This document shows positions 1 to 64,000 of a stretch of 64,000 nucleotides of DNA, one piece after another. Under the pieces are notes generated by a model. It did not search any database and was not told where the DNA came from. It was given only the letters and a program-made list of their open reading frames with translations. The translations under genes and the position numbers were made by a program. The DNA lies in the NCBI GenBank assembly GCA_963667035.1, contig OY762964.1, positions 2,944,001 to 3,008,000 on the forward strand. Reading direction: 5' to 3'. Numbering within the stretch: position 1 is the first letter of the stretch; each line of letters opens with the position of its first letter. The stretch comes from Candidatus Cloacimonadales bacterium. GTDB lineage: Bacteria; Cloacimonadota; Cloacimonadia; Cloacimonadales; JAFGVF01.

Positions 1-2875
1 ATGGATTGGGATAGACATATACCTCTTCATTCACAAAGATGCTTTTCTGAGAATATCCGTTAACGTTTTCTTTACCTGTGTACGATGCAGTACGTTGTAA
101 GTTTCCATATTCAGCATACCAGTAATCAGTGACATCAATATTTGTATTTTCTATTGCACTTCTGAATATTTTGCCGTTGTCAACTCCTGCCATTATATAT
201 GTATTTCCGGAATTATCTTTATGTAAGAATGGGTATACTCTGCTTCTGTCAGCTAAATTCTTGGGGTATCCCTTCTTTACTTTATAATTATCTTCCCAGA
301 CATACAGTCTATTTAATGAACAATTACCTATAATCTCCAGATTACCATCTCCATCAATATCAAGAGCGATAGCACTACCATTGATGTTCAGCGTATCGGG
401 TATAGCCACTATTTCTTGACCTTGATTTAATAATTGACCATTATATCCGTATACGGCAACTCCATTCTCCCAGCCTGCAATAATATCGAGAGTTCCATTA
501 TTATCCATATCTCCGAAAGAGAGTAAACCGGTTGACTCATTCGAGAGTTCTATAGGAGAATAGTTCCCTTTAGGACCTGTTTTCTCAGTAATATCTATAT
601 AATCACTTTCTCCCCATGCATATACTTTATTCTTACATTGCACAACAAATCTGTCTTCTGATTCGCTACTGTTTATTGTAGCATGGAATAGAGCTATGAC
701 TTCGTCTGTTGGGTTTACTACTGAAACATATTCCAGAGTTCTGTATTCATTATTGTATTCATAAATAACGCTTATTTCTGTATATGTACCTCTATCGATT
801 AGGGCATAGATTTTGTTGTCACTCCATGCAAGATTAGTCATAATAGAATCTTCAAAAGATATGGTATTTTTTATCTCGAAATCTTTATTAAGTATAACTA
901 CACTGCTTCCGGTATTATCCGTATGATTAAAGCCAAGAACATATTCGTTTGGAGTAACTATCGGAGGTCCTACCCAAGAACGGAAATTCTCACTATAAAC
1001 ATAACCGCTGTCAGGGGAGTCATGCTGTAAGTTAAAGAGAGATACAATATTTTCTCCGTATGGTATCAAGACTCGTCTATACTCTTTATCAACAGCATAT
1101 AATTTGTTTATTCTCGATGCTCCACCGGTAGGGAAACCGGGGAATAGTTCCTCGTTTTTCCACATATAAAGAGATCCATTTGGCATTGGATAGAAAATCT
1201 CTTCATTACCATCATTATCATAGTCAAAAGAAGAAGCGGGAATATCATTTACTCCTGTATAGTTAGTTGAAAGACTCCACCTGAATCTGACAGAAAAATA
1301 CATTGTATTACCTTGAGGGCTTATGTCATAGATCTCAAGGGGTACACCACCGTAATAGCTTCCGGCTGTCGGTTGAGAAATTACTCCATTGATGCTGTTA
1401 AACCCAAAATAGTCATTGTTCCCAGCTCTAAAACTGTCAAATGGACCACCGTACATATTAGGGTCAATTACGGCTGTGTCCAGGTTTTGTACTCCATCAG
1501 CTTCTTCAAGGTCTACTCCTTTGTGAGTTGCTATAGCGTTCACATGATTAACTTCATAATCAGGAGTAAAGAATTCATTAATTATAAGTTCATCTATATG
1601 CCAAACAAAGATTCCGCTATTATCTTGGAATGCATTACCAACTGCCGGGCCGCCTAGTCCCGGTAAAGCAATATCCCATTCGCAACCTTTGTATCTGTTT
1701 TCCATAAACATGAATTTAGGTTGTAACGGTGCATCCGGGTGATCCGGATCGGGAGGATAGTACTCTTGACCGTCAACAAGCTCAAAACTGAAAGAAGCAA
1801 TGCCATTATGAAAACTTCTATCAGGATTCTGTGAACGGCATTCTATTAAAAAATACTCTGTATCTGAGATTGGTATTTTATAAAGCTTCGGATTAATAGC
1901 ATTAATGTCAAGAATCTGGTCAATGTATACTTGTTCTTGATTAACTGTTAGCTCAACAGTGTTTTCCCAACCCAGATAATATCTGCACCAAGCTGAAGGT
2001 AGTGCCGGGATATAGCCGTTTCCGTTCCAAGAGCCACTTCCCATAATACCATAGTTTCCTATACCTTGGGACTTACCATTAGAGCTTACATTATCAAATA
2101 GAGTTGGTAATCCGAGTAGTTTGCCAAACTGATGAAGAACAACTCCGTAATTGCTAAATAGATAAGTGCTTGCTTCAGGTCCTTCAGTTGGGAAGTAATC
2201 TTGAAATTCTGATTCCGCCACAACTGCAAGTTCATTAATATAAACACCGTCATTGGTTAGTAACCCTTGATAGTCTTCATTATCAGGGTCGTTTACTTCT
2301 CTTAAATCTTTTTTACTAAGGAATGTGCTCCAGATTTCATCTGTTCTGATTCCATCGGTATCAGACTCTTGCCCTTGACCTGCATAAATAGCCATTAGAC
2401 CATCATATTCGGAAAAATCAATATCATCGTCTGTTTGCTCAAGGAGGTCTTCAAAGAATTGTACCATTCTTTCGTCATTGTTAGAGTCTCTACCATATTC
2501 TGCATAATTTCTGGGCATTATCACATTATGCTCGTAAAGACGGATATTTTCATAAAGCTCATAATTACCGTGTGAAGCATCACTCCAGTAATCCGAAACA
2601 TGAAGCATTAGCCTTTTGAAGTAACTATAATCGTGCGGTAAATAGTCAGGATAAGCCGATTCTTGAATAAATTGCTTATCGGGAAATTCTACAAGGAATA
2701 CCAGAATTGTTTCAGGTAACGGATCAGACTGTGATTTCTTTTGTAAATCAAATCTTTCTGATACCGAATTCTGTTTATAAGGGATTTCTCCTTTGTAAAG
2801 AGGATGTGGCGGGACAATTGCCACTAACAGAAGCCCTATGCTTAAAAACAGAATCGGAATAAATAATCTTTTCAT
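1..2875 (-). CDS. Secreted immune-inhibitor-A (M6) peptidase-like protein with FG-GAP/VCBS-like repeats and start of a C-terminal sorting domain; partial, runs off the left edge
   Basis: Not in the ORF track; translated by hand from ATG at 2875 (MKRLFIPILFLSIGLLLVAIVPPHP...). Signal peptide, M6-like segments (ILVFLVEFPD, IYAGQGQE, HQFGKLLGLPTLFD, GNYGIMGSGSWNG, PSAWCRYYLGW, EYFLIECR, GIFVWHIDE), repeat-like GDMDNNGTLDII, and VYVYPNP in the same frame at the window edge. Confidence 0.8.
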   Translation of the reverse strand, partial: MKRLFIPILFLSIGLLLVAIVPPHPLYKGEIPYKQNSVSERFDLQKKSQSDPLPETILVFLVEFPDKQFIQESAYPDYLPHDYSYFKRLMLHVSDYWSDASHGNYELYENIRLYEHNVIMPRNYAEYGRDSNNDERMVQFFEDLLEQTDDDIDFSEYDGLMAIYAGQGQESDTDGIRTDEIWSTFLSKKDLREVNDPDNEDYQGLLTNDGVYINELAVVAESEFQDYFPTEGPEASTYLFSNYGVVLHQFGKLLGLPTLFDNVSSNGKSQGIGNYGIMGSGSWNGNGYIPALPSAWCRYYLGWENTVELTVNQEQVYIDQILDINAINPKLYKIPISDTEYFLIECRSQNPDRSFHNGIASFSFELVDGQEYYPPDPDHPDAPLQPKFMFMENRYKGCEWDIALPGLGGPAVGNAFQDNSGIFVWHIDELIINEFFTPDYEVNHVNAIATHKGVDLEEADGVQNLDTAVIDPNMYGGPFDSFRAGNNDYFGFNSINGVISQPTAGSYYGGVPLEIYDISPQGNTMYFSVRFRWSLSTNYTGVNDIPASSFDYDNDGNEEIFYPMPNGSLYMWKNEELFPGFPTGGASRINKLYAVDKEYRRVLIPYGENIVSLFNLQHDSPDSGYVYSENFRSWVGPPIVTPNEYVLGFNHTDNTGSSVVILNKDFEIKNTISFEDSIMTNLAWSDNKIYALIDRGTYTEISVIYEYNNEYRTLEYVSVVNPTDEVIALFHATINSSESEDRFVVQCKNKVYAWGESDYIDITEKTGPKGNYSPIELSNESTGLLSFGDMDNNGTLDIIAGWENGVAVYGYNGQLLNQGQEIVAIPDTLNINGSAIALDIDGDGNLEIIGNCSLNRLYVWEDNYKVKKGYPKNLADRSRVYPFLHKDNSGNTYIMAGVDNGKIFRSAIENTNIDVTDYWYAEYGNLQRTASYTGKENVNGYSQKSIFVNEEVYVYPNP

Positions 2876-3202
2876 AACTTCTCCGAGTGTAATAATTCTC
2901 TATAAATAAAAAAGAAAAGAATAAATTCCGATAATATCTCCTATAATATATACTGATAAGTAATGATTTATCTTTAACTGATAATGGTCAAGTTTTTTGT
3001 CTGTTTTCAAATCATATTACCAATAATTAACTTATCCTTTTTCTTACTCTTCATTAATAAATATATTAATCCACATGTCAATTCCAAATATGCTATATTC
3101 ATGATTAATACATTCAGGAAACAAAATCTTACTAATCAATTGAATTCTTAGCTTAACTTTTCTTTTCTAATCTTAAAGGTATAACACTCATGTTATTTCA
3201 GC

Positions 3203-3242
3203 TTAACACATTATTAACACATAATCAACAAAGTTGTCAACA
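3203..3242 (+). promoter_or_regulatory. Putative Pho-box-like direct repeat array upstream of the Na/Pi cotransporter
   Basis: TTAACA at 3203 and 3214, TCAACA at 3225 (11-bp spacing) and TCAACA at 3237. Confidence 0.5.
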
Positions 3243-3406
3243 TGTATTATAGCAGTCACTTATCCGAATAAGAACTGCATAAATATCTTAACTTTCTTAA
3301 CAATGGTAATTTTCAGTTTGACTATGTAGTCCTTTCATATACTAATGTTAACATTATGTTTGCTATTGGTTAAGTATCTGTAAATAGTAACCCCTAAAAA
3401 CAAAAA

Positions 3407-5101
3407 GTGAGTGAGGAAACTACATTGATTGGAAACATCATTCAGTCACTATTCCATATCTTGGGAGCACTAGGTGTTTTCTTGTTTGGAATGCATGTAA
3501 TGAGTAACGCAATCCAGAAGGTTGCGGGTAACAGAATGAAATCAATTCTAGGTTACATGACAAAGAATAGGTATATCGCTGTAATGACGGGTTTTATGAT
3601 TACAGCTTTAATCCAGTCTTCGTCAGCAACAACCGTGTTAGTTGTTAGCTTTGTTAATGCGGCCTTATTGAACCTTACGCAGGCAATCGGAGTTATAATG
3701 GGTGCCAATATCGGTACTACCGTTACAACATGGATTGTTTCTTTTATAGGTTTTAAGTTTAAAATATCAGCAATAAGTCTCCCGATTATCGGTGTTGGAT
3801 TACCTTTACTCTTCTCTAAAAGAGGTAAAAGTAAAGATTGGGGAGAAGTACTTATTGGTTTTGGACTCCTGTTCCTCGGGTTAGCTTTTCTTAAAGATTC
3901 AGTACCCGATATCAAGGCTCATCCGGAAGTTCTGGCTTTTGTATCAAACTGGACAGGAAAGGGCTTCTTATCGTATCTTATCTTTGTTACAATCGGCTCA
4001 ATTCTGACAGTTATTGTTCAATCTTCCAGTGCTGCAATGGCAATTACGGTTACTATGGCTTATAAGGGTTGGATTGATTTCCCGACTGCTGCTGCCGTTG
4101 TACTTGGAGAGAATATCGGAACAACGGTTACTGCCTATCTTGCATCCCTGGGAACGACAGTAAATGCAAGAAGAGCGGCAAGGGCTCACTTTATTTTTAA
4201 TGTGTTTGGTGTCGTCTGGATAAGTTTTGTTTTCAAATGGTTCTTACAGCTGGTTTTAAAACTCACTCCTTGGGATGAGACTATTGCAACAAATCTCCCG
4301 CTAAACCTATCTCTATTCCACACTCTTTTTAATATTACCAACACATTTTTTTGTATCTGGTTTGTTAAATACTTTGCAATCATTGTTGAGAAGCTTGTTA
4401 AACCCGGTAAAGCCGACGAGGAATCTGTACAATATTCTCTGCAATATCTGAATTCCGGTATTGTCGATACGGCTGGATTGAATATTGAAACAGCCAGACT
4501 TGAGATAAACAAGATGGCAGAGATAGTGGAAGAAGCATTCAATAACTGTATTAGCCTTTTCTCCAATCCTCAAAAGAAGATGGGGGATGTTGCTAAAAAG
4601 GTACGTAGGGCTGAAGAGCTGACAGACGTTATGAACGAAGAGATTTGTGCTTATCTTATTCAATGCTCCAAGCATACCGTGAACGATCAGGAAACTCTTA
4701 ACATTAATGCTATGATTCGTATCACAAGTGAACTTGAAAGCATAGCCGATAGTATTTTCCGTCTTTTACTCCTGTTCCAAAAGATGTATGATAGAAAGCT
4801 AAATCTTCCTGCAAAGGAGATGAAAGAGATTGAGGATTTTGCAGATATTATCAAACGTTTCATAGAATTCTATAAATCGCATCTTATTGAGCATATCACA
4901 AAGACAGATTTCAGACTTGCCAATGAGCTTGAGACGAAAGTCGATATGTCTCGCGATACTTTAAAGAAAGCTGCCAGATCAAGACTAAAAGAGGGTGCAG
5001 ATGTGTATACAGGGATTTTATATATTGATATTCTCAAGCACATGGAACATATCGGTGACTATGCTTTAAACATTTCTGAAGCACTTAGAACTTATAATTA
5101 A
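3407..5101 (+). CDS. Na/Pi cotransporter family protein with C-terminal PhoU-like domain
   Basis: Duplicated QSSS motifs (IQSSSATT, VQSSSAA), GANIGTT/GENIGTT, and a helical C-terminus with EHIGDYALNI. Confidence 0.93.
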   Translation: MSEETTLIGNIIQSLFHILGALGVFLFGMHVMSNAIQKVAGNRMKSILGYMTKNRYIAVMTGFMITALIQSSSATTVLVVSFVNAALLNLTQAIGVIMGANIGTTVTTWIVSFIGFKFKISAISLPIIGVGLPLLFSKRGKSKDWGEVLIGFGLLFLGLAFLKDSVPDIKAHPEVLAFVSNWTGKGFLSYLIFVTIGSILTVIVQSSSAAMAITVTMAYKGWIDFPTAAAVVLGENIGTTVTAYLASLGTTVNARRAARAHFIFNVFGVVWISFVFKWFLQLVLKLTPWDETIATNLPLNLSLFHTLFNITNTFFCIWFVKYFAIIVEKLVKPGKADEESVQYSLQYLNSGIVDTAGLNIETARLEINKMAEIVEEAFNNCISLFSNPQKKMGDVAKKVRRAEELTDVMNEEICAYLIQCSKHTVNDQETLNINAMIRITSELESIADSIFRLLLLFQKMYDRKLNLPAKEMKEIEDFADIIKRFIEFYKSHLIEHITKTDFRLANELETKVDMSRDTLKKAARSRLKEGADVYTGILYIDILKHMEHIGDYALNISEALRTYN

Positions 5102-5118
5102 TAAAAAGAAGATAAACA

Positions 5119-5152
5119 AAAAGCCCCGATTTCTTAGGAATTAGGGGCTTTT
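5119..5152. terminator. Bidirectional intrinsic terminator between convergent Na/Pi cotransporter and hsdR
   Basis: aaaagcccc...ggggctttt inverted repeat with A/T tracts on both sides. Confidence 0.75.
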
Positions 5153-5201
5153 CTGTTTTTATAGTATCAATTATTTATGGCTATACCATATTATCTTTAA
5201 T

Positions 5202-8069
5202 CTACCTTACACTTATACCTGTAAAGAATGTCTCCACATAACTAAGGATTTTACTCGTAACTCTCTCCGCTACATTTTTTCGCTCTTTTAACTTTGGTCT
5301 TTGATTCATTGTTGCAATTATATCATCTCTAAGCGGTTCTTTCTCTGTAAAGATGTAATTACTTATCAACTCATTCAATTTATTGTTATCCAATCCCTCT
5401 GTTTTACTTAGTTCGTAAATCGCCTTCTCTTTTTCTTGCTCTACAAATGCTTCGAACTCATCAGGGATTGAGTCTGAGTCAGTTATAAATGGTAAGTTTT
5501 CTTGGATAAACTTCTCTATCAACTCTCGCTTACTTCTGAGAGTTGTTTCACTGGCAAGTAAATCGGTAACGGCATTACGCTGTTTCTCTTGTTCTTCTTT
5601 AGGGGCATCTTTCAGTTTAGCCAATAGTTTCAGTATATATGCAACATTAATCTCGTCTCGATGTATTAGTTCCAATTCAAAGTCAATATCCTCTAATATC
5701 GAAAACTTCTCAACTTCATGTGATGATTTTGCTTTATCATAAAGGTCAAGATATTTGGATTTATAATCCTCAAAGGTTTGATGAGTCATTGAAAGGTCAT
5801 TCCAGTTAAACTCAGTAAAAGTAGTGAGTACATTTTTTAATCGCATTAGCTCTCTAAATGCTTTAATAAACTCTAATTCCTCTTCCTCGTCTTTGAGGTT
5901 ACTGACGCTATTAACAGTCGGTGTTATTTGAAGTATTGTTATAAATGCTTTGTTAAAAATCTCAACATACTCATCATAAGGTTTTATCACAATCTCAGCA
6001 TCATTATCTTTCGTTGAGAACATTTGTATTGCTTCATCTGTTGCAATTTTCAGGTTTCTGAAACAGACTATATTACCTTGTGATTTTGTGTCATTGATAA
6101 TTCTATTTGTTCGTGAATATGCCTGTATCAATCCGTGATATCTTAGATTCTTATCAACATAAAGTGTATTAAGTGTCTTGCAATCAAATCCGGTAAGGAA
6201 CATATTTACAACAAGTAGGACATCAATTTGTTTCTGCTTAACTCGCTTTGCTACATCATTGTAGTAGTTAAAGAAGCTTTGACTGTCCTTAGTAGTGAAG
6301 TTAGTACTATATTGCCTATTGTAATGTCCTATAAACTCTTCCAAACTATCTCGCGAATGTTTAGAGTTATAGATATAGTAGTCCTCGGCAGCCCTTTGTT
6401 CTTTCTCTGCTTGGAACTCATCGTCAATAAAAGCACTACCAATTGCATCTTTATCATCCTCATTTGTCTTATAAGTGAAGATTGTAGCTATTCTAAGCTT
6501 ATGCAGTCCTTCTTCTCTCTTCTGTAGGAACAGCTTATAATACTCAATCAAAGCAGGTATACTTGAAACGGCAAAGATACTTGTAAACTCTTGATTATGA
6601 GTCTTGCGTTTATGGTTCGTAATTATGTAGTCGGTAATCTTATCCAAGCGTATTGGTGATTGCATTACTTCAGCTCTATTGATGTCTTCAACACTTATAT
6701 CTACAATCTTATCCTTCATCTTGAAAGTTCTTATATATTCTACAGAGAATTTAAGAACATTCTCATCTCTTATTGCGTCAGTGATTACATATTGATGAAG
6801 GCATTCAGTAAATAGAGTTGCAGTGGTTCGTTTCCCATATTCATTTGTTCCTGCATTCTTAGTAAAGATAGGGGTTCCCGTAAAGCCAAACATCTGAGCT
6901 TTTCTGAAGAATTCTTTTATCGCTTCATGGGTTCTACCAAACTGTGAACGATGGCACTCGTCAAAGATAAACACAATCCGTTTCTCTTTGAGGGGTTCCA
7001 TTCTTTTCAAGTAGTGTTTCTTGCTAATTGCGTTGTTCAGTTTTTGGATAGTAGTAACAATCAGCTTTTCATCACCCGCCATCTGCTTAACAAGAGTGTT
7101 AGTATTATTAGTACTATCAATACAGCCTTTATTGAAAGCGTTAAACTCTTTGGTTGTCTGGTAATCTAAATCACGTCTATCAACAACAAACACAACCTTA
7201 TGTATTTTGGGTAAGCTTGTCAGTATTTGTGCTGTTTTAAATGAAGTAAGAGTTTTGCCTGAACCGGTTGTATGCCAGATATACCCGTTTTTAGTAGTGC
7301 ATTTAACTCTTTCAATTATCTTCTCAACTGCATAGAACTGATAAGGTCTAAGCACCATTAATACCCTGTCCGATTCATGAATAACGATATACTTGGTTAT
7401 CATCTTAGAGATGTGGCAAGGTTCTAAGAAGATATTAGCAAAGTCAGAGAGCTGTGGTATATGCTTATTATTCTCATCACTCCAGTAGAAAGTTTGTTTA
7501 AATGACCTTGCTTTTATCGGATTATTAGCATAATACTTTGTATTTACACCATTACTAATCACAAATATCTGTAGAAACTGGAACAATCCATGTCCTGCCC
7601 AGAAAGAATGGCGTTGATATCTATTAGTTTGATTGAAAGCTTCTTTCAGTTCAAGCCCACGCCGCTTAAGCTCTATCTGTACAAGTGGTAATCCATTAAT
7701 GAGGATAGTGACATCATACCGATTCTTAAACTTACCTTCCATCGTTACCTGACGAGTAACCTGAAACTCGTTCTGACACCAATGGATTTGATTGATAAGC
7801 TCAATCGTCTTTGACTCACCTTTGTCATTTGTATATGGAACTCTATCACGCAAAATCTTAGCTCTATTAAAGATATTACCCTTGTTAATGTAGTTCAAGA
7901 TTTGTTTAAACTCATTATCGGAGAGCTCAACCTTATTGTGAATCTCTAGTTGAGACTTAAGGTTAGCTATAAGCTCTTTTTCGTCTCGAATCGCAATGCT
8001 CTTATATCCCAACTCTACGAGTTGCTTAATAAGGTTCTCTTCTAATATCTGTTCAGGTTGTGTGTTCAT
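5202..8069 (-). CDS. hsdR: Type I restriction endonuclease subunit R
   Basis: Nuclease motif RYDVTILINGLPLVQIELK, Walker A HTTGSGKT, DECH box, GFTGTP, QAYSRTNR. Likely start MNTQPEQ at 8069; the extra 54 codons in the ORF track are mostly translated REP DNA. Confidence 0.96.
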   Translation of the reverse strand: MNTQPEQILEENLIKQLVELGYKSIAIRDEKELIANLKSQLEIHNKVELSDNEFKQILNYINKGNIFNRAKILRDRVPYTNDKGESKTIELINQIHWCQNEFQVTRQVTMEGKFKNRYDVTILINGLPLVQIELKRRGLELKEAFNQTNRYQRHSFWAGHGLFQFLQIFVISNGVNTKYYANNPIKARSFKQTFYWSDENNKHIPQLSDFANIFLEPCHISKMITKYIVIHESDRVLMVLRPYQFYAVEKIIERVKCTTKNGYIWHTTGSGKTLTSFKTAQILTSLPKIHKVVFVVDRRDLDYQTTKEFNAFNKGCIDSTNNTNTLVKQMAGDEKLIVTTIQKLNNAISKKHYLKRMEPLKEKRIVFIFDECHRSQFGRTHEAIKEFFRKAQMFGFTGTPIFTKNAGTNEYGKRTTATLFTECLHQYVITDAIRDENVLKFSVEYIRTFKMKDKIVDISVEDINRAEVMQSPIRLDKITDYIITNHKRKTHNQEFTSIFAVSSIPALIEYYKLFLQKREEGLHKLRIATIFTYKTNEDDKDAIGSAFIDDEFQAEKEQRAAEDYYIYNSKHSRDSLEEFIGHYNRQYSTNFTTKDSQSFFNYYNDVAKRVKQKQIDVLLVVNMFLTGFDCKTLNTLYVDKNLRYHGLIQAYSRTNRIINDTKSQGNIVCFRNLKIATDEAIQMFSTKDNDAEIVIKPYDEYVEIFNKAFITILQITPTVNSVSNLKDEEEELEFIKAFRELMRLKNVLTTFTEFNWNDLSMTHQTFEDYKSKYLDLYDKAKSSHEVEKFSILEDIDFELELIHRDEINVAYILKLLAKLKDAPKEEQEKQRNAVTDLLASETTLRSKRELIEKFIQENLPFITDSDSIPDEFEAFVEQEKEKAIYELSKTEGLDNNKLNELISNYIFTEKEPLRDDIIATMNQRPKLKERKNVAERVTSKILSYVETFFTGISVR

Positions 8070-8085
8070 ATATCTCTCTTTTTTT

Positions 8086-8203
8086 ACTGGGTACGCCGGC
8101 ATCCTGCCGGCACCACTGGGTTCGCGAACATCCCTGTTCGCTCTCCTCCCGGCAAGATGCCGGGGCACCCGGTTAATGCGAGCTGGAAGCTCGCGTACCC
8201 GGT
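8086..8203 (+). repeat. REP module copy A (118 bp, four hairpins, ACTGGGTACGC...GCGTACCCGGT ends)
   Basis: Hairpins GCCGGCA-tcc-TGCCGGC, GCGAACA-tccc-TGTTCGC, CCCGGCA-aga-TGCCGGG, GCGAGCT-gga-AGCTCGC; 112/118 identical to 8777-8894. Confidence 0.9.
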
Positions 8204-8742
8204 CACAATAACTGCCTTCTATTCTTCTCAATATATTCTATAGTCGCTTGATAATGCTTATCATCTCTAATGTACCTATCATAGTAATCCCTCATCCAGA
8301 AAGCTCCATGTCGTTTTAACACCTTATTAGCTTCATTTGCAGTAAAAGATTTCCACGAATGTACAATCTTTGTCAAACTATAATTAGGGTTAACTCTAAT
8401 CAATACATGCACATGATTAGGCATTACAACCCAATCTATTAACTCATACTTATCTTTATCATGAAACTTTAAAGCATTCTCTACAATCTTAGCTATTTCG
8501 TTACTCTTAAGATAGCAAGCCCCATAACCTTTATCTAAGAACTTAATAATCTTCTTTTGAAGTTTAATATACTCTTCAGAGCCTTTTAGAGTATCGTCAG
8601 TAATAAACAGCTCATCCTTCCAGCTTTGGATTAAATCATTAGGTACAGAGTCATGTAATCGGAAAGTAATAAACTGATAAATCTCGCCACCATCGAAGTG
8701 GGGTGCATATCCTCTGGAGTGCCATCCCTTCAATTCATCCAT
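8203..8742 (-). CDS. REP-associated tyrosine transposase (RAYT, IS200-like Y1 HUH transposase)
   Basis: FITFRLHDS, HUH motif in VVMPNHVHVL, SWKSFTA, FWMRDYYDRYIRD, putative catalytic Tyr in EYIEKN; flanked on both sides by REP modules. Confidence 0.92.
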   Translation of the reverse strand: MDELKGWHSRGYAPHFDGGEIYQFITFRLHDSVPNDLIQSWKDELFITDDTLKGSEEYIKLQKKIIKFLDKGYGACYLKSNEIAKIVENALKFHDKDKYELIDWVVMPNHVHVLIRVNPNYSLTKIVHSWKSFTANEANKVLKRHGAFWMRDYYDRYIRDDKHYQATIEYIEKNRRQLL

Positions 8743-8762
8743 TTATTACCTCCTTTTTACTC

Positions 8763-8894
8763 ACTGGGTACGCTTCACTGGGTACGTCGGCATCTTGCTG
8801 GCACCACTGGGTTCGCGAACATCCCTGTTCGCTCTCCTCCCGGCAGGATGCCGGGGTACCCGGTTATTGCGAGCTGGAAGCTCGCGTACCCGGT
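8763..8894 (+). repeat. REP module copy B (8777-8894) plus an extra partial ACTGGGTACGCTTC leader
   Basis: Direct repeat of copy A with 6 mismatches; lies between the hsdS stop codon and the RAYT start. Confidence 0.9.
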
Positions 8895-8899
8895 ATAAC

Positions 8900-10108
8900 T
8901 CACACAAACATCCTTTGCAACAACCCTTTCTTAAACTGCTGTGATTCCTCTATCTCATTACTCAACTTCTCTATCTCTTTATCTATTGAGTTTAGGAAGT
9001 CTGCTATTTTCTTTTGCTCGTCCAGTTGGGGAACTGATACTTTTATTCTTTCAATTGTAGTTTTTGATAAGCTTGGTACTCCGGATGCTTCATTATAATG
9101 TCTCCAATTCACTTGTTGAAAGAGAATGAAAACAAATATTGGTAGAATTCTGTTAAAATCATATGTATAAAACAATGTGTCTACCGTCCAAAATTTCCCT
9201 TTTAGATATATAGGCTTATCAATTGTACCTTTTCTTCCTATGCAAACACTCTCTCCATCATAGAGGTAACTATTAACAGAGGTCATATAACCTCCTGTTC
9301 CAAAGACAGGAATATTCCCACAATCCAAGTGTCTGTAATCTCTTCCATTACCAATTTTCAATACCTCCCCCAATCTCTTCTCCTCCCAGTCAGGGAAATC
9401 ATTACCATTATCATCTTTAAAACGCAGAGTAGGGGGGATGAATCTTAATTTCTTGCTCTTCGTAGTCTTCGTGAGGGAGGATTCCTTTTCATCATCAACG
9501 AAGTGTCCATCAAACAGCTTCTGCATTACTCCTTTCTTATAAAGCTCCATCTCCTCTCGCTTCTTCTGGAGTATCTCAATTCTTCTATCAACTGCTGTCA
9601 GGAAGTTCGCTATTTTGTTTTGCTCGGGGGGAGAGGTTGTATTAACCGAAATCTTTTCGAATTGTGTCTTGTTAATAATTGGCACTGCTTGCTCACCAGC
9701 TAATATCTTAATTCTTTTGGCAATTCTTAGTAACTGATAATAGAGGAATTCATTATTGACATTTACTGGATTAATGGAGTTGATTTGCTGATTTGTAGCT
9801 AATTTGTCACCTGCAATAGCAACCTTTCCAATTGTTGATCCAATACACACAAATAATACACTACCTCTTGAAATTTTCCTAGTTTTTTCAAAACCTTGCA
9901 CAGTCAAAGTTTTGGAAGTAGTGTAAACATATTTGTTATCCTTTAAATCAAAGGGAGATACAAACATATACTCTCCATCATACAAGCTCTTATCTGAAGT
10001 AGAGGGGGTGTTACCAGTTATTACTTTTCCAAGAGTAGAAATCCTATTCTCCTTCCACTCCCCCTCAAACTCAGGGAATCTCAATTGTGGTATCAGTTTA
10101 TCTTTCAT
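8900..10108 (-). CDS. hsdS: Type I restriction-modification specificity subunit
   Basis: MKDKLIPQLRFPEF start, two TRDs, conserved PEQNKIANFL...KKGVMQKLF and EQKKIADFL...KKGLLQRMFV; start overlaps the end of hsdM. Confidence 0.95.
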   Translation of the reverse strand: MKDKLIPQLRFPEFEGEWKENRISTLGKVITGNTPSTSDKSLYDGEYMFVSPFDLKDNKYVYTTSKTLTVQGFEKTRKISRGSVLFVCIGSTIGKVAIAGDKLATNQQINSINPVNVNNEFLYYQLLRIAKRIKILAGEQAVPIINKTQFEKISVNTTSPPEQNKIANFLTAVDRRIEILQKKREEMELYKKGVMQKLFDGHFVDDEKESSLTKTTKSKKLRFIPPTLRFKDDNGNDFPDWEEKRLGEVLKIGNGRDYRHLDCGNIPVFGTGGYMTSVNSYLYDGESVCIGRKGTIDKPIYLKGKFWTVDTLFYTYDFNRILPIFVFILFQQVNWRHYNEASGVPSLSKTTIERIKVSVPQLDEQKKIADFLNSIDKEIEKLSNEIEESQQFKKGLLQRMFV

Positions 10109-11777
10109 CACTATTAACCTTGAAAGGGGGAGTAATCCCAAGCTCTTTACAGAATCCGGCAATCTCACTGTTTACATCAACAAGCTCATCTTCGATAGCA
10201 ACAATGCGTTTTGAGACTTCCGCTATATCAATCTCCTCCTCCTCTTCGAAGGTGTCTACATAGCGGGGGATATTGAGGTTATAATCGTTCTCGGCAATCT
10301 CTTCCAAAGTCGCAATATAGGAGTATTTATCCTTTGTTTCTCTTTTTCTATAGGTTTCAACAATCCCATCAACATCACTATCGCGCAGTTCGTTTTGGTT
10401 TCCGCTCTTAATGTAATGCTCGTCACCACTGGCATCGATAAAGACTATATTATCATCAACTTCTCTGCATTTCTTAAAGACAAGAATACAGGTCGGGATA
10501 CTTGTACCGTAGAAAATATTAGCCGGTAGTCCAATCACTGCATCAAGGTAGTTAAGTTCTTTAATCAAATACTTGCGGATAACACCCTCCGCAGCCCCTC
10601 TAAAGAGGACTCCATGCGGAACAACAGTTGCCATAATACCGTTATCGGCTAGCTGATGTATCATGTGCAGGATAAAAGCATAATCGGCTTTTGTCTTTGG
10701 TGCCAGCCGACCGTACTGACTAAAGCGTTCATCAGTATCATTGAGTGGATTATCACTACTTTTCCAATGTGCAGAAAAGGGTGGATTAGCAACCACAGCT
10801 TCAAAGCGTTTGTCTAAATGTTGCGGATTCTCAAGCGTGTCTTCCTGCTGAATATCAAACTTTCTGTAATGCACATCGTGCAAAATCATATTCATTCGTG
10901 CTAAGTTGTAGGTTGTACGATTCAGCTCTTGTCCGTAAAACTCGCTAACATCTTGAACTTCTCGAGCTACACGCAACAGCAATGACCCCGAACCACAAGT
11001 CGGATCATAAACCGATTTCAATTTAGTCTTTCCGGTAGTAACAATCTTAGCTAATATCTTAGAAACCTGCTGAGGAGTATAAAACTCACCGGCAGATTTA
11101 CCTGCCCCGGCGGCGAACTTAGCTATAAGGTATTCGTAAGCATCACCAAGTACATCAGCATCTATATCATCAAGCTTGAAATCTATCTTATCAAGTTTAT
11201 TCAGAATCTGCACAACAATACTGTTACGAGCTCCAACTGTACGTCCAAGCTTAGTTGATTGCAAATCTAGGTCTTCGAAGAGAGCATTGAAATCCTCTTC
11301 GGATTCGGTACCCATAGTGCTTTGCTCAATATGATTCATCACTGCTTGGAGGTCTTCAATAATATAGTTATCCTCATCCTCTTTATCAGAGTTACCCTTT
11401 GCAGCAATAACTGAGAACAGCTCTTCAGGTTTGAGGAAATAACCAAGCTTCTGGAGCGATTCATCCCTAATCGCATCCAAAATCTCCTCATAATCCCCAC
11501 CGGGTACGCTTACTGGGTCCGCGAGCTTCCAGCTCGCACTCCGACTACCGGGTTGGCGGACATCCTTGTCCGCACCTCTTCTAATATCTTTGTAATCAGT
11601 AACCTCTTCACCTTCCAATAGCTCGTTAGCATAAAGATATTGCTTTTCACTCAGGTATTTATAAAAGATGAACCCGAGAATATAGTCTCGGTAGTCATCA
11701 GCATTGACTTTTCCCCTTAAGATATTAGCTATATCCCAGAGCTGTTTTTCCAGTAGTTTCTTTTGGTCTTCAGACAT
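10098..11777 (-). CDS. hsdM: Type I restriction-modification methyltransferase subunit with an in-frame REP-derived insertion
   Basis: LWDIANILRG, GEFYTPQQVS, SAM motif YDPTCGSGSLL, catalytic ANPPF, NLNIPRYVDT. Confidence 0.96.
   Translation of the reverse strand: MSEDQKKLLEKQLWDIANILRGKVNADDYRDYILGFIFYKYLSEKQYLYANELLEGEEVTDYKDIRRGADKDVRQPGSRSASWKLADPVSVPGGDYEEILDAIRDESLQKLGYFLKPEELFSVIAAKGNSDKEDEDNYIIEDLQAVMNHIEQSTMGTESEEDFNALFEDLDLQSTKLGRTVGARNSIVVQILNKLDKIDFKLDDIDADVLGDAYEYLIAKFAAGAGKSAGEFYTPQQVSKILAKIVTTGKTKLKSVYDPTCGSGSLLLRVAREVQDVSEFYGQELNRTTYNLARMNMILHDVHYRKFDIQQEDTLENPQHLDKRFEAVVANPPFSAHWKSSDNPLNDTDERFSQYGRLAPKTKADYAFILHMIHQLADNGIMATVVPHGVLFRGAAEGVIRKYLIKELNYLDAVIGLPANIFYGTSIPTCILVFKKCREVDDNIVFIDASGDEHYIKSGNQNELRDSDVDGIVETYRKRETKDKYSYIATLEEIAENDYNLNIPRYVDTFEEEEEIDIAEVSKRIVAIEDELVDVNSEIAGFCKELGITPPFKVNSDER
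11498..11575 (+). repeat. REP-derived segment (leader plus two hairpins) inside the hsdM coding sequence
   Basis: caccgggtacgctt-actgggtcc-GCGAGCT-tcc-AGCTCGC...accgggttg-GCGGACA-tcct-TGTCCGC; same flank motif and hairpin as the intergenic modules. Confidence 0.88.
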
Positions 11778-11818
11778 CTATGTAAATTCCTTCTGTTGTT
11801 TTTATAATTACCGGGCAC

Positions 11819-11938
11819 ACTGGATACGCGAGCTTCCGGCTCGCACACACAGGTTCCCACCGGCATCTTATCGGGAAGATAGCGAACAGGGATGTTCGCG
11901 TACCCGGTATATGCCAGCAAGATGCTGGCGTACCCAGT
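11819..11938 (-). repeat. REP module copy C, inverted relative to A and B, upstream of hsdM
   Basis: Reverse complement has the same four hairpins in the same order (GCCAGCA/TGCTGGC, GCGAACA/TGTTCGC, a degenerate third, GCGAGC/GCTCGC). Confidence 0.88.
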
Positions 11939-12036
11939 GTGCCAAAACACTTATTATATACTACCATACATCGAATAATTATTCTTTTAGTCAATTAAAC
12001 ATTTTGTGACGATGCACTATTCAGTAAAAATAATAC
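11836..12036 (+). repeat. 201-bp direct repeat, copy 1 (most of REP module C plus ~100 bp AT-rich DNA)
   Basis: Aligns without gaps to 13957-14157 with about 8 mismatches counted by eye. Confidence 0.92.
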
Positions 12037-12359
12037 CTAAATTATAAATAACAAGCTGTAGCACGAGTGCCCCACTTGCACATAGCTCTAAGAGCTATGC
12101 TCTTTCTTTTCGGTATCTTATAGCAAGTTAAGTTTAGATTATATCCCCATTAAAACCCAATCCGATTCCCGATTCCCAAAACGAGTTTCTAACGGGGAGC
12201 TAATAATGAGTAAGGAACAGAAATTTGACAGATTAACTCAATTCTTTATTGTGGGGAATATCTTTATGAACTATCTGCTCCCCCTCTATCCCCACGATTA
12301 ACAACCGATTTGAGCCCGGCAATTGGTTGAGCATATCTTGTTAAATTGTTGGTAATTAA

Positions 12360-12414
12360 CCCAAGGATTACCCAAGGATTGCCCAAGTGTTTCACAGGTG
12401 TTTCCCAAGAATTA
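12360..12414 (+). repeat. Five degenerate 11-bp tandem repeats
   Basis: cccaaggatta / cccaaggattg / cccaagtgttt / cacaggtgttt / cccaagaatta. Confidence 0.7.
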
Positions 12415-12453
12415 ATGCTGAGAGATGAAGGAGCAGTAAAGAAGACATCAAAC

Positions 12454-13533
12454 TTAATAGAGAGTGGGAGGTAACCCTTTAAAGTATCCAGTTTTGTAAT
12501 TAGCAAGAAAATTCTTTCTAAAAGAGTCGCAGAATATGGGGATAAAGCATAAATCAGCAGTTTTAGCCTTAAGTCCATATTCTGCGACTAACTCAACGGG
12601 GGCCTTGTTACCTCTAGTCCTGATTTTACGAATATGGTTGTAGTAAGTCTGATATATGAAGACTTTACTAATGAAAGATATAATGTCTCTAAACTCTTCA
12701 TAATCATATAATTCTTGTTCTATGGTGTTGTGAAAGCTTTCTACATCACTGTTGAATGTTGGAGATTTTGGAGGTATGCGAACATGAGTTACTCCATGTT
12801 TGTTTAAGATTTCTTCAAAGATTGTGACTCTACTATGAAGAGGTTCAATAAATTCAGTACCGTTATCTGTTTGGAAAGTAATATCATTAGGAGAGCAATG
12901 TAACCCTTTTAGGTATTCAATTACGTAATCCGCAAAAATGGCAGTTGAGAGATCATCTTTATAGTTTGTAAAGCCTAGAAATACCATTCCTGTCTTGTAA
13001 TCTCTGGCAGTAATCTGAAACATAGGTATTGCACCTGACTCATATGCTCTACTCTGTTTAGCAATATCATTTAGGTATTTAACATCGAGCTGAAGTTTCT
13101 GCATAGGCTTATAGTGTGCTCTTACAGCTGACATATCTTTCTTTTTCTTGTATCTTGTTTTTCTTTTCAAAACAAGCTTATGTCTCTTTAATACCTTATG
13201 AACGGTCTTTGCTGAGTAATGCAATTTCAGATTATTTACTATAGTGCGAGCTCCTGGATTGCCACGATCTTTACGTTCTTTGATGATAGCATCTTCAATA
13301 TCTTTTGGCATCTTCAGAGGATGTTTCTGACCAACCCTGGACTTATTCTCGAGACCTGCCTCTCCAAGCTCAAGATACCTATTTCTCCAGAGACGAACAG
13401 TCTTCCTGGTTGTGCCTAACATCCTAGCTGTTTCAGATATGCCATGCTGCATTGAAAGAGTATACATCTGATACCGTAAAAGAGTTCTTGACTTAAATTC
13501 TTTACTGAGTAATCTCATCTCTAAATATGTCAT
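12454..13533 (-). CDS. DDE transposase (HTH plus integrase core), IS481-like
   Basis: N-terminal HTH (GISETARMLGTTRKTVRLWRNRY); DDE triad in LQLDVKYL, FQTDNGTEF, NSDVESFH. Confidence 0.9.
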   Translation of the reverse strand: MTYLEMRLLSKEFKSRTLLRYQMYTLSMQHGISETARMLGTTRKTVRLWRNRYLELGEAGLENKSRVGQKHPLKMPKDIEDAIIKERKDRGNPGARTIVNNLKLHYSAKTVHKVLKRHKLVLKRKTRYKKKKDMSAVRAHYKPMQKLQLDVKYLNDIAKQSRAYESGAIPMFQITARDYKTGMVFLGFTNYKDDLSTAIFADYVIEYLKGLHCSPNDITFQTDNGTEFIEPLHSRVTIFEEILNKHGVTHVRIPPKSPTFNSDVESFHNTIEQELYDYEEFRDIISFISKVFIYQTYYNHIRKIRTRGNKAPVELVAEYGLKAKTADLCFIPIFCDSFRKNFLANYKTGYFKGLPPTLY

Positions 13534-13853
13534 AAGTGTCAGTATATCTAATTCTTAGATTGCTGGCACTCTTTTTTTGTAGGATATATATAATCCAAGT
13601 ATTCAAGGCGAATGTTTCATCCCCTCCATTCGCTAAGCTCATTGCGTGGATGAAACATTTACTCTGCATTTCTCTAGAAATAATCCAATTCATTAAAATA
13701 TTCCTTTAACTGATTAACTGCATTTTTATCAAGTATATAACCCATAAAGACACCGGTCTCTATTGATGATATTATATCATGTAGTTTACGTAGTATTTTT
13801 CTTGGTAAAACTTTGACCTCCCTAGGGTGGATACTTTTAAGGGTGACTCGCCA
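12465..13853 (-). mobile_element. IS481/IS1202-like insertion sequence, 1389 bp, with 26-bp imperfect TIRs and a 15-bp target-site duplication
   Basis: Ends TGGGAGGTAACCCTTTAAAGTATCCA and (rc) TGGCGAGTCACCCTTAAAAGTATCCA match 21/26; AAACTTAATAGAGAG at 12450-12464 and 13854-13868. Confidence 0.88.
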
Positions 13854-13956
13854 AAACTTAATAGAGAGTATTCTAAAAAGTGTGTAAATTGATTTATACC
13901 GACTCATATTTTCTTAGCCTTTTAAAGCAAGTCATTAATTCATTTCTTATGATTAA

Positions 13957-14157
13957 CCAGCTCGCACACACTGGTTCCCACCGTCATCTTACCGGGAAGA
14001 TAGCGAACAGGGATGTTCGCGTACCCGGTATATGCCAGCAAGATGCTGGCGTACCCAGTGTACCAAAACACTTACTATATACTACCATACATCAAACAAT
14101 TATTCTTTTAGTCAATTAAACATTTTGTGACGATGCACTATTCAGTAAAAATAATAC
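13957..14157 (+). repeat. 201-bp direct repeat, copy 2, including truncated REP module D (13957-14059)
   Basis: Matches 11836-12036; begins in the loop of the GCGAGC hairpin. Confidence 0.92.
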
Positions 14158-14241
14158 TTATTGTGTTCCATCTTACAATGATTGACAATAAAGGTTAAGT
14201 TCATTATTTACCCTTCCTTAATAATATAATTAGGAGAGGCA

Positions 14242-15147
14242 ATGAATCCTGGAATGCTAATAGGGATTGGTTCATATCTGCTTTGGGGTTTACTTCCCCT
14301 TTTCTGGAAACTTCTTGGTGATATATCTGCTTTAGAAGTTCTATCACACAGGATGTTATGGTCATTTGTTTTTTTTCTTTTTCTGATAGTAGCACGTCGG
14401 GATTTTACTGTTATAAACAGAATCAAGAAAGAACCTAAGCAACTATTCTTCTACCTTATCAGTTCCATACTGATATCTTTAAACTGGTTTGTTTATATTT
14501 GGTGCGTAATAAACGGACACGTTGTTGAAGCGAGCTTAGGGTATTTTATAAATCCTCTTATTGCTGTTGCTTTGGGAGTGATATTCTTAAAAGAGAGATT
14601 GCAAATTATGCAACTGGGAGCAATTATATTAGCATTACTAGGAGTTTTATACCTGACTTTTGTTTTCGGAAGTTTACCGTGGAGAGGTTTAATACTTGCT
14701 TTTAGCTTTGGTTTGTACGGCTTGGTTAAGAAAGGTGTTAAGTTACCAAGTATAGAGGGTATGACAGTTGAAACATGTTTCCAATTTGTTCCTGCATTAC
14801 TGTATATCATCTATCTATCCAACAATGGAACCGGTAATTTTGGTGCCGGTAAACCTTATCTATCAATACTGTTTATTATATCAGGTATAGTAACAGGTTT
14901 TCCATTGCTACTATTTTCAATAGCCTCTAAGAAAATAACGTTGAGCCAACTGGGAATACTTCAATATATTTCTCCTACATTACAAATGCTAATTGGAATA
15001 ATTGTTTATCAAGAGCCTTTCCCTTTAAACAAGTTGATAGGATTTTGTTTAATCTGGATTTCGGTGATTCTCTATACTTATGAGGGAGTTAGAAGGTATA
15101 GGCAGAATGGTTTATTTAACAGTAGAAGAAAGAAGTTAAATAGCTGA
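14242..15147 (+). CDS. rarD: EamA-family transporter RarD
   Basis: YLLWGLLPLFWKLL, EVLSHRMLWS, VVEASLGYFINPL, LQYISPTLQ. Confidence 0.93.
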   Translation: MNPGMLIGIGSYLLWGLLPLFWKLLGDISALEVLSHRMLWSFVFFLFLIVARRDFTVINRIKKEPKQLFFYLISSILISLNWFVYIWCVINGHVVEASLGYFINPLIAVALGVIFLKERLQIMQLGAIILALLGVLYLTFVFGSLPWRGLILAFSFGLYGLVKKGVKLPSIEGMTVETCFQFVPALLYIIYLSNNGTGNFGAGKPYLSILFIISGIVTGFPLLLFSIASKKITLSQLGILQYISPTLQMLIGIIVYQEPFPLNKLIGFCLIWISVILYTYEGVRRYRQNGLFNSRRKKLNS

Positions 15148-15252
15148 AGAAACTTCAAATTTGTTACTAATTAGAACAAAAAGAGTAACAAAATTCTTGA
15201 CAAGTTTAAAGAGGTGTTTATTTTTCAGTTATATTCAAGGGGAATATTAAAC

Positions 15253-15315
15253 ATGAAAGTATCCGAGATAGTTAAAACCAAATTACATTACACTATTATT
15301 CCGATATTTCATTAA
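15253..15315 (+). CDS. Possible 20-aa peptide (MKVSEIVKTKLHYTIIPIFH) on a short terminated transcript; may instead be an sRNA
   Basis: TTGACA at 15197 with a weak -10, purine-rich AAGGGGAA before the ATG, GC hairpin plus T-run at 15371-15394. Confidence 0.3.
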   Translation: MKVSEIVKTKLHYTIIPIFH

Positions 15316-15370
15316 TATATAAATTTTCTTGAAAAGACCTCTCAAGAAGGATCTCCCTAACTACCAAACT

Positions 15371-15394
15371 GGCGGCCGCCCGGCCGCCCTTTTT
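15371..15394 (+). terminator. Intrinsic terminator
   Basis: GGCGGCC-gccc-GGCCGCC followed by CTTTTT. Confidence 0.75.
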
Positions 15395-15421
15395 ATTTAG
15401 AATGGAAAGAAAGTCAGATAT

Positions 15422-15692
15422 AAAAAAAGAGTCTGCTGTTTTAAAGCAGACTCTTTACTTTTAAGGACTATAAATAAGCTTACAAATCAATAAGCTTTGC
15501 CAATATCTTTACTATTATCAATCTTGGATAGAGAGATATATCAACTCCGAGCCATTGGTAAACAATTCAGGAGGTTAGAGCTAGCTCAGAATGCATTGTT
15601 CGACAGGAATTTCTCTTATCTCTTACCAAACAACTTTTAATATCCCGAAGCATCTATCCGGTTAATACTATCTCTTCTCAACTATGAGATAC
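15422..15692 (-). ncRNA. Candidate structured ncRNA (rod-like, possibly 6S-like)
   Basis: TTGCCT-N16-TATACT on the minus strand (15726-15699), nested symmetric pairings, 12-bp terminator stem at 15426-15456 with T-run, no convincing ORF. Confidence 0.35.
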
Positions 15693-15868
15693 TCCTACAG
15701 TATAATCACATCATACATAAAGGCAAATGGAATCAGGTAAATAGTGGTGAAAAAGAAATTGACTGTATTATGCAATCCAAATATTTGTAATCCCTTGAAA
15801 TTATTTGATTAAGCTTTCTCTACAGGGGACGGATTCCTGTGGAAGATTATAGAGCAAATGGAGGAATT

Positions 15869-18349
15869 ATGGAATACCCATTTGAAGTCATTGAGAAGAA
15901 ATGGCAGGAAAAGTGGAACGCAAAACGAATTTTTAATGCTGACGACAACTCGGCAAACCCCAAGTATTATGTCTTATCAATGTTCCCGTATCCGTCCGGT
16001 GCATTACACATGGGGCATGTTTCCAACTACTCAATTGGTGATGCGGTATCAAGATATAAATTAATGCAAGGATTCAATGTAATGCAACCTATGGGTTATG
16101 ATGCTTTCGGTATGCCTGCCGAGAATTTTGCCATTGAGCATAACTCTCACCCGAGAATAACTACCGAAAAGAACATGGACATAATGCAAAGTCAGTTCAC
16201 AGCAATGGGCTTCGGTTTCGATTGGGATAGGAAAGTTGCAACTTGTACTCCTGATTATTACAGATGGGGACAGTGGATTTTTAAACGCCTTTATGAGAAA
16301 GGGTTAGTATATAAAAAATCATCTTTTGTGAATTGGTGTGATGAGTGTCAGACTGTTTTGGCTAATGAACAGGTAGAAGACGGAGCTTGTTGGAGATGTC
16401 ATAGTGTTGTACGCCAGAAAGAGATGGAACAGTGGTATTTTAAAATCACTGAATATGCTGAGGAACTGCTTGATTTCTCTAAAGTGATAGATTGGCCGGA
16501 ACGCGTTATGACTATGCAAAAAAACTGGATAGGAAGATCAACCGGTACCGAAATTGACTTCAAGATGGAAGATAGTGACGAAATAGTAAAAGTATTTACT
16601 ACAAGACCTGACACTATCTTCGGTGTTACATTTATGGCACTTCCTCCGGAGCATGATATTATTAGAAGATTACTTCGTAAGCCTGATGCTGACTCAAAGC
16701 TTGTTGAGTTTTGTGAGAAGGTTCTTAATGAAGATAAAATTACTCGTGGAGCAGATGAAACAACAAAAGAAGGTGTTTTCACAGGACTTTATTGTATTAA
16801 TCCCGTAAACGGTGATAAAGTTCAGATATGGGTTACTAATTATGTCTTGATGGATTACGGTACAGGAGCGGTGATGGCGGTTCCTGCTCACGATCAGAGA
16901 GACTTTGATTTTGCAAAGAAGTATGATATACCGATGAAGATTGTTATCCAGAATCCGGAGAACTCTTTAATTCTTGATGAAATGAAAGAAGCATATATCG
17001 AACCCGGTATTCTAGTAAACTCCGATAAATTCAACGGAGAAGACAGCGTTGAATCTAAGAAAGCCATTTCTCTATGGATAACAGAGAATAATATGGGTAA
17101 CGAGACTGTTACTTATAGATTACGCGACTGGGGTGTTTCTCGTCAACGCTATTGGGGAAATCCAATCCCTGTAATCTATTGTGAGAAATGTGGTGAAGTA
17201 CTTGTTCCAGATGAAGACTTACCTGTTAGGCTTCCCGATAATGTACAGGTTGGAAAAACTACTAATAACCCTTTGCTTTCAGTAGAGGAATGGGTGAACT
17301 GCAGTTGCCCTAAATGTGGAGCTCCTGCAAGAAGAGAAACTGATACCATGGATACATTCGTTGATAGTTCCTGGTATTTTGCTCGTTACGTTGATCCTAA
17401 GAATGAGAACTTGCCATTTGCTGAAGAAAAAGCAAATCAATGGTTACCGGTAGACCAATATATTGGTGGCATTGAACATGCATGTATGCATTTGATTTAT
17501 GCTAGATTCTTTCATAAATTCCTAAGAGATTTGGGAATGGTCAACTGTGACGAACCTTTTGCAAGACTGTTGACTCAGGGTATGGTACTTAATCAAGGCT
17601 CTAAGATGTCAAAATCAAAGGGAAATGGTGTAGATCCTCAAGAGTACATTGATAGATACGGTTCAGATACTATAAGAGTCTTTATGCTGTTTGCATCACC
17701 ACCTGAGAAAGATGTGGAATGGAATGATGATGCTGTTGTAGGAGCATTTAGATTCCTGAACAGAGTTTGGCGTCTGGTTGAAGGAAATATTGAAACAATT
17801 AAAGCTTTCAATAAGCCTTATTCTGAAGATGTAAAAATATCTAAAGAGATTGATGAACTGAGATTCTCAACTCATACAATGATGAAGCGTTGGGCTGAAG
17901 ATATTGAGAACAGAATGCAGTTTAATACTGCTATAGCATCAATAATGGAGCATCTGAACAAAGTTTCTTCAATCAAAGATATCGATGCTTTGAGCAATGA
18001 TGAGAAAATGGTTTATGCTGAGGCCTGTATGATGATTATCAGATTGCTTTACCCATTTGCTCCTCATATTTCCGAAGAACTGTTTGTGATGACAGGAAAT
18101 GAAGGTTTTGTTCATGAAGCAGGCGTACCTGTCTTTAATCCTAAATTCCTTGTAAAAAACAATATGACCATTGTTGTTCAAATCAATGGTAAAATCAGAG
18201 GTAAAGTGGATGTCTCTTCTGATTCAGATGATGAGGTGATAAAAGAAGCTGCTCTTGCAATCCCGAAAGTACAGCAACAAATTGAAGGAAAAGAGATAAA
18301 GAAGATTATTGTTGTTAATAAGAAGATTGTGAGTATTGTTATTGAATAG
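15869..18349 (+). CDS. leuS: Leucine--tRNA ligase
   Basis: MFPYPSGALHMGH, CP1 editing domain (FTTRPDT, GTGAVMAVPAHDQRD), KMSKS; start after GGAGG RBS. Confidence 0.98.
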   Translation: MEYPFEVIEKKWQEKWNAKRIFNADDNSANPKYYVLSMFPYPSGALHMGHVSNYSIGDAVSRYKLMQGFNVMQPMGYDAFGMPAENFAIEHNSHPRITTEKNMDIMQSQFTAMGFGFDWDRKVATCTPDYYRWGQWIFKRLYEKGLVYKKSSFVNWCDECQTVLANEQVEDGACWRCHSVVRQKEMEQWYFKITEYAEELLDFSKVIDWPERVMTMQKNWIGRSTGTEIDFKMEDSDEIVKVFTTRPDTIFGVTFMALPPEHDIIRRLLRKPDADSKLVEFCEKVLNEDKITRGADETTKEGVFTGLYCINPVNGDKVQIWVTNYVLMDYGTGAVMAVPAHDQRDFDFAKKYDIPMKIVIQNPENSLILDEMKEAYIEPGILVNSDKFNGEDSVESKKAISLWITENNMGNETVTYRLRDWGVSRQRYWGNPIPVIYCEKCGEVLVPDEDLPVRLPDNVQVGKTTNNPLLSVEEWVNCSCPKCGAPARRETDTMDTFVDSSWYFARYVDPKNENLPFAEEKANQWLPVDQYIGGIEHACMHLIYARFFHKFLRDLGMVNCDEPFARLLTQGMVLNQGSKMSKSKGNGVDPQEYIDRYGSDTIRVFMLFASPPEKDVEWNDDAVVGAFRFLNRVWRLVEGNIETIKAFNKPYSEDVKISKEIDELRFSTHTMMKRWAEDIENRMQFNTAIASIMEHLNKVSSIKDIDALSNDEKMVYAEACMMIIRLLYPFAPHISEELFVMTGNEGFVHEAGVPVFNPKFLVKNNMTIVVQINGKIRGKVDVSSDSDDEVIKEAALAIPKVQQQIEGKEIKKIIVVNKKIVSIVIE

Positions 18350-18369
18350 GAAAGAAATGATATAGAATG

Positions 18370-18398
18370 AAGCCTGTTGAGAAATCAATAGGCTTTTA
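18370..18398 (+). terminator. Intrinsic terminator after leuS
   Basis: aagcctgttga-gaaa-tcaataggctttt hairpin. Confidence 0.7.
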
Positions 18399-18510
18399 TT
18401 ATAGAATTAAAACACAATCAAATCAAGTGGGTTGATTTAAGCTTAAGTTTTTTTCTTGCCAGTATTGATACTGTTTTAGTAAAATTGGCTGTTATGAAGG
18501 ATAGGATGAT

Positions 18511-19620
18511 ATGAAAAACACGTTTATGAATAGAATCATCAGGCTATTTGCAATAATAATAGTTCTGATATTTGTTTCATCTACTCTTCTTTACTTACTG
18601 GAGAGAAATCATCCGGGCACTATGATACATAGTTTTTCTGATGCACTCTGGTGGGGTATAGTAACCGTTACAACGATAGGTTACGGGGATATTGTACCTC
18701 TTACTCCCGGAGGAAGGATTATCGGTACAATCCTGATAGTATTCGGTTTTTGTAGTTTAACGATATTTACAGCAATTTTAGCCTCAGTGTTTGTGGAAGA
18801 TAAATTGAAAGGAGCTAAGGGTTTGAAAAAGATAAAGCTATCCGGTCATTTCGTTATATGCGGATTAAATGATTCTACTGAGTTCATGCTTAAAGCCTTT
18901 CAGGAAAAGCGGGGATTCAACAAGAATATTGTATTAGTCGGGAACTATTCAGTTGAGAAATTCGAGAGTATTCAAAGTAAATTCACAAAATTGAACTTAC
19001 AATTTGTTCGAGGTGAACAAACACAGGTTGAAATACTTAATCGGGCGAGTATTAGTTCTGCAGAAAGGGTATTTATAGTAAGTGATGAACAAAATTCTCG
19101 TGAAATGGCAGACGATTACACAATTGTGGTTGTTAATACCGTCAAGTATATCAATCCGGATATAAAACTGACTGTTCAACTAATCAATGCTTCTAAAAAG
19201 CATTTACTTAAACGTTCAGGAGTTGATGAGATACTTGTTTATGATGAACTAAGCGGATATATCTTAGCAAATAATCCTGAGAGTGATTGCTCTGTTTCAA
19301 TTGTTGAGAAATTGCTGAAAGAGAATGACCATAGAATGGAATTACTAGATGTTCCCGAACATCTTGTAGGTAAATCTTTCGGAGATTTACATTCCTTTCT
19401 CTGGGGCGAGTTGAATGTAATTGCAATTGGTTTAATTGACTATCAAAAGAACTTAAAGTTGAACGATATCTTTTCCGATGATAGTTCAGCAATTGATGAG
19501 TATATTAAAGCAACTCTGGCTAAAGCTAAATCAGTGAATACTGATAGAAACGATTTAATAACAATTCATCCGGATAAAGATTTTAAGATTAAATCGAACC
19601 ATAAAGTGCTTATACTATAA
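18511..19620 (+). CDS. Potassium channel (2-TM pore) with RCK/TrkA-N domain
   Basis: WWGIVTVTTIGYGD selectivity filter; HFVICG Rossmann start of the RCK domain. Confidence 0.92.
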   Translation: MKNTFMNRIIRLFAIIIVLIFVSSTLLYLLERNHPGTMIHSFSDALWWGIVTVTTIGYGDIVPLTPGGRIIGTILIVFGFCSLTIFTAILASVFVEDKLKGAKGLKKIKLSGHFVICGLNDSTEFMLKAFQEKRGFNKNIVLVGNYSVEKFESIQSKFTKLNLQFVRGEQTQVEILNRASISSAERVFIVSDEQNSREMADDYTIVVVNTVKYINPDIKLTVQLINASKKHLLKRSGVDEILVYDELSGYILANNPESDCSVSIVEKLLKENDHRMELLDVPEHLVGKSFGDLHSFLWGELNVIAIGLIDYQKNLKLNDIFSDDSSAIDEYIKATLAKAKSVNTDRNDLITIHPDKDFKIKSNHKVLIL

Positions 19621-19623
19621 GGA

Positions 19624-20130
19624 GTGATTATGAACCCTGATTTTTCCAAGACAAGGATATTTCAAGGATTGACAGAAGAAGAAATAAAGATAGTCGAAAG
19701 CTATCTCGTTCAGATGCATTATCCTAAAGGTAAGCAAATTATTGAGGAAAATAGCGAAGGTTCGAGATTGTATATTTTAGCCTCAGGAAAAGTGTATGTA
19801 ACAAAAAACCTTGTAATGGATATATTGGATAGTCATGATGCAGAAGAAAAAAGGCTGGCAACTCTTACAGGGGACTGCCTTCCTAGTTTTGGAGAGAATG
19901 GATTAATTACAAAAGGTTTAAGAACAGCTAATGTAATAGCAGGTGAGGATTGTACTGTTTATGAGCTATCCGGAGAAGATTTTGAAGAACTTGTCAGTCA
20001 AGATGTTACAATTGGTTATAAAGTTGTAAAAAACATAGCTGATATTGTTTGTGGTAGACTTGAACAAACAGATAAGAGTGTAGTTAAGCTCGCAACTGCA
20101 TTGTACTTATCTGTAGGAGATAGAAAATAG
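19624..20130 (+). CDS. Stand-alone cyclic nucleotide-binding domain protein
   Basis: IFQGL, IIEENSEGSRLYILASGKV, FGENGL...RTANVIA cNMP cassette; no HTH. Confidence 0.88.
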   Translation: MIMNPDFSKTRIFQGLTEEEIKIVESYLVQMHYPKGKQIIEENSEGSRLYILASGKVYVTKNLVMDILDSHDAEEKRLATLTGDCLPSFGENGLITKGLRTANVIAGEDCTVYELSGEDFEELVSQDVTIGYKVVKNIADIVCGRLEQTDKSVVKLATALYLSVGDRK

Positions 20131-20247
20131 AGATTAATAAACGATTGTTGATGAAACGTGTATTTATTCAGACGTTGCGTAAAGTCTTTGACAAATAGGG
20201 CGTTGTCTGAAAATATGCTAAAAATGAAATAGACTGGAGCTTTTTTA

Positions 20248-21336
20248 ATGGAAGTTAATATATATCATTACTTTCTCTTATTTGGAATGTCGTTAATATT
20301 TGTGTATGCTTTAACACCCTTTATTAAGAATTTTGCTTTAAAAATAAACTTTGTTGATCAACCCAATGCTAGAAAAGTACATAAGAAAGCCACTCCTCTC
20401 TTGGGTGGGGCTGCTGTTTTTATTGGTTTTCTGATAATGGTAATTTTTGAGAGCATAATCAACTATCATGTTATATTAGATAGAAATCTTATTGGTTTTT
20501 TAAGCGGTGCTTTGATTATTTTTGTTATTGGCGTTATTGATGATAAAAGGGGAATGAAACCACAGATAAAGTTACTGGGACAGATAGCTTGCAGTTTTGT
20601 ATTCATTTTTACTAATTATCAAAAATCAGAATTAATAACAATGTTTGGCTCAGAATTCATAACAATCCCAATTCTATTAATATGGATGGTTGGATTAATG
20701 AATGCCTTTAACTTTTTGGATAATATGGATGGAATTATAACCGGAATGGCAGGAATTATAGGATTGGGTTTTTTCGGTTTTACTATCATCAACAGCGGGG
20801 CTCAAAATGAAGTTATGAGATTTATGGGACTAGTCTCTTTGACTTTTTCCGGTGCTTTATTTGGATTCTTACCGTATAACTTTAATCCCGCTAAAATGTT
20901 TCTGGGTGATGCAGGGAGCATGTTTATAGGCTACTTCCTTTCTTCCATGGGAATACAGATGGCTCAATTTGCCAGTAATACCGCTCAGAATAAGTTCTAT
21001 TTCCTATTACCTGTTCTTATGCTGAGTTATTCAATATTTGATATAAGTCTTGTTAGTTTCACAAGGAAAAGAGATGGTCGGCACGTTATGCAAGGGGGAA
21101 AAGATCATTCAACTCATAGGATGCATACAATACTGGGATCAGCTAAAATCACTGCTATTTTTATATATATAATCAATATTCTAATCATTATAACTTCAAT
21201 GATAGTGTTTAAGATAAGGTCATTGCCATTAATGATTGTGTCTACTATAATTTTCTCAGTTGCCTTTATAATCTTTGGTTCTAAGTTGGATCAAGTACCA
21301 ATTGTTGTGCCTGAAAACCAGAAAAAGAAAAAGTAA
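20248..21336 (+). CDS. MraY/WecA-family (GT4) undecaprenyl-phosphate sugar-phosphate transferase
   Basis: DQPNARKVH..TPLLGG, GVIDD, NAFNFLDNMDG, FLGDAGS, DHSTHR. Confidence 0.92.
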   Translation: MEVNIYHYFLLFGMSLIFVYALTPFIKNFALKINFVDQPNARKVHKKATPLLGGAAVFIGFLIMVIFESIINYHVILDRNLIGFLSGALIIFVIGVIDDKRGMKPQIKLLGQIACSFVFIFTNYQKSELITMFGSEFITIPILLIWMVGLMNAFNFLDNMDGIITGMAGIIGLGFFGFTIINSGAQNEVMRFMGLVSLTFSGALFGFLPYNFNPAKMFLGDAGSMFIGYFLSSMGIQMAQFASNTAQNKFYFLLPVLMLSYSIFDISLVSFTRKRDGRHVMQGGKDHSTHRMHTILGSAKITAIFIYIINILIIITSMIVFKIRSLPLMIVSTIIFSVAFIIFGSKLDQVPIVVPENQKKKK

Positions 21337-21337
21337 A

Positions 21338-22075
21338 ATGCAGTTTACAATATTGGGCACAGGTTCAGGATTACCTGTACTAGGTAAGGGGCAAGCGGCT
21401 ATTCTGACAGAAGTGAAAGACAAACAAATTCTTTTTGATTGTGGCGAAGGAACTACTTATAAGCTACTTGAACTTGAGATGCAGCCCAATGATTTAGACG
21501 TAATTGTGATTAGTCACATGCATCCTGATCATGCGAGCGGTTTACCAATGTTGATACAAATGTTATACCTACAAGGTAGAACAAAAACACTTACTCTATA
21601 TGTTCCGGAGGATAGAAAGCGTACAATGCGTCTGCTAAATGATTTCTATCTTTTTGAAGATAAATTTGACTTCAATTTGATTATATCTGATATCCAAGAA
21701 TTAAGAAAATCTTCTCTTGGAGTTAAACCTATACTAAATGCACATTTGGAAGGTTACAAAGATATTGTAAGGAAGTATAAATTAGATAACGAGTTGAAAT
21801 CATATTCATTTGTTATAAACGATAAAGATAATGTAATGGTTTACACTTCTGATATTCAAGATTTAGATCATTTAAAAGAAGAATTGGAAAAGGTAGATTG
21901 TATAATTGTTGATGCGATTCATGTATCTTTAAGTAAAATCGAGATGTTATTTAACTTGGGAATAAAAAGAATTATTTTAAATCATGGTATTTCTGATGAA
22001 ATACAATCATTTATAAACGAGAGCAAGATAAACGGGGTTGAAATTGCAGAAGAAGGCAAAGTTATTACTTGTTAG
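21338..22075 (+). CDS. MBL-fold metallo-hydrolase (RNase Z-like)
   Basis: ILGTGSG, FDCGEG, HxHxDH (SHMHPDH), YTSD; start reassigned to MQFTILG. Confidence 0.85.
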   Translation: MQFTILGTGSGLPVLGKGQAAILTEVKDKQILFDCGEGTTYKLLELEMQPNDLDVIVISHMHPDHASGLPMLIQMLYLQGRTKTLTLYVPEDRKRTMRLLNDFYLFEDKFDFNLIISDIQELRKSSLGVKPILNAHLEGYKDIVRKYKLDNELKSYSFVINDKDNVMVYTSDIQDLDHLKEELEKVDCIIVDAIHVSLSKIEMLFNLGIKRIILNHGISDEIQSFINESKINGVEIAEEGKVITC

Positions 22076-23459
22076 TAGTGGTCTACTACTCATGTTTACA
22101 GTTGGATGCGAACGTAACCGACTGGCAAATGCAGAATCAATATACAATAAAGAGAAATATATATCTGCAATCATTGCTTATGACAACTTCCTAGGATATG
22201 CTACTAATGGAGCTTACAGGACTGAAGCGGAAATGTTTCGTTCTGAGAGCTATTTAGAGCTTGCAAAACTAGCATTTGAAAAAGAGAACTATTTCTTAGC
22301 AGAGAGACTGGCAATTCTTGCTAATTCTGAAAAAGCAGATCTACTACTTGCTGAAGCTTATTACAAGCAAGCTGAAGAAAAGTTTGAAGAAAATGATATT
22401 GATGGAGGTTGGGAGTATCTTAAAAGGATTGTAAATGTAATTCCCACTTCCAAGTATGTCCCCGAGATACTTTTTAGAAGAGTTCAATATGATATTGATA
22501 TGACTCAATCTTACAAGAAAGCTTTACCAAACTACAAAGAGTTGTATGATAACTTTCCTGATTCTGAGTATGAGATTGAAGCAAGAAACTTGTTTGGTAG
22601 ATTTGTGACTAATATTATTAAAGATTCATATTCTTTAAGAGATAGTATTGATGCGGATAGAGGATTAGAGTTCCTGTTTGAAATCGAAAAGTACCCGATT
22701 GGTAAAGATAGAGCGATTTATCTAACTATATCACATCTTTATGAAGAGAAAGCTGATTTAAATATTAGATTTGAGAAGTATCATAAAGCAAGAGAAGAAT
22801 TCCAGCTAGCTATGGAGTATGCTCCAGAAGAGAGTGAACGAATTCATGAGAAAATGGTCAGTTATGCGGAAGACTTTATAAGTCGAGGTAATGATATGAT
22901 AAACTATAGGAGATACGAGAATGCTATTACATTATGTCAAATGGCATTCCTGATTATCCCTGCTTATGAACCGGCTCAATTAAAAATCAAAGAGATTGAG
23001 GAAACAATTGATGCGGTAAAACATGCTTCATATCTTATTGAACAAGGCTTGTCTTATGAGAATTCCAGAGAATACTCTAAAGCTATTCCTTTATACGAAG
23101 AAGCATATAACTTGGATCCATTACCTGAATATAAGGAACGGATAATTGTTGCTAAGAATTTAAAAAAGGCTGAAGATAATCCTATTGAATTTGTTTCTAA
23201 CATACTTAAGAACTATAAAAATGGAATCATGGATAAGAAAATACAAGAAAAGTTGTTGTATCTGAAAACACAGTATGAGGATGAAGATATAACAAGTAGT
23301 GACTGGAAAATTATGAGATCCACTGGAAGATATAAATTTGAAGTACGATATGATATATTTACTCCTGGGAGAGATTATTTCTATGTATGGCAGGTTAATG
23401 TTAAAGACAAAGCTATTCTTCCTCTTAACAAAATATCAGAAGAGCTGATGAAGGAGTAG
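22038..23459 (+). CDS. TPR-repeat lipoprotein
   Basis: Lipobox-like TVGC, helical TPR-like segments (YKELYDNFPDSEY, AIPLYEEAYNLDP). Confidence 0.7.
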   Translation: MKLQKKAKLLLVSSGLLLMFTVGCERNRLANAESIYNKEKYISAIIAYDNFLGYATNGAYRTEAEMFRSESYLELAKLAFEKENYFLAERLAILANSEKADLLLAEAYYKQAEEKFEENDIDGGWEYLKRIVNVIPTSKYVPEILFRRVQYDIDMTQSYKKALPNYKELYDNFPDSEYEIEARNLFGRFVTNIIKDSYSLRDSIDADRGLEFLFEIEKYPIGKDRAIYLTISHLYEEKADLNIRFEKYHKAREEFQLAMEYAPEESERIHEKMVSYAEDFISRGNDMINYRRYENAITLCQMAFLIIPAYEPAQLKIKEIEETIDAVKHASYLIEQGLSYENSREYSKAIPLYEEAYNLDPLPEYKERIIVAKNLKKAEDNPIEFVSNILKNYKNGIMDKKIQEKLLYLKTQYEDEDITSSDWKIMRSTGRYKFEVRYDIFTPGRDYFYVWQVNVKDKAILPLNKISEELMKE

Positions 23460-23462
23460 GAT

Positions 23463-24044
23463 GTGAAGAGAATTACTTTATCGCTCATTATTACAATTAT
23501 GCTGAACCTTGTTTTGGCAGCTGAATTTGATATTAAAGAGTTTACTAATCCATATAAATATGATTGGGATACATATGAAAAACGAATCAGCTACCGAATA
23601 GAAAGAGAAGAAAGGCAAGAGCTATTGCAGATTTACAACATGAGAAAACAGTCTATTGCATCTAATCTTGTTAAATCTGCTATTATTCCCGGATGGGGAC
23701 AGATTTCCTCTCATAGCGATATTAGGGGACAGTTAATTTTGGGTGTGGAGATAGTTGCTTTGGGAGGATGTGTCTTTTTGTATACTCGTGCTATGGATAA
23801 ATATGATAAGTATAAAGACGCTACCCAGATAAATGAAATTGATAGGCTATACGATGAAGCACTAGAACCTTATACTTTATCTATGGCCCTTTTAGGATTA
23901 TATTCGCTTATTTGGGGATATAATCTATATGATTCTGCTCAAGCAACTGAGGGGTATAATGCCCAACTTTGGAATACACTTCTGGAAGAAAAGGCTTCGA
24001 GAAGAATACTTCTTACTCCAACCGGAATTCAATTGAGGTTTTGA
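23463..24044 (+). CDS. Exported/membrane protein, DUF5683-like
   Basis: Signal peptide, SAIIPGWGQ motif, C-terminal QLRF. Confidence 0.6.
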   Translation: MKRITLSLIITIMLNLVLAAEFDIKEFTNPYKYDWDTYEKRISYRIEREERQELLQIYNMRKQSIASNLVKSAIIPGWGQISSHSDIRGQLILGVEIVALGGCVFLYTRAMDKYDKYKDATQINEIDRLYDEALEPYTLSMALLGLYSLIWGYNLYDSAQATEGYNAQLWNTLLEEKASRRILLTPTGIQLRF

Positions 24045-24046
24045 TA

Positions 24047-24466
24047 ATGAAAATGTTTATATTTATACTTATATTGGGATTGTTAATTACTTCTTGTGCC
24101 CTCAAAGAGGATAATCCTCTTCATCATAAAAAAGCTCCTTCACTTATTAATTCAGGTAATTGGTCGGTAACACAAAGAAGTGGAGTTCTTCTTGTTAGCT
24201 GGAATCCATTGGATATTGAAGGCTGTGACGGATATTACATTTATAGGAGTCTTTCGCATTCTGGTCAATATATCAGATTGGTTGATAATCCTGAAAATGA
24301 GAGTGGTCCGGGTATCCCCAATAGTCCTGTCGAGGAATTGGAGTTTGAAGATCATGATATCATTAGTGGAATATACTACTATTATAAGATATCCGGTTAC
24401 AAGAAATACAATGAGGGAGTTTTGGAAGGTCAAATTAGTGAACCTAAGTCCGGTAAAATGAATTAA
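24047..24466 (+). CDS. Lipoprotein with a fibronectin type III-like domain
   Basis: LITSC lipobox; VSWNP..GYYIYRS..YYYKISG pattern. Confidence 0.7.
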   Translation: MKMFIFILILGLLITSCALKEDNPLHHKKAPSLINSGNWSVTQRSGVLLVSWNPLDIEGCDGYYIYRSLSHSGQYIRLVDNPENESGPGIPNSPVEELEFEDHDIISGIYYYYKISGYKKYNEGVLEGQISEPKSGKMN

Positions 24467-26637
24467 TGCATCCAATCTTACATAATCTCAATCCCGAACA
24501 GCAAGAAGTTGTTACTACAATAGAGGGTCCTTTATTAGTTTTAGCCGGAGCTGGTAGCGGGAAGACAAGGTCTGTTATCCATAGAGCAGCCTATCTGATT
24601 CTAGAAAAGAATATTGCTCCATGGAATATTCTTATTGTTACTTTTACCAATAAAGCTGCTCATGAGTTGCAAGAACGTTTGGAAGGTCTTGTTCATATAA
24701 ACACAAGAAATCTTTGGGTAGGAACCTTTCATTCTGTCTGTCTGAGAATTTTAAGAAGAGAGTCTTCATACTTACCATTTTCAACAAAGAACTTTAGTAT
24801 TTATGATTCTGATGACCAAAAAGCATTGCTAAAAAAGTTATACAAAACGCTACAGGTAGATCCCAAGCTATTCAATGTAGGTAAAATCTTAAATCTAATT
24901 TCGAAGCAGAAGAATAATCTTATGTTGCCACAAGATCTTGATGTTGACGAAAGTAATCCTTTTGCCAGAATATTTAAGAATGTTTATTCCGAGTACCAGA
25001 AGCATTTAGTAACTAATGCAGCTGTTGATTTTGATGATATTCTTATATATACTTATACAATTTTAAAAGAAAACAAAGATCTGAGAGATAAGTATAGCAA
25101 AATGTTCCCTTACGTAATGGTGGATGAATATCAGGATACAAACTACTTACAGTTTATGCTGATAAAAATGCTTGCTTCAAAGAACAATAATCTATGTGTA
25201 GTTGGGGATGATGATCAGGCAATTTATAGTTGGCGCGGAGCAACTATAAGGAATATTCTAGGATTTGAGAATGATTTTAAGAAAGCCAAGATAATTAGGC
25301 TTGAGCAGAATTATAGATCTACTCAGGCGATACTTAATGTTGGTAATGCTTTAATATCAAAAAACAGTTCAAGACATCATAAAGAGCTTAGAACGGATAA
25401 TAAATGTGATAAGAAACCTTTCTATAAAGTTTTAGATAGAGATATTGATGAAGCTAGATATGTTGCAGACAGCATAATAAAAAAAGCAAAGGATGTATAT
25501 AATTCTTGGCAAAGCTTTGCTGTCTTATATAGAACAAATTCTCAATCACGCCTGTTTGAAACAATTTTTATGGAAAGAGGAATCCCTTACAGTTTGGTTG
25601 GTACAGTAAATTTCTATCAGAGGAAAGAGATAAAGGATATTTTAGCTTACTTGAGAGTTATGGTTAATCCATTTGATACAGAAAGTTGTCTAAGGATTAT
25701 CAATACGCCTGCTAGAGGAATTGGAGACAAGAGTATAAGTAAATTAATCGAATACGCTGCTAGTGAGCATTTATCGTTATACGATAGTATCATAAGACTT
25801 GATGAAAACTCTCAATTAAGCATTTCTATTAAGAAAAAGCTTTTCCCTTTTAGAGACCTCCTTCTTGATTGGATAAAACAAAAAGAAGATAAAGACTTAA
25901 AAACATTTATCAGAAATGTAATTTCGGACCTAGATTTCATCAATAAATACAAGGCTAGCGATGACCCCAAAGAATTATCGCGAGTAGAAAATATTAAAGA
26001 ATTTCTTAATTCTGTTGACGAATACTGTGAAAGATACAAAAATGAAACTGGTGAAGATGCTGTTTTAGAAGACTTTATACAAAATATAAGTCTTCAGACT
26101 AATGTTGATAGAATGGCAGATAAAAATAACTCAGTCAAACTAATGACATTGCATAATGCCAAAGGACTCGAGTTTGACGTGGTTTATATTGTCGGAATTG
26201 AGGAAGATTTGCTTCCACATACTATGTCTTCCGTAAGTAAGAATGAGCTAGAGGAAGAACGTAGACTTTTCTATGTCGGAATAACGAGAGCAAGAGCAGA
26301 GTTAATACTGACAAGATGTGAGTTAAGACGTTCTTATGGTTCATTAAAGGCAAGTTTGGAAAGCAGATTTATGGATGATATACCGGAAAATTTAATCGAG
26401 AAAGAGAATTCTTTTTCATACCCGATCATCTCAAAGAAAAGAAGGAGTACGCAACCGAAAATTGTTCTGGAAAGTGAAAAGCTATTTAAGGTTGGCCAAA
26501 GAGTCCGTCATGAGGAGTATGGCGAAGGTGTAATCTTGAGTGTTGACGGTAAAGATATTTCAGCTATATTAACTATATCTTTTGATGCCGGAGACTTGAA
26601 GAAGATTAAAGGTTCCTACATTGAAATAAAACTTTGA
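24466..26637 (+). CDS. uvrD: UvrD/PcrA ATP-dependent DNA helicase
   Basis: AGAGSGKT, TFTNKAA, VDEYQDTN, LEQNYRS, TLHNAKGLEF, EEERRLFYVGITRA. Confidence 0.96.
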   Translation: MHPILHNLNPEQQEVVTTIEGPLLVLAGAGSGKTRSVIHRAAYLILEKNIAPWNILIVTFTNKAAHELQERLEGLVHINTRNLWVGTFHSVCLRILRRESSYLPFSTKNFSIYDSDDQKALLKKLYKTLQVDPKLFNVGKILNLISKQKNNLMLPQDLDVDESNPFARIFKNVYSEYQKHLVTNAAVDFDDILIYTYTILKENKDLRDKYSKMFPYVMVDEYQDTNYLQFMLIKMLASKNNNLCVVGDDDQAIYSWRGATIRNILGFENDFKKAKIIRLEQNYRSTQAILNVGNALISKNSSRHHKELRTDNKCDKKPFYKVLDRDIDEARYVADSIIKKAKDVYNSWQSFAVLYRTNSQSRLFETIFMERGIPYSLVGTVNFYQRKEIKDILAYLRVMVNPFDTESCLRIINTPARGIGDKSISKLIEYAASEHLSLYDSIIRLDENSQLSISIKKKLFPFRDLLLDWIKQKEDKDLKTFIRNVISDLDFINKYKASDDPKELSRVENIKEFLNSVDEYCERYKNETGEDAVLEDFIQNISLQTNVDRMADKNNSVKLMTLHNAKGLEFDVVYIVGIEEDLLPHTMSSVSKNELEEERRLFYVGITRARAELILTRCELRRSYGSLKASLESRFMDDIPENLIEKENSFSYPIISKKRRSTQPKIVLESEKLFKVGQRVRHEEYGEGVILSVDGKDISAILTISFDAGDLKKIKGSYIEIKL

Positions 26638-26648
26638 GAGAGAAGATT

Positions 26649-27605
26649 ATGAAAAAGATAATAATAATAGCAATGATTAGTCTGCTTATAAGCAGTCTTT
26701 TAGCCGATAAATATGCAGGAGAAATATTCAGACTTCGTGCTGGTGTAAGAAATTATGCTTTAGGCAACACAGGTGTTACTGATAAAAACTCTACAGCTTT
26801 AGCTGTTCGTAATCCCGCATTAATCCCTTACAATTCAAACAATTCTTTCGAATTCATGCATGCCGAAGAATATGATGGCATGCTCAAGTATGACACTTTC
26901 AGTTTTAATGGGAATGGAAATCTCCCATTTTCAGCTGTAGTAACAAGAATAGGCATTAATGATATTCCTATTACAAAACTTGAGAACGAAGATGAAGATG
27001 TTTCTGCTTCTAATAAACCCTTTGTTGATAGATACGTTAACAACAGCGATTACATTCTCTATTTCGGGTATGGAAGAGTTGTTAATGAAAAGCTCTCAAT
27101 TGGGGTAACACCTAAAATTGCATATAGAGATTTAGCCGGTGAAACAGGATACGGTTTTGGTCTTGATTTAGGGTTACTATATCAGTTTAACAAAAACTTG
27201 TTCGGTGGTTTAAAGATTAATGATGCGTTTACTACGCAGATAATTTGGGCTGATGCGGATAATGAGCTGGTGGTACCTTCAGTAGATTTGGAATTCAGTT
27301 ATGAGAATGTTTTTAATAGGAAAGGGCTTTATGGAGTCAAGCTTATTGGAATGTCTGAGATTATTACTGATTTCCCTGAGGATGATATAACTGCACAAAT
27401 TGGAGATTTAGGTCTTGATTTTCATGCAGGTATAGAATATGCTCCGATAGAGAATCTGCAAGTTCTTATGGGATATGATGTCGACAATATTACTGCCGGT
27501 CTAGGATTTCAACTCAATAATTATATGTTAACTTATGCTTATGAACATGAACTAGAGGAAGATTTAGATAACTCGCATAGAATCTCAGCCGGAGTTAGAT
27601 TCTAG
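26649..27605 (+). CDS. PorV/PorQ-like outer-membrane beta-barrel protein
   Basis: Signal peptide, GVRNYALG..NPA motif, GFGLDLGLLY, C-terminal SHRISAGVRF. Confidence 0.75.
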   Translation: MKKIIIIAMISLLISSLLADKYAGEIFRLRAGVRNYALGNTGVTDKNSTALAVRNPALIPYNSNNSFEFMHAEEYDGMLKYDTFSFNGNGNLPFSAVVTRIGINDIPITKLENEDEDVSASNKPFVDRYVNNSDYILYFGYGRVVNEKLSIGVTPKIAYRDLAGETGYGFGLDLGLLYQFNKNLFGGLKINDAFTTQIIWADADNELVVPSVDLEFSYENVFNRKGLYGVKLIGMSEIITDFPEDDITAQIGDLGLDFHAGIEYAPIENLQVLMGYDVDNITAGLGFQLNNYMLTYAYEHELEEDLDNSHRISAGVRF

Positions 27606-28759
27606 TGTCATCCAGAATTAGAATTGCTATTGCGGGAGTAACAGGATCTATTGGCTCATCAACAATAAAGATTATTCGTCAGCATAGTGATAGATTTGAA
27701 ATTGTGCTAGCTTCTGCTCATAGCAATAAAGAGAAACTGATTGAACTAGCAAATGAGTTTAACATAAATAACTTAGTTCTCACCGGTGGTTCTAAAACTG
27801 TCGGTGAGAATAGAAACTTCAACTTATATTTTGGCTCGGAGGAGTTGTATAAATTAATAGTTGATTTAGATTATGACATCTTCTTAAATGCTATGCCCGG
27901 ATCAAGTGGATTAATGACATCATTTCATGTTTTAAAATCAGGACATAAGCTAGCATTAGCTAATAAAGAATCACTCGTACTTGCAGGTCATATCCTGACA
28001 GAAATGGCAAAAGCCAATAATCATATCATTTTACCGATTGATAGTGAACATAGTGCAATCTTTCAGGCTATTGGTTCTCATAAAAATAGTGAGATTAGAA
28101 AACTGCATATTACTGCTTCCGGAGGTGCTTTCAGGGATTTACCCTTAAATAAGTTTAAGGATATCAAGTATGAAGATGCTATAACCCATCCTGTATGGAA
28201 CATGGGAGTTAAAGTCACTATTGATTCTGCAACAATGATGAATAAGGGACTGGAATGTATTGAGGCAAGATGGCTTTTCGATATTGATTACAACAGAATA
28301 GAACCTGTAATTCATCCTCAATCAATTATTCATTCCATGGTGGAGTTCAGAGATGGGTCTATTATTGCACAGATGAGCAATCCTTCTATGGAACTACCAA
28401 TACTATATGCTTTTAGCTATCCTGAAAGAATTGAATCCTCAAATGTAAAAACTAATATTCTGAATCTACCCGATTTATCATTCAGGGAAGTGGACTTCTT
28501 GCGATATCCTCTTCTAAAATTGGCTTTGAAGGTTGCCAGAAAAGGTGGAGTACTTCCTACGGTAATGAATGCTGCCAATGAAGCTGCCTTACAGCTATTT
28601 GAAGAGAGATTGATAAGATTTGTAGATATCTATAAAGTAGTCGATATGGTTGTTCAAAGAGTTGGAAATGTACTATCTCCGGATATAGAGACAATTCTTG
28701 AATACAACATAAGAGCTTATAAATTAGCCTTGGAGATTGGAAAACAGTTTAGATTATGA
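27605..28759 (+). CDS. dxr: 1-deoxy-D-xylulose-5-phosphate reductoisomerase
   Basis: GVTGSIG, LANKESLV, PIDSEHSAIFQ, HPVWNMG.K.TIDSATMMNKGLE, NAANE. Confidence 0.97.
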   Translation: MSSRIRIAIAGVTGSIGSSTIKIIRQHSDRFEIVLASAHSNKEKLIELANEFNINNLVLTGGSKTVGENRNFNLYFGSEELYKLIVDLDYDIFLNAMPGSSGLMTSFHVLKSGHKLALANKESLVLAGHILTEMAKANNHIILPIDSEHSAIFQAIGSHKNSEIRKLHITASGGAFRDLPLNKFKDIKYEDAITHPVWNMGVKVTIDSATMMNKGLECIEARWLFDIDYNRIEPVIHPQSIIHSMVEFRDGSIIAQMSNPSMELPILYAFSYPERIESSNVKTNILNLPDLSFREVDFLRYPLLKLALKVARKGGVLPTVMNAANEAALQLFEERLIRFVDIYKVVDMVVQRVGNVLSPDIETILEYNIRAYKLALEIGKQFRL

Positions 28760-28789
28760 TTCACGGTAAATTTAGTTAAGGAGGATAGT

Positions 28790-29608
28790 GTGATAAGTGA
28801 TAAAATGATTCGGGAAGCAAATAGAATAGCTTGGAATGAAGTCATGCCATATCATAGAAAAGCTAAAGATTCCGAATGGGATAACAGTTTCTCCGATCCT
28901 CAATATGTTTATCAGAATGATATTGAACTAAGTGAGTTGAATCGCCTTGGTTTTATAGGGAAAGACATTGTTCATCTATGTTGTAACAATGGGATAGAAC
29001 TTCTTTCTCTAAAACGTCTTGGAGCAGGTAGATGTGTCGGATTTGATATTTCTGATGAAGCTATAAAAGATGCCAAGAAACGTGCCAAAAGATTCATGAT
29101 TCCTGTAGAATTTTATCAGTCTGACGTGTTTGAAATTGCTGAGGACTTTGATTGTAGTTTCGATATTGTTTATATAACTATTGGAGCTCTTGTGTGGTTA
29201 CCTGATTTAGAGGAGTTTTTTGCCATTGCTAATCGCTTGTTAAGATCCAATGGGAAGCTTTTTATCTATGATTCACATCCTTTCTCGGAAGTTCTACCAT
29301 TCAATGTAAATTCAGATTGCATACATCCTGAAATTTGCAACGATTATTTTGTTGAAGGATACGCGATGTACAATGATGGGATAGATTACTATGGAGGCGT
29401 AGATTATAAGGGGGAGGATAATTTTCAGTTTGTTCATACTCTTAGTAACATAATAAATGCAATTCTATCTAATGGCTTCTTTCTAAGAAGATTTATGGAA
29501 TATGATAATGATATCTCCAATGGTCTTGAGTGGGCAGAAAAACTTGATTTGAAAATACCATTATCTTATATTCTCATAGCAGAAAAAATGGAATGTGTGG
29601 AAGCATAG
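28790..29608 (+). CDS. Class I SAM-dependent methyltransferase
   Basis: HLCCNNG..GFDIS motif I/II, FDIVYITIGALVWLPDL. Confidence 0.85.
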   Translation: MISDKMIREANRIAWNEVMPYHRKAKDSEWDNSFSDPQYVYQNDIELSELNRLGFIGKDIVHLCCNNGIELLSLKRLGAGRCVGFDISDEAIKDAKKRAKRFMIPVEFYQSDVFEIAEDFDCSFDIVYITIGALVWLPDLEEFFAIANRLLRSNGKLFIYDSHPFSEVLPFNVNSDCIHPEICNDYFVEGYAMYNDGIDYYGGVDYKGEDNFQFVHTLSNIINAILSNGFFLRRFMEYDNDISNGLEWAEKLDLKIPLSYILIAEKMECVEA

Positions 29609-29673
29609 TTAAAACTTAAGCAGATTAACAGATGCGTGTAAAATAATTTGACTTGACGTTGTCTGAATAATTA

Positions 29674-30171
29674 ATGGAATATATTATGATAAATAATGTA
29701 AAGATTTTTGATTCCAGTCTTGTTTTTGCAGGAGTCGAAGTACAAGATAAAGAAACGTGTCTCAAAAAGATGGTAGAATTGCTTTATGAAAGGGGAGTCC
29801 TGAATAATAAGCAATCTTTTCTGAAGACAGTAATGGAAAGAGAAGCGATTATGAGCACAGGCATAGGTCGTGCAGTCGCATTACCCCATGGAAGGAGTGA
29901 ACTGGTCTCAACTGTTAGGTCCGTAGTGTTTTTATTGAATAAGGGTATAGACTTTCAGGCTGTTGATGATGAACCTGTTAGATTAGTAGTTCTTACAGCC
30001 TCTCCTAAACAAGAGAGTCATATTTACATGTTAATGCTTAAGCATTTAACAGAATACTTGAGACAAGCTTCAAACAGAGATGAACTGTTTGGAGTTAAAG
30101 ATAGTAATTATTTACTAAAGATTTTAAGAGGAATAGAAAATGAAGTTAATAAAGAGCTTAATAATAGGTAG
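29674..30171 (+). CDS. PTS IIA (fructose/nitrogen-regulatory type) domain protein
   Basis: EREAIMSTGIGRAVALPHG phospho-His motif, GIDFQAVDDEPV. Confidence 0.9.
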   Translation: MEYIMINNVKIFDSSLVFAGVEVQDKETCLKKMVELLYERGVLNNKQSFLKTVMEREAIMSTGIGRAVALPHGRSELVSTVRSVVFLLNKGIDFQAVDDEPVRLVVLTASPKQESHIYMLMLKHLTEYLRQASNRDELFGVKDSNYLLKILRGIENEVNKELNNR

Positions 30172-31072
30172 TCTTTTACTGCTTATCTTCTCACTAAATG
30201 CAATTGATGATAATGCCGGGACTAACGGTTTTAACTTCCTTAAAATTAACTATTCAGCAAAAGCTGCTGCTCTCGGAGGAGCATATACTGCAATGAGTGG
30301 AGAGATTGATGCTTTTCATTATAATCCTGCCACTCTGAAGGAATTAGATGGACGTTATGTCAGTTCTTCGTATATAAGTTATTTTGAAGGCTATAACGGG
30401 GGCTCTATAATATATGGAAAGCCTCTTGAAAATACTACTTTTGCCATATTCGGGGAATATATAAACAGTGGGGACATAGACAAGTATGATTCTGATGGAA
30501 TTAGTGAAGGCAAGTTTAATGGATCGGATCTACTGTTTGGAGCATCCTTATCTAAAGTCATCCACCCAATGTTAACTTTTGGCGTTAATGCAAAATATCT
30601 TATGGAAACGATTGATGATAATAGTGCTACGGCCATTGCTTTTGATCTTGGGATAATACACCAACCGGAGAATAAGAAAATGAAGGTAGGTTTAGCTATA
30701 AGAAATATTGGCTACCAAATCATTCATTTCTCTGACTCAGATTACGAAGAAAAATTCCCTTTAACGTATGCAGCAGGATTAAGATACTTGTTTGATGAAA
30801 AGACGGTTGCTAATATAGAAATTGATAAAGCTTATGGTCAAGAGATTGGGGGAGCAGTAGGCTTCGAATCAATGATACATCCCATGTTTGCACTTAGGGC
30901 TGGATATAAGCTTGATGCAGATGATTGGAGAACAGGATCTGATACTGATTTCTTAGCCGGAACATCTTTCGGATTTGGTTTCTTCTGGAATCAGTTTGTA
31001 TTGGATTATGCCGTATCAGGATATGGTGACTTAGGATATGTCAATCAGGTTTCTTTGAAGCTTGCTTTTTAA
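30140..31072 (+). CDS. PorV/PorQ-family outer-membrane beta-barrel protein
   Basis: FLKINYSAKAAALGGAY...YNPATL, AFDLGII, FALRAGY, C-terminal SLKLAF. Confidence 0.82.
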   Translation: MKLIKSLIIGSLLLLIFSLNAIDDNAGTNGFNFLKINYSAKAAALGGAYTAMSGEIDAFHYNPATLKELDGRYVSSSYISYFEGYNGGSIIYGKPLENTTFAIFGEYINSGDIDKYDSDGISEGKFNGSDLLFGASLSKVIHPMLTFGVNAKYLMETIDDNSATAIAFDLGIIHQPENKKMKVGLAIRNIGYQIIHFSDSDYEEKFPLTYAAGLRYLFDEKTVANIEIDKAYGQEIGGAVGFESMIHPMFALRAGYKLDADDWRTGSDTDFLAGTSFGFGFFWNQFVLDYAVSGYGDLGYVNQVSLKLAF

Positions 31073-31098
31073 ATAAATAATAAACGGAGATAACATCG

Positions 31099-33195
31099 TT
31101 GGAGAAACATACATTTCTATTTGAAGTAGGTATCGAAGAGATACCTGCTTCTTATATTAAACCGGCTATCACAAAACTATCAGATTATATTTCATCCAAA
31201 CTCAAAGAGTTTAATCTAACTTTTGACCGAGTAACACCATTCTCAACTCCTAGACGGCTAGCAATTATTGTTAACGAATTGCAGACGATACAAAAGGACA
31301 AGACTATTGAGAAAACAGGCCCGGCAATTAGAGTTGCTTTTGATGAAAATAAGAAGCTGACTAAAGCAGGACAAGGATTCCTAAGAGGTGCCGGAGCTAC
31401 TGAGGAAGACTTATTCATTAAAGAAACTCCTAAAGGTGATTATATTGCTGTCAGAATTGAAGTAAAAGGTAAATCAACTGAGGAAATCCTAATTACTCTA
31501 CTTCCGGAGGCTGTAAAACAGATTACCTTTCCTAAAACAATGAGATGGGGCAATCACAGTATGAACTTCGCTCGTCCTGTACGTTGGATAATTGCTATGA
31601 TGGATGAAAGAGTTATTCCGGTAAAAGTTGAGCATTTGGAAGCAAGTGACAAAACCTATGGTAATAGGTTTGTCGATGTTTCATACGAGCTTACAATCCC
31701 GGATGCTGAATTATATGAGCAAGTGACTCAAGCGGGATTTGTGATTGCAAATAGTGATAAGCGTAAAGAAATGATAGTAGAAAAGGTTGTAGAACTTTTA
31801 AGCGATACAGGTTTAACAATGATACCTGATGAGAGATTACTTGATACTGTCTGTAATCTAGTTGAGTATCCAACTCCTGTTCTTGCTGAGTTTCCTGTTA
31901 ACTATTTAAGTCTTCCGGATAAAATTATAACTTCTACTATAAGCCAAAACCAAAAATACTTCTCTTTAAAAGATACTAACGGTAACCTTTCCAATAAATT
32001 CGTCTTTATATCTAATGGAAACCCTAGTTATTCAGACATTATAAGGGATGGTAATGAGAAAGTTGTCAGAGCCAGACTCGAGGATGCAGGATTCTATTAT
32101 CAGGAAGATACTAAGTATTCACTTGCTGATTTTGTACCTAGGCTGGAAGAGGTTACTTTCCAAGCAAGTCTTGGAACAGTTAAAGAGAAGAGTGACAGGG
32201 TTATTGATATAGTAAGATATATGTGTGAAGAGCTGGATTTACCTGCCGAAACAAAGTTAAAAGCAGAACGCTGTGCTCTATTAGCAAAGGCTGACCTTGT
32301 AACTATGATGTTAGGAGAAAAAGAATTCACTAAGCTTCAGGGATACATTGGTATGAAATACGCTTTAGCTACCGGAGAAGATAAAGATGTAGCACTTGGC
32401 ATTTATGAGCATTATATGCCTAGAGGACAAAATGACTCTCTTCCAAGTTCTGAACTGGGTGCTCTTGTTGCTGTTGCTGATAAATTAGATACTGTTTGTG
32501 GAATAATTGGGGTGGATGTCATCCCTACCGGTTCGAATGACCCTTTTGCTTTAAGAAGAGCTGCTAATGGTGTCGTACAGATTATCGAGGACTATCAGTG
32601 GAATTTGGATTTATCAAAATTGGTTAGCAAGGCTTTTCAAAATGTTGAAAGCAAGCTTCCAAAACCAAATAACAACAAGGATTTTGTTCTAAACTTCTTT
32701 AATCAAAGAACAAGCTGGTTACTTCAACAGTATAAAGTTGATTATGACATTATAGATAGTGTGCTTCACATAGAAGGCTCAAGTATTGCTTCATTGAAAC
32801 AGCGTGCCATGGATTTGCAATCGTTTAAGACAAATCCAGAATTTGTTACTCTAGTTCTAGGTTTTAAAAGAGTATCAAATATTATTGCGAAAGTGGATAG
32901 TATTTGTGATTTCTCTGAAAGCCTATTGGTCGATGAGGCAGAGAAAGCTCTCTATAATGAATATATTAAGCTTTCTGATAACGTTAGAGTAAACTTAGTG
33001 AAGGGTGCTTATCGAAAGATAATGGACTCTTTAGTTGATTTCGGGACTTGTATTGATCGCTTCTTTGATGAAGTTCTTGTTAATACCGATAATGAAGAAA
33101 TCAGAAACAACAGATACTCGCTCTTATCCAAGATAAGAGAACTATTTTTGAATGTCTCTGATCTTAATAAAATAGTTGTCGAAGGAAATGAATAA
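31099..33195 (+). CDS. glyS: Glycine--tRNA ligase beta subunit
   Basis: FEVGIEEIPA, TPRRLA, FPKTMRWG..FARPVRW, GNEKVVRARLEDA, PTGSNDPFALRRAA. Confidence 0.97.
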   Translation: MEKHTFLFEVGIEEIPASYIKPAITKLSDYISSKLKEFNLTFDRVTPFSTPRRLAIIVNELQTIQKDKTIEKTGPAIRVAFDENKKLTKAGQGFLRGAGATEEDLFIKETPKGDYIAVRIEVKGKSTEEILITLLPEAVKQITFPKTMRWGNHSMNFARPVRWIIAMMDERVIPVKVEHLEASDKTYGNRFVDVSYELTIPDAELYEQVTQAGFVIANSDKRKEMIVEKVVELLSDTGLTMIPDERLLDTVCNLVEYPTPVLAEFPVNYLSLPDKIITSTISQNQKYFSLKDTNGNLSNKFVFISNGNPSYSDIIRDGNEKVVRARLEDAGFYYQEDTKYSLADFVPRLEEVTFQASLGTVKEKSDRVIDIVRYMCEELDLPAETKLKAERCALLAKADLVTMMLGEKEFTKLQGYIGMKYALATGEDKDVALGIYEHYMPRGQNDSLPSSELGALVAVADKLDTVCGIIGVDVIPTGSNDPFALRRAANGVVQIIEDYQWNLDLSKLVSKAFQNVESKLPKPNNNKDFVLNFFNQRTSWLLQQYKVDYDIIDSVLHIEGSSIASLKQRAMDLQSFKTNPEFVTLVLGFKRVSNIIAKVDSICDFSESLLVDEAEKALYNEYIKLSDNVRVNLVKGAYRKIMDSLVDFGTCIDRFFDEVLVNTDNEEIRNNRYSLLSKIRELFLNVSDLNKIVVEGNE

Positions 33196-33206
33196 TCGGA
33201 GTAAAT

Positions 33207-33959
33207 ATGCACTGTAAGCATTGTAATAATAAACTCGAACCAACTCAAATCTGGTGCAATGAATGTGGACATCAATCTGAGTTACTTAAAAAAGACCTCT
33301 CATTTATAACAGTTTTAAAAGAGAGCTGGAGTAAATATAAAGGGAATATTAATCATAATTTGGCAATTGGTTTCATTCTTACTTTTTTAGCGATTATACC
33401 AATTATCATAGTTTCAATATTACATAACACCCTAGAGTTTAGTCATAAAAGTTTTGCTAATTACCTTATATACAATCTACTTTTTATAATCATCACTCCA
33501 CTGGCTTTTATCCCATTCAAAGTTTTCTCTGATTCGAGTGATGGCAAAGCAAGTATAAAGGATTTCTTTTCTAACTTCAAGTTTTATCCTCAGATGTTTC
33601 TTTTTGCCTTTGCCAACTTCTTAGCATTCTTTATTATCAAGTATGTTTGTATTGGTGACCCTATACTGAAGCTCGTGAGGATTGTGCTTGTTCTCTATTG
33701 GCCATCAATTGTACTCCCTGTGCCTTTTCTAATCAGTGAATATAAAATGAATCCTTTTAAAGCAATTCATTTATGCTATAAGAAACTTGGAGATGTTAGA
33801 TGGAAGCTTTTCTTTATATGGGTATTCCTATTACTTCTAAACATGCTTGGAGCAATACCATTCGGAATCGGTTTGTTGGTTACCTTGCCATTTAGTTATG
33901 TCTTAGTTAACAACTATGTTAGAAAGCTGATAGAGTTTAATATTATCGAAGTAAAGTAA
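33207..33959 (+). CDS. Zinc-ribbon-containing membrane protein
   Basis: CKHC...CNECG N-terminus, several TM helices, GIGLLVTLP motif. Confidence 0.7.
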   Translation: MHCKHCNNKLEPTQIWCNECGHQSELLKKDLSFITVLKESWSKYKGNINHNLAIGFILTFLAIIPIIIVSILHNTLEFSHKSFANYLIYNLLFIIITPLAFIPFKVFSDSSDGKASIKDFFSNFKFYPQMFLFAFANFLAFFIIKYVCIGDPILKLVRIVLVLYWPSIVLPVPFLISEYKMNPFKAIHLCYKKLGDVRWKLFFIWVFLLLLNMLGAIPFGIGLLVTLPFSYVLVNNYVRKLIEFNIIEVK

Positions 33960-33985
33960 ATATCATTTATCGAATAAACTTTATA

Positions 33986-34013
33986 TGCGAAGGCAATTGC
34001 CTTCGCATTTTTT
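33986..34013 (+). terminator. Intrinsic terminator
   Basis: atgcgaaggcaa/ttgccttcgcat palindrome followed by a T-run. Confidence 0.75.
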
Positions 34014-34345
34014 ATTAATAGAACAGTCAAATCAAATAGGTGTAACAATTGTATACATATGTATACAATCTGTAAAGAACGTATACAAAATAGAATATTC
34101 TAATCGTGATGTATATCACTATACAGCTTTAAAGTTAACTAAATCATAGTGTTATGGTGGTATGTAAAGTTGCAGTAACTGATGTTGCATAGTGTTATTA
34201 CCTAGATAACTGACACCAAAATTAACGAATCAGGTAAAAATCCATTTTCCAGAGTATATTCATAAAAAAAATATGAATTTATATCTGCATGATATTCAAT
34301 GATATATAGTGCTATGGAAAATATTTGTTACAAAATTATTCCTTT

Positions 34346-34361
34346 TGGAACGGCTGTTGCT
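34346..34361 (+). promoter_or_regulatory. Putative sigma54 (-24/-12) promoter
   Basis: TGGAACGGCTGTTGCT has exact GG-N10-GC spacing and is close to the consensus TGGCACG-N4-TTGCW. Confidence 0.7.
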
Positions 34362-34371
34362 TTATTATAGT

Positions 34372-34497
34372 TTGATTGCAGTTTGCAAGATAATTAAGGT
34401 AGTTTCCTACCTCCTTCTATCTTAATTATCATCCCCTTCAATAACGGATACCTCCTTGAAGTCCCAGCCCCCCCTGACTGGGACTTTCCTTTTTTTC
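34372..34497 (+). ncRNA. Candidate sigma54-dependent sRNA with two anti-SD (TACCTCCTT) motifs
   Basis: 14-bp stem 34389-34402/34417-34430 with TACCTCCTT in the loop, second TACCTCCTT at 34449, terminator aagtcccag/ctgggactt plus T-run. Confidence 0.6.
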
Positions 34498-34541
34498 TTT
34501 ACAGCATTTGAAACTTCCATATTTGTATTCTCAGGAGTGAT

Positions 34542-35861
34542 ATGAAAAAACGTAATTACTTATTAATGGCTACTGATTTGATAATTCCTGTTTTGCTTCT
34601 CATCATCATAACTATTCTATTTAGAAGTAAAAATTGGGATATACTGATTCAATACAAGTTCTGGTCGAACACGAGTGGATGGTATCTTAAAGATACTTTC
34701 CCATGGAGACAACTCTATCTTTACGGGAACATCCCTGCTTTATTAATTTCGTTAACGGCTTTGATTGTGTATTGCTTGAGTTTCTTTAAGCATGGATTGG
34801 TTAAATATCATAAACTTTCCGCATATTTGATAGCTGTTATGATACTTGGTCCCGGTATAATTATCAACAGTGTACTCAAACAGAATTGGGGACGTCCGAG
34901 ACCTCGTGATGTTGTTGAGTTCGGTGGTTATTACCAGTTTGAGCAAATTTGTGATTATGATAGGTCAAGTGGTGGAAATTCATTTCCTTGTGGTCACGCC
35001 TCAATGGGATTCTTCTTCTTTGCACCAGCAATACTACTTAGAAGGAGTAAACTTAAGTTTTATGCTCTACTCCTATTTAGTTGGGTTTTTGGTCTTTCTA
35101 TAGGGCTAGCGAGAATTATACAAGGCGGGCATTTTGCTAGTGATGTAATATGGTCTGCTATGATTGTTTATTGGGTATCATATCTATTGTATTATGTTTT
35201 TGCATTAGATAAGAGTCTTTATTCTACTAAAGTAGTTTTTGAGAGGCTCAGGAATTCAAAGACTGTTGTTGCGTTAGCAATTACTTCAGCAATTCTGTTG
35301 ATTGGCTTAGTTTTTACTGCGTCTCCATATAATAGAACAAAGCGTTATGACAAATTTAACAACTTTAATCCTGCTGTTAAATCTATTTTCAATGTTAAGA
35401 TATTGGATGCTAATGTTCAGGTGAACTTCGACGACAATTTTGAGTATCTAATGAGTGTACAAGGATTTGGTTTTCCAGGCAGTAAACTTATGAATAAGTT
35501 CTCATCTTCTGTCTCCGATTCGATTCAAGTGTTTGATTGGAATCAGACTAAAAAGGGATTCTTCTCTGAGTTTAGTCAGCAAGGGGAACTTGAATTTCCT
35601 ACGGTCATGTCAGGTACTATAAATATAGAAATCACAGAAGGAGATTTATTGCTGAATTTAAAGGATTATGATTTAAAATCATTAGATCTTAATATTACTC
35701 TAGATAAAGGCAATTTGTTTATCTTTGATAAAGATGGTACTGGTTTTTATTATGAAATCAATGCTGTTAATGAAGATAAAGTATATTCCGGTGGTGGTAA
35801 CCATTCTATACGAGTTAAGGCAAAAGTAGCAAGTCAAGATAACTTTAAGTTAGACAAATGA
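34542..35861 (+). CDS. PAP2-family membrane phosphatase with a C-terminal soluble extension
   Basis: KQNWGRPRP, SFPCGHAS, ARIIQGGHFASDV motifs. Confidence 0.9.
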   Translation: MKKRNYLLMATDLIIPVLLLIIITILFRSKNWDILIQYKFWSNTSGWYLKDTFPWRQLYLYGNIPALLISLTALIVYCLSFFKHGLVKYHKLSAYLIAVMILGPGIIINSVLKQNWGRPRPRDVVEFGGYYQFEQICDYDRSSGGNSFPCGHASMGFFFFAPAILLRRSKLKFYALLLFSWVFGLSIGLARIIQGGHFASDVIWSAMIVYWVSYLLYYVFALDKSLYSTKVVFERLRNSKTVVALAITSAILLIGLVFTASPYNRTKRYDKFNNFNPAVKSIFNVKILDANVQVNFDDNFEYLMSVQGFGFPGSKLMNKFSSSVSDSIQVFDWNQTKKGFFSEFSQQGELEFPTVMSGTINIEITEGDLLLNLKDYDLKSLDLNITLDKGNLFIFDKDGTGFYYEINAVNEDKVYSGGGNHSIRVKAKVASQDNFKLDK

Positions 35862-36050
35862 TAGCATTGTATTTAACAATTAAAATATACAATGGTATTG
35901 GTTAGTTTTAGTTAAAAATAAATTGTGCTGTGTTACTGTAACCTAATTCTATTCATGGGAATCAAATACATGAACATTAAGTTCACAATAACACAGAGAT
36001 GAATAGAGTTGTAAAAAGGAACTTTACAAAATCGAACAGACTCTCTAGAA

Positions 36051-36176
36051 ATGATTAAACAATTTGCAGGATGGGTTTATCAGATTTGCTTAGAGAATGA
36101 GATGGAAAACCATTTAGGTTATACTTGTAATAGCTTTGAGCCCATAGAAACAGAAAACAGCATTATGTTGTATTGA
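36051..36176 (+). pseudogene. IS256-family transposase N-terminal remnant
   Basis: Translates to MIKQFAGWVYQICLENEMENHLGY...ENS, resembling the LEAEM.EHLGY...NSRNG IS256 N-terminus, then stops. Confidence 0.5.
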
Positions 36177-36559
36177 AGTATTGATTAAAACTATGAGATA
36201 AACATAGAAAAGTTAAATTGCTTTATATGATGAATTGTTTTCATTAGCTTACTAAGAAGTACATGCCATATCAATTTTTGTAATAATTTCCAATACAATA
36301 ACATTTTACGTATAACTACTCATTAACAGATATAATTTGCTTTTGTCTAATTTCCAATATCGCAAATTTAAATGTAACTAACTCATTGATGATAATATTT
36401 TTGTTGACATATAGTTAAGACACAACTAATTTCGTAAGGTTATATATGGTATAATTACATTGTATTTTATATATAAGAGGCTCTTGCCTCTAATCCGTTA
36501 TGAAGGGTACCTGTAATGGGGTACACATTTTGGAGGAAATTAAAAAGGAGAAGCAAAGT

Positions 36560-39500
36560 ATGAAAAAAACACTATTGTTTTTGTTCATATCATTGTTGGC
36601 AATCAGTTCTATTCTTGCTGTAGGTGGAGACACACCGGCAACTGCCGAGAATATTTCTGTCTTGCCTTACAATGATTCAGGAAACACATCATCAGGTTAT
36701 ACCAACTACATTGGAAATACATCTGCTGATGCTTGGTATCTTATTAACTCTGTAATAGAGTTAACAAATGTAACCTTTGACCTGACAGGATCATCATTTG
36801 ATACATTTATGAGAGTATATGACAGTACTGAAACTCAGTTATGGTCTGATGACGACGGAGGTTCGGGAAACACATCAAAAATATCAGGTAAAACTTTATC
36901 AGCTAATACAGATTATTATATTTGTGTAGAAGGCTACAGCGGTAATACAGGGGCATATATTCTCAATGTTTCAGCTAATGAAACCGGTAATATTAATGAT
37001 GCCTCGGCTCCAACGTCAATAAGTAATGTCAGCCCTATAGCCGGCACTACTGAAATAGCCTTACAACCTACATTAACTTGGGATTTCGGTGATAATACTG
37101 AAACTTATGATCTGTATCTCGACACTGATAATCCACCTCAGACTTTAGTAGTCAACAATGCTGAAGCCGGAGTTTCAGGTTCATTCACGCCAGAGATAGA
37201 CCTGGTTGAATACACAACTTATTATTGGATGGTTGTATCTAAAAGTTCTACCAGTTCAGAATTACAAAACATTGTTAACAGTTTCACTACTGTTGATTTA
37301 GTCGCAGGAGAGGTAACTAATCCAAATCCAGGAGATAATGGCTTGAATATAGATATAAATCCAACCATAACTTGGGATTTTGCAGCAAATACAGAGACTT
37401 ATGATCTATATTTTGATACAGTAAATCCTCCTGTTAATCAGGTTGTTACTGATGGTATAGCCACAACTGGCTCTTATACTCCATCAGAATTAGCGTTGGA
37501 TACTGAGTATTATTGGACTGTTATTTCTAAAAACTCAGTTTCATTTAGAACAACTGAAAACACTTTTAGTTTCCGAACTAAATTAGCAGATAATATTGTT
37601 CCGATTGGATATGGAACAGTTGTTGACAGAGGACTCCCGGTTGATCCTTATTTTGGGTATACATATTCACAAAGTATCTATTTACAAAGTGAAATAGATT
37701 TCGCAAACCAGAGAATACAAAAGATATGGTATCATTATAATGGTTCTAGTGATCTTGAACACACCAGTGAGTGGGTAATCTATATGGGTCACACAAGCTT
37801 GACTGAGTTTGCTACCAATACTGATTGGATATCAATTGATAACTTATTGCAAGTTGCTTCTGTAACTTTAGATCCATATCCTACTGAAGAGGGCTGGATT
37901 GAGTTTGTATTAGATACACCGTTTGTTTATAACAATGTTGATAACTTAGTTATTGCAGTTGAAGATAATCAATCCGGTTATGAAACAAGTAGTGATGAGT
38001 TTTATTGTTCTTCAGTTACAGGAAGTCGCTCAATAATGTATAGGAATGATAACACAAATCCTGATCCTGTAGCTCCTCCGGTAGCTGCCGGGATATATAA
38101 TTATATTCCTAATATAAGAATGGAGTTCGGAGATATACCTGAAGCACCCCAGTTTAGCATAAATCCGGAATCTAAAGATTTCGGTACAGTATTATTTGAT
38201 GTAACAGATTCACAACTCTTTACTATAAATAATACCGGCGGAACTGATTTGATTATAGATACTCCTATAGCAATGGAGACAGAAAGTGACTTTACTATGG
38301 TCGATAGTAATACTTATCCGTTATCAATTGCTCCTGGAGCTGCAGCAACATTCACTGTAGAATTTACTCCTACTGTTGCAGGTCCGGCTACAGACAATAT
38401 TGTTATAATTGATAATACCACAAGAGCTAGTCGTTTAATACCTGTATCAGGAGAAGGTGTAGACCCGATCGTTAGAAACTTCCCTCATACACAGTCTTTT
38501 GACGAGCCTACATTACCGGCCGGCTGGGTAATTGATCCGGTAGTTGCAGGAGATAGTTGGGAAATTGGTAACGATGAACTAGGTGGACACGGAGCTACTG
38601 CAGAAGCAACCGGAAACGGTGGATACATGATGGTCATTGATGATTCAACACCTGAAACAGTACCTTCTCATCTTTACTCACCACAATTTGATTTAACAGG
38701 TTTAACAAATCCTATTCTTGAGTTCAAATATTGGATTGGTGATAATTCTAACACTTCTGAGCTTCATATTGATATAATAACATCAGAAGAGACTTTCACA
38801 TCTGTTACCGTGTTAAGCGATAGTAATGGTGCTTCTGATTGGGCAACTTGTATTGTAAATCTTCAAGCCTATACAGGACAACTAGTGAGTATAGACTTCA
38901 GAGGAATGGAAGGTTCCGGTTATGAAGGAGATATATCTATTGATGATATTTATATCTTCAATAACACAAATCCTCCTGCAGTTACTACTCTTGTTTCTCC
39001 TCTGAATGAAGCTACTGATTTAGCTTTATCCGGCAACTTGGAATGGAATCCGGTAAACTATGCAAATGGTTATTTAGTTAACTTTGGAACAGATAACCCA
39101 CCAACGAATGTTTTGGATTCATTTGACAATGCGAGTAGTGTTGCCTATGAGTATAGCGGATTATCTACAGGAACCGTCTATTACTGGCAAATTATTCCGT
39201 ATAATGGCAATGGTAATGCTAATGATTGTCCTGTCTGGAGCTTTACAACAACCTCTTCTGCACCAGACCCTGCTACCAATCCATCCCCAAGTGACGGAGC
39301 TACAAATCGTACCCAATCAGGAACTTTCAGCTGGAATGCAAGTTTACTTGCCGAAGGATATTATTTCTGTCTAGGTACAGATAATCCACCAACAAATATG
39401 GAAAACATGCATGATAACGGAACTAACCTAGACTACACTTATGTAGATTTTAGTTATGGTACAACTTATTATTGGCAAGTTATCCCTTATAATGCTGCAG

Positions 39501-41164
39501 GCAACGCTGTTGATTGTCCTGTATGGTCTATGACCATAATGGAAGACCCAAGAATCTATCCTTCATATTTACAGACATTTAACCAGAGTAGTTCATTACC
39601 AAACAAATGGACCTCAAATATGGGTGTAAGAGCTTCTTGGGGATTAACTAATTCTAATGTTCTTTATAAGAATCTATATAGTTCTGTTTCAAGTTGTTAT
39701 GCCGAGCTAAATAATGTTACTAGCATAGATCCGAATGACTATGTTTCATTCTATTATAGACTAGTAGATTATAGTGGTGCACCTAATAATCCTACTACTT
39801 TAGGAGAAGGTGACTCTGTAGTTCTTAGTGCTTCAATCAATGATGGAGAAGAGTATACTCCTCTCTATACAATCAATCAAAACAATCATACTCCAACTAC
39901 AGCTTGGAGAAAGATTACATTGCCAATAGATACATTTGTTGGGAATGATGTTAAATTCAGATTTGATTGTACTTGGAATAACGGAGATTACTATATCATG
40001 ATTGATAATTTCTTTGTTGGACCAATTGAAGCAAATATTATAATTTCAGAAGTCAATGCAGGTACTGTTCAATATGTTGAACTTTATAATGCAGGAACTA
40101 TTTCTGCTAGTATTGAAGGTTGGCATTTAGATCAGTTTAATCCTGCTATTTCTACAATATTCAGTTATGAGCTTGAAACTAACCTCCCTGAGAATATGAT
40201 GCTTTATTCAGGTAAATATGTTACTATCATAGGTGGAACATATGAGCAATTCATTGCAGAATATCCGGGATTCAACGGTTACTACATTGCTGATGGTGAT
40301 GCTTCTGTAGGAGTTCCACAGATTTCAAACAATAGTTGGTTCAGACTTGATGATGGTACTGCTAAAACAACTATAGACCAATTCGGTTCTGAAACAGCCG
40401 GAGCATCTGTTGGTACTATCTATGAAAGAAATGATGCAGAATCTTCAGGAGACGATATTGCTAATGACTGGACTCCGGTTATAGCTCCAACTCCAGGCAT
40501 TCCAAACGAGAACGACCTTACTAATGATAATGCCCTTCCTATTCAATTGACCAGCTTTGTTGCTGAGAATATGACAACATCTGATGAAGGTTCTTTCGTT
40601 CAATTAGAATGGGTTGTTGAATCTGAAAGTAATATATCCGGTTACAACATATATCGTAATAATATATCTTCAGAAGATTCATACTACCAGATTAATTCAG
40701 GAATTATAGTTGCAAACAATCTGTTCTCTCAGAATCAGTATATCTATAAGGATACAGAAGTTGAAGTTTCAAACACATTCTACTATTGGCTTGAAAGCGT
40801 TTCAATAGACGGTATAAGTCAATTCTTTGGTCCCGTTGAGATTACTATAGAAGAGAATGATACTCCGGATACACCTGAAGTCCCATTTGTAACTTCAATG
40901 AATTCTGTTTACCCTAACCCATTTAATCCAACAACCCAAGTTTCATTTAGTTTGAAGAGTGAAGAAAACGTAACAATTAGTGTTTATAACATTAAGGGTG
41001 AATTAATTTCTGTTCTCTATAACGGAATGAAACCTCAGGGTAAAAATGTTGTTTCTTGGGATGGTATTAATAGACATGGTAAAGCTTGCGGAAGTGGTAT
41101 TTATTTCTTTAGAATGAAAACTAAAGGATATACTGCAGTTAAGAAAGCTACTTTACTGAAATAG
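36560..41164 (+). CDS. Large secreted multidomain protein (PPC-like, Ig/FN3-like repeats, choice-of-anchor D-like, MAM-like, lamin-tail-like) with T9SS-A/FlgD-like C-terminal domain
   Basis: Start MKKTLL after AGGAG; repeated YFDTVNPP/GTDNPP modules; LPIQLTSF; VYPNPFNPTTQVSFSL...WDG...SGIYFFRM...KKATLLK. Confidence 0.85.
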   Translation: MKKTLLFLFISLLAISSILAVGGDTPATAENISVLPYNDSGNTSSGYTNYIGNTSADAWYLINSVIELTNVTFDLTGSSFDTFMRVYDSTETQLWSDDDGGSGNTSKISGKTLSANTDYYICVEGYSGNTGAYILNVSANETGNINDASAPTSISNVSPIAGTTEIALQPTLTWDFGDNTETYDLYLDTDNPPQTLVVNNAEAGVSGSFTPEIDLVEYTTYYWMVVSKSSTSSELQNIVNSFTTVDLVAGEVTNPNPGDNGLNIDINPTITWDFAANTETYDLYFDTVNPPVNQVVTDGIATTGSYTPSELALDTEYYWTVISKNSVSFRTTENTFSFRTKLADNIVPIGYGTVVDRGLPVDPYFGYTYSQSIYLQSEIDFANQRIQKIWYHYNGSSDLEHTSEWVIYMGHTSLTEFATNTDWISIDNLLQVASVTLDPYPTEEGWIEFVLDTPFVYNNVDNLVIAVEDNQSGYETSSDEFYCSSVTGSRSIMYRNDNTNPDPVAPPVAAGIYNYIPNIRMEFGDIPEAPQFSINPESKDFGTVLFDVTDSQLFTINNTGGTDLIIDTPIAMETESDFTMVDSNTYPLSIAPGAAATFTVEFTPTVAGPATDNIVIIDNTTRASRLIPVSGEGVDPIVRNFPHTQSFDEPTLPAGWVIDPVVAGDSWEIGNDELGGHGATAEATGNGGYMMVIDDSTPETVPSHLYSPQFDLTGLTNPILEFKYWIGDNSNTSELHIDIITSEETFTSVTVLSDSNGASDWATCIVNLQAYTGQLVSIDFRGMEGSGYEGDISIDDIYIFNNTNPPAVTTLVSPLNEATDLALSGNLEWNPVNYANGYLVNFGTDNPPTNVLDSFDNASSVAYEYSGLSTGTVYYWQIIPYNGNGNANDCPVWSFTTTSSAPDPATNPSPSDGATNRTQSGTFSWNASLLAEGYYFCLGTDNPPTNMENMHDNGTNLDYTYVDFSYGTTYYWQVIPYNAAGNAVDCPVWSMTIMEDPRIYPSYLQTFNQSSSLPNKWTSNMGVRASWGLTNSNVLYKNLYSSVSSCYAELNNVTSIDPNDYVSFYYRLVDYSGAPNNPTTLGEGDSVVLSASINDGEEYTPLYTINQNNHTPTTAWRKITLPIDTFVGNDVKFRFDCTWNNGDYYIMIDNFFVGPIEANIIISEVNAGTVQYVELYNAGTISASIEGWHLDQFNPAISTIFSYELETNLPENMMLYSGKYVTIIGGTYEQFIAEYPGFNGYYIADGDASVGVPQISNNSWFRLDDGTAKTTIDQFGSETAGASVGTIYERNDAESSGDDIANDWTPVIAPTPGIPNENDLTNDNALPIQLTSFVAENMTTSDEGSFVQLEWVVESESNISGYNIYRNNISSEDSYYQINSGIIVANNLFSQNQYIYKDTEVEVSNTFYYWLESVSIDGISQFFGPVEITIEENDTPDTPEVPFVTSMNSVYPNPFNPTTQVSFSLKSEENVTISVYNIKGELISVLYNGMKPQGKNVVSWDGINRHGKACGSGIYFFRMKTKGYTAVKKATLLK

Positions 41165-41188
41165 AATTTGGACTCAGTCCATTTAATC

Positions 41189-41216
41189 AAAGACCCGACT
41201 AAACTCGGGTCTTTTC
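41189..41216 (+). terminator. Intrinsic terminator
   Basis: aaagacccga-ctaaac-tcgggtctttt. Confidence 0.7.
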
Positions 41217-41294
41217 TTTTACCAATAAAAAAAGAGGAGAATCATTTCTGAACCCTCCTCTTATAGGAACCTGAAGTGTTGTTATTAGTAAGAT

Positions 41295-41954
41295 TTATTT
41301 CTTATCTTCTTCGATACCGGCACCATGCTTAATAAGCATACCGGATGAAGCATAGATAGTGTCTTCTGCAATATTTGTAGTTAAATCGGCAATTCTCTCG
41401 AAAGCTCTTGATATTCTAACAACATGAAACAGTTCACTTAAGTTGTATGAGGAATAATCAAGCTTTAACAAGTCATTAATGATTTTACGATTCAGATAAT
41501 CCACAACTTCGTCATCTTCACATACTTGATTAGCGAGTTTAGGATTCATTTCAGAGATAGCAGATATTGCATTATCAAGCATCTTCTTTGTCTCTCGACC
41601 TATTTTTTCTAAGTCGTTAATCTGAGCAAAAATTGGTTTATGCATTATCTTGTTAGTACTACTTGATATATTCTCGGCAAGATCTGCGAGTCTCTCAAGA
41701 TTAACGTTAGCTTTCATTATTGCCACTATTGTTCTAAGCTGAATAGCCTCAGGCTGATTCAAAGCAATAGTGTAAATGCATTCTTCTTCCAGTTTGTTTT
41801 CAAGCTCATTTACTTTCTCTTCATAAGAGCGTATTTCTTGCGAGTTATCTATCTTATCATTAATTGTAACAAGACATAACTCAATCATTTTTGATACATA
41901 ACTGGCTTGCTCCATGAGCATCTTCATCAGGTTTTCAAGTCTACCTTTTATCAT
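41295..41954 (-). CDS. phoU: Phosphate signalling complex protein PhoU
   Basis: QPEAIQLR, LERLADLA, DDEVVD, FERIADLTTNIAE; start reassigned to MIKGRL after GGAGG. Confidence 0.93.
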   Translation of the reverse strand: MIKGRLENLMKMLMEQASYVSKMIELCLVTINDKIDNSQEIRSYEEKVNELENKLEEECIYTIALNQPEAIQLRTIVAIMKANVNLERLADLAENISSSTNKIMHKPIFAQINDLEKIGRETKKMLDNAISAISEMNPKLANQVCEDDEVVDYLNRKIINDLLKLDYSSYNLSELFHVVRISRAFERIADLTTNIAEDTIYASSGMLIKHGAGIEEDKK

Positions 41955-41964
41955 TATCCCTCCT

Positions 41965-42723
41965 CTAACCGAACACGCCGGTAAGATAAGCTTCTGTTTG
42001 AGAATTCTCAGGTTTAGTAAACACTTTCTTAGTCTCTCCGAATTCAATAAGGTCACCAAGATACATGAAAGCGGTATAATCGGATATACGTCCTGCTTGT
42101 GCAATGTTATGTGTCACTATCAGGATAGTAACCTTATCCTTTAGAGCTAAACACAACTCTTCAATCTTAGCTGTTGACTGAGGATCAAGAGCCGAAGTCG
42201 GCTCATCCAACAATAAAACCTCAGGGTCATTGGCAAGAGCTCTTGCTATGCATAAACGTTGTTGCTGACCACCTGATAGATTCATAGCTGAATCATGAAT
42301 TCGATCCTTTACTTCATCCCATATCCATGCACCTTTAAGACTCTCTTCAACTTTAGCATCTATCTGCTGCTTACTCATACCACCACGTATATTAAGTCCG
42401 TAAGCAATGTTTTTATATATTGATTTAGGAAATGGATTAGGTCTTTGGAAAACCATACCCACTCTTTCTCTTATCTTAGTTACATCATGCTTGGAATCAT
42501 ATATATTCATCTCATCAAGCATAATATCGCCCTTTATTTTACAACTTGCTACCATATCGTGCATTCTGTTAAAACTTCTCAGTAAAGTAGATTTACCACA
42601 TCCTGAAGGTCCTATTAGAGCTGTAATTTTATTCTTATAAACCGGCATGTTTATGCCTTTAAGTACGTGTTTATCTCCAAACCAAAGATTTAGGTCTTTT
42701 GTCTTTACTTGTGCTTTTACCAT
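41965..42723 (-). CDS. pstB: Phosphate ABC transporter ATP-binding protein
   Basis: [47 protein letters not shown]. Confidence 0.97.
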
Positions 42724-43571
42724 CTTCTATTTTTCCTTATTCGATATCTGATTATGATTGCTGTAAAACTGATTAATAACACTAAAAGAAGGAGTACAAC
42801 TGCTGTTCCATAAGCAATCGGAACTTGTTTATCTGCATGAGATCCTTCTGTCATGAGAGCATATATATGATATGGAAGAGCCATAACTTCATCAAAGACT
42901 GAGCTGGGAAGTCTACGTGTATAGAATGTTGCAGCGGTGAATAATATCGGTGCAGTTTCACCTGCTACACGACCAATACTGATGATAGTACCGGTTAAAA
43001 TATTGGGAAGGGCGGCAGGTAAAATAACTCTGGTAATCGTCTGTCTTTGTGTTGCTCCCAGAGCTAATGAAGCTTCCCAGAAATCTATTGGTAATTGACG
43101 GATAGCTTCTTCACTTGTATTGATTATAACAGGAAGAGCTAAAATACCGAGAGTTAAAGCTCCCGATAATATACAAACATCCAGTTGGAATAGGTTAACA
43201 AATAATGTCATACCAAAGAGACCATAAATAATTGAAGGAACTCCGGCAAGAGTGTTAACAGCAACTCTAACGACTCTTACAAGTTTACTTTTTGCCGCAT
43301 AACTTGTCATAAAGATAGCTGTTAATATACCTAGAGGTAAAGCAAAGGCTATTGATAATACTGTTAGCCAAAAAGTACCTAAAATAGCTGGATAAATACC
43401 ACCCTCTGTCATGTATTTTCTTGGAGACTGAGTCAGGAATTCCCAAGAAAGCATGTGACCTCCCTTAGAAAAGATCATATACATAAACATGATTAGGAAA
43501 AGACCTGTAACAACTATACTCAAAAAGAGACTGAAGTTTCCAAAGAAAGCATTTATTTTACGCTTATTCAT
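42717..43571 (-). CDS. pstA: Phosphate ABC transporter permease PstA
   Basis: [32 protein letters not shown]. Confidence 0.95.
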
Positions 43572-44443
43572 TATCTATCTCCTCTCTTTTTGAGAATGAA
43601 AACTTCGGTTAGTAAGTTAGTTGCAAAAGTTATAACAAAAAGAACAATACCAATTGCATAAAGAGAATAGTAATGATTACTACCTAATACACACTCTCCC
43701 ATTTCTCCGGCTATTGTAGCGGTCATTGTTCTTGTAGGACTAAATATGCTTTGGGGAATCATTGGAGCCCCACCCGCAACCATTAGAACAACCATAGTTT
43801 CTCCAATAGCTCTACCGAAACCAAGTATTATTGAGCCTATAATACCTGATTTAGCTGCAGGAACAATCACTTTAACTATTGTTTCCCACTTGTTTGCTCC
43901 CAGAGCAAAGGACGCTTCTCTTAATGAAATAGAGACATTGGTGATTGCGTCTTCAGACATACTGGAGATAATCGGTACACACATAATACCTAAAATTATT
44001 GAAGCGGAGAATATATTAAGTCCCGTATCTATGTGAAAAAGTTTAGTTATAAAAGGAGCAAGAAATGCCATTCCAAATAAACCGTAAATAACTGATGGTA
44101 TACCTGCAAGAAGTTCAATCACAGGTTTTAGGACTTCTTTCAATTTGGGAGGGGCTATTTCTGCAATAAATATTGCACTGCCTAAACCTAACGGGATAGC
44201 AATGATAAGAGCACCGATTGTTGTAACAAACGAACCTACAATCAGAGTCAGTATTCCATAATCTGCCGGTTCGGATGTTGGATGCCAAGCAAGTCCTCCT
44301 AAGAATGTGAAGAAGTTGTATGTTTTAAAAAGCGGAACTCCTTCAAAGAAGATACTCAGGATTATGGCAAATAAGAAAACAATAGAAAAAAGGGCAGCCA
44401 CATAAGTTACACCTTTAAAAAACTTCTCTCGAAAATCATTCAT
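43571..44443 (-). CDS. pstC: Phosphate ABC transporter permease PstC
   Basis: ELLAGIPSVIYG, GRAIGETMVVLMVAG; start reassigned to MNDFREK. Confidence 0.95.
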   Translation of the reverse strand: MNDFREKFFKGVTYVAALFSIVFLFAIILSIFFEGVPLFKTYNFFTFLGGLAWHPTSEPADYGILTLIVGSFVTTIGALIIAIPLGLGSAIFIAEIAPPKLKEVLKPVIELLAGIPSVIYGLFGMAFLAPFITKLFHIDTGLNIFSASIILGIMCVPIISSMSEDAITNVSISLREASFALGANKWETIVKVIVPAAKSGIIGSIILGFGRAIGETMVVLMVAGGAPMIPQSIFSPTRTMTATIAGEMGECVLGSNHYYSLYAIGIVLFVITFATNLLTEVFILKKRGDR

Positions 44444-44474
44444 TTCAGGTTCCTGTATTCTTAAGAAAATCAAG

Positions 44475-44500
44475 GGCATATTCAACGGGTGAATATGCCC
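44475..44500 (-). terminator. Stem-loop between pstS and pstC (partial terminator or mRNA stabiliser)
   Basis: gggcatattca-acggg-tgaatatgccc inverted repeat. Confidence 0.6.
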
Positions 44501-44526
44501 CCTATTTTATTGTTTACCATTCCAGA

Positions 44527-45354
44527 TTAAAGAGCTATGAAACCTTGCTCTTCAACGATTCTTTGACCTTCAGCAGAAAGGATGTAATCGATAAATTTCT
44601 TTGTCCAACCTTTAGGGTTTCCGTTTGTGTACATATAAAGTTTTCTTGCGATTGGGTATGTTCCACCTTTAATTGTACCTTCAGTAGGCATAACACCATT
44701 AACTTTTACAGCACTGATTCTGTCTGTAAGGTAACCAAGACCTGCATAACCGATAGCACCAGGTGTGTCTGCTACTGTTGTCGCTACAGCATTATTAGAG
44801 GCAAGCATAAGAGCTCCGCTAATCTGCTTCTGACCTGCAAGAACTATTGTGTTGAAAACTTCAAATGTACCTGAAGCAACGTCACGACTGATAATTACGA
44901 TAGGTTTGTTTTCTCCACCAACTTCTGACCAGTTGATGATCTTACCTGTGTAAATATCACGAATCTGTTCAATTGTAAGAGCTTTTACAGGATTGTCTTT
45001 ATGAAGAACTATTGCAATACCATCATTGGCAACTGCGTGTTCTACAGGATTAACACCGTTTTCACGAGCTTGAACGATTTCCTTATTCTTAATATTTCTT
45101 GAAGCATCTCCGATATCAGCTGTTCCTGAAATAATCGAAGCGATACCAACACTAGAACCACCACCACGAACTGTTAAATTTACTTCAGGATACTTATCCA
45201 TGAATGTTTCAGCTCCGGCTTGTGCAATAGGGAGTACAGTTGTTGAACCGGCTATTCTTACTGAATTACCTTTTTTTCTGCGAGCAAAAGCAGGTGATAC
45301 TACAAGGGTAAGGATTACACATACCAAGAGAACTTTTACTAAGTTTTTATTCAT
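44527..45354 (-). CDS. pstS: Phosphate ABC transporter substrate-binding protein
   Basis: AGSTTVLP, GGGSSVGI, SRDVASGT, YPIARKLYMY. Confidence 0.95.
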   Translation of the reverse strand: MNKNLVKVLLVCVILTLVVSPAFARRKKGNSVRIAGSTTVLPIAQAGAETFMDKYPEVNLTVRGGGSSVGIASIISGTADIGDASRNIKNKEIVQARENGVNPVEHAVANDGIAIVLHKDNPVKALTIEQIRDIYTGKIINWSEVGGENKPIVIISRDVASGTFEVFNTIVLAGQKQISGALMLASNNAVATTVADTPGAIGYAGLGYLTDRISAVKVNGVMPTEGTIKGGTYPIARKLYMYTNGNPKGWTKKFIDYILSAEGQRIVEEQGFIAL

Positions 45355-45371
45355 TTTTCCTCCGAAGGGAT

Positions 45372-46418
45372 TTACTTAAGTTTATGTGAGAAGATGTAAC
45401 GAAGCTGAACCATCATTGTGTTCACGTCATCTTTAGTATCATCTTCAAATGACTTGATATTGTAGTTAGCTTGAACCATAACTACAGGAGCAGCTTTAGA
45501 ATCTCTTAAAAGATTCCAGTTGAAACCGAACATCATTGTGCTCTCACCATCATCATCTTGATCAGTGTTTGGATCATATTCGTCATAACGTCCAACAAGA
45601 TCCAAATCTAGAGGAAGATATGAAGCAAGTTTAACTACAGGCATAATTGAAAGCACGGTCACATCTTTATCATCTTTCCCGTCTTCTTCATAAGAAGTTG
45701 TCTCCATAAGATACTGAGCATCTACTGATATATGACCATAAGCGACTTTACCTACAACAGCTATTTTAGAGTAATCTTCTCTATCATCTGTATCTTTTTC
45801 ATTCTTACTATCCATCATATATGAACCACCAACCATGATTCCCGAGAATGGAGTTAAACGTAAGTCACCAACAAATGCCATTGATGTGTTTGTATCATCA
45901 GATGTACCTTTCTTGTAGCCTTCACCATTATAGAGACCTACGTGATAGGTACCATAACCTGAAGGAAGGTAGCCACCATAAACGATACCATAGTCAGCAG
46001 ATGAACAGAATTTGTACTTATCTGAAGGATCTTTATCGATCATAGTATATTCATAAGAATAGATTGTACCGAAATATGTTTTTGCTAAACCAACAGTAAG
46101 TTTACTGTCTTTAAGCATCCAGGGGTAAGCAAAATCAAGATAAGCGTATTTGATTTTAAGACCGGCACCGTCAGTGAAATCTTCTGTGCTTCCCGAGAAG
46201 AAGTCAACATTGAAACGTCCACTGATATTGCTGTTAAATTTAGGCTCTAAGCGGAAATAACCTCTTGAGAGACCAAAATAGTTCTTTGTAGTTTCCCCAT
46301 CAACAGACTCATTAGTCCAACGATTCCATAATTCCATTTTTAATTTTGTTTCTTCCATTGCGGACAATGTTGTCGCTAATACTGCGATCATTAATAAAAA
46401 GAAGATAGCTTTTTTCAT
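45372..46418 (-). CDS. Outer-membrane porin-like protein, probably phosphate-selective
   Basis: Signal peptide, RGYFRL..KYAYLDF pattern, alternating beta strands; first gene of the pst operon. Confidence 0.7.
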   Translation of the reverse strand: MKKAIFFLLMIAVLATTLSAMEETKLKMELWNRWTNESVDGETTKNYFGLSRGYFRLEPKFNSNISGRFNVDFFSGSTEDFTDGAGLKIKYAYLDFAYPWMLKDSKLTVGLAKTYFGTIYSYEYTMIDKDPSDKYKFCSSADYGIVYGGYLPSGYGTYHVGLYNGEGYKKGTSDDTNTSMAFVGDLRLTPFSGIMVGGSYMMDSKNEKDTDDREDYSKIAVVGKVAYGHISVDAQYLMETTSYEEDGKDDKDVTVLSIMPVVKLASYLPLDLDLVGRYDEYDPNTDQDDDGESTMMFGFNWNLLRDSKAAPVVMVQANYNIKSFEDDTKDDVNTMMVQLRYIFSHKLK

Positions 46419-46480
46419 TTTAGCTCCTTTAGATTTTTAGGTTGATACCTTCTATCTTTTGCCCTTAAATACCGTTGGAT

Positions 46481-46519
46481 TGTTAAACAATTATTAAGCT
46501 AATGTGAATTCCCTGTTAA
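46481..46519 (-). promoter_or_regulatory. Pho-box-like array upstream of the porin-pstSCAB-phoU operon
   Basis: Minus strand reads TTAACA-gggaa-TTCACA-ttagc-TTAATA-attgt-TTAACA, an exact 11-bp period. Confidence 0.7.
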
Positions 46520-46804
46520 TTGCCCTTATTTTATCCTAAAATGGTATATAAATTAATAAATCGTTACAGCATTGTTATATCATAATATCCTTACAGTAGT
46601 ATAACTTGTGCATCCATAGTTTAGAGAAATACCACGATATTGTCTCTTAACTGAACTAATTATCTATTACTTCACATAGAACTACTAAGTTTCTATTATA
46701 ATTCCGAATACTTTTTTGAAACTCAATTTATACTTAACAGTAATATTATTTGCCAAAATGTTATCCGGTTTTCTTAATGGTGTCTGATACTCATGGGAGG
46801 AGAA

Positions 46805-48118
46805 ATGAAAAGATTATATATAATTCCGATTTTTCTTTTACTGATTATAAATTTATTCTCGGAACCTAAAAATGTTATTTTATGTATTGGTGACGGGATG
46901 GGGTTTAATCATGTTAAGATATCCAATTATTATGATTACGGAGAAGACAATAAACAAATCTATCAACAGTTCCCCATTAAACTGGCAATGAGCACCTGGT
47001 CTGCTACTAATGGAAGTTATAGCACCGAAAAGGCTTGGGAAAGCTATGAATATCTCATGTCCGGTTTCACCGATTCATCAGCTTCAATTACAGCGATTAC
47101 TACAGGAATAAAAACGGATAATACTAAGTTAAACTTTGACCCGCAAGGAAAAGCTATAAGACCTATTGGAGATTATGTTGTCGATACCGGTAGAAGTCTT
47201 GGAGTAGTAACAACAGTACCTTTTTCTCATGCAACTCCTGCCGGAGTAATAACTAGTATGGAATATAGGAAAGACTATTACCAAATAGCTCACAATATGG
47301 TTTTGAATTCCAAAGCATCTGTAATCATGAGCGGAGGAAGTCCGGAGTATAGAGAAGATAAAAGTAGTAAATACATTGGACCAGCAAGTTTTTGGAAATG
47401 GTTAAAAACCGGTAACACCACCTTTGAGAATATAAGTGTACAAGACATTGATAATGACCAACAACCTGATGCGTGGACATTTATCACTAATAGAGACGAT
47501 TTTATTAAGTATGGAACAGGAAATACTCCAAAACGACTTATTGGAGTGAACACTTCAGCGAAAAATGGGCAACAAACACGTTTGGGAGACACTAAAGCTA
47601 ATCCTTATGAAGTACCTTTTGATGAAACGATAGCATCATTAAAAGAGATGACAAAAGCTGCTCTCAATGTCCTCGATAACAACGAGACCGGATTCTTTCT
47701 TATGGTAGAAGGTGGGGCAATTGATTATTCGGGTCATTATAACCAACCGGGACGTCTTGTTGAAGAAATGAATGGCTTTAATGAGACAATAGAGGAAGTT
47801 TGCAATTGGGTAGAACAAAATAGTAGTTGGGATGAAACATTGGTCATCGTTACTGCCGACCATGAATGCGGATGTGTTTGGGGACCACCGTCAAAAAATA
47901 AGTCTGAATTTAATGAAATTGTTAATAATGGGAAAGATAAACTACCCGGTTTTGTATTCAACAGCAGTGATCATACAAACTCATTAGTACCTTTTTACGC
48001 TAAAGGGAACGAGGCTGATTTGTTCACTAAAATGATAAAAGGAAATGATAAAGTCAAAGGTGAATATATAGATAACACCGATATCGGTAAAACCTTGAGA
48101 ATATTCTTTAGTAATTAG
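46805..48118 (+). CDS. phoA: Alkaline phosphatase
   Basis: IGDGMG, TDSSAS (catalytic Ser), SHATPA, FFLMVEGGAIDYSGH, VTADHE, HT; signal peptide. Confidence 0.92.
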   Translation: MKRLYIIPIFLLLIINLFSEPKNVILCIGDGMGFNHVKISNYYDYGEDNKQIYQQFPIKLAMSTWSATNGSYSTEKAWESYEYLMSGFTDSSASITAITTGIKTDNTKLNFDPQGKAIRPIGDYVVDTGRSLGVVTTVPFSHATPAGVITSMEYRKDYYQIAHNMVLNSKASVIMSGGSPEYREDKSSKYIGPASFWKWLKTGNTTFENISVQDIDNDQQPDAWTFITNRDDFIKYGTGNTPKRLIGVNTSAKNGQQTRLGDTKANPYEVPFDETIASLKEMTKAALNVLDNNETGFFLMVEGGAIDYSGHYNQPGRLVEEMNGFNETIEEVCNWVEQNSSWDETLVIVTADHECGCVWGPPSKNKSEFNEIVNNGKDKLPGFVFNSSDHTNSLVPFYAKGNEADLFTKMIKGNDKVKGEYIDNTDIGKTLRIFFSN

Positions 48119-48334
48119 TTTTGTAAAATGGTAAGAATGACTTAGTTTGTGATAAATTCATTGTAATTATGACAGTGACTATAATAAAATTCATTAATCT
48201 AAATCATTACATACAAAAAACTTCTTGCCATAATTCACGAACTCGGAAATTTTGCTAAACAGTAAATTTCTTGCAGAATTCCCTGCGAATAATTGACGAA
48301 ATAAATAAGATAAGTATAAACATAAGAGGATATT

Positions 48335-48895
48335 ATGGCTTCAACTTCCGATATCAGAAACGGAATGATAATTGAGTTTAATAACGGTCTCTTTGAGATT
48401 GTTGAATTCTTGCATGTAAAACCGGGAAAAGGTGCTGCTTTTGTCAGAACCAAGCTTAAAAACTGTAAAACCGGTCAGGTAATAGATAACACTTTCAGAA
48501 CAAGTGAAAAACTTACTGAGATTAGAATTGAGAAATCAATAAAACAATATTTATACAAAGATACTGATTTCTTTTACTTCATGGACACTGATACATACGA
48601 ACAGATGAGTATCCCTAATGATGCTATAGGGGAACTTGATAAGTTTCTTATGGAAGGTATGGAAGTAAAGGTTAGAATGACTCCGACATATGAGATAATA
48701 GGTATTGAATTACCCATCTCTGTGATTCAGGAGATTACTGAAGCAGAACCTAATGTGAAAGGCAATACAGCTTCCGGAAGTGGAAAAGTAGCTTTCACAG
48801 AAACAGGACTGAGAATCATAGTTCCTTTCTTTGTTGAAGTTGGAACTAAGATTAAAATCGATACTCGCACTGGCGAGTATATGGAACGTGCATAA
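48335..48895 (+). CDS. efp: Elongation factor P
   Basis: HVKPGKGAAFVRTKLK, YFMDTDTYEQ, KIDTRTGEYMERA. Confidence 0.98.
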   Translation: MASTSDIRNGMIIEFNNGLFEIVEFLHVKPGKGAAFVRTKLKNCKTGQVIDNTFRTSEKLTEIRIEKSIKQYLYKDTDFFYFMDTDTYEQMSIPNDAIGELDKFLMEGMEVKVRMTPTYEIIGIELPISVIQEITEAEPNVKGNTASGSGKVAFTETGLRIIVPFFVEVGTKIKIDTRTGEYMERA

Positions 48896-48914
48896 AAGAC
48901 CCTAGGAGGATAAA

Positions 48915-49121
48915 ATGGCTAAAGGTAAAGCATTTGCTGCGAAGCTTGCTCATGAATTGAGTACAGAAGGTAAAGTATTCTGTCCGGTATGCAATACTGA
49001 GATAAAAAGAATCAAATTAATCACAGCTAATAAATCAAAAGCTAGTACCTGGGCTCCAAAATATCGTTTTGAAAAAGTTTGCAAATGCAACGAAAAAGAT
49101 ATTATGGCAGGTAAATACTAA
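48915..49121 (+). CDS. Small basic Cys-containing (zinc-ribbon-like) protein
   Basis: Strong AGGAGG RBS, CPVC...CKC, Lys-rich, followed by a terminator. Confidence 0.75.
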   Translation: MAKGKAFAAKLAHELSTEGKVFCPVCNTEIKRIKLITANKSKASTWAPKYRFEKVCKCNEKDIMAGKY

Positions 49122-49143
49122 ACTTTATCCGGTTTAACATATT

Positions 49144-49176
49144 AAAGAGACTGCAAGTATTGCTGTCTCTTTTTTT
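49144..49176 (+). terminator. Intrinsic terminator of the efp operon
   Basis: aaagagactgcaa-gta-ttgctgtctcttttttt. Confidence 0.65.
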
Positions 49177-49792
49177 ATATGTAATGTCAGTTACCCAAAC
49201 TTGGTCTTTTTGGAGGATGCTAATTTCCGGTAAAAGATTAGGATATATCTTCAATTTATGCTTCCAATTGGTTGTTACTACATAACGCTTTGGAGGTCTT
49301 AACAACAGGTTATTCATACGTAACAACTCTATTAGTTTATCCCTACCTATCTTTAGGTTAGGATCATTTTTTTTTCAAGCATTTTTATTATCATTCGATA
49401 GCCTGTTGTCTCCTGTTCTCGTCGGAACTCTTCAACAAGTCTCACTATCTCACGGTCTCTCGCAGCATCTCGTTCGAGTATTTTCTTATGCTTATTATAG
49501 CCTTGTCTTGTATAGCCGTACATTTTACAAATACGCCCTAATCCTCTGTATTTAAGTCCGCATTCAACAGCTCTTTCTTGAATTTCTCCTGCACTATCGA
49601 ACCAAGCTTTTTTTTTAAATCCATACCTAGCTTCTTACCTGAGACCTCGATCAATGTCTCAAGTGCTAACTCTTTCATCAAGTGCACGCTGAAAGCGTCT
49701 ATTTTCCATGCGTAAGCGAATCAATTCTGTTTGTTCATCTTTACTTATCATTTCTTCTGTTCTGTTTTGGGTAACCTATTCAGGACAGTACA
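49177..49792 (-). pseudogene. Degraded IS3-family element (left end, deleted orfA, slippery site, truncated orfB)
   Basis: TG-starting end TGTACTGTCCTGAATAGGTTACCCA at 49792, A-tract frameshift site near 49608-49617, YGYTRQGYNK, YPNLL and QVWVTDITY fragments with stops. Confidence 0.8.
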
Positions 49793-49819
49793 AACCTGTT
49801 AGTGCACACATTCGGCACG

Positions 49820-49942
49820 ATATAACAATTCGCATTTTTCCCACTGCTCTCGCACTGTGAAAGCACTGTCAACCCGGTGATTCAGTGGGTGTACAGTGCT
49901 TGGGTACTGCCTTCACAGTGGGAACACACTGCGTTGTTAAAT
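49820..49942 (+). other. Long imperfect hairpin, attC-like
   Basis: ATATAAC...GTTAAAT ends; nested stems cactgtgaa/ttcacagtg and agcactgt/acagtgct. Confidence 0.35.
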
Positions 49943-50109
49943 CGGGAATAATTAGAGCCCAAAAATAGCATAAAAGTCTGAAACTCCGCATAAAACGCAC
50001 TGTGGATTCTCGTAGTGAGAGCTTCCTTGCTTGCTCACAGCTCGAAGAGCTATACAAATAGCAGAATAAATCCAGATGTTTTTAGAAATGCAACCATGTT
50101 TATTGCAGC

Positions 50110-50730
50110 TCAAGCGTGTAACTCATTAAAAAAGGCTCTGTGCATCCTTTCATGCCTTCCATTCTGTTGAGGTTTTCCTTTATCTATGCGCTCAGGAGTG
50201 ATGCTAAGTTTAATAATGTGAATAGAGAGCTTTGATAAACCAGTTATACCAGCACTACAAAATGGGGCTCCATTATCTGATCTAATGGTTTCTGGTAAGC
50301 CATACTCATGGAATGTCCAGTCTAATGCTTTCTTCATATTTTGGGACTAACAAGCCTTTGCAACAGAGTAAGAATCGGCTATAGTTATCGAAAATAGTTA
50401 AGGGATAGCAGTACCTATTGTCTTTAGTTTTAACCTGTCCTTTATAGTCAATACTCCAAACTTTATTCGAATCAGTACACTTCTTAAATGGTTGAGTGTA
50501 AGGTGGTACCACTGTTTTTCTTCTTCTTGTTTTAACTAACCCCTGTTTCTTAACCAGTCGCCTGCTGTACTATAAGCTGACCATGCTATATCCGAATGCC
50601 TATTTCTTAATGCTTGTATTATCTTTTTAGACCCCCAACTTAGATGCTTGTGTTTCATCACAATAATCATGTTTACCACATCTATATTTATTTGATTTGG
50701 ATGATTATGTGGAGCTCTACTAAGTTCATT
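50110..50730 (-). pseudogene. Frameshifted IS481-family transposase fragment
   Basis: WSIDYKG..RYCYPLTIFDNYSR and YGLPETIRSDNGAPF...PQQNGRHERMHR lie in different frames; both ends truncated. Confidence 0.85.
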
Positions 50731-50823
50731 TTGCTATGATTCCTATCTTAATCTCTTTGAATTAAAAATCAGTGGATACATTTTTATTGACAGAAATTCT
50801 ATTTATCTGATGAAAATGAAATT

Positions 50824-51897
50824 ATGAAATGTCCAATATGTAAAGAAGAAATGCTTAAGAAGCTGGATGGAGATTATTCAATATTTGAATGTGAGGGATG
50901 CGATAAGGTTTTTGCTAGCCTTAGTTCTATGAAGAATAGTGGTAAGGATGTAGATATTCTTACAGAAATAAGAAATGATACTATGGAACATGGTTTACCA
51001 AGTAATATCTGTCCTAGTTGCTCTAGACAGATGAAAGCTAAACCGGCGAAAAGCCTTCAAAACGAGCCACTTATCGAATATTGTGCAATTTGTAATTTCG
51101 TTTTCTTACCTAAGCAAAGTTATCATACTTTACCGGAAAGAGAAATGATTGATGAATACGATAACATGTCTGATGAAAGTCTTAAAGTTCTTCAAGATGT
51201 AACAGATGATCTAAAAAAGAAGCTTCATGTAAATTCATATGAAAGCATTAAAGATTATTCACCGGTTGAAAGAATATTATTGTATTTCTTCCCAAGGTTA
51301 CTAGGGGCTCCAAAGCTAACTAGAATACCTATTGTTACATCCTTTCTGCTTGGTATAGCGTTAATATTCTCATTTATTCCTAGAAGCATTATGTGGAGTT
51401 CCTTTCAAGAGCCATTGCTCTCTTTTCAACATATTGTGTTTGACTTTTCTATCTCTCAAAGTATCATTGGATTATATGTTCTATTTCTTTTCGGCTCTAG
51501 GTTGGAAGTGACATTGGGAAGAAAAAGTTATCTGATATTTTTAGCATCCACCTACTTTGTTTCATATATACTACGACTTTTTATAAATCCTCAATCGGTA
51601 GTAACAGGTGGTATGTTTCTAACTATGGCAATTACAGCATTCTTTATGTATCTTTTTTATCATTCTCATTTGAGAGGAGCATTCTTTTTAAGAATCTATA
51701 CTATACCCGTTTGGATGTTTACTTTTTTAATGATCATTTTTACACTACTAATCCAATCATCTATTGGTTTTGAAGTCGGAAACATATTATTTCTCATAGT
51801 AAGTTTTGGTATGCCCATCATCTTCTTAATCGCTCTGGGAGGAAGAAAAACAATCCTAAAGAAAGCGGGATTTGAAGAATATACATATTTTAATTAG
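50824..51897 (+). CDS. Double zinc-finger (zf-TFIIB-like) plus rhomboid-like membrane domain, catalytic motifs apparently absent
   Basis: CPIC..CEGC, CPSC..CAIC; IPIVT, LFLFGSRLEVTLGRKSYLIF and IPVW resemble the rhomboid scaffold. Confidence 0.65.
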   Translation: MKCPICKEEMLKKLDGDYSIFECEGCDKVFASLSSMKNSGKDVDILTEIRNDTMEHGLPSNICPSCSRQMKAKPAKSLQNEPLIEYCAICNFVFLPKQSYHTLPEREMIDEYDNMSDESLKVLQDVTDDLKKKLHVNSYESIKDYSPVERILLYFFPRLLGAPKLTRIPIVTSFLLGIALIFSFIPRSIMWSSFQEPLLSFQHIVFDFSISQSIIGLYVLFLFGSRLEVTLGRKSYLIFLASTYFVSYILRLFINPQSVVTGGMFLTMAITAFFMYLFYHSHLRGAFFLRIYTIPVWMFTFLMIIFTLLIQSSIGFEVGNILFLIVSFGMPIIFLIALGGRKTILKKAGFEEYTYFN

Positions 51898-52003
51898 ACA
51901 AGCATGGTTTTTCGTTAACCTAAAGGTATTGTTCAGTTTATTCTATTGACATAGGATTTCTGAAAGATTAGTATCGGATATTAGCAAGTGTTAAGAGGTT
52001 AAA

Positions 52004-54604
52004 ATGAAAAAACTTGTACTTATTTCTTTATTTCTTGTAACATTTTTATTACTATCGGCCTACGGTGGAGATGGCAATCTATACGGAGGCTACTATTTTG
52101 CAACAAATCTTCCGGGCCCGGACACTCTGTCTTTTCATCCCGAATTCGAATGGATAAATTTAGGTCTTTCAGGTAATACTCCCGAGTATGGTAACGCTGA
52201 CTCGGATGACGGATATGTTGAAGTACCCATTGGATTCTCATTTAACTATTTTGGGAATACGTACGATTCTATCTTCATTGGCACTAACGGCTATTGCTCT
52301 TTTACAAATCCCGTATCAGCAAGCTATCTTGCAACTAATATGAGTATTCCGCAAACAACATCTCCAAACAATGTTATAGCTCTTTGTGCAATGGATCTTC
52401 AAACTGAATTTATACCGTCTATTTGTATTTATGGTAACGATTCTGAAGGAAACTTTGTTTATTCGGTATCTGGTTGGAACGATTATGATGATGATGACGA
52501 AACATGGGATGTACAAATGATTCTTTATCCTACAGGTAGAATTAAGATACAGTATAATAATGTTATAAACTTAGGGAACAACTCATCTACAATGATGGGA
52601 GACTGTTGTATTGGCATTGAAAACATCAACGGTACTATTGGTCATCAATATAGAAACAATGGTGATGGAGGTGAAGTTCAAAGTCTTATGGCACTATCTT
52701 ATGCACCTTCTCCTGAATTGCTTTCCGAAACAGGAGAACCAATCGTCTATCAAAATGAATTAGATTTTGGTTATTGTGAGATTAACGCAGATATAGATAC
52801 TCTCTACCTAAATATAAACAATTATTCACTAAGTTCCATTATAATACAGGCTGCTCCTATGATAAGTGGAGATAATACAGCTTTTACTCTATTTGATGAA
52901 AGCATCTATCCTTTTATAATTCCTAGTGAGGGACAATTAATCTATCCTATAACTGTCACTCATGATTCGACAGGAGTAAGAAATGCTATTATCTCATTTT
53001 CTGATGGATTAAATCAATATCAAACATCCTTGATATCCTACAATTACCAAGAGGATAACAACGATGTTTCAGAGAATTCAAGTGAGATTAATGTGTTTGA
53101 ATATCATACTTATACTGCTGTAATAGCACCTGAAAATGATGTCGATTGGTATGTCTTCTGGCTTACTTCCCCGGGAAATTTAACGATACACACTGAAACT
53201 ACTAATACCTCTTCCTTAGATTTACAAGCAACTTTATATGGTCCTTATCAAAACAGTAACCAGATTATCGATGAATCTCATTTAGTCAGCGTTGATAATA
53301 ACGGATGGTCTGATGATTACAACCCATTGATAGGAGAAGAAAGAATTGAGGATAGTGGATTCTACTACCTAAAAATAGATGAGGAAAATGAATCTCCCGG
53401 ATATGATAAACTATACAGTCTGTTTATTGAGTACTGGGAGGTTAGTTATGAAGTACCGGAACCTCCTATTAATTTAGACATTCTTTTAGTATCTCAAGGA
53501 ATTCAACTCTCTTGGGAATGGGGTGATGGAATGCCGTTTATCGGATTTGGAGGTTTTAATGTTTACAGAGATGATCAATTGATTAATGAATCCCCATTAA
53601 TGGACTCACTGTTTATTGATTCACCTAATGATATGGAGACCGGAACAGTATTTGAGTACAAAGTAACAGCATATAGTTCATATTTAAACTTAGAATCAGC
53701 TCCTTGTGATTCTGTGTTGTTTCAGATACAAACCCCTCTTTTTAGTGATGATTTTGAATCATACGATGATTTTAGTATAGAATTTGCTCCATGGATTACT
53801 ATTGATGTAGATGGTAATAATACTCATTCATTCTCTAATGAAATAAGCTATCAAAATGAAGGTATTCCTCAAGCATTTATGGTATTTAATCCTTCTGAAA
53901 CCAACCCACCCATTGACTTTATAGAAGCTTATAAAGGCGATAAGTTTCTAATAAGTACATGTAGTGTAACAAGCAATAATGAGAATTGGTTAATAACTCC
54001 TTTAATAAATTTACCTGATTCAACAACCCATGTAAGCTTCATGGCAAGAGCATTAACAACACAGTTTGGTATGGAACAGTTTAGTATAGGTGTTTCTAAT
54101 GGATCTCAAAATATAAGTGATTTTGAGCTGTTAAATGGAGATTCTCCTATTCAAGTATCTGATACTTGGACATGTTATACATTTTCTCTTGATGAATATG
54201 CAGGCAATCAAATAAGAATTGGCATTGTTAGCAATGCAACAAATACAATGATGTTTATGTTGGATAGTTTTCTTGTAGCTAACTCAGAGATTACTCTTAA
54301 CAATAATGAGGAAGTAATTACGGGCGAGCAATTAATGCTACTAAACAACTTCCCTAATCCATTCAATCCTGAAACTAATATCACTTTCTTTATATCGAAA
54401 ACTGCTAATATCCAATTGGAAATCTTCAATATTAGAGGGCAAAAAGTTATGACACTTTTAGACAGAGATGTTGAGAAAGGATATCATTGCATTACTTGGG
54501 ATGGAAAAGATATGAATGGAAACAATGTTTCTTCCGGGGTTTATTTATACCGTTTACATTCAGATAGTTATACCAGCTCAAGAAAGATGATATTGATGAA
54601 ATAG
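52004..54604 (+). CDS. Secreted protein with nidogen-like, PPC-like, FN3 and cleaved-adhesin (choice-of-anchor J-like) domains and a T9SS-A/FlgD-like CTD
   Basis: IGFSFNYFG..IGTNG, DVDWY, GFNVYRDD, DDFESY..WITIDVDG..NWLITP, NFPNPFNPET...SSGVYLYRL...RKMILMK. Confidence 0.85.
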   Translation: MKKLVLISLFLVTFLLLSAYGGDGNLYGGYYFATNLPGPDTLSFHPEFEWINLGLSGNTPEYGNADSDDGYVEVPIGFSFNYFGNTYDSIFIGTNGYCSFTNPVSASYLATNMSIPQTTSPNNVIALCAMDLQTEFIPSICIYGNDSEGNFVYSVSGWNDYDDDDETWDVQMILYPTGRIKIQYNNVINLGNNSSTMMGDCCIGIENINGTIGHQYRNNGDGGEVQSLMALSYAPSPELLSETGEPIVYQNELDFGYCEINADIDTLYLNINNYSLSSIIIQAAPMISGDNTAFTLFDESIYPFIIPSEGQLIYPITVTHDSTGVRNAIISFSDGLNQYQTSLISYNYQEDNNDVSENSSEINVFEYHTYTAVIAPENDVDWYVFWLTSPGNLTIHTETTNTSSLDLQATLYGPYQNSNQIIDESHLVSVDNNGWSDDYNPLIGEERIEDSGFYYLKIDEENESPGYDKLYSLFIEYWEVSYEVPEPPINLDILLVSQGIQLSWEWGDGMPFIGFGGFNVYRDDQLINESPLMDSLFIDSPNDMETGTVFEYKVTAYSSYLNLESAPCDSVLFQIQTPLFSDDFESYDDFSIEFAPWITIDVDGNNTHSFSNEISYQNEGIPQAFMVFNPSETNPPIDFIEAYKGDKFLISTCSVTSNNENWLITPLINLPDSTTHVSFMARALTTQFGMEQFSIGVSNGSQNISDFELLNGDSPIQVSDTWTCYTFSLDEYAGNQIRIGIVSNATNTMMFMLDSFLVANSEITLNNNEEVITGEQLMLLNNFPNPFNPETNITFFISKTANIQLEIFNIRGQKVMTLLDRDVEKGYHCITWDGKDMNGNNVSSGVYLYRLHSDSYTSSRKMILMK

Positions 54605-54625
54605 ATACAAAACATTAGATAAACA

Positions 54626-54655
54626 AAAAGAGTACCGAGGAATCGGTACTCTTTT
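54626..54655. terminator. Bidirectional intrinsic terminator
   Basis: aaaagagtaccga-ggaa-tcggtactctttt between convergent genes. Confidence 0.8.
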
Positions 54656-54673
54656 ACTATAATTGTTGTTAAT

Positions 54674-57600
54674 CTATCTTCTGCTTCTAACAGGTAATGT
54701 ATCTGTTGATGAAACTATACGATAGAACTTCTTATTAACATTATCAGTATCGGTCCATGTTGCATCTGTTACTATGGTTTCTAATACCCAAAGATTTAAA
54801 TCTGCAAATGGATTTGATGATGAATATACTTTGTATGTAGTTGCATTAGTAGCAGTATCCCAAGTTAGTACCCTTCCATTTTCAGAATGAGCAATAGCAA
54901 GATTAACTACAACATCAGGAGTAACAACTCCTCCCTGACCGGTTGGATAACCTAAGTTAGAGTAATCATCAATATCATTAACAATCCACTGAGAATTGGA
55001 AGCATCTGTTCCAGCAGAGGTTGTCCAGTCGGTTGTTGCTCCAGTAACGGTTTCTTTTCTTATCAAAGTATGGTCAACTGTAGCATTGGTAACATCAGCA
55101 ACATCCCATCCTGTTCCGGGATCTGCACCTTCTGTACCTACAACATCGATAAGAACACCATTATATGCTAAACCCATTGCATCATCACCGTTGAAATAAC
55201 AAATAGTTGTTCCTACTAAATCAGCAACTGCTTGAATTTCAGCAATAGCACTTGAGTTACATACGACATAAACATCTCCTGCTGCAAGTGTACCTGATAA
55301 GGCAACTGCATTTGTTTCTCCTTCTACCCAATCACCACCATTGGAGATTCGCCAGAATTCAACAAGACTTAAATCTACCGGATCTGCACCTGCATTATAT
55401 ATCTCTATAGCTTTATTGTTAGATGAGCCCTCTATGTATTCGCTGATATAGATATTAACTTCGGTAGGTTCTACAATTGTGTAAACGGCTTCACCAATAT
55501 TACTTGGAGTGAAACCTACTTTATATGCTTTTGCTTTGAGTGTTGTTGTTTCACTGACATTTATTGCAATAGTATAAAGTGTTGATGTTTCATCAGGGTC
55601 TGTACCATCTGTAGTATAATAAATTGATGCCTCTGCAGTATCGCAGAGTATCTCAACACTTTGAGTTTCGGAATAGGTACCTGTTCCCGGACTGAATGTA
55701 GGTGTGGCTACAACAGTAGTTATAACATCTAAATCAGTAAGGAATCTTGATGTAAAGAATTCACCCTCTGAGCGAGAGTTAAGAATTCCGGTAACATTAA
55801 CCGGTTGTGTTGGAATAGCTGTTCCTATATAATCAACATCATAGAATGTTGAACGGAAATTATAGCTGTCAACTCCATCAGATAATGTGTAAACTGTTCC
55901 GTTAGCAAATGAACCTGTTTCTACAAATGAAACATTGTTCACTGTTACTACTTGAGCTTCATAGCTTTCAAAGCTAGTTGAGAGGTCTGAAAGAGTAAGC
56001 ACTACCGGAGTTACTGTGTTACCTGTTGATGTTGCAACTCCAGGGTCATTAGAAGGAACAAACTGTAACATTCCACCATAAGGACTAAGAGTTCCACATA
56101 TACCTGTTATTCCATCATACAAGTTATAAATAGTTGTAATATTCCCTGTACTATCATCTATCAGAATTGCTCCTGTAGCATCCTGAATATATTTCTGGTT
56201 ACGATAAGATTGCTGGAATGTTATTACAACTTCACCGGTAAGACAGTAATATGTTCCATCTGCAGAACCGGCTCTCAAAGCAGCAATATTGGTAACTTCA
56301 GTCATTACTGAATAATTATTTACTGAGCTTTCTCCTGTCATTGGACCTACATTTGAATCTGTTGCACTTACTTTGTAGTATACTACTGTGCCACCTGCTT
56401 GAGCAGGAATGTTTGCTGTATAAGTAGCTCTGTTGAGACTCATATTCACACTGTTTGTAAGTGCATCAGAAGCAACTCCCCAGTACAATGTAGCAGAAGC
56501 AATACCATCATCATCAGTGATGTCAGCAGTAACTGTTACTATGTCTGTTGAAGTTGGAATATCGGGTGTTGAAATTACATTTGTGATTGCAGGAGCTATA
56601 TTTACACCTTCAATTACTGTACCTTGAAGCAGGATATTATCAACTTCCCAGGCTGCAGCTCCATCTGTAGGATTAGAGGTATATTTGAAAGCAATTCTAC
56701 CTGATCCTACATATCCTGAAAGATCAATTATACCAGAATTAGCCCAAGCAAAACCACCAGTAGAAAGAACAGGGTTAAGCATTGTCCAGTTAGCAGTGGT
56801 CGGATCATCTATATAATCAGTAGAGACATATACTTCAATTGCAGGACCGGAATAATTATATGCTGAATCAAATGAGAATTGCTCATTATCATAAGCATTA
56901 AAATTAACTTGTGGTGAGATTAACCAGTCTTCATTATTAGTAGCTACACCTGAGTAGCCATTAATATAAGCGTAATAGTTTTCACTGTATGAAGTAGTAT
57001 ACCAGTATTGGTCACCTACTACTGAATATGGAGTCCAATTTCCAAGAGTTGTAGCTTCAAAGTCTTCATTGAAAATATCTACTAATGGAAGTGAACCTGT
57101 TCCTGTAAGATTTATTACAACATTATCAAAGCCATCAGACATGTGAGTAATAGTTCCTGTTTCCTCACCCGACACTGTTGCTGTGTATCTAACCCAGATT
57201 GTTCCGTCAAAATCAGGATCAAGGTCATATATTTCCGTATCCCAGCTCAAAGCATTATCTGATACTTCGAAAGGTCCTGATACTTCTATATTGATAACAT
57301 CTACAAGATCGACACCTTGTAAGGTATATTCTTGAGAAGCAGAAGTGGATCCAACTTCAGCTTCGAAACTCAATTCATTAGTACTTACAATTATACCTTC
57401 TGTTGGAGTTGGTTCTGTAATTGTGAAACTTTGCTCGCTAGAAGTGGTTATTGCAGTATCATCATCTGTTGCCTCAACAACGAAGTAATATGTACCTGCT
57501 ACTAAACCTGATAATGTAGCACTATAGGTTGAACGAGTATTCATTGAAACTGTTGTTCCATAAACACCTGATGCTGTTCCATATTTGAGTTCTACGTTTG

Positions 57601-60600
57601 AAACGGCACTATCGTCAGTAACATCAGCAGTAATAGTAACATTCATACCAACTTCAGGAGCTGCAGGATTAACTAAGATGTTTGTTATAACTGGTAATTC
57701 ATTGAAGTTTGCAGTTGTTTGACCTAAGTTACTGTAGTCATCTTCTCCAAGAACTATCCATTGTGAATCGGATAAGTCAGTACCCGCAGAAAGAGTCCAA
57801 TCTGTAGTTCCTTCAGTTACTGTAGATTTTCTAATAAGAGTGTGATTTGCTGTAGCATCAGCGATACCAGCAACAGCCCAACCATTTCCAGGATCAACAC
57901 CTTCAGTACCAACAACATCAATAAGTATGCCATTGTAAGCTAATCCCATTGCATCATCGCCATTGAAGTAAGTTATTGATGAGCCTACAGAATCAGCTAA
58001 AGCTTGGATTTCTGGAATAGCACTAGAATTAACATTAACCCATACTTCTCCTGGATTCAATGTTCCGGTTAAAGTTGTTGCATTAGTTGCACCTTCTACC
58101 CAATCACCACCATTTGAAATTCGCCAAACTTGTACCATAGATAAGTCTACCGGCACTGTATCAGCATTATAGATTTCGAATGCTTTATTGTTGGAAGAAC
58201 CTTCAAGATATTCACTAATGAAGATATTCGGCACATTAATTTCTTCTATTGTATAAATTGCTTCTGCAACAATACTTTCTGTATAATCTACTTTATAAGC
58301 TCTTGCTTTAACAGTAGTTGTTTCGCTAATACTGATTGCTCCGGTATAAAGAGTTGAAGCTTCATCAGGATCTGTTCCATCAGTTGTATAATATATTAGT
58401 GCATCAACTGTATCACAAAGAATCTGTACACTCTGTGTATCTGCATAAGTACCCGCTTCAGGGGTAAAGGTTGGTGTTGCAACAACCGGAACTGTAGATG
58501 TCACTATATCAGCAGCATCTCTAGCTGAGATATATTCACCATCAGTACGAGAGTTCATTATACCTGATAATGTAACTGCTCCTGAAGGGATTACTGTTCC
58601 AATATAGTCTACATCGTAGAATGTTGTGCGGAAGTTGTAATTGTTAGTACCATCTGTAAGTGTATAAACTACACCATTTGCAAAGTTACCTGTCTCTACA
58701 AATGATACATCGTTTACTGTTACTACTTGTGCTTCATAAGTTTCAAAACCTGCTGTAAGGTCTGAAATAGTCACTATAGCAGGGGTGATTGTGTTACTTG
58801 TTGATGTGGCTACACCCGGATCAGATACAGGACTAAATTGAAGCATTCCACCGTACTCGCTAAGTGTACCGCGAAGTCCAGTAATACCATCATTAACATT
58901 ATAAGCAGTTGTTACAAAACCACTATTATCATCAATAAGAATACCACCTGTGGCATCTTGGACATACTTCTGATTACGATATGTTTGCTGATATGTAAGA
59001 ATTGCTTCTTCTGTGAGACAATAGACTGTTCCGTCTGTTGTACCAGCTCTAAGTGTAGCAATATCAGAAACATTAACAGTACTGATTATGCTGTAGTTAT
59101 AGGTTGAGCTTGTAGTAGTTGCAGGTTCCAAGTTTGCATCAACCGCTACTATTTCGTAATATACTGTTGAGCCACCTGCTTGAGCAGGGATTTCAGCTGT
59201 ATAAGTAGCTCTGTTTAGTGTCATTGCAACATTGTTGGTCATCGCATCTGAGGCAAGACCCCAGTTCAATGTAGCGGAAGCAATGCCATCATCATCTGTA
59301 ATATCTGCTGTAACAGTTATTACTTCTGTAGCTGCCGGAACTTCAGGAGTATTAGCAACATTAGTAATTACTGGAGCTGGATTTGCTGCAGGAGGAGGTG
59401 TTGGACTACCAAGATTAGAGTAATCATTGATAGTACTAACAATCCACTGTGAATCGGTTGCACTAGTTCCTGCTGATGTTAACCAATCGGTAGTGGCAAA
59501 ACCTGTTGTCTTACGAATAAGGGTATGGTCTACTGTTGCAGCTGTTTCTCCGGCTACATCCCAACCTGTACCTGGATCTGCTCCTTCCGCTCCGACAACG
59601 TCAACAAGGGTTCCATTGTAAGCTAGACCCATAGCGTCATCACCGTTGAAGTAGCAGACTGTGGTTCCTACTAAGTCTGAAAGTGCTTGAATCTCTGCGA
59701 TTGCACTTGAGTTACATATTACATAAACTTCTCCCGGTGCTAAGGTTCCGGATAAAGTAACTGCATTAGTTGCTCCCTCTGCCCAGTCTCCACCGTTTGA
59801 GATACGCCAGAATTCAACAAATCCAAGGTTAACATCATTGTCACCTGCATTGTAGATTTCTATAGCTTTATTGTTTGATGAACCCTCAATATACTCACTA
59901 ATGTAGATATTAGCCGGTTCTGCTACTGAGAAGTCATAGGTTGATTCTGAAACTGAACTTGGTCCATATCCTACCAAGTAAGCTTTAGCTTTTACTGTTG
60001 TAGTTTCACTGATTGATATTGCTGTCGAATAAAGTGTTGAAGCTTCTGTAGGTTCTGAACCATCTATTGTATAGTAGATTGAAGCTCCTACTGTAGAACA
60101 GAATATCTCAACTGACTGTGTTTCTGAATAGATACCACCGTCAGGAGTAAAGTAAGGTGTAGATACTATCGGAAGTACAACATTGTAACTTCTCTCGTCG
60201 CTTGTTTCTGTATTAGTATCGTTATCAGTTGCAGATACAGTATAATAAACTGTAGCACCATCAGCTTGAGCAGGAATAGTGCCTGTGTAAATATCACCTG
60301 AATCAAGTGACATTGATACTGTGTTTGTAAGTGAACCGGATGTAAGTCCCCAATTAATCTCTGCTGATGTGATAGAACCGTCATCGGTAATAGTAGCACT
60401 GATTACACAATCCTCACTTGGTGAAGGAGTATCGGGAGTATTAGATATACCTGAGATAATTGGAGTAGTAACTGCACCACCACTGTAGTCGGTTACTGTC
60501 AAATCATCGATTAATAGACGTTCTTTGTCTTCGATATTTCTAATTCTGAAGAATATATCGTCACCGGGTAGATTAACTGTTTCCGAATACTCGGTATAAG

Positions 60601-61015
60601 TAGTGGAAGTAACATTAACTGAAGAACCGATCGCTGTCCATTCTCCTGAAGTGCTTCCAACCTGGTATTCTACAATAAACTCAATAGGTTCACTTGGAAC
60701 GTTTCCATCCCAATGTCTATACCAGAAAGAGATAGTACCGAGACCACCGTCTTTACCATTTCCGTCTAAACCTTTAAACAGAAGGTATTCCATAATTGTA
60801 CTTGAGTCATCATTAAATCTGACTGCTTTTCCGGAACGAGCATAGGTTTCATGAACCATTGCATTGTTGTTTTCCCATGTTCCTATGCCATCATGTGTGT
60901 ATTCCACAACACCGGCATAAGAGCCATCAGACCATGCGTCAAAGTTTTCAGTGAAGTCTGCAAACAAAACTAAACTGAATACAAGGATTGCAAAAGAAAG
61001 AAATATTCTCTTCAT
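54674..61015 (-). CDS. 2113-aa secreted repeat protein: three lamin-tail domains, three chitobiase C-terminal/Fn3-associated domains, Ig-like and OB-fold-like repeats
   Basis: Three ISEY(I/L)EGSSNNKA.EIYN...FNGDDAMGL...HTLIRK; three IYYT.DG..P...STLY; repeated TADITDDDGIASATL.WG; two LRAG..DGT.YCLT...QKY.QDATG.ILIDD. Confidence 0.85.
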   Translation of the reverse strand: MKRIFLSFAILVFSLVLFADFTENFDAWSDGSYAGVVEYTHDGIGTWENNNAMVHETYARSGKAVRFNDDSSTIMEYLLFKGLDGNGKDGGLGTISFWYRHWDGNVPSEPIEFIVEYQVGSTSGEWTAIGSSVNVTSTTYTEYSETVNLPGDDIFFRIRNIEDKERLLIDDLTVTDYSGGAVTTPIISGISNTPDTPSPSEDCVISATITDDGSITSAEINWGLTSGSLTNTVSMSLDSGDIYTGTIPAQADGATVYYTVSATDNDTNTETSDERSYNVVLPIVSTPYFTPDGGIYSETQSVEIFCSTVGASIYYTIDGSEPTEASTLYSTAISISETTTVKAKAYLVGYGPSSVSESTYDFSVAEPANIYISEYIEGSSNNKAIEIYNAGDNDVNLGFVEFWRISNGGDWAEGATNAVTLSGTLAPGEVYVICNSSAIAEIQALSDLVGTTVCYFNGDDAMGLAYNGTLVDVVGAEGADPGTGWDVAGETAATVDHTLIRKTTGFATTDWLTSAGTSATDSQWIVSTINDYSNLGSPTPPPAANPAPVITNVANTPEVPAATEVITVTADITDDDGIASATLNWGLASDAMTNNVAMTLNRATYTAEIPAQAGGSTVYYEIVAVDANLEPATTTSSTYNYSIISTVNVSDIATLRAGTTDGTVYCLTEEAILTYQQTYRNQKYVQDATGGILIDDNSGFVTTAYNVNDGITGLRGTLSEYGGMLQFSPVSDPGVATSTSNTITPAIVTISDLTAGFETYEAQVVTVNDVSFVETGNFANGVVYTLTDGTNNYNFRTTFYDVDYIGTVIPSGAVTLSGIMNSRTDGEYISARDAADIVTSTVPVVATPTFTPEAGTYADTQSVQILCDTVDALIYYTTDGTDPDEASTLYTGAISISETTTVKARAYKVDYTESIVAEAIYTIEEINVPNIFISEYLEGSSNNKAFEIYNADTVPVDLSMVQVWRISNGGDWVEGATNATTLTGTLNPGEVWVNVNSSAIPEIQALADSVGSSITYFNGDDAMGLAYNGILIDVVGTEGVDPGNGWAVAGIADATANHTLIRKSTVTEGTTDWTLSAGTDLSDSQWIVLGEDDYSNLGQTTANFNELPVITNILVNPAAPEVGMNVTITADVTDDSAVSNVELKYGTASGVYGTTVSMNTRSTYSATLSGLVAGTYYFVVEATDDDTAITTSSEQSFTITEPTPTEGIIVSTNELSFEAEVGSTSASQEYTLQGVDLVDVINIEVSGPFEVSDNALSWDTEIYDLDPDFDGTIWVRYTATVSGEETGTITHMSDGFDNVVINLTGTGSLPLVDIFNEDFEATTLGNWTPYSVVGDQYWYTTSYSENYYAYINGYSGVATNNEDWLISPQVNFNAYDNEQFSFDSAYNYSGPAIEVYVSTDYIDDPTTANWTMLNPVLSTGGFAWANSGIIDLSGYVGSGRIAFKYTSNPTDGAAAWEVDNILLQGTVIEGVNIAPAITNVISTPDIPTSTDIVTVTADITDDDGIASATLYWGVASDALTNSVNMSLNRATYTANIPAQAGGTVVYYKVSATDSNVGPMTGESSVNNYSVMTEVTNIAALRAGSADGTYYCLTGEVVITFQQSYRNQKYIQDATGAILIDDSTGNITTIYNLYDGITGICGTLSPYGGMLQFVPSNDPGVATSTGNTVTPVVLTLSDLSTSFESYEAQVVTVNNVSFVETGSFANGTVYTLSDGVDSYNFRSTFYDVDYIGTAIPTQPVNVTGILNSRSEGEFFTSRFLTDLDVITTVVATPTFSPGTGTYSETQSVEILCDTAEASIYYTTDGTDPDETSTLYTIAINVSETTTLKAKAYKVGFTPSNIGEAVYTIVEPTEVNIYISEYIEGSSNNKAIEIYNAGADPVDLSLVEFWRISNGGDWVEGETNAVALSGTLAAGDVYVVCNSSAIAEIQAVADLVGTTICYFNGDDAMGLAYNGVLIDVVGTEGADPGTGWDVADVTNATVDHTLIRKETVTGATTDWTTSAGTDASNSQWIVNDIDDYSNLGYPTGQGGVVTPDVVVNLAIAHSENGRVLTWDTATNATTYKVYSSSNPFADLNLWVLETIVTDATWTDTDNVNKKFYRIVSSTDTLPVRSRR

Positions 61016-61297
61016 CTTTTTTGCTCCTCTCCTTTTTTAGTGATTATTTATTACATGATTAAAACCGAGAATACGGTTGATAAATTATCGATATTAATGT
61101 GTGCTTTTTACAAAGCAGACTCTACATTACTTACCAAGCAAGGGTGTATTACACACTTACTTGATTGAACTAAACTCTTGAAAAGTCTCATGTCAAGCAA
61201 AATAGAGCTATACACGGTTAAATTTTAGTTAAGCATAAATCTTTACCATTCAATAATATATGCTGTGTGCAACTAGCTTTTTCACAAACGACTATAT

Positions 61298-62131
61298 TCA
61301 ATCAACATAACTCACAAATTCTGAAATCTTTCTTCGCTCAGGCAGGGGTAGTAGCTTAGTCGGATAACCTACGGGAGTGAGCATTGAGATATAGTGAGTT
61401 TCAGGAATCCCTAGAAGAGATTTAACCTCATCTCTATCCATATCAGTGATCCAACAACCACCTAATCCATTATTTTCAAGAGCAAGAAGAAGATAGCTAC
61501 CGGCAATAATCGCATCAGATTTAATTCTTTTAGTTTTATCCGGATTAACACATGTAGCAATCACTATATCTGACTTTCCTAATGGACCTGAAGCAGATTC
61601 CCTAATCATAGAGAGTTCTTTAATAATCGACTTATTTCTAACTACAATGTAGTAGAAAGATTCACTATTTCTACTTGTAGGCGAATAGCGACATTCTTCA
61701 AAAACATTATTCAATACTTCTTCTGAAACAGAAGCACCGGTAAAACTACGATAACTTCTTCGCTGTTTCAGCAAATCAGTTCCATTATAATAAGAGTTTA
61801 TAGGGTGTTTAAATGTTTGGAATTCAATTTTTCTACCCTCAGGGTCATAGCTATAGAAATGATAGATGTTATAATTTGGATTATAATGTGGTGTGTTTAT
61901 AGGTTCAAGTTTAGAAGCCATTTGTTCAACTTCCTCCCTTGATGTGTAAAAGAATGTTATTAGCATATCCAAATCAGACTTATCACTTTTACATATTCCC
62001 AATAGTAGGTTTCCATGTCTAACTATGCAAATGTCCTCTTGTTCCAACCAGACAGTACAGCCTAAAGTTATAAGGTAAAAATTTCTTAAGACTTCGAACA
62101 TTGTAGTCTTAAAAAATACTATTCCGCCCAT
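61298..62131 (-). CDS. VOC/glyoxalase-like domain fused to a nitroreductase domain
   Basis: N-terminal FY...LG...YHFYSYDPEGRKIEFQ; C-terminal RRSYRSF, SPTSRN, GLGGCWI, PVGYP. Confidence 0.82.
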   Translation of the reverse strand: MGGIVFFKTTMFEVLRNFYLITLGCTVWLEQEDICIVRHGNLLLGICKSDKSDLDMLITFFYTSREEVEQMASKLEPINTPHYNPNYNIYHFYSYDPEGRKIEFQTFKHPINSYYNGTDLLKQRRSYRSFTGASVSEEVLNNVFEECRYSPTSRNSESFYYIVVRNKSIIKELSMIRESASGPLGKSDIVIATCVNPDKTKRIKSDAIIAGSYLLLALENNGLGGCWITDMDRDEVKSLLGIPETHYISMLTPVGYPTKLLPLPERRKISEFVSYVD

Positions 62132-62334
62132 TACTTCTCCTATTAACTCTTTAGTACGCTAACTTAGAAATGCGTAACATTTAGCCTGTGTTTAGTAGAA
62201 GAATACTGTCAATTGAAATTGTTAACAAGAATCAAACGGTCTTAACAATTAAGCTTGTGATAGGTAATTAGCTGTTTGTAAATTAATTGTTAAGGCAAAT
62301 CTATATTATTATGGAAACTCTAGATAATTTAAAA

Positions 62335-62363
62335 AGGGTAGATGCATTATCACATCTACCCTT
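62335..62363 (-). terminator. Intrinsic terminator after the LruC-type gene
   Basis: aagggtagatg...catctaccctt with an adjacent A-tract (T-run on the minus strand). Confidence 0.7.
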
Positions 62364-62382
62364 GAATATTTTGTCCCTTAGA

Positions 62383-64000
62383 CTATGGTATCATGTAGAT
62401 TTTAGTATTGTCTCTATATCCTTCTTCGTCTGAATACCAAGCAGGATAAACAGCACCTGAGCTTTCTGCCCAAGGTTTGAATTTAAGATATGCTTCAGTT
62501 ACCTGCTTTCTCTCATATGGGTGATCCCAACTGCTAGCAATATTGATCGCCCAAGGAAGGTTATTAGCAGTTCTATAGTATCTGCTTGCAGGTATGACCG
62601 AATTATCATCTCCGGTATTAAACAAGCTCAAATCTGCCTGATCTGTTGGAGGCATATCAGGAAGATGAACTTCCTTACTTCTATTTCTATCTATGAATAT
62701 GAATGGATTGAATGGCTGTTGCCATTGCCAGGCTCCTGAATTTGTTATATATGTATTGAACTTAATATCTACAGCAAATTCGGCAGGGGTTACATAACTT
62801 GCACCATATTCCGTATTAATGAAATTAGCTCCATTATTTGGCATTAGATCATTAGAGTTGTGAACAAAAACTATAGTAGCTTTACTTCCGCTTTCTAATT
62901 GAGGTACGAAGTTAGCGTTGGAAACAATATCTGAATATGTTAGAGTGTCTGAACCATCTATTACGGTGATACTCTCAATCAAGTCAGAGCTGAATGGGAA
63001 TTGAACTGCAAAACCATTCTGATATCTTGCACCAATTGCCATAAGTTTAAATTCTGCTATCAAATGAGAAATCGTATTGCCTGGAAGAGTATGGTAGAAG
63101 AAGTTATAATCAATTACCATATCATTAAAATCATAGTCACCCATATTTGGCCACAAGTCTTCATACGCTAGTGTTGAGAAAGTATGGTCATTTGTTTCAA
63201 AGGCTTTTGTCGGATCATCCGGGAAATCGTCAAAAACATCAGATACATCATCACCATCTCTATCTTCAGGTTCGTCAATAGGAGGAATATCAATAATTTC
63301 TACTGATTCTATCGGATTAGCTGTTGCATAGAATACTGCATCGTTGTAGTCATTGTCTCCAAATGGAACTTCTAAGTCTTCAAAAGCAAACAATAATTTC
63401 TCATATTCGCCGTCATAAACGAGAATACTCTGTTGAATTGAATTATGATTTAGCTCATAATTTGAATACCAAGTATCTTCAGTAATATTCGCTTGGTTGT
63501 ATCTCCAACCGTTACTCATTAGTACCCAAGCGATAACAGTGCCTTCATCAAATTGTCCTAAGTATACTTTATCACCGGGAGTTAAATCTCCACCACTACC
63601 CCACATTGAAACATTAGGGAAAATCACTTTAATTGAATCGATATCCGCTACCGATGTTGGTGGATTATCTGCCTGATATGTGTAGTAACCTAAACTGTTT
63701 TTATTACCTGCACCTTCATGCACAAAGGTAACCCATAAATCAGCAGGTTGGTCAATAAGTACAACATTCAACTGATTATCAGGGCTCAAATAGTCCGGGT
63801 GATAATCTTGTAAAGGTTTGCCTTCCGGTAATGTAGCATTAACTTTTTCCAAGAAGCCTTGTTCAAGAACATCAAAATCCATTCCGATAGGTGCACCGTT
63901 GTAATTATATGGTAATACATAACTGAGTGTAGATTTGGGAGGAGTTACAGCTTCTTTACTAATCTCAGCTTTCGCACCGAACGTATAAGAAACTAATCCA
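62383..64000 (-). CDS. LruC-domain (DUF4842/DUF4114-like) protein; partial, open to the right edge
   Basis: TFVHEGAGNKNSLGYY, AFEDL..GDNDYNDAVF, AYEDLWPNMGDYDFNDMV, KEVHLPDMPPT, LPWAI; the frame stays open upstream of 63882 to the window end. Confidence 0.85.
   Translation of the reverse strand, partial: GLVSYTFGAKAEISKEAVTPPKSTLSYVLPYNYNGAPIGMDFDVLEQGFLEKVNATLPEGKPLQDYHPDYLSPDNQLNVVLIDQPADLWVTFVHEGAGNKNSLGYYTYQADNPPTSVADIDSIKVIFPNVSMWGSGGDLTPGDKVYLGQFDEGTVIAWVLMSNGWRYNQANITEDTWYSNYELNHNSIQQSILVYDGEYEKLLFAFEDLEVPFGDNDYNDAVFYATANPIESVEIIDIPPIDEPEDRDGDDVSDVFDDFPDDPTKAFETNDHTFSTLAYEDLWPNMGDYDFNDMVIDYNFFYHTLPGNTISHLIAEFKLMAIGARYQNGFAVQFPFSSDLIESITVIDGSDTLTYSDIVSNANFVPQLESGSKATIVFVHNSNDLMPNNGANFINTEYGASYVTPAEFAVDIKFNTYITNSGAWQWQQPFNPFIFIDRNRSKEVHLPDMPPTDQADLSLFNTGDDNSVIPASRYYRTANNLPWAINIASSWDHPYERKQVTEAYLKFKPWAESSGAVYPAWYSDEEGYRDNTKIYMIP

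Follow-up and report, generated by a model that had tools for sequence, protein, structure and literature searches.

The locus examined here raises the question of whether a GC-rich island inside a type I methyltransferase gene (hsdM) is a cluster of repetitive extragenic palindromes (REPs) read as protein and, if so, whether the methyltransferase simply carries the extra peptide, is altered by it, or can be switched through it. The window (i.e., the whole stretch of 64,000 nucleotides analysed) contains, on its minus strand, a type I restriction-modification operon with the order hsdM, hsdS, a RAYT-like Y1 transposase gene and hsdR, in which the reading frames of all three hsd genes are whole. 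The host gene has the features expected of a type I hsdM, i.e., HsdM_N and N6_Mtase domains, motifs I and IV (DPTCGSGS of motif I and the catalytic NPPF are both present and unchanged) and adjacent hsdS and hsdR genes, and its product scored 442 bits against TIGR00497 (cut-off 243). A tblastn search of the genome found no other full hsdM, and a scan for promoters gave nothing above chance. At third codon positions hsdM has a GC of 0.39, above the value of 0.36 that marks the 95th percentile among long ORFs, and most of the best homologues with names are from Bacteroidota; the gene was thus likely acquired horizontally. The window also carries an IS481-like element (rve integrase; 12464-13853), with at least 4 further near-full copies in the genome that are 99% identical; beyond it, 204 bp at 13957-14160 partly duplicate the region upstream of hsdM.

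Table 1. Features of the hsd operon, the hsdM insert and the associated repeats (positions in the window unless a genome location is given)
Feature	Position	Strand	Remarks
hsdR	5202..8066	-	954 aa, intact
REP cluster downstream of RAYT-like gene	8086..8203		94% identical to 8774-8894
RAYT-like Y1 tyrosine transposase	8203..8742	-	179 aa; HVH at 111-113, Tyr171; between hsdS and hsdR
REP cluster upstream of RAYT-like gene	8763..8894		Stub and units, both orientations
hsdS	8900..10108	-	402 aa, two Methylase_S stretches; start overlaps 3' end of hsdM
hsdM	10098..11777	-	559 aa, intact; Pfam HsdM_N and N6_Mtase
Net in-frame insertion in hsdM	11496..11582	-	87 bp, 29 aa (R66-G94)
Leader-only REP stub (ACCGGGTACGC)	11499..11509	+	Arrangement as at 8763
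REP unit 1	11512..11537	+	Leader with 1 mismatch, GCGAGC/GCTCGC hairpin
REP unit 2	11547..11573	+	Leader with 2 mismatches, GCGGACA/TGTCCGC hairpin; orientation as unit 1
REP cluster upstream of hsdM	11810..11938		Left end resembles left end of insert; putative partner in deletion of second copy
Second hsdM piece (relic)	G000:C1:2880093-2880870 (L045)		hsdM upstream DNA and REP cluster joined to codons 96-138

The original prediction had described REP hairpins in frame inside hsdM at 11498-11575. Both the REP-type origin and the open frame, with the inserted peptide at HsdM residues 66-95, were confirmed; the coordinates delimit the repeat core, and the net insert is larger (87 bp). Its edges can be placed to within two codons rather than to the base, i.e., at 11496-11582 or up to two codons further 3' (11490-11576, G68-Y96), the latter being the gap placement given by MAFFT. 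The insert is indeed GC-richer (64%) than the rest of the gene (41%), but hsdM, which had been called AT-rich, is so only in this relative sense, as the genome has 35.6% GC. It is also true that the insert contains no stop codon, but this is weak evidence, as 432 of 444 reading frames across the REP units are open. As single-stranded DNA, the insert segment folds better than 200 of 200 shuffled sequences (z = -3.7); its folding as mRNA is unremarkable (z = -1.4, with 22 of 200 shuffles equally good).

Comparison with the best 120 homologues listed (76-82% identity) yielded a clean 29-aa gap, where the original prediction expected about 28 aa, and the insertion was absent from all 120. The distance between conserved anchors on either side is 75 residues in the window HsdM, 46 in 119 of these 120 homologues and 47 in the remaining one. 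Among 80 genome loci, 77 had both anchors, all with a distance of 46, and in 3 the anchor motif was missing. None of these 80 loci, nor L015 or L016, gave a tblastn match to the window RAYT, and the REP leader was found in none of the 77 anchored hsdM loci; in the 29 loci L015-L043 it was likewise absent from the hsdM stretches, with 3 loose matches elsewhere in the loci. At the anchored loci, where no such RAYT match was found, the peptide is absent. In keeping the frame and being absent from orthologues, the insert agrees with intragenic REPs and RPE-type elements. A search for other carriers using residues 58-104 returned 6 candidates, none scoring, and HsdM shares its 90% cluster with a single further protein, a fragment of 203 aa whose sequence begins after the insert.

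As repeats can mislead assemblers, we considered whether the insert could be an assembly chimera. Single contigs bridge it without differences in three assemblies (X1, 8800-11901; X2, 8816-11901; X3, 10987-11715), which represent three runs of one sample that may be the assembly's own source, and the spacers within the insert are unique in the genome. A fourth run (X4) placed no contig here, and a look for RNA runs covering the region gave none. We thus regard a chimera as refuted for practical purposes.

To place the insert among the repeats of the genome, we scanned for hairpins preceded by the leader ACYGGGTAC, allowing it at most 2 mismatches, and obtained 80 matches; 6 were dropped as chance, leaving 74 family units. 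The units are short (26-27 nt) with GC-rich stems of 6-7 bp, and they are dispersed in many copies mostly outside genes, both of which are typical of REPs. No strict target motif was visible upstream of the units. The unit foot is ACYGGG(T/A)AC, and the tetranucleotides GTAG/GTGG or CGTC are absent; we therefore call the repeats REP-like and do not file them under the GTAG or CGTC REP superfamilies. The GCGGACA hairpin of the second insert unit, reported as new, is so within the window but occurs in 16 other units elsewhere in the genome.

Only 8 of the 74 units lie in long genes, i.e., 2 in hsdM, 5 in a Mu-like portal/head-F gene and 1 in a Mu-like transposase gene; where units otherwise overlap ORFs, these are short ORFs or stretches that precede the likely start codon. 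As coding sequence makes up at least 86% of the genome, the units are strongly depleted from genes, as would be expected if most intragenic insertions are purged. The hsdM gene is the one of these three that was compared with homologues. The portal/head-F gene encodes a portal/head-F/PBECR2 fusion of 909 aa (G000:C1:1649889-1652618, L044), with five in-frame REP units between the portal and F domains. The transposase gene (G000:C1:1658601-1660751, L044) has an in-frame REP unit and a second, degenerate one after the N-terminal HTH; its homologues, at 24-40% identity, are too distant to judge this insert. Leader decay was tried as a mark of intragenic units and is not general, as 3 of the 5 portal units have perfect leaders.

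The densest spot for these repeats in the genome is the neighbourhood of the RAYT-like gene, with 12 of the 74 units within 6.5 kb starting at position 8086. This gene lies 2.8 kb from the hsdM insert and is bracketed by two 121-bp clusters that are 94% alike, with elements (8203 on the minus strand, 8763/8777 on the plus strand) pointing away from it, i.e., the inverted flanking arrangement of RAYT genes. Its product has a Y1_Tnp core with the HUH motif and a catalytic tyrosine (49.8 bits against PF01797), and scored 68 bits against NCBIfam NF047646, below the cut-off of 80 but well above its 42 bits against an IS200 model. The Y-x-x-x-N-P signature that PMC6006769 gives for the RAYT class is lacking; the sequence reads YIEKN followed by R, and the paralogue also has no proline. 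The genome's other RAYT-like copies are 69% and 37% identical, in agreement with a low-copy, divergent gene. The 69% identical copy (G000:C1:1509010-1509564, L046) also has hairpins of this family on its flanks, with leaders that differ.

Relatives of the RAYT-like protein (48-63% identity) occur in all 8 genomes from two sister genera, together with 12-142 leader matches. In the same genus, 3 genomes have only distant relatives (39% identity or less) and 2-13 leader matches; other families of the order have 0-11. Because relatives and leader matches occur together in the sister genera, and because clusters flank the gene, these comparisons indicate that the repeats behave as REPs of the RAYT-like gene, with its action on the hairpins putative. 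The leader at 8763, to which the original prediction had likened that of the insert, has the same stub arrangement: the genome contains 4 perfect leaders that lack a hairpin, and of these only the two in question are followed by TT(C) and a new leader. This arrangement, common to the insert and the cluster beside the transposase gene, suggests a local source for the insert.

Whether HsdM tolerates the insert was assessed from its predicted structure and conservation. An AlphaFold2 model built on a 104-row alignment (overall pLDDT 70.7) matches solved HsdM chains (e.g., 3lkd, EcoR124I) and has a short helix, then coil at residues 68-94 (pLDDT about 28), then a helix at 96-110 that is predicted with confidence (pLDDT about 80). 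The insertion site corresponds to about residues 65-68 of EcoR124I M; a single-sequence AlphaFold model (pLDDT 37.6) was of no use. As low pLDDT is expected wherever no alignment rows cover a segment, the model places the insert, in support of the loop position given in the original prediction, and is no proof of disorder. That prediction had also placed the insert in a variable HsdM loop, which does not hold for the close subfamily, where loop length is fixed; it varies widely only among distant HsdM subfamilies. Tolerance can therefore not be taken for granted, all the more as the Asp that is conserved ahead of the helix is displaced. Deviations at conserved columns number 12 of 385 in HsdM, within the range of its homologues (0-25, median 5), and frames and motifs are intact. 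Overall, these data suggest that the insert is probably tolerated, as had been proposed.

An alternative is that the insert harms or retunes HsdM, being either recent or mildly damaging in a decaying operon, or shifting the preference for hemimethylated DNA or the contact with HsdR. HsdM's N-terminal domains clamp DNA and, in EcoKI, contain the m* mutations (PMC2647291), loop length is invariant in 119 of the 120 close homologues listed, and the perfect hairpin stems would fit a young insert. However, the three hsd frames are intact around the only full hsdM detected in the genome by tblastn, the helices flanking the insert model well, segment length varies widely among distant subfamilies, and the codons beside the insert appear to be under purifying selection (see below). 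We thus consider harm or retuning unlikely.

Evidence on the age of the insert comes from a second, truncated hsdM piece located 75 kb from the window hsdM. This relic, whose neighbours are an Rrf2-like gene and a cysteine desulfurase gene, is also the source of the lone nearby joint in the contigs (11495 to 11816). Its upstream DNA with the REP cluster is 93% identical over 644 bp to the hsdM upstream region, and its join coincides with the 3' edge of the insert, where it aligns across the join at a REP leader. Over the 43 codons shared with the window hsdM, we found 11 silent and 2 replacement differences (dS about 0.6, dN 0.02, dN/dS 0.03; P about 1e-6 under neutrality). Third-position GC is 0.30 in the relic as compared to 0.44 in the window allele. 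Both copies have Tyr at position 96, where 120 of the 120 homologues listed have Asp or Glu. Gene order shared with the genome G001 is so interrupted that it gives no explanation for this second copy.

The break at the insert edge, together with the excess of silent over replacement changes, suggests that the insert is old and tolerated. On this sequence comparison, both alleles probably carried the insert and diverged under purifying selection, and recombination between the end of the insert and the similar end of the upstream cluster later removed the 5' part of one of them. In another reading of the relic junction, the deletion took place at a short stretch, ATTAT, that hsdM has in common with the flank of the upstream cluster; the match used is the first of 5 ATTAT sites in hsdM. 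If the relic arose in this way, its allele need not have carried the insert, and dN/dS would not date the insert. The hairpin stems of the insert are identical to those of other copies, which is odd for an age corresponding to a dS of 0.6.

The existence of a truncated hsdM form in the genome also bears on the possibility that the insert is a repair scar, i.e., that a 5'-truncated hsdM regained its 5' end from another allele through REP ends and part of a cluster was left inside. The left half of the insert and the left end of the upstream cluster do share the order ATAAT, stub, GCGAGC unit. However, such a repair would also have to join the opposite side at precisely the right codon and again in frame, and the N- and C-terminal parts of HsdM match the same subfamily; we consider a scar very unlikely.

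The original prediction proposed that the insert could be the site of a RAYT-dependent switch, in which the enzyme would excise and restore the insert and thereby turn the methylase on or off in part of the population. A RAYT-like gene does lie in the same operon, and there are precedents for the steps: sequencing reads of Pseudomonas showed the excision of REP doublets (PMC3116915), and E. coli TnpA-REP cleaves at a CT to the left or right of the hairpin (PMC3479197). The excised unit in the former report, however, is an inverted doublet, found in 3 reads among 56 million and in one loss that had become fixed, and no excision of singlets was observed in the data that report describes, whereas the hsdM units are direct and their leaders have decayed (1 and 2 mismatches). 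No contig skips only the insert (although contigs drop rare variants), and a search of metagenome contigs with the exact junction pattern of an empty allele gave 0 matches. Moreover, both states would be in frame, leaving perhaps nothing to switch. These points leave the switch highly improbable.

We therefore favour, with good but not full confidence, the explanation that a REP-like cluster is translated as a probable neutral passenger loop in HsdM. By analogy to E. coli TnpA-REP, the HUH enzyme may cut and rejoin single-stranded DNA at the hairpins and would seed copies densely around its own gene; inside genes, only frame-keeping copies that fall between helices would survive. The diverged hsdM allele apparently had the same REP end, and would have lost its first 95 codons in a one-way deletion between this end and the upstream REP cluster. 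The insert would be old because that allele appears to have had the REP end before the deletion, and it would act as a passenger and a weak point for deletion rather than as a reversible switch. A bolder version, which we consider distinctly unlikely, is that a long-lived REP planted by the RAYT inside hsdM pairs with the upstream cluster and so constitutes a cut-out of the first 95 codons that retires the restriction system in one step, with the second copy as its fossil and the loop perhaps tuning the DNA clamp in the meantime.

REPs read as protein, including in an N-6 DNA methylase, are already known, and the hsdM insert is a new example. The original prediction held that it is mainly Rickettsia for which coding palindromes are documented; Di Nocera et al. 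2013 (PMC3733652) report instead that many species have REPs contained entirely within ORFs. More than half of these REPs form dimers or groups that encode 20-30 residues, and an N-6 DNA methylase of Opitutus terrae (Oter_3011), whose residues 444-496 correspond to a REP dimer, appears in supplement 3 of that paper. In RAYT genes (subclass 2.4), REP inserts that preserve the frame are described in PMC6006769, and repeats fused into genes are reviewed in PMC3184786; the literature used for comparison also includes PMC2817692 and PMC5581495. The units described here resemble the intragenic GTAG/CGTC-tagged REPs of Di Nocera et al. in being short GC-rich hairpins that are mostly intergenic, with a minority in frame, in forming groups that code 20-30 residues and in having an N-6 DNA methylase among their hosts. 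They differ in their 5' tag (ACYGGG(T/A)AC as compared to GTAG/GTGG or CGTC) and in phylum, and, unlike the dimer in Oter_3011, the hsdM insert lies in the N-terminal domain.

With the REPtrons of RAYT/TnpA-REP genes (Nunvar 2010, PMC2817692; Quentin 2018, PMC6006769; Messing 2012, PMC3479197) the locus shares a low-copy Y1 HUH gene and dispersed inverted repeats flanking it; unlike these, it has no GTAG foot, and the protein ends soon after the Tyr, lacks the signature Pro and falls below the NCBIfam cut-off. As with the REPINs of Pseudomonas (Bertels and Rainey 2011, PMC3116915), palindrome clusters are tied to a RAYT, and the stubs recall the short end left after excision; REPINs are, however, inverted doublets, whereas the hsdM units and stub all lie on the plus strand as a direct array, and are not REPINs. 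Rickettsia palindromic elements (described through PMC3733652 and PMC3184786) are likewise palindromes translated inside unrelated proteins, but RPE-1 measures 105-146 bp and occupies many housekeeping genes, as compared to units of 26-27 bp here, in one restriction-modification and two prophage genes. With the present case, the REPs read as protein come to include a further lineage and a repeat family without a tag, and it is one of few intragenic cases with a hint of age and selection, given by the diverged second allele broken at the same base. By itself, the finding changes no view and opens no hard question. A literature search for Cloacimon* with repetitive extragenic palindromes returned nothing on the topic by title or abstract start.

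The locus is also a further instance of RAYT-like genes in type I restriction operons, for which our literature searches on RAYT and restriction-modification turned up no description. Matches resembling hsd genes were found near members of the RAYT subfamily in 2 of 63 metagenome loci (2 of the 42 that are at least 4 kb long) and in 1 of 26 family loci (with 1.5-kb flanks); the association of this subfamily with restriction-modification operons is thus a minority habit. At L169:9551-10787 (G005), an unrelated type I operon has a RAYT-like gene and long tandem repeat units between its hsdS and hsdR. At L216:4324-8163, a RAYT-like domain and its flanking repeats lie in frame inside a 1279-aa HsdR, with similar peptides (REQDAPAT) found again where the next hsdS starts.
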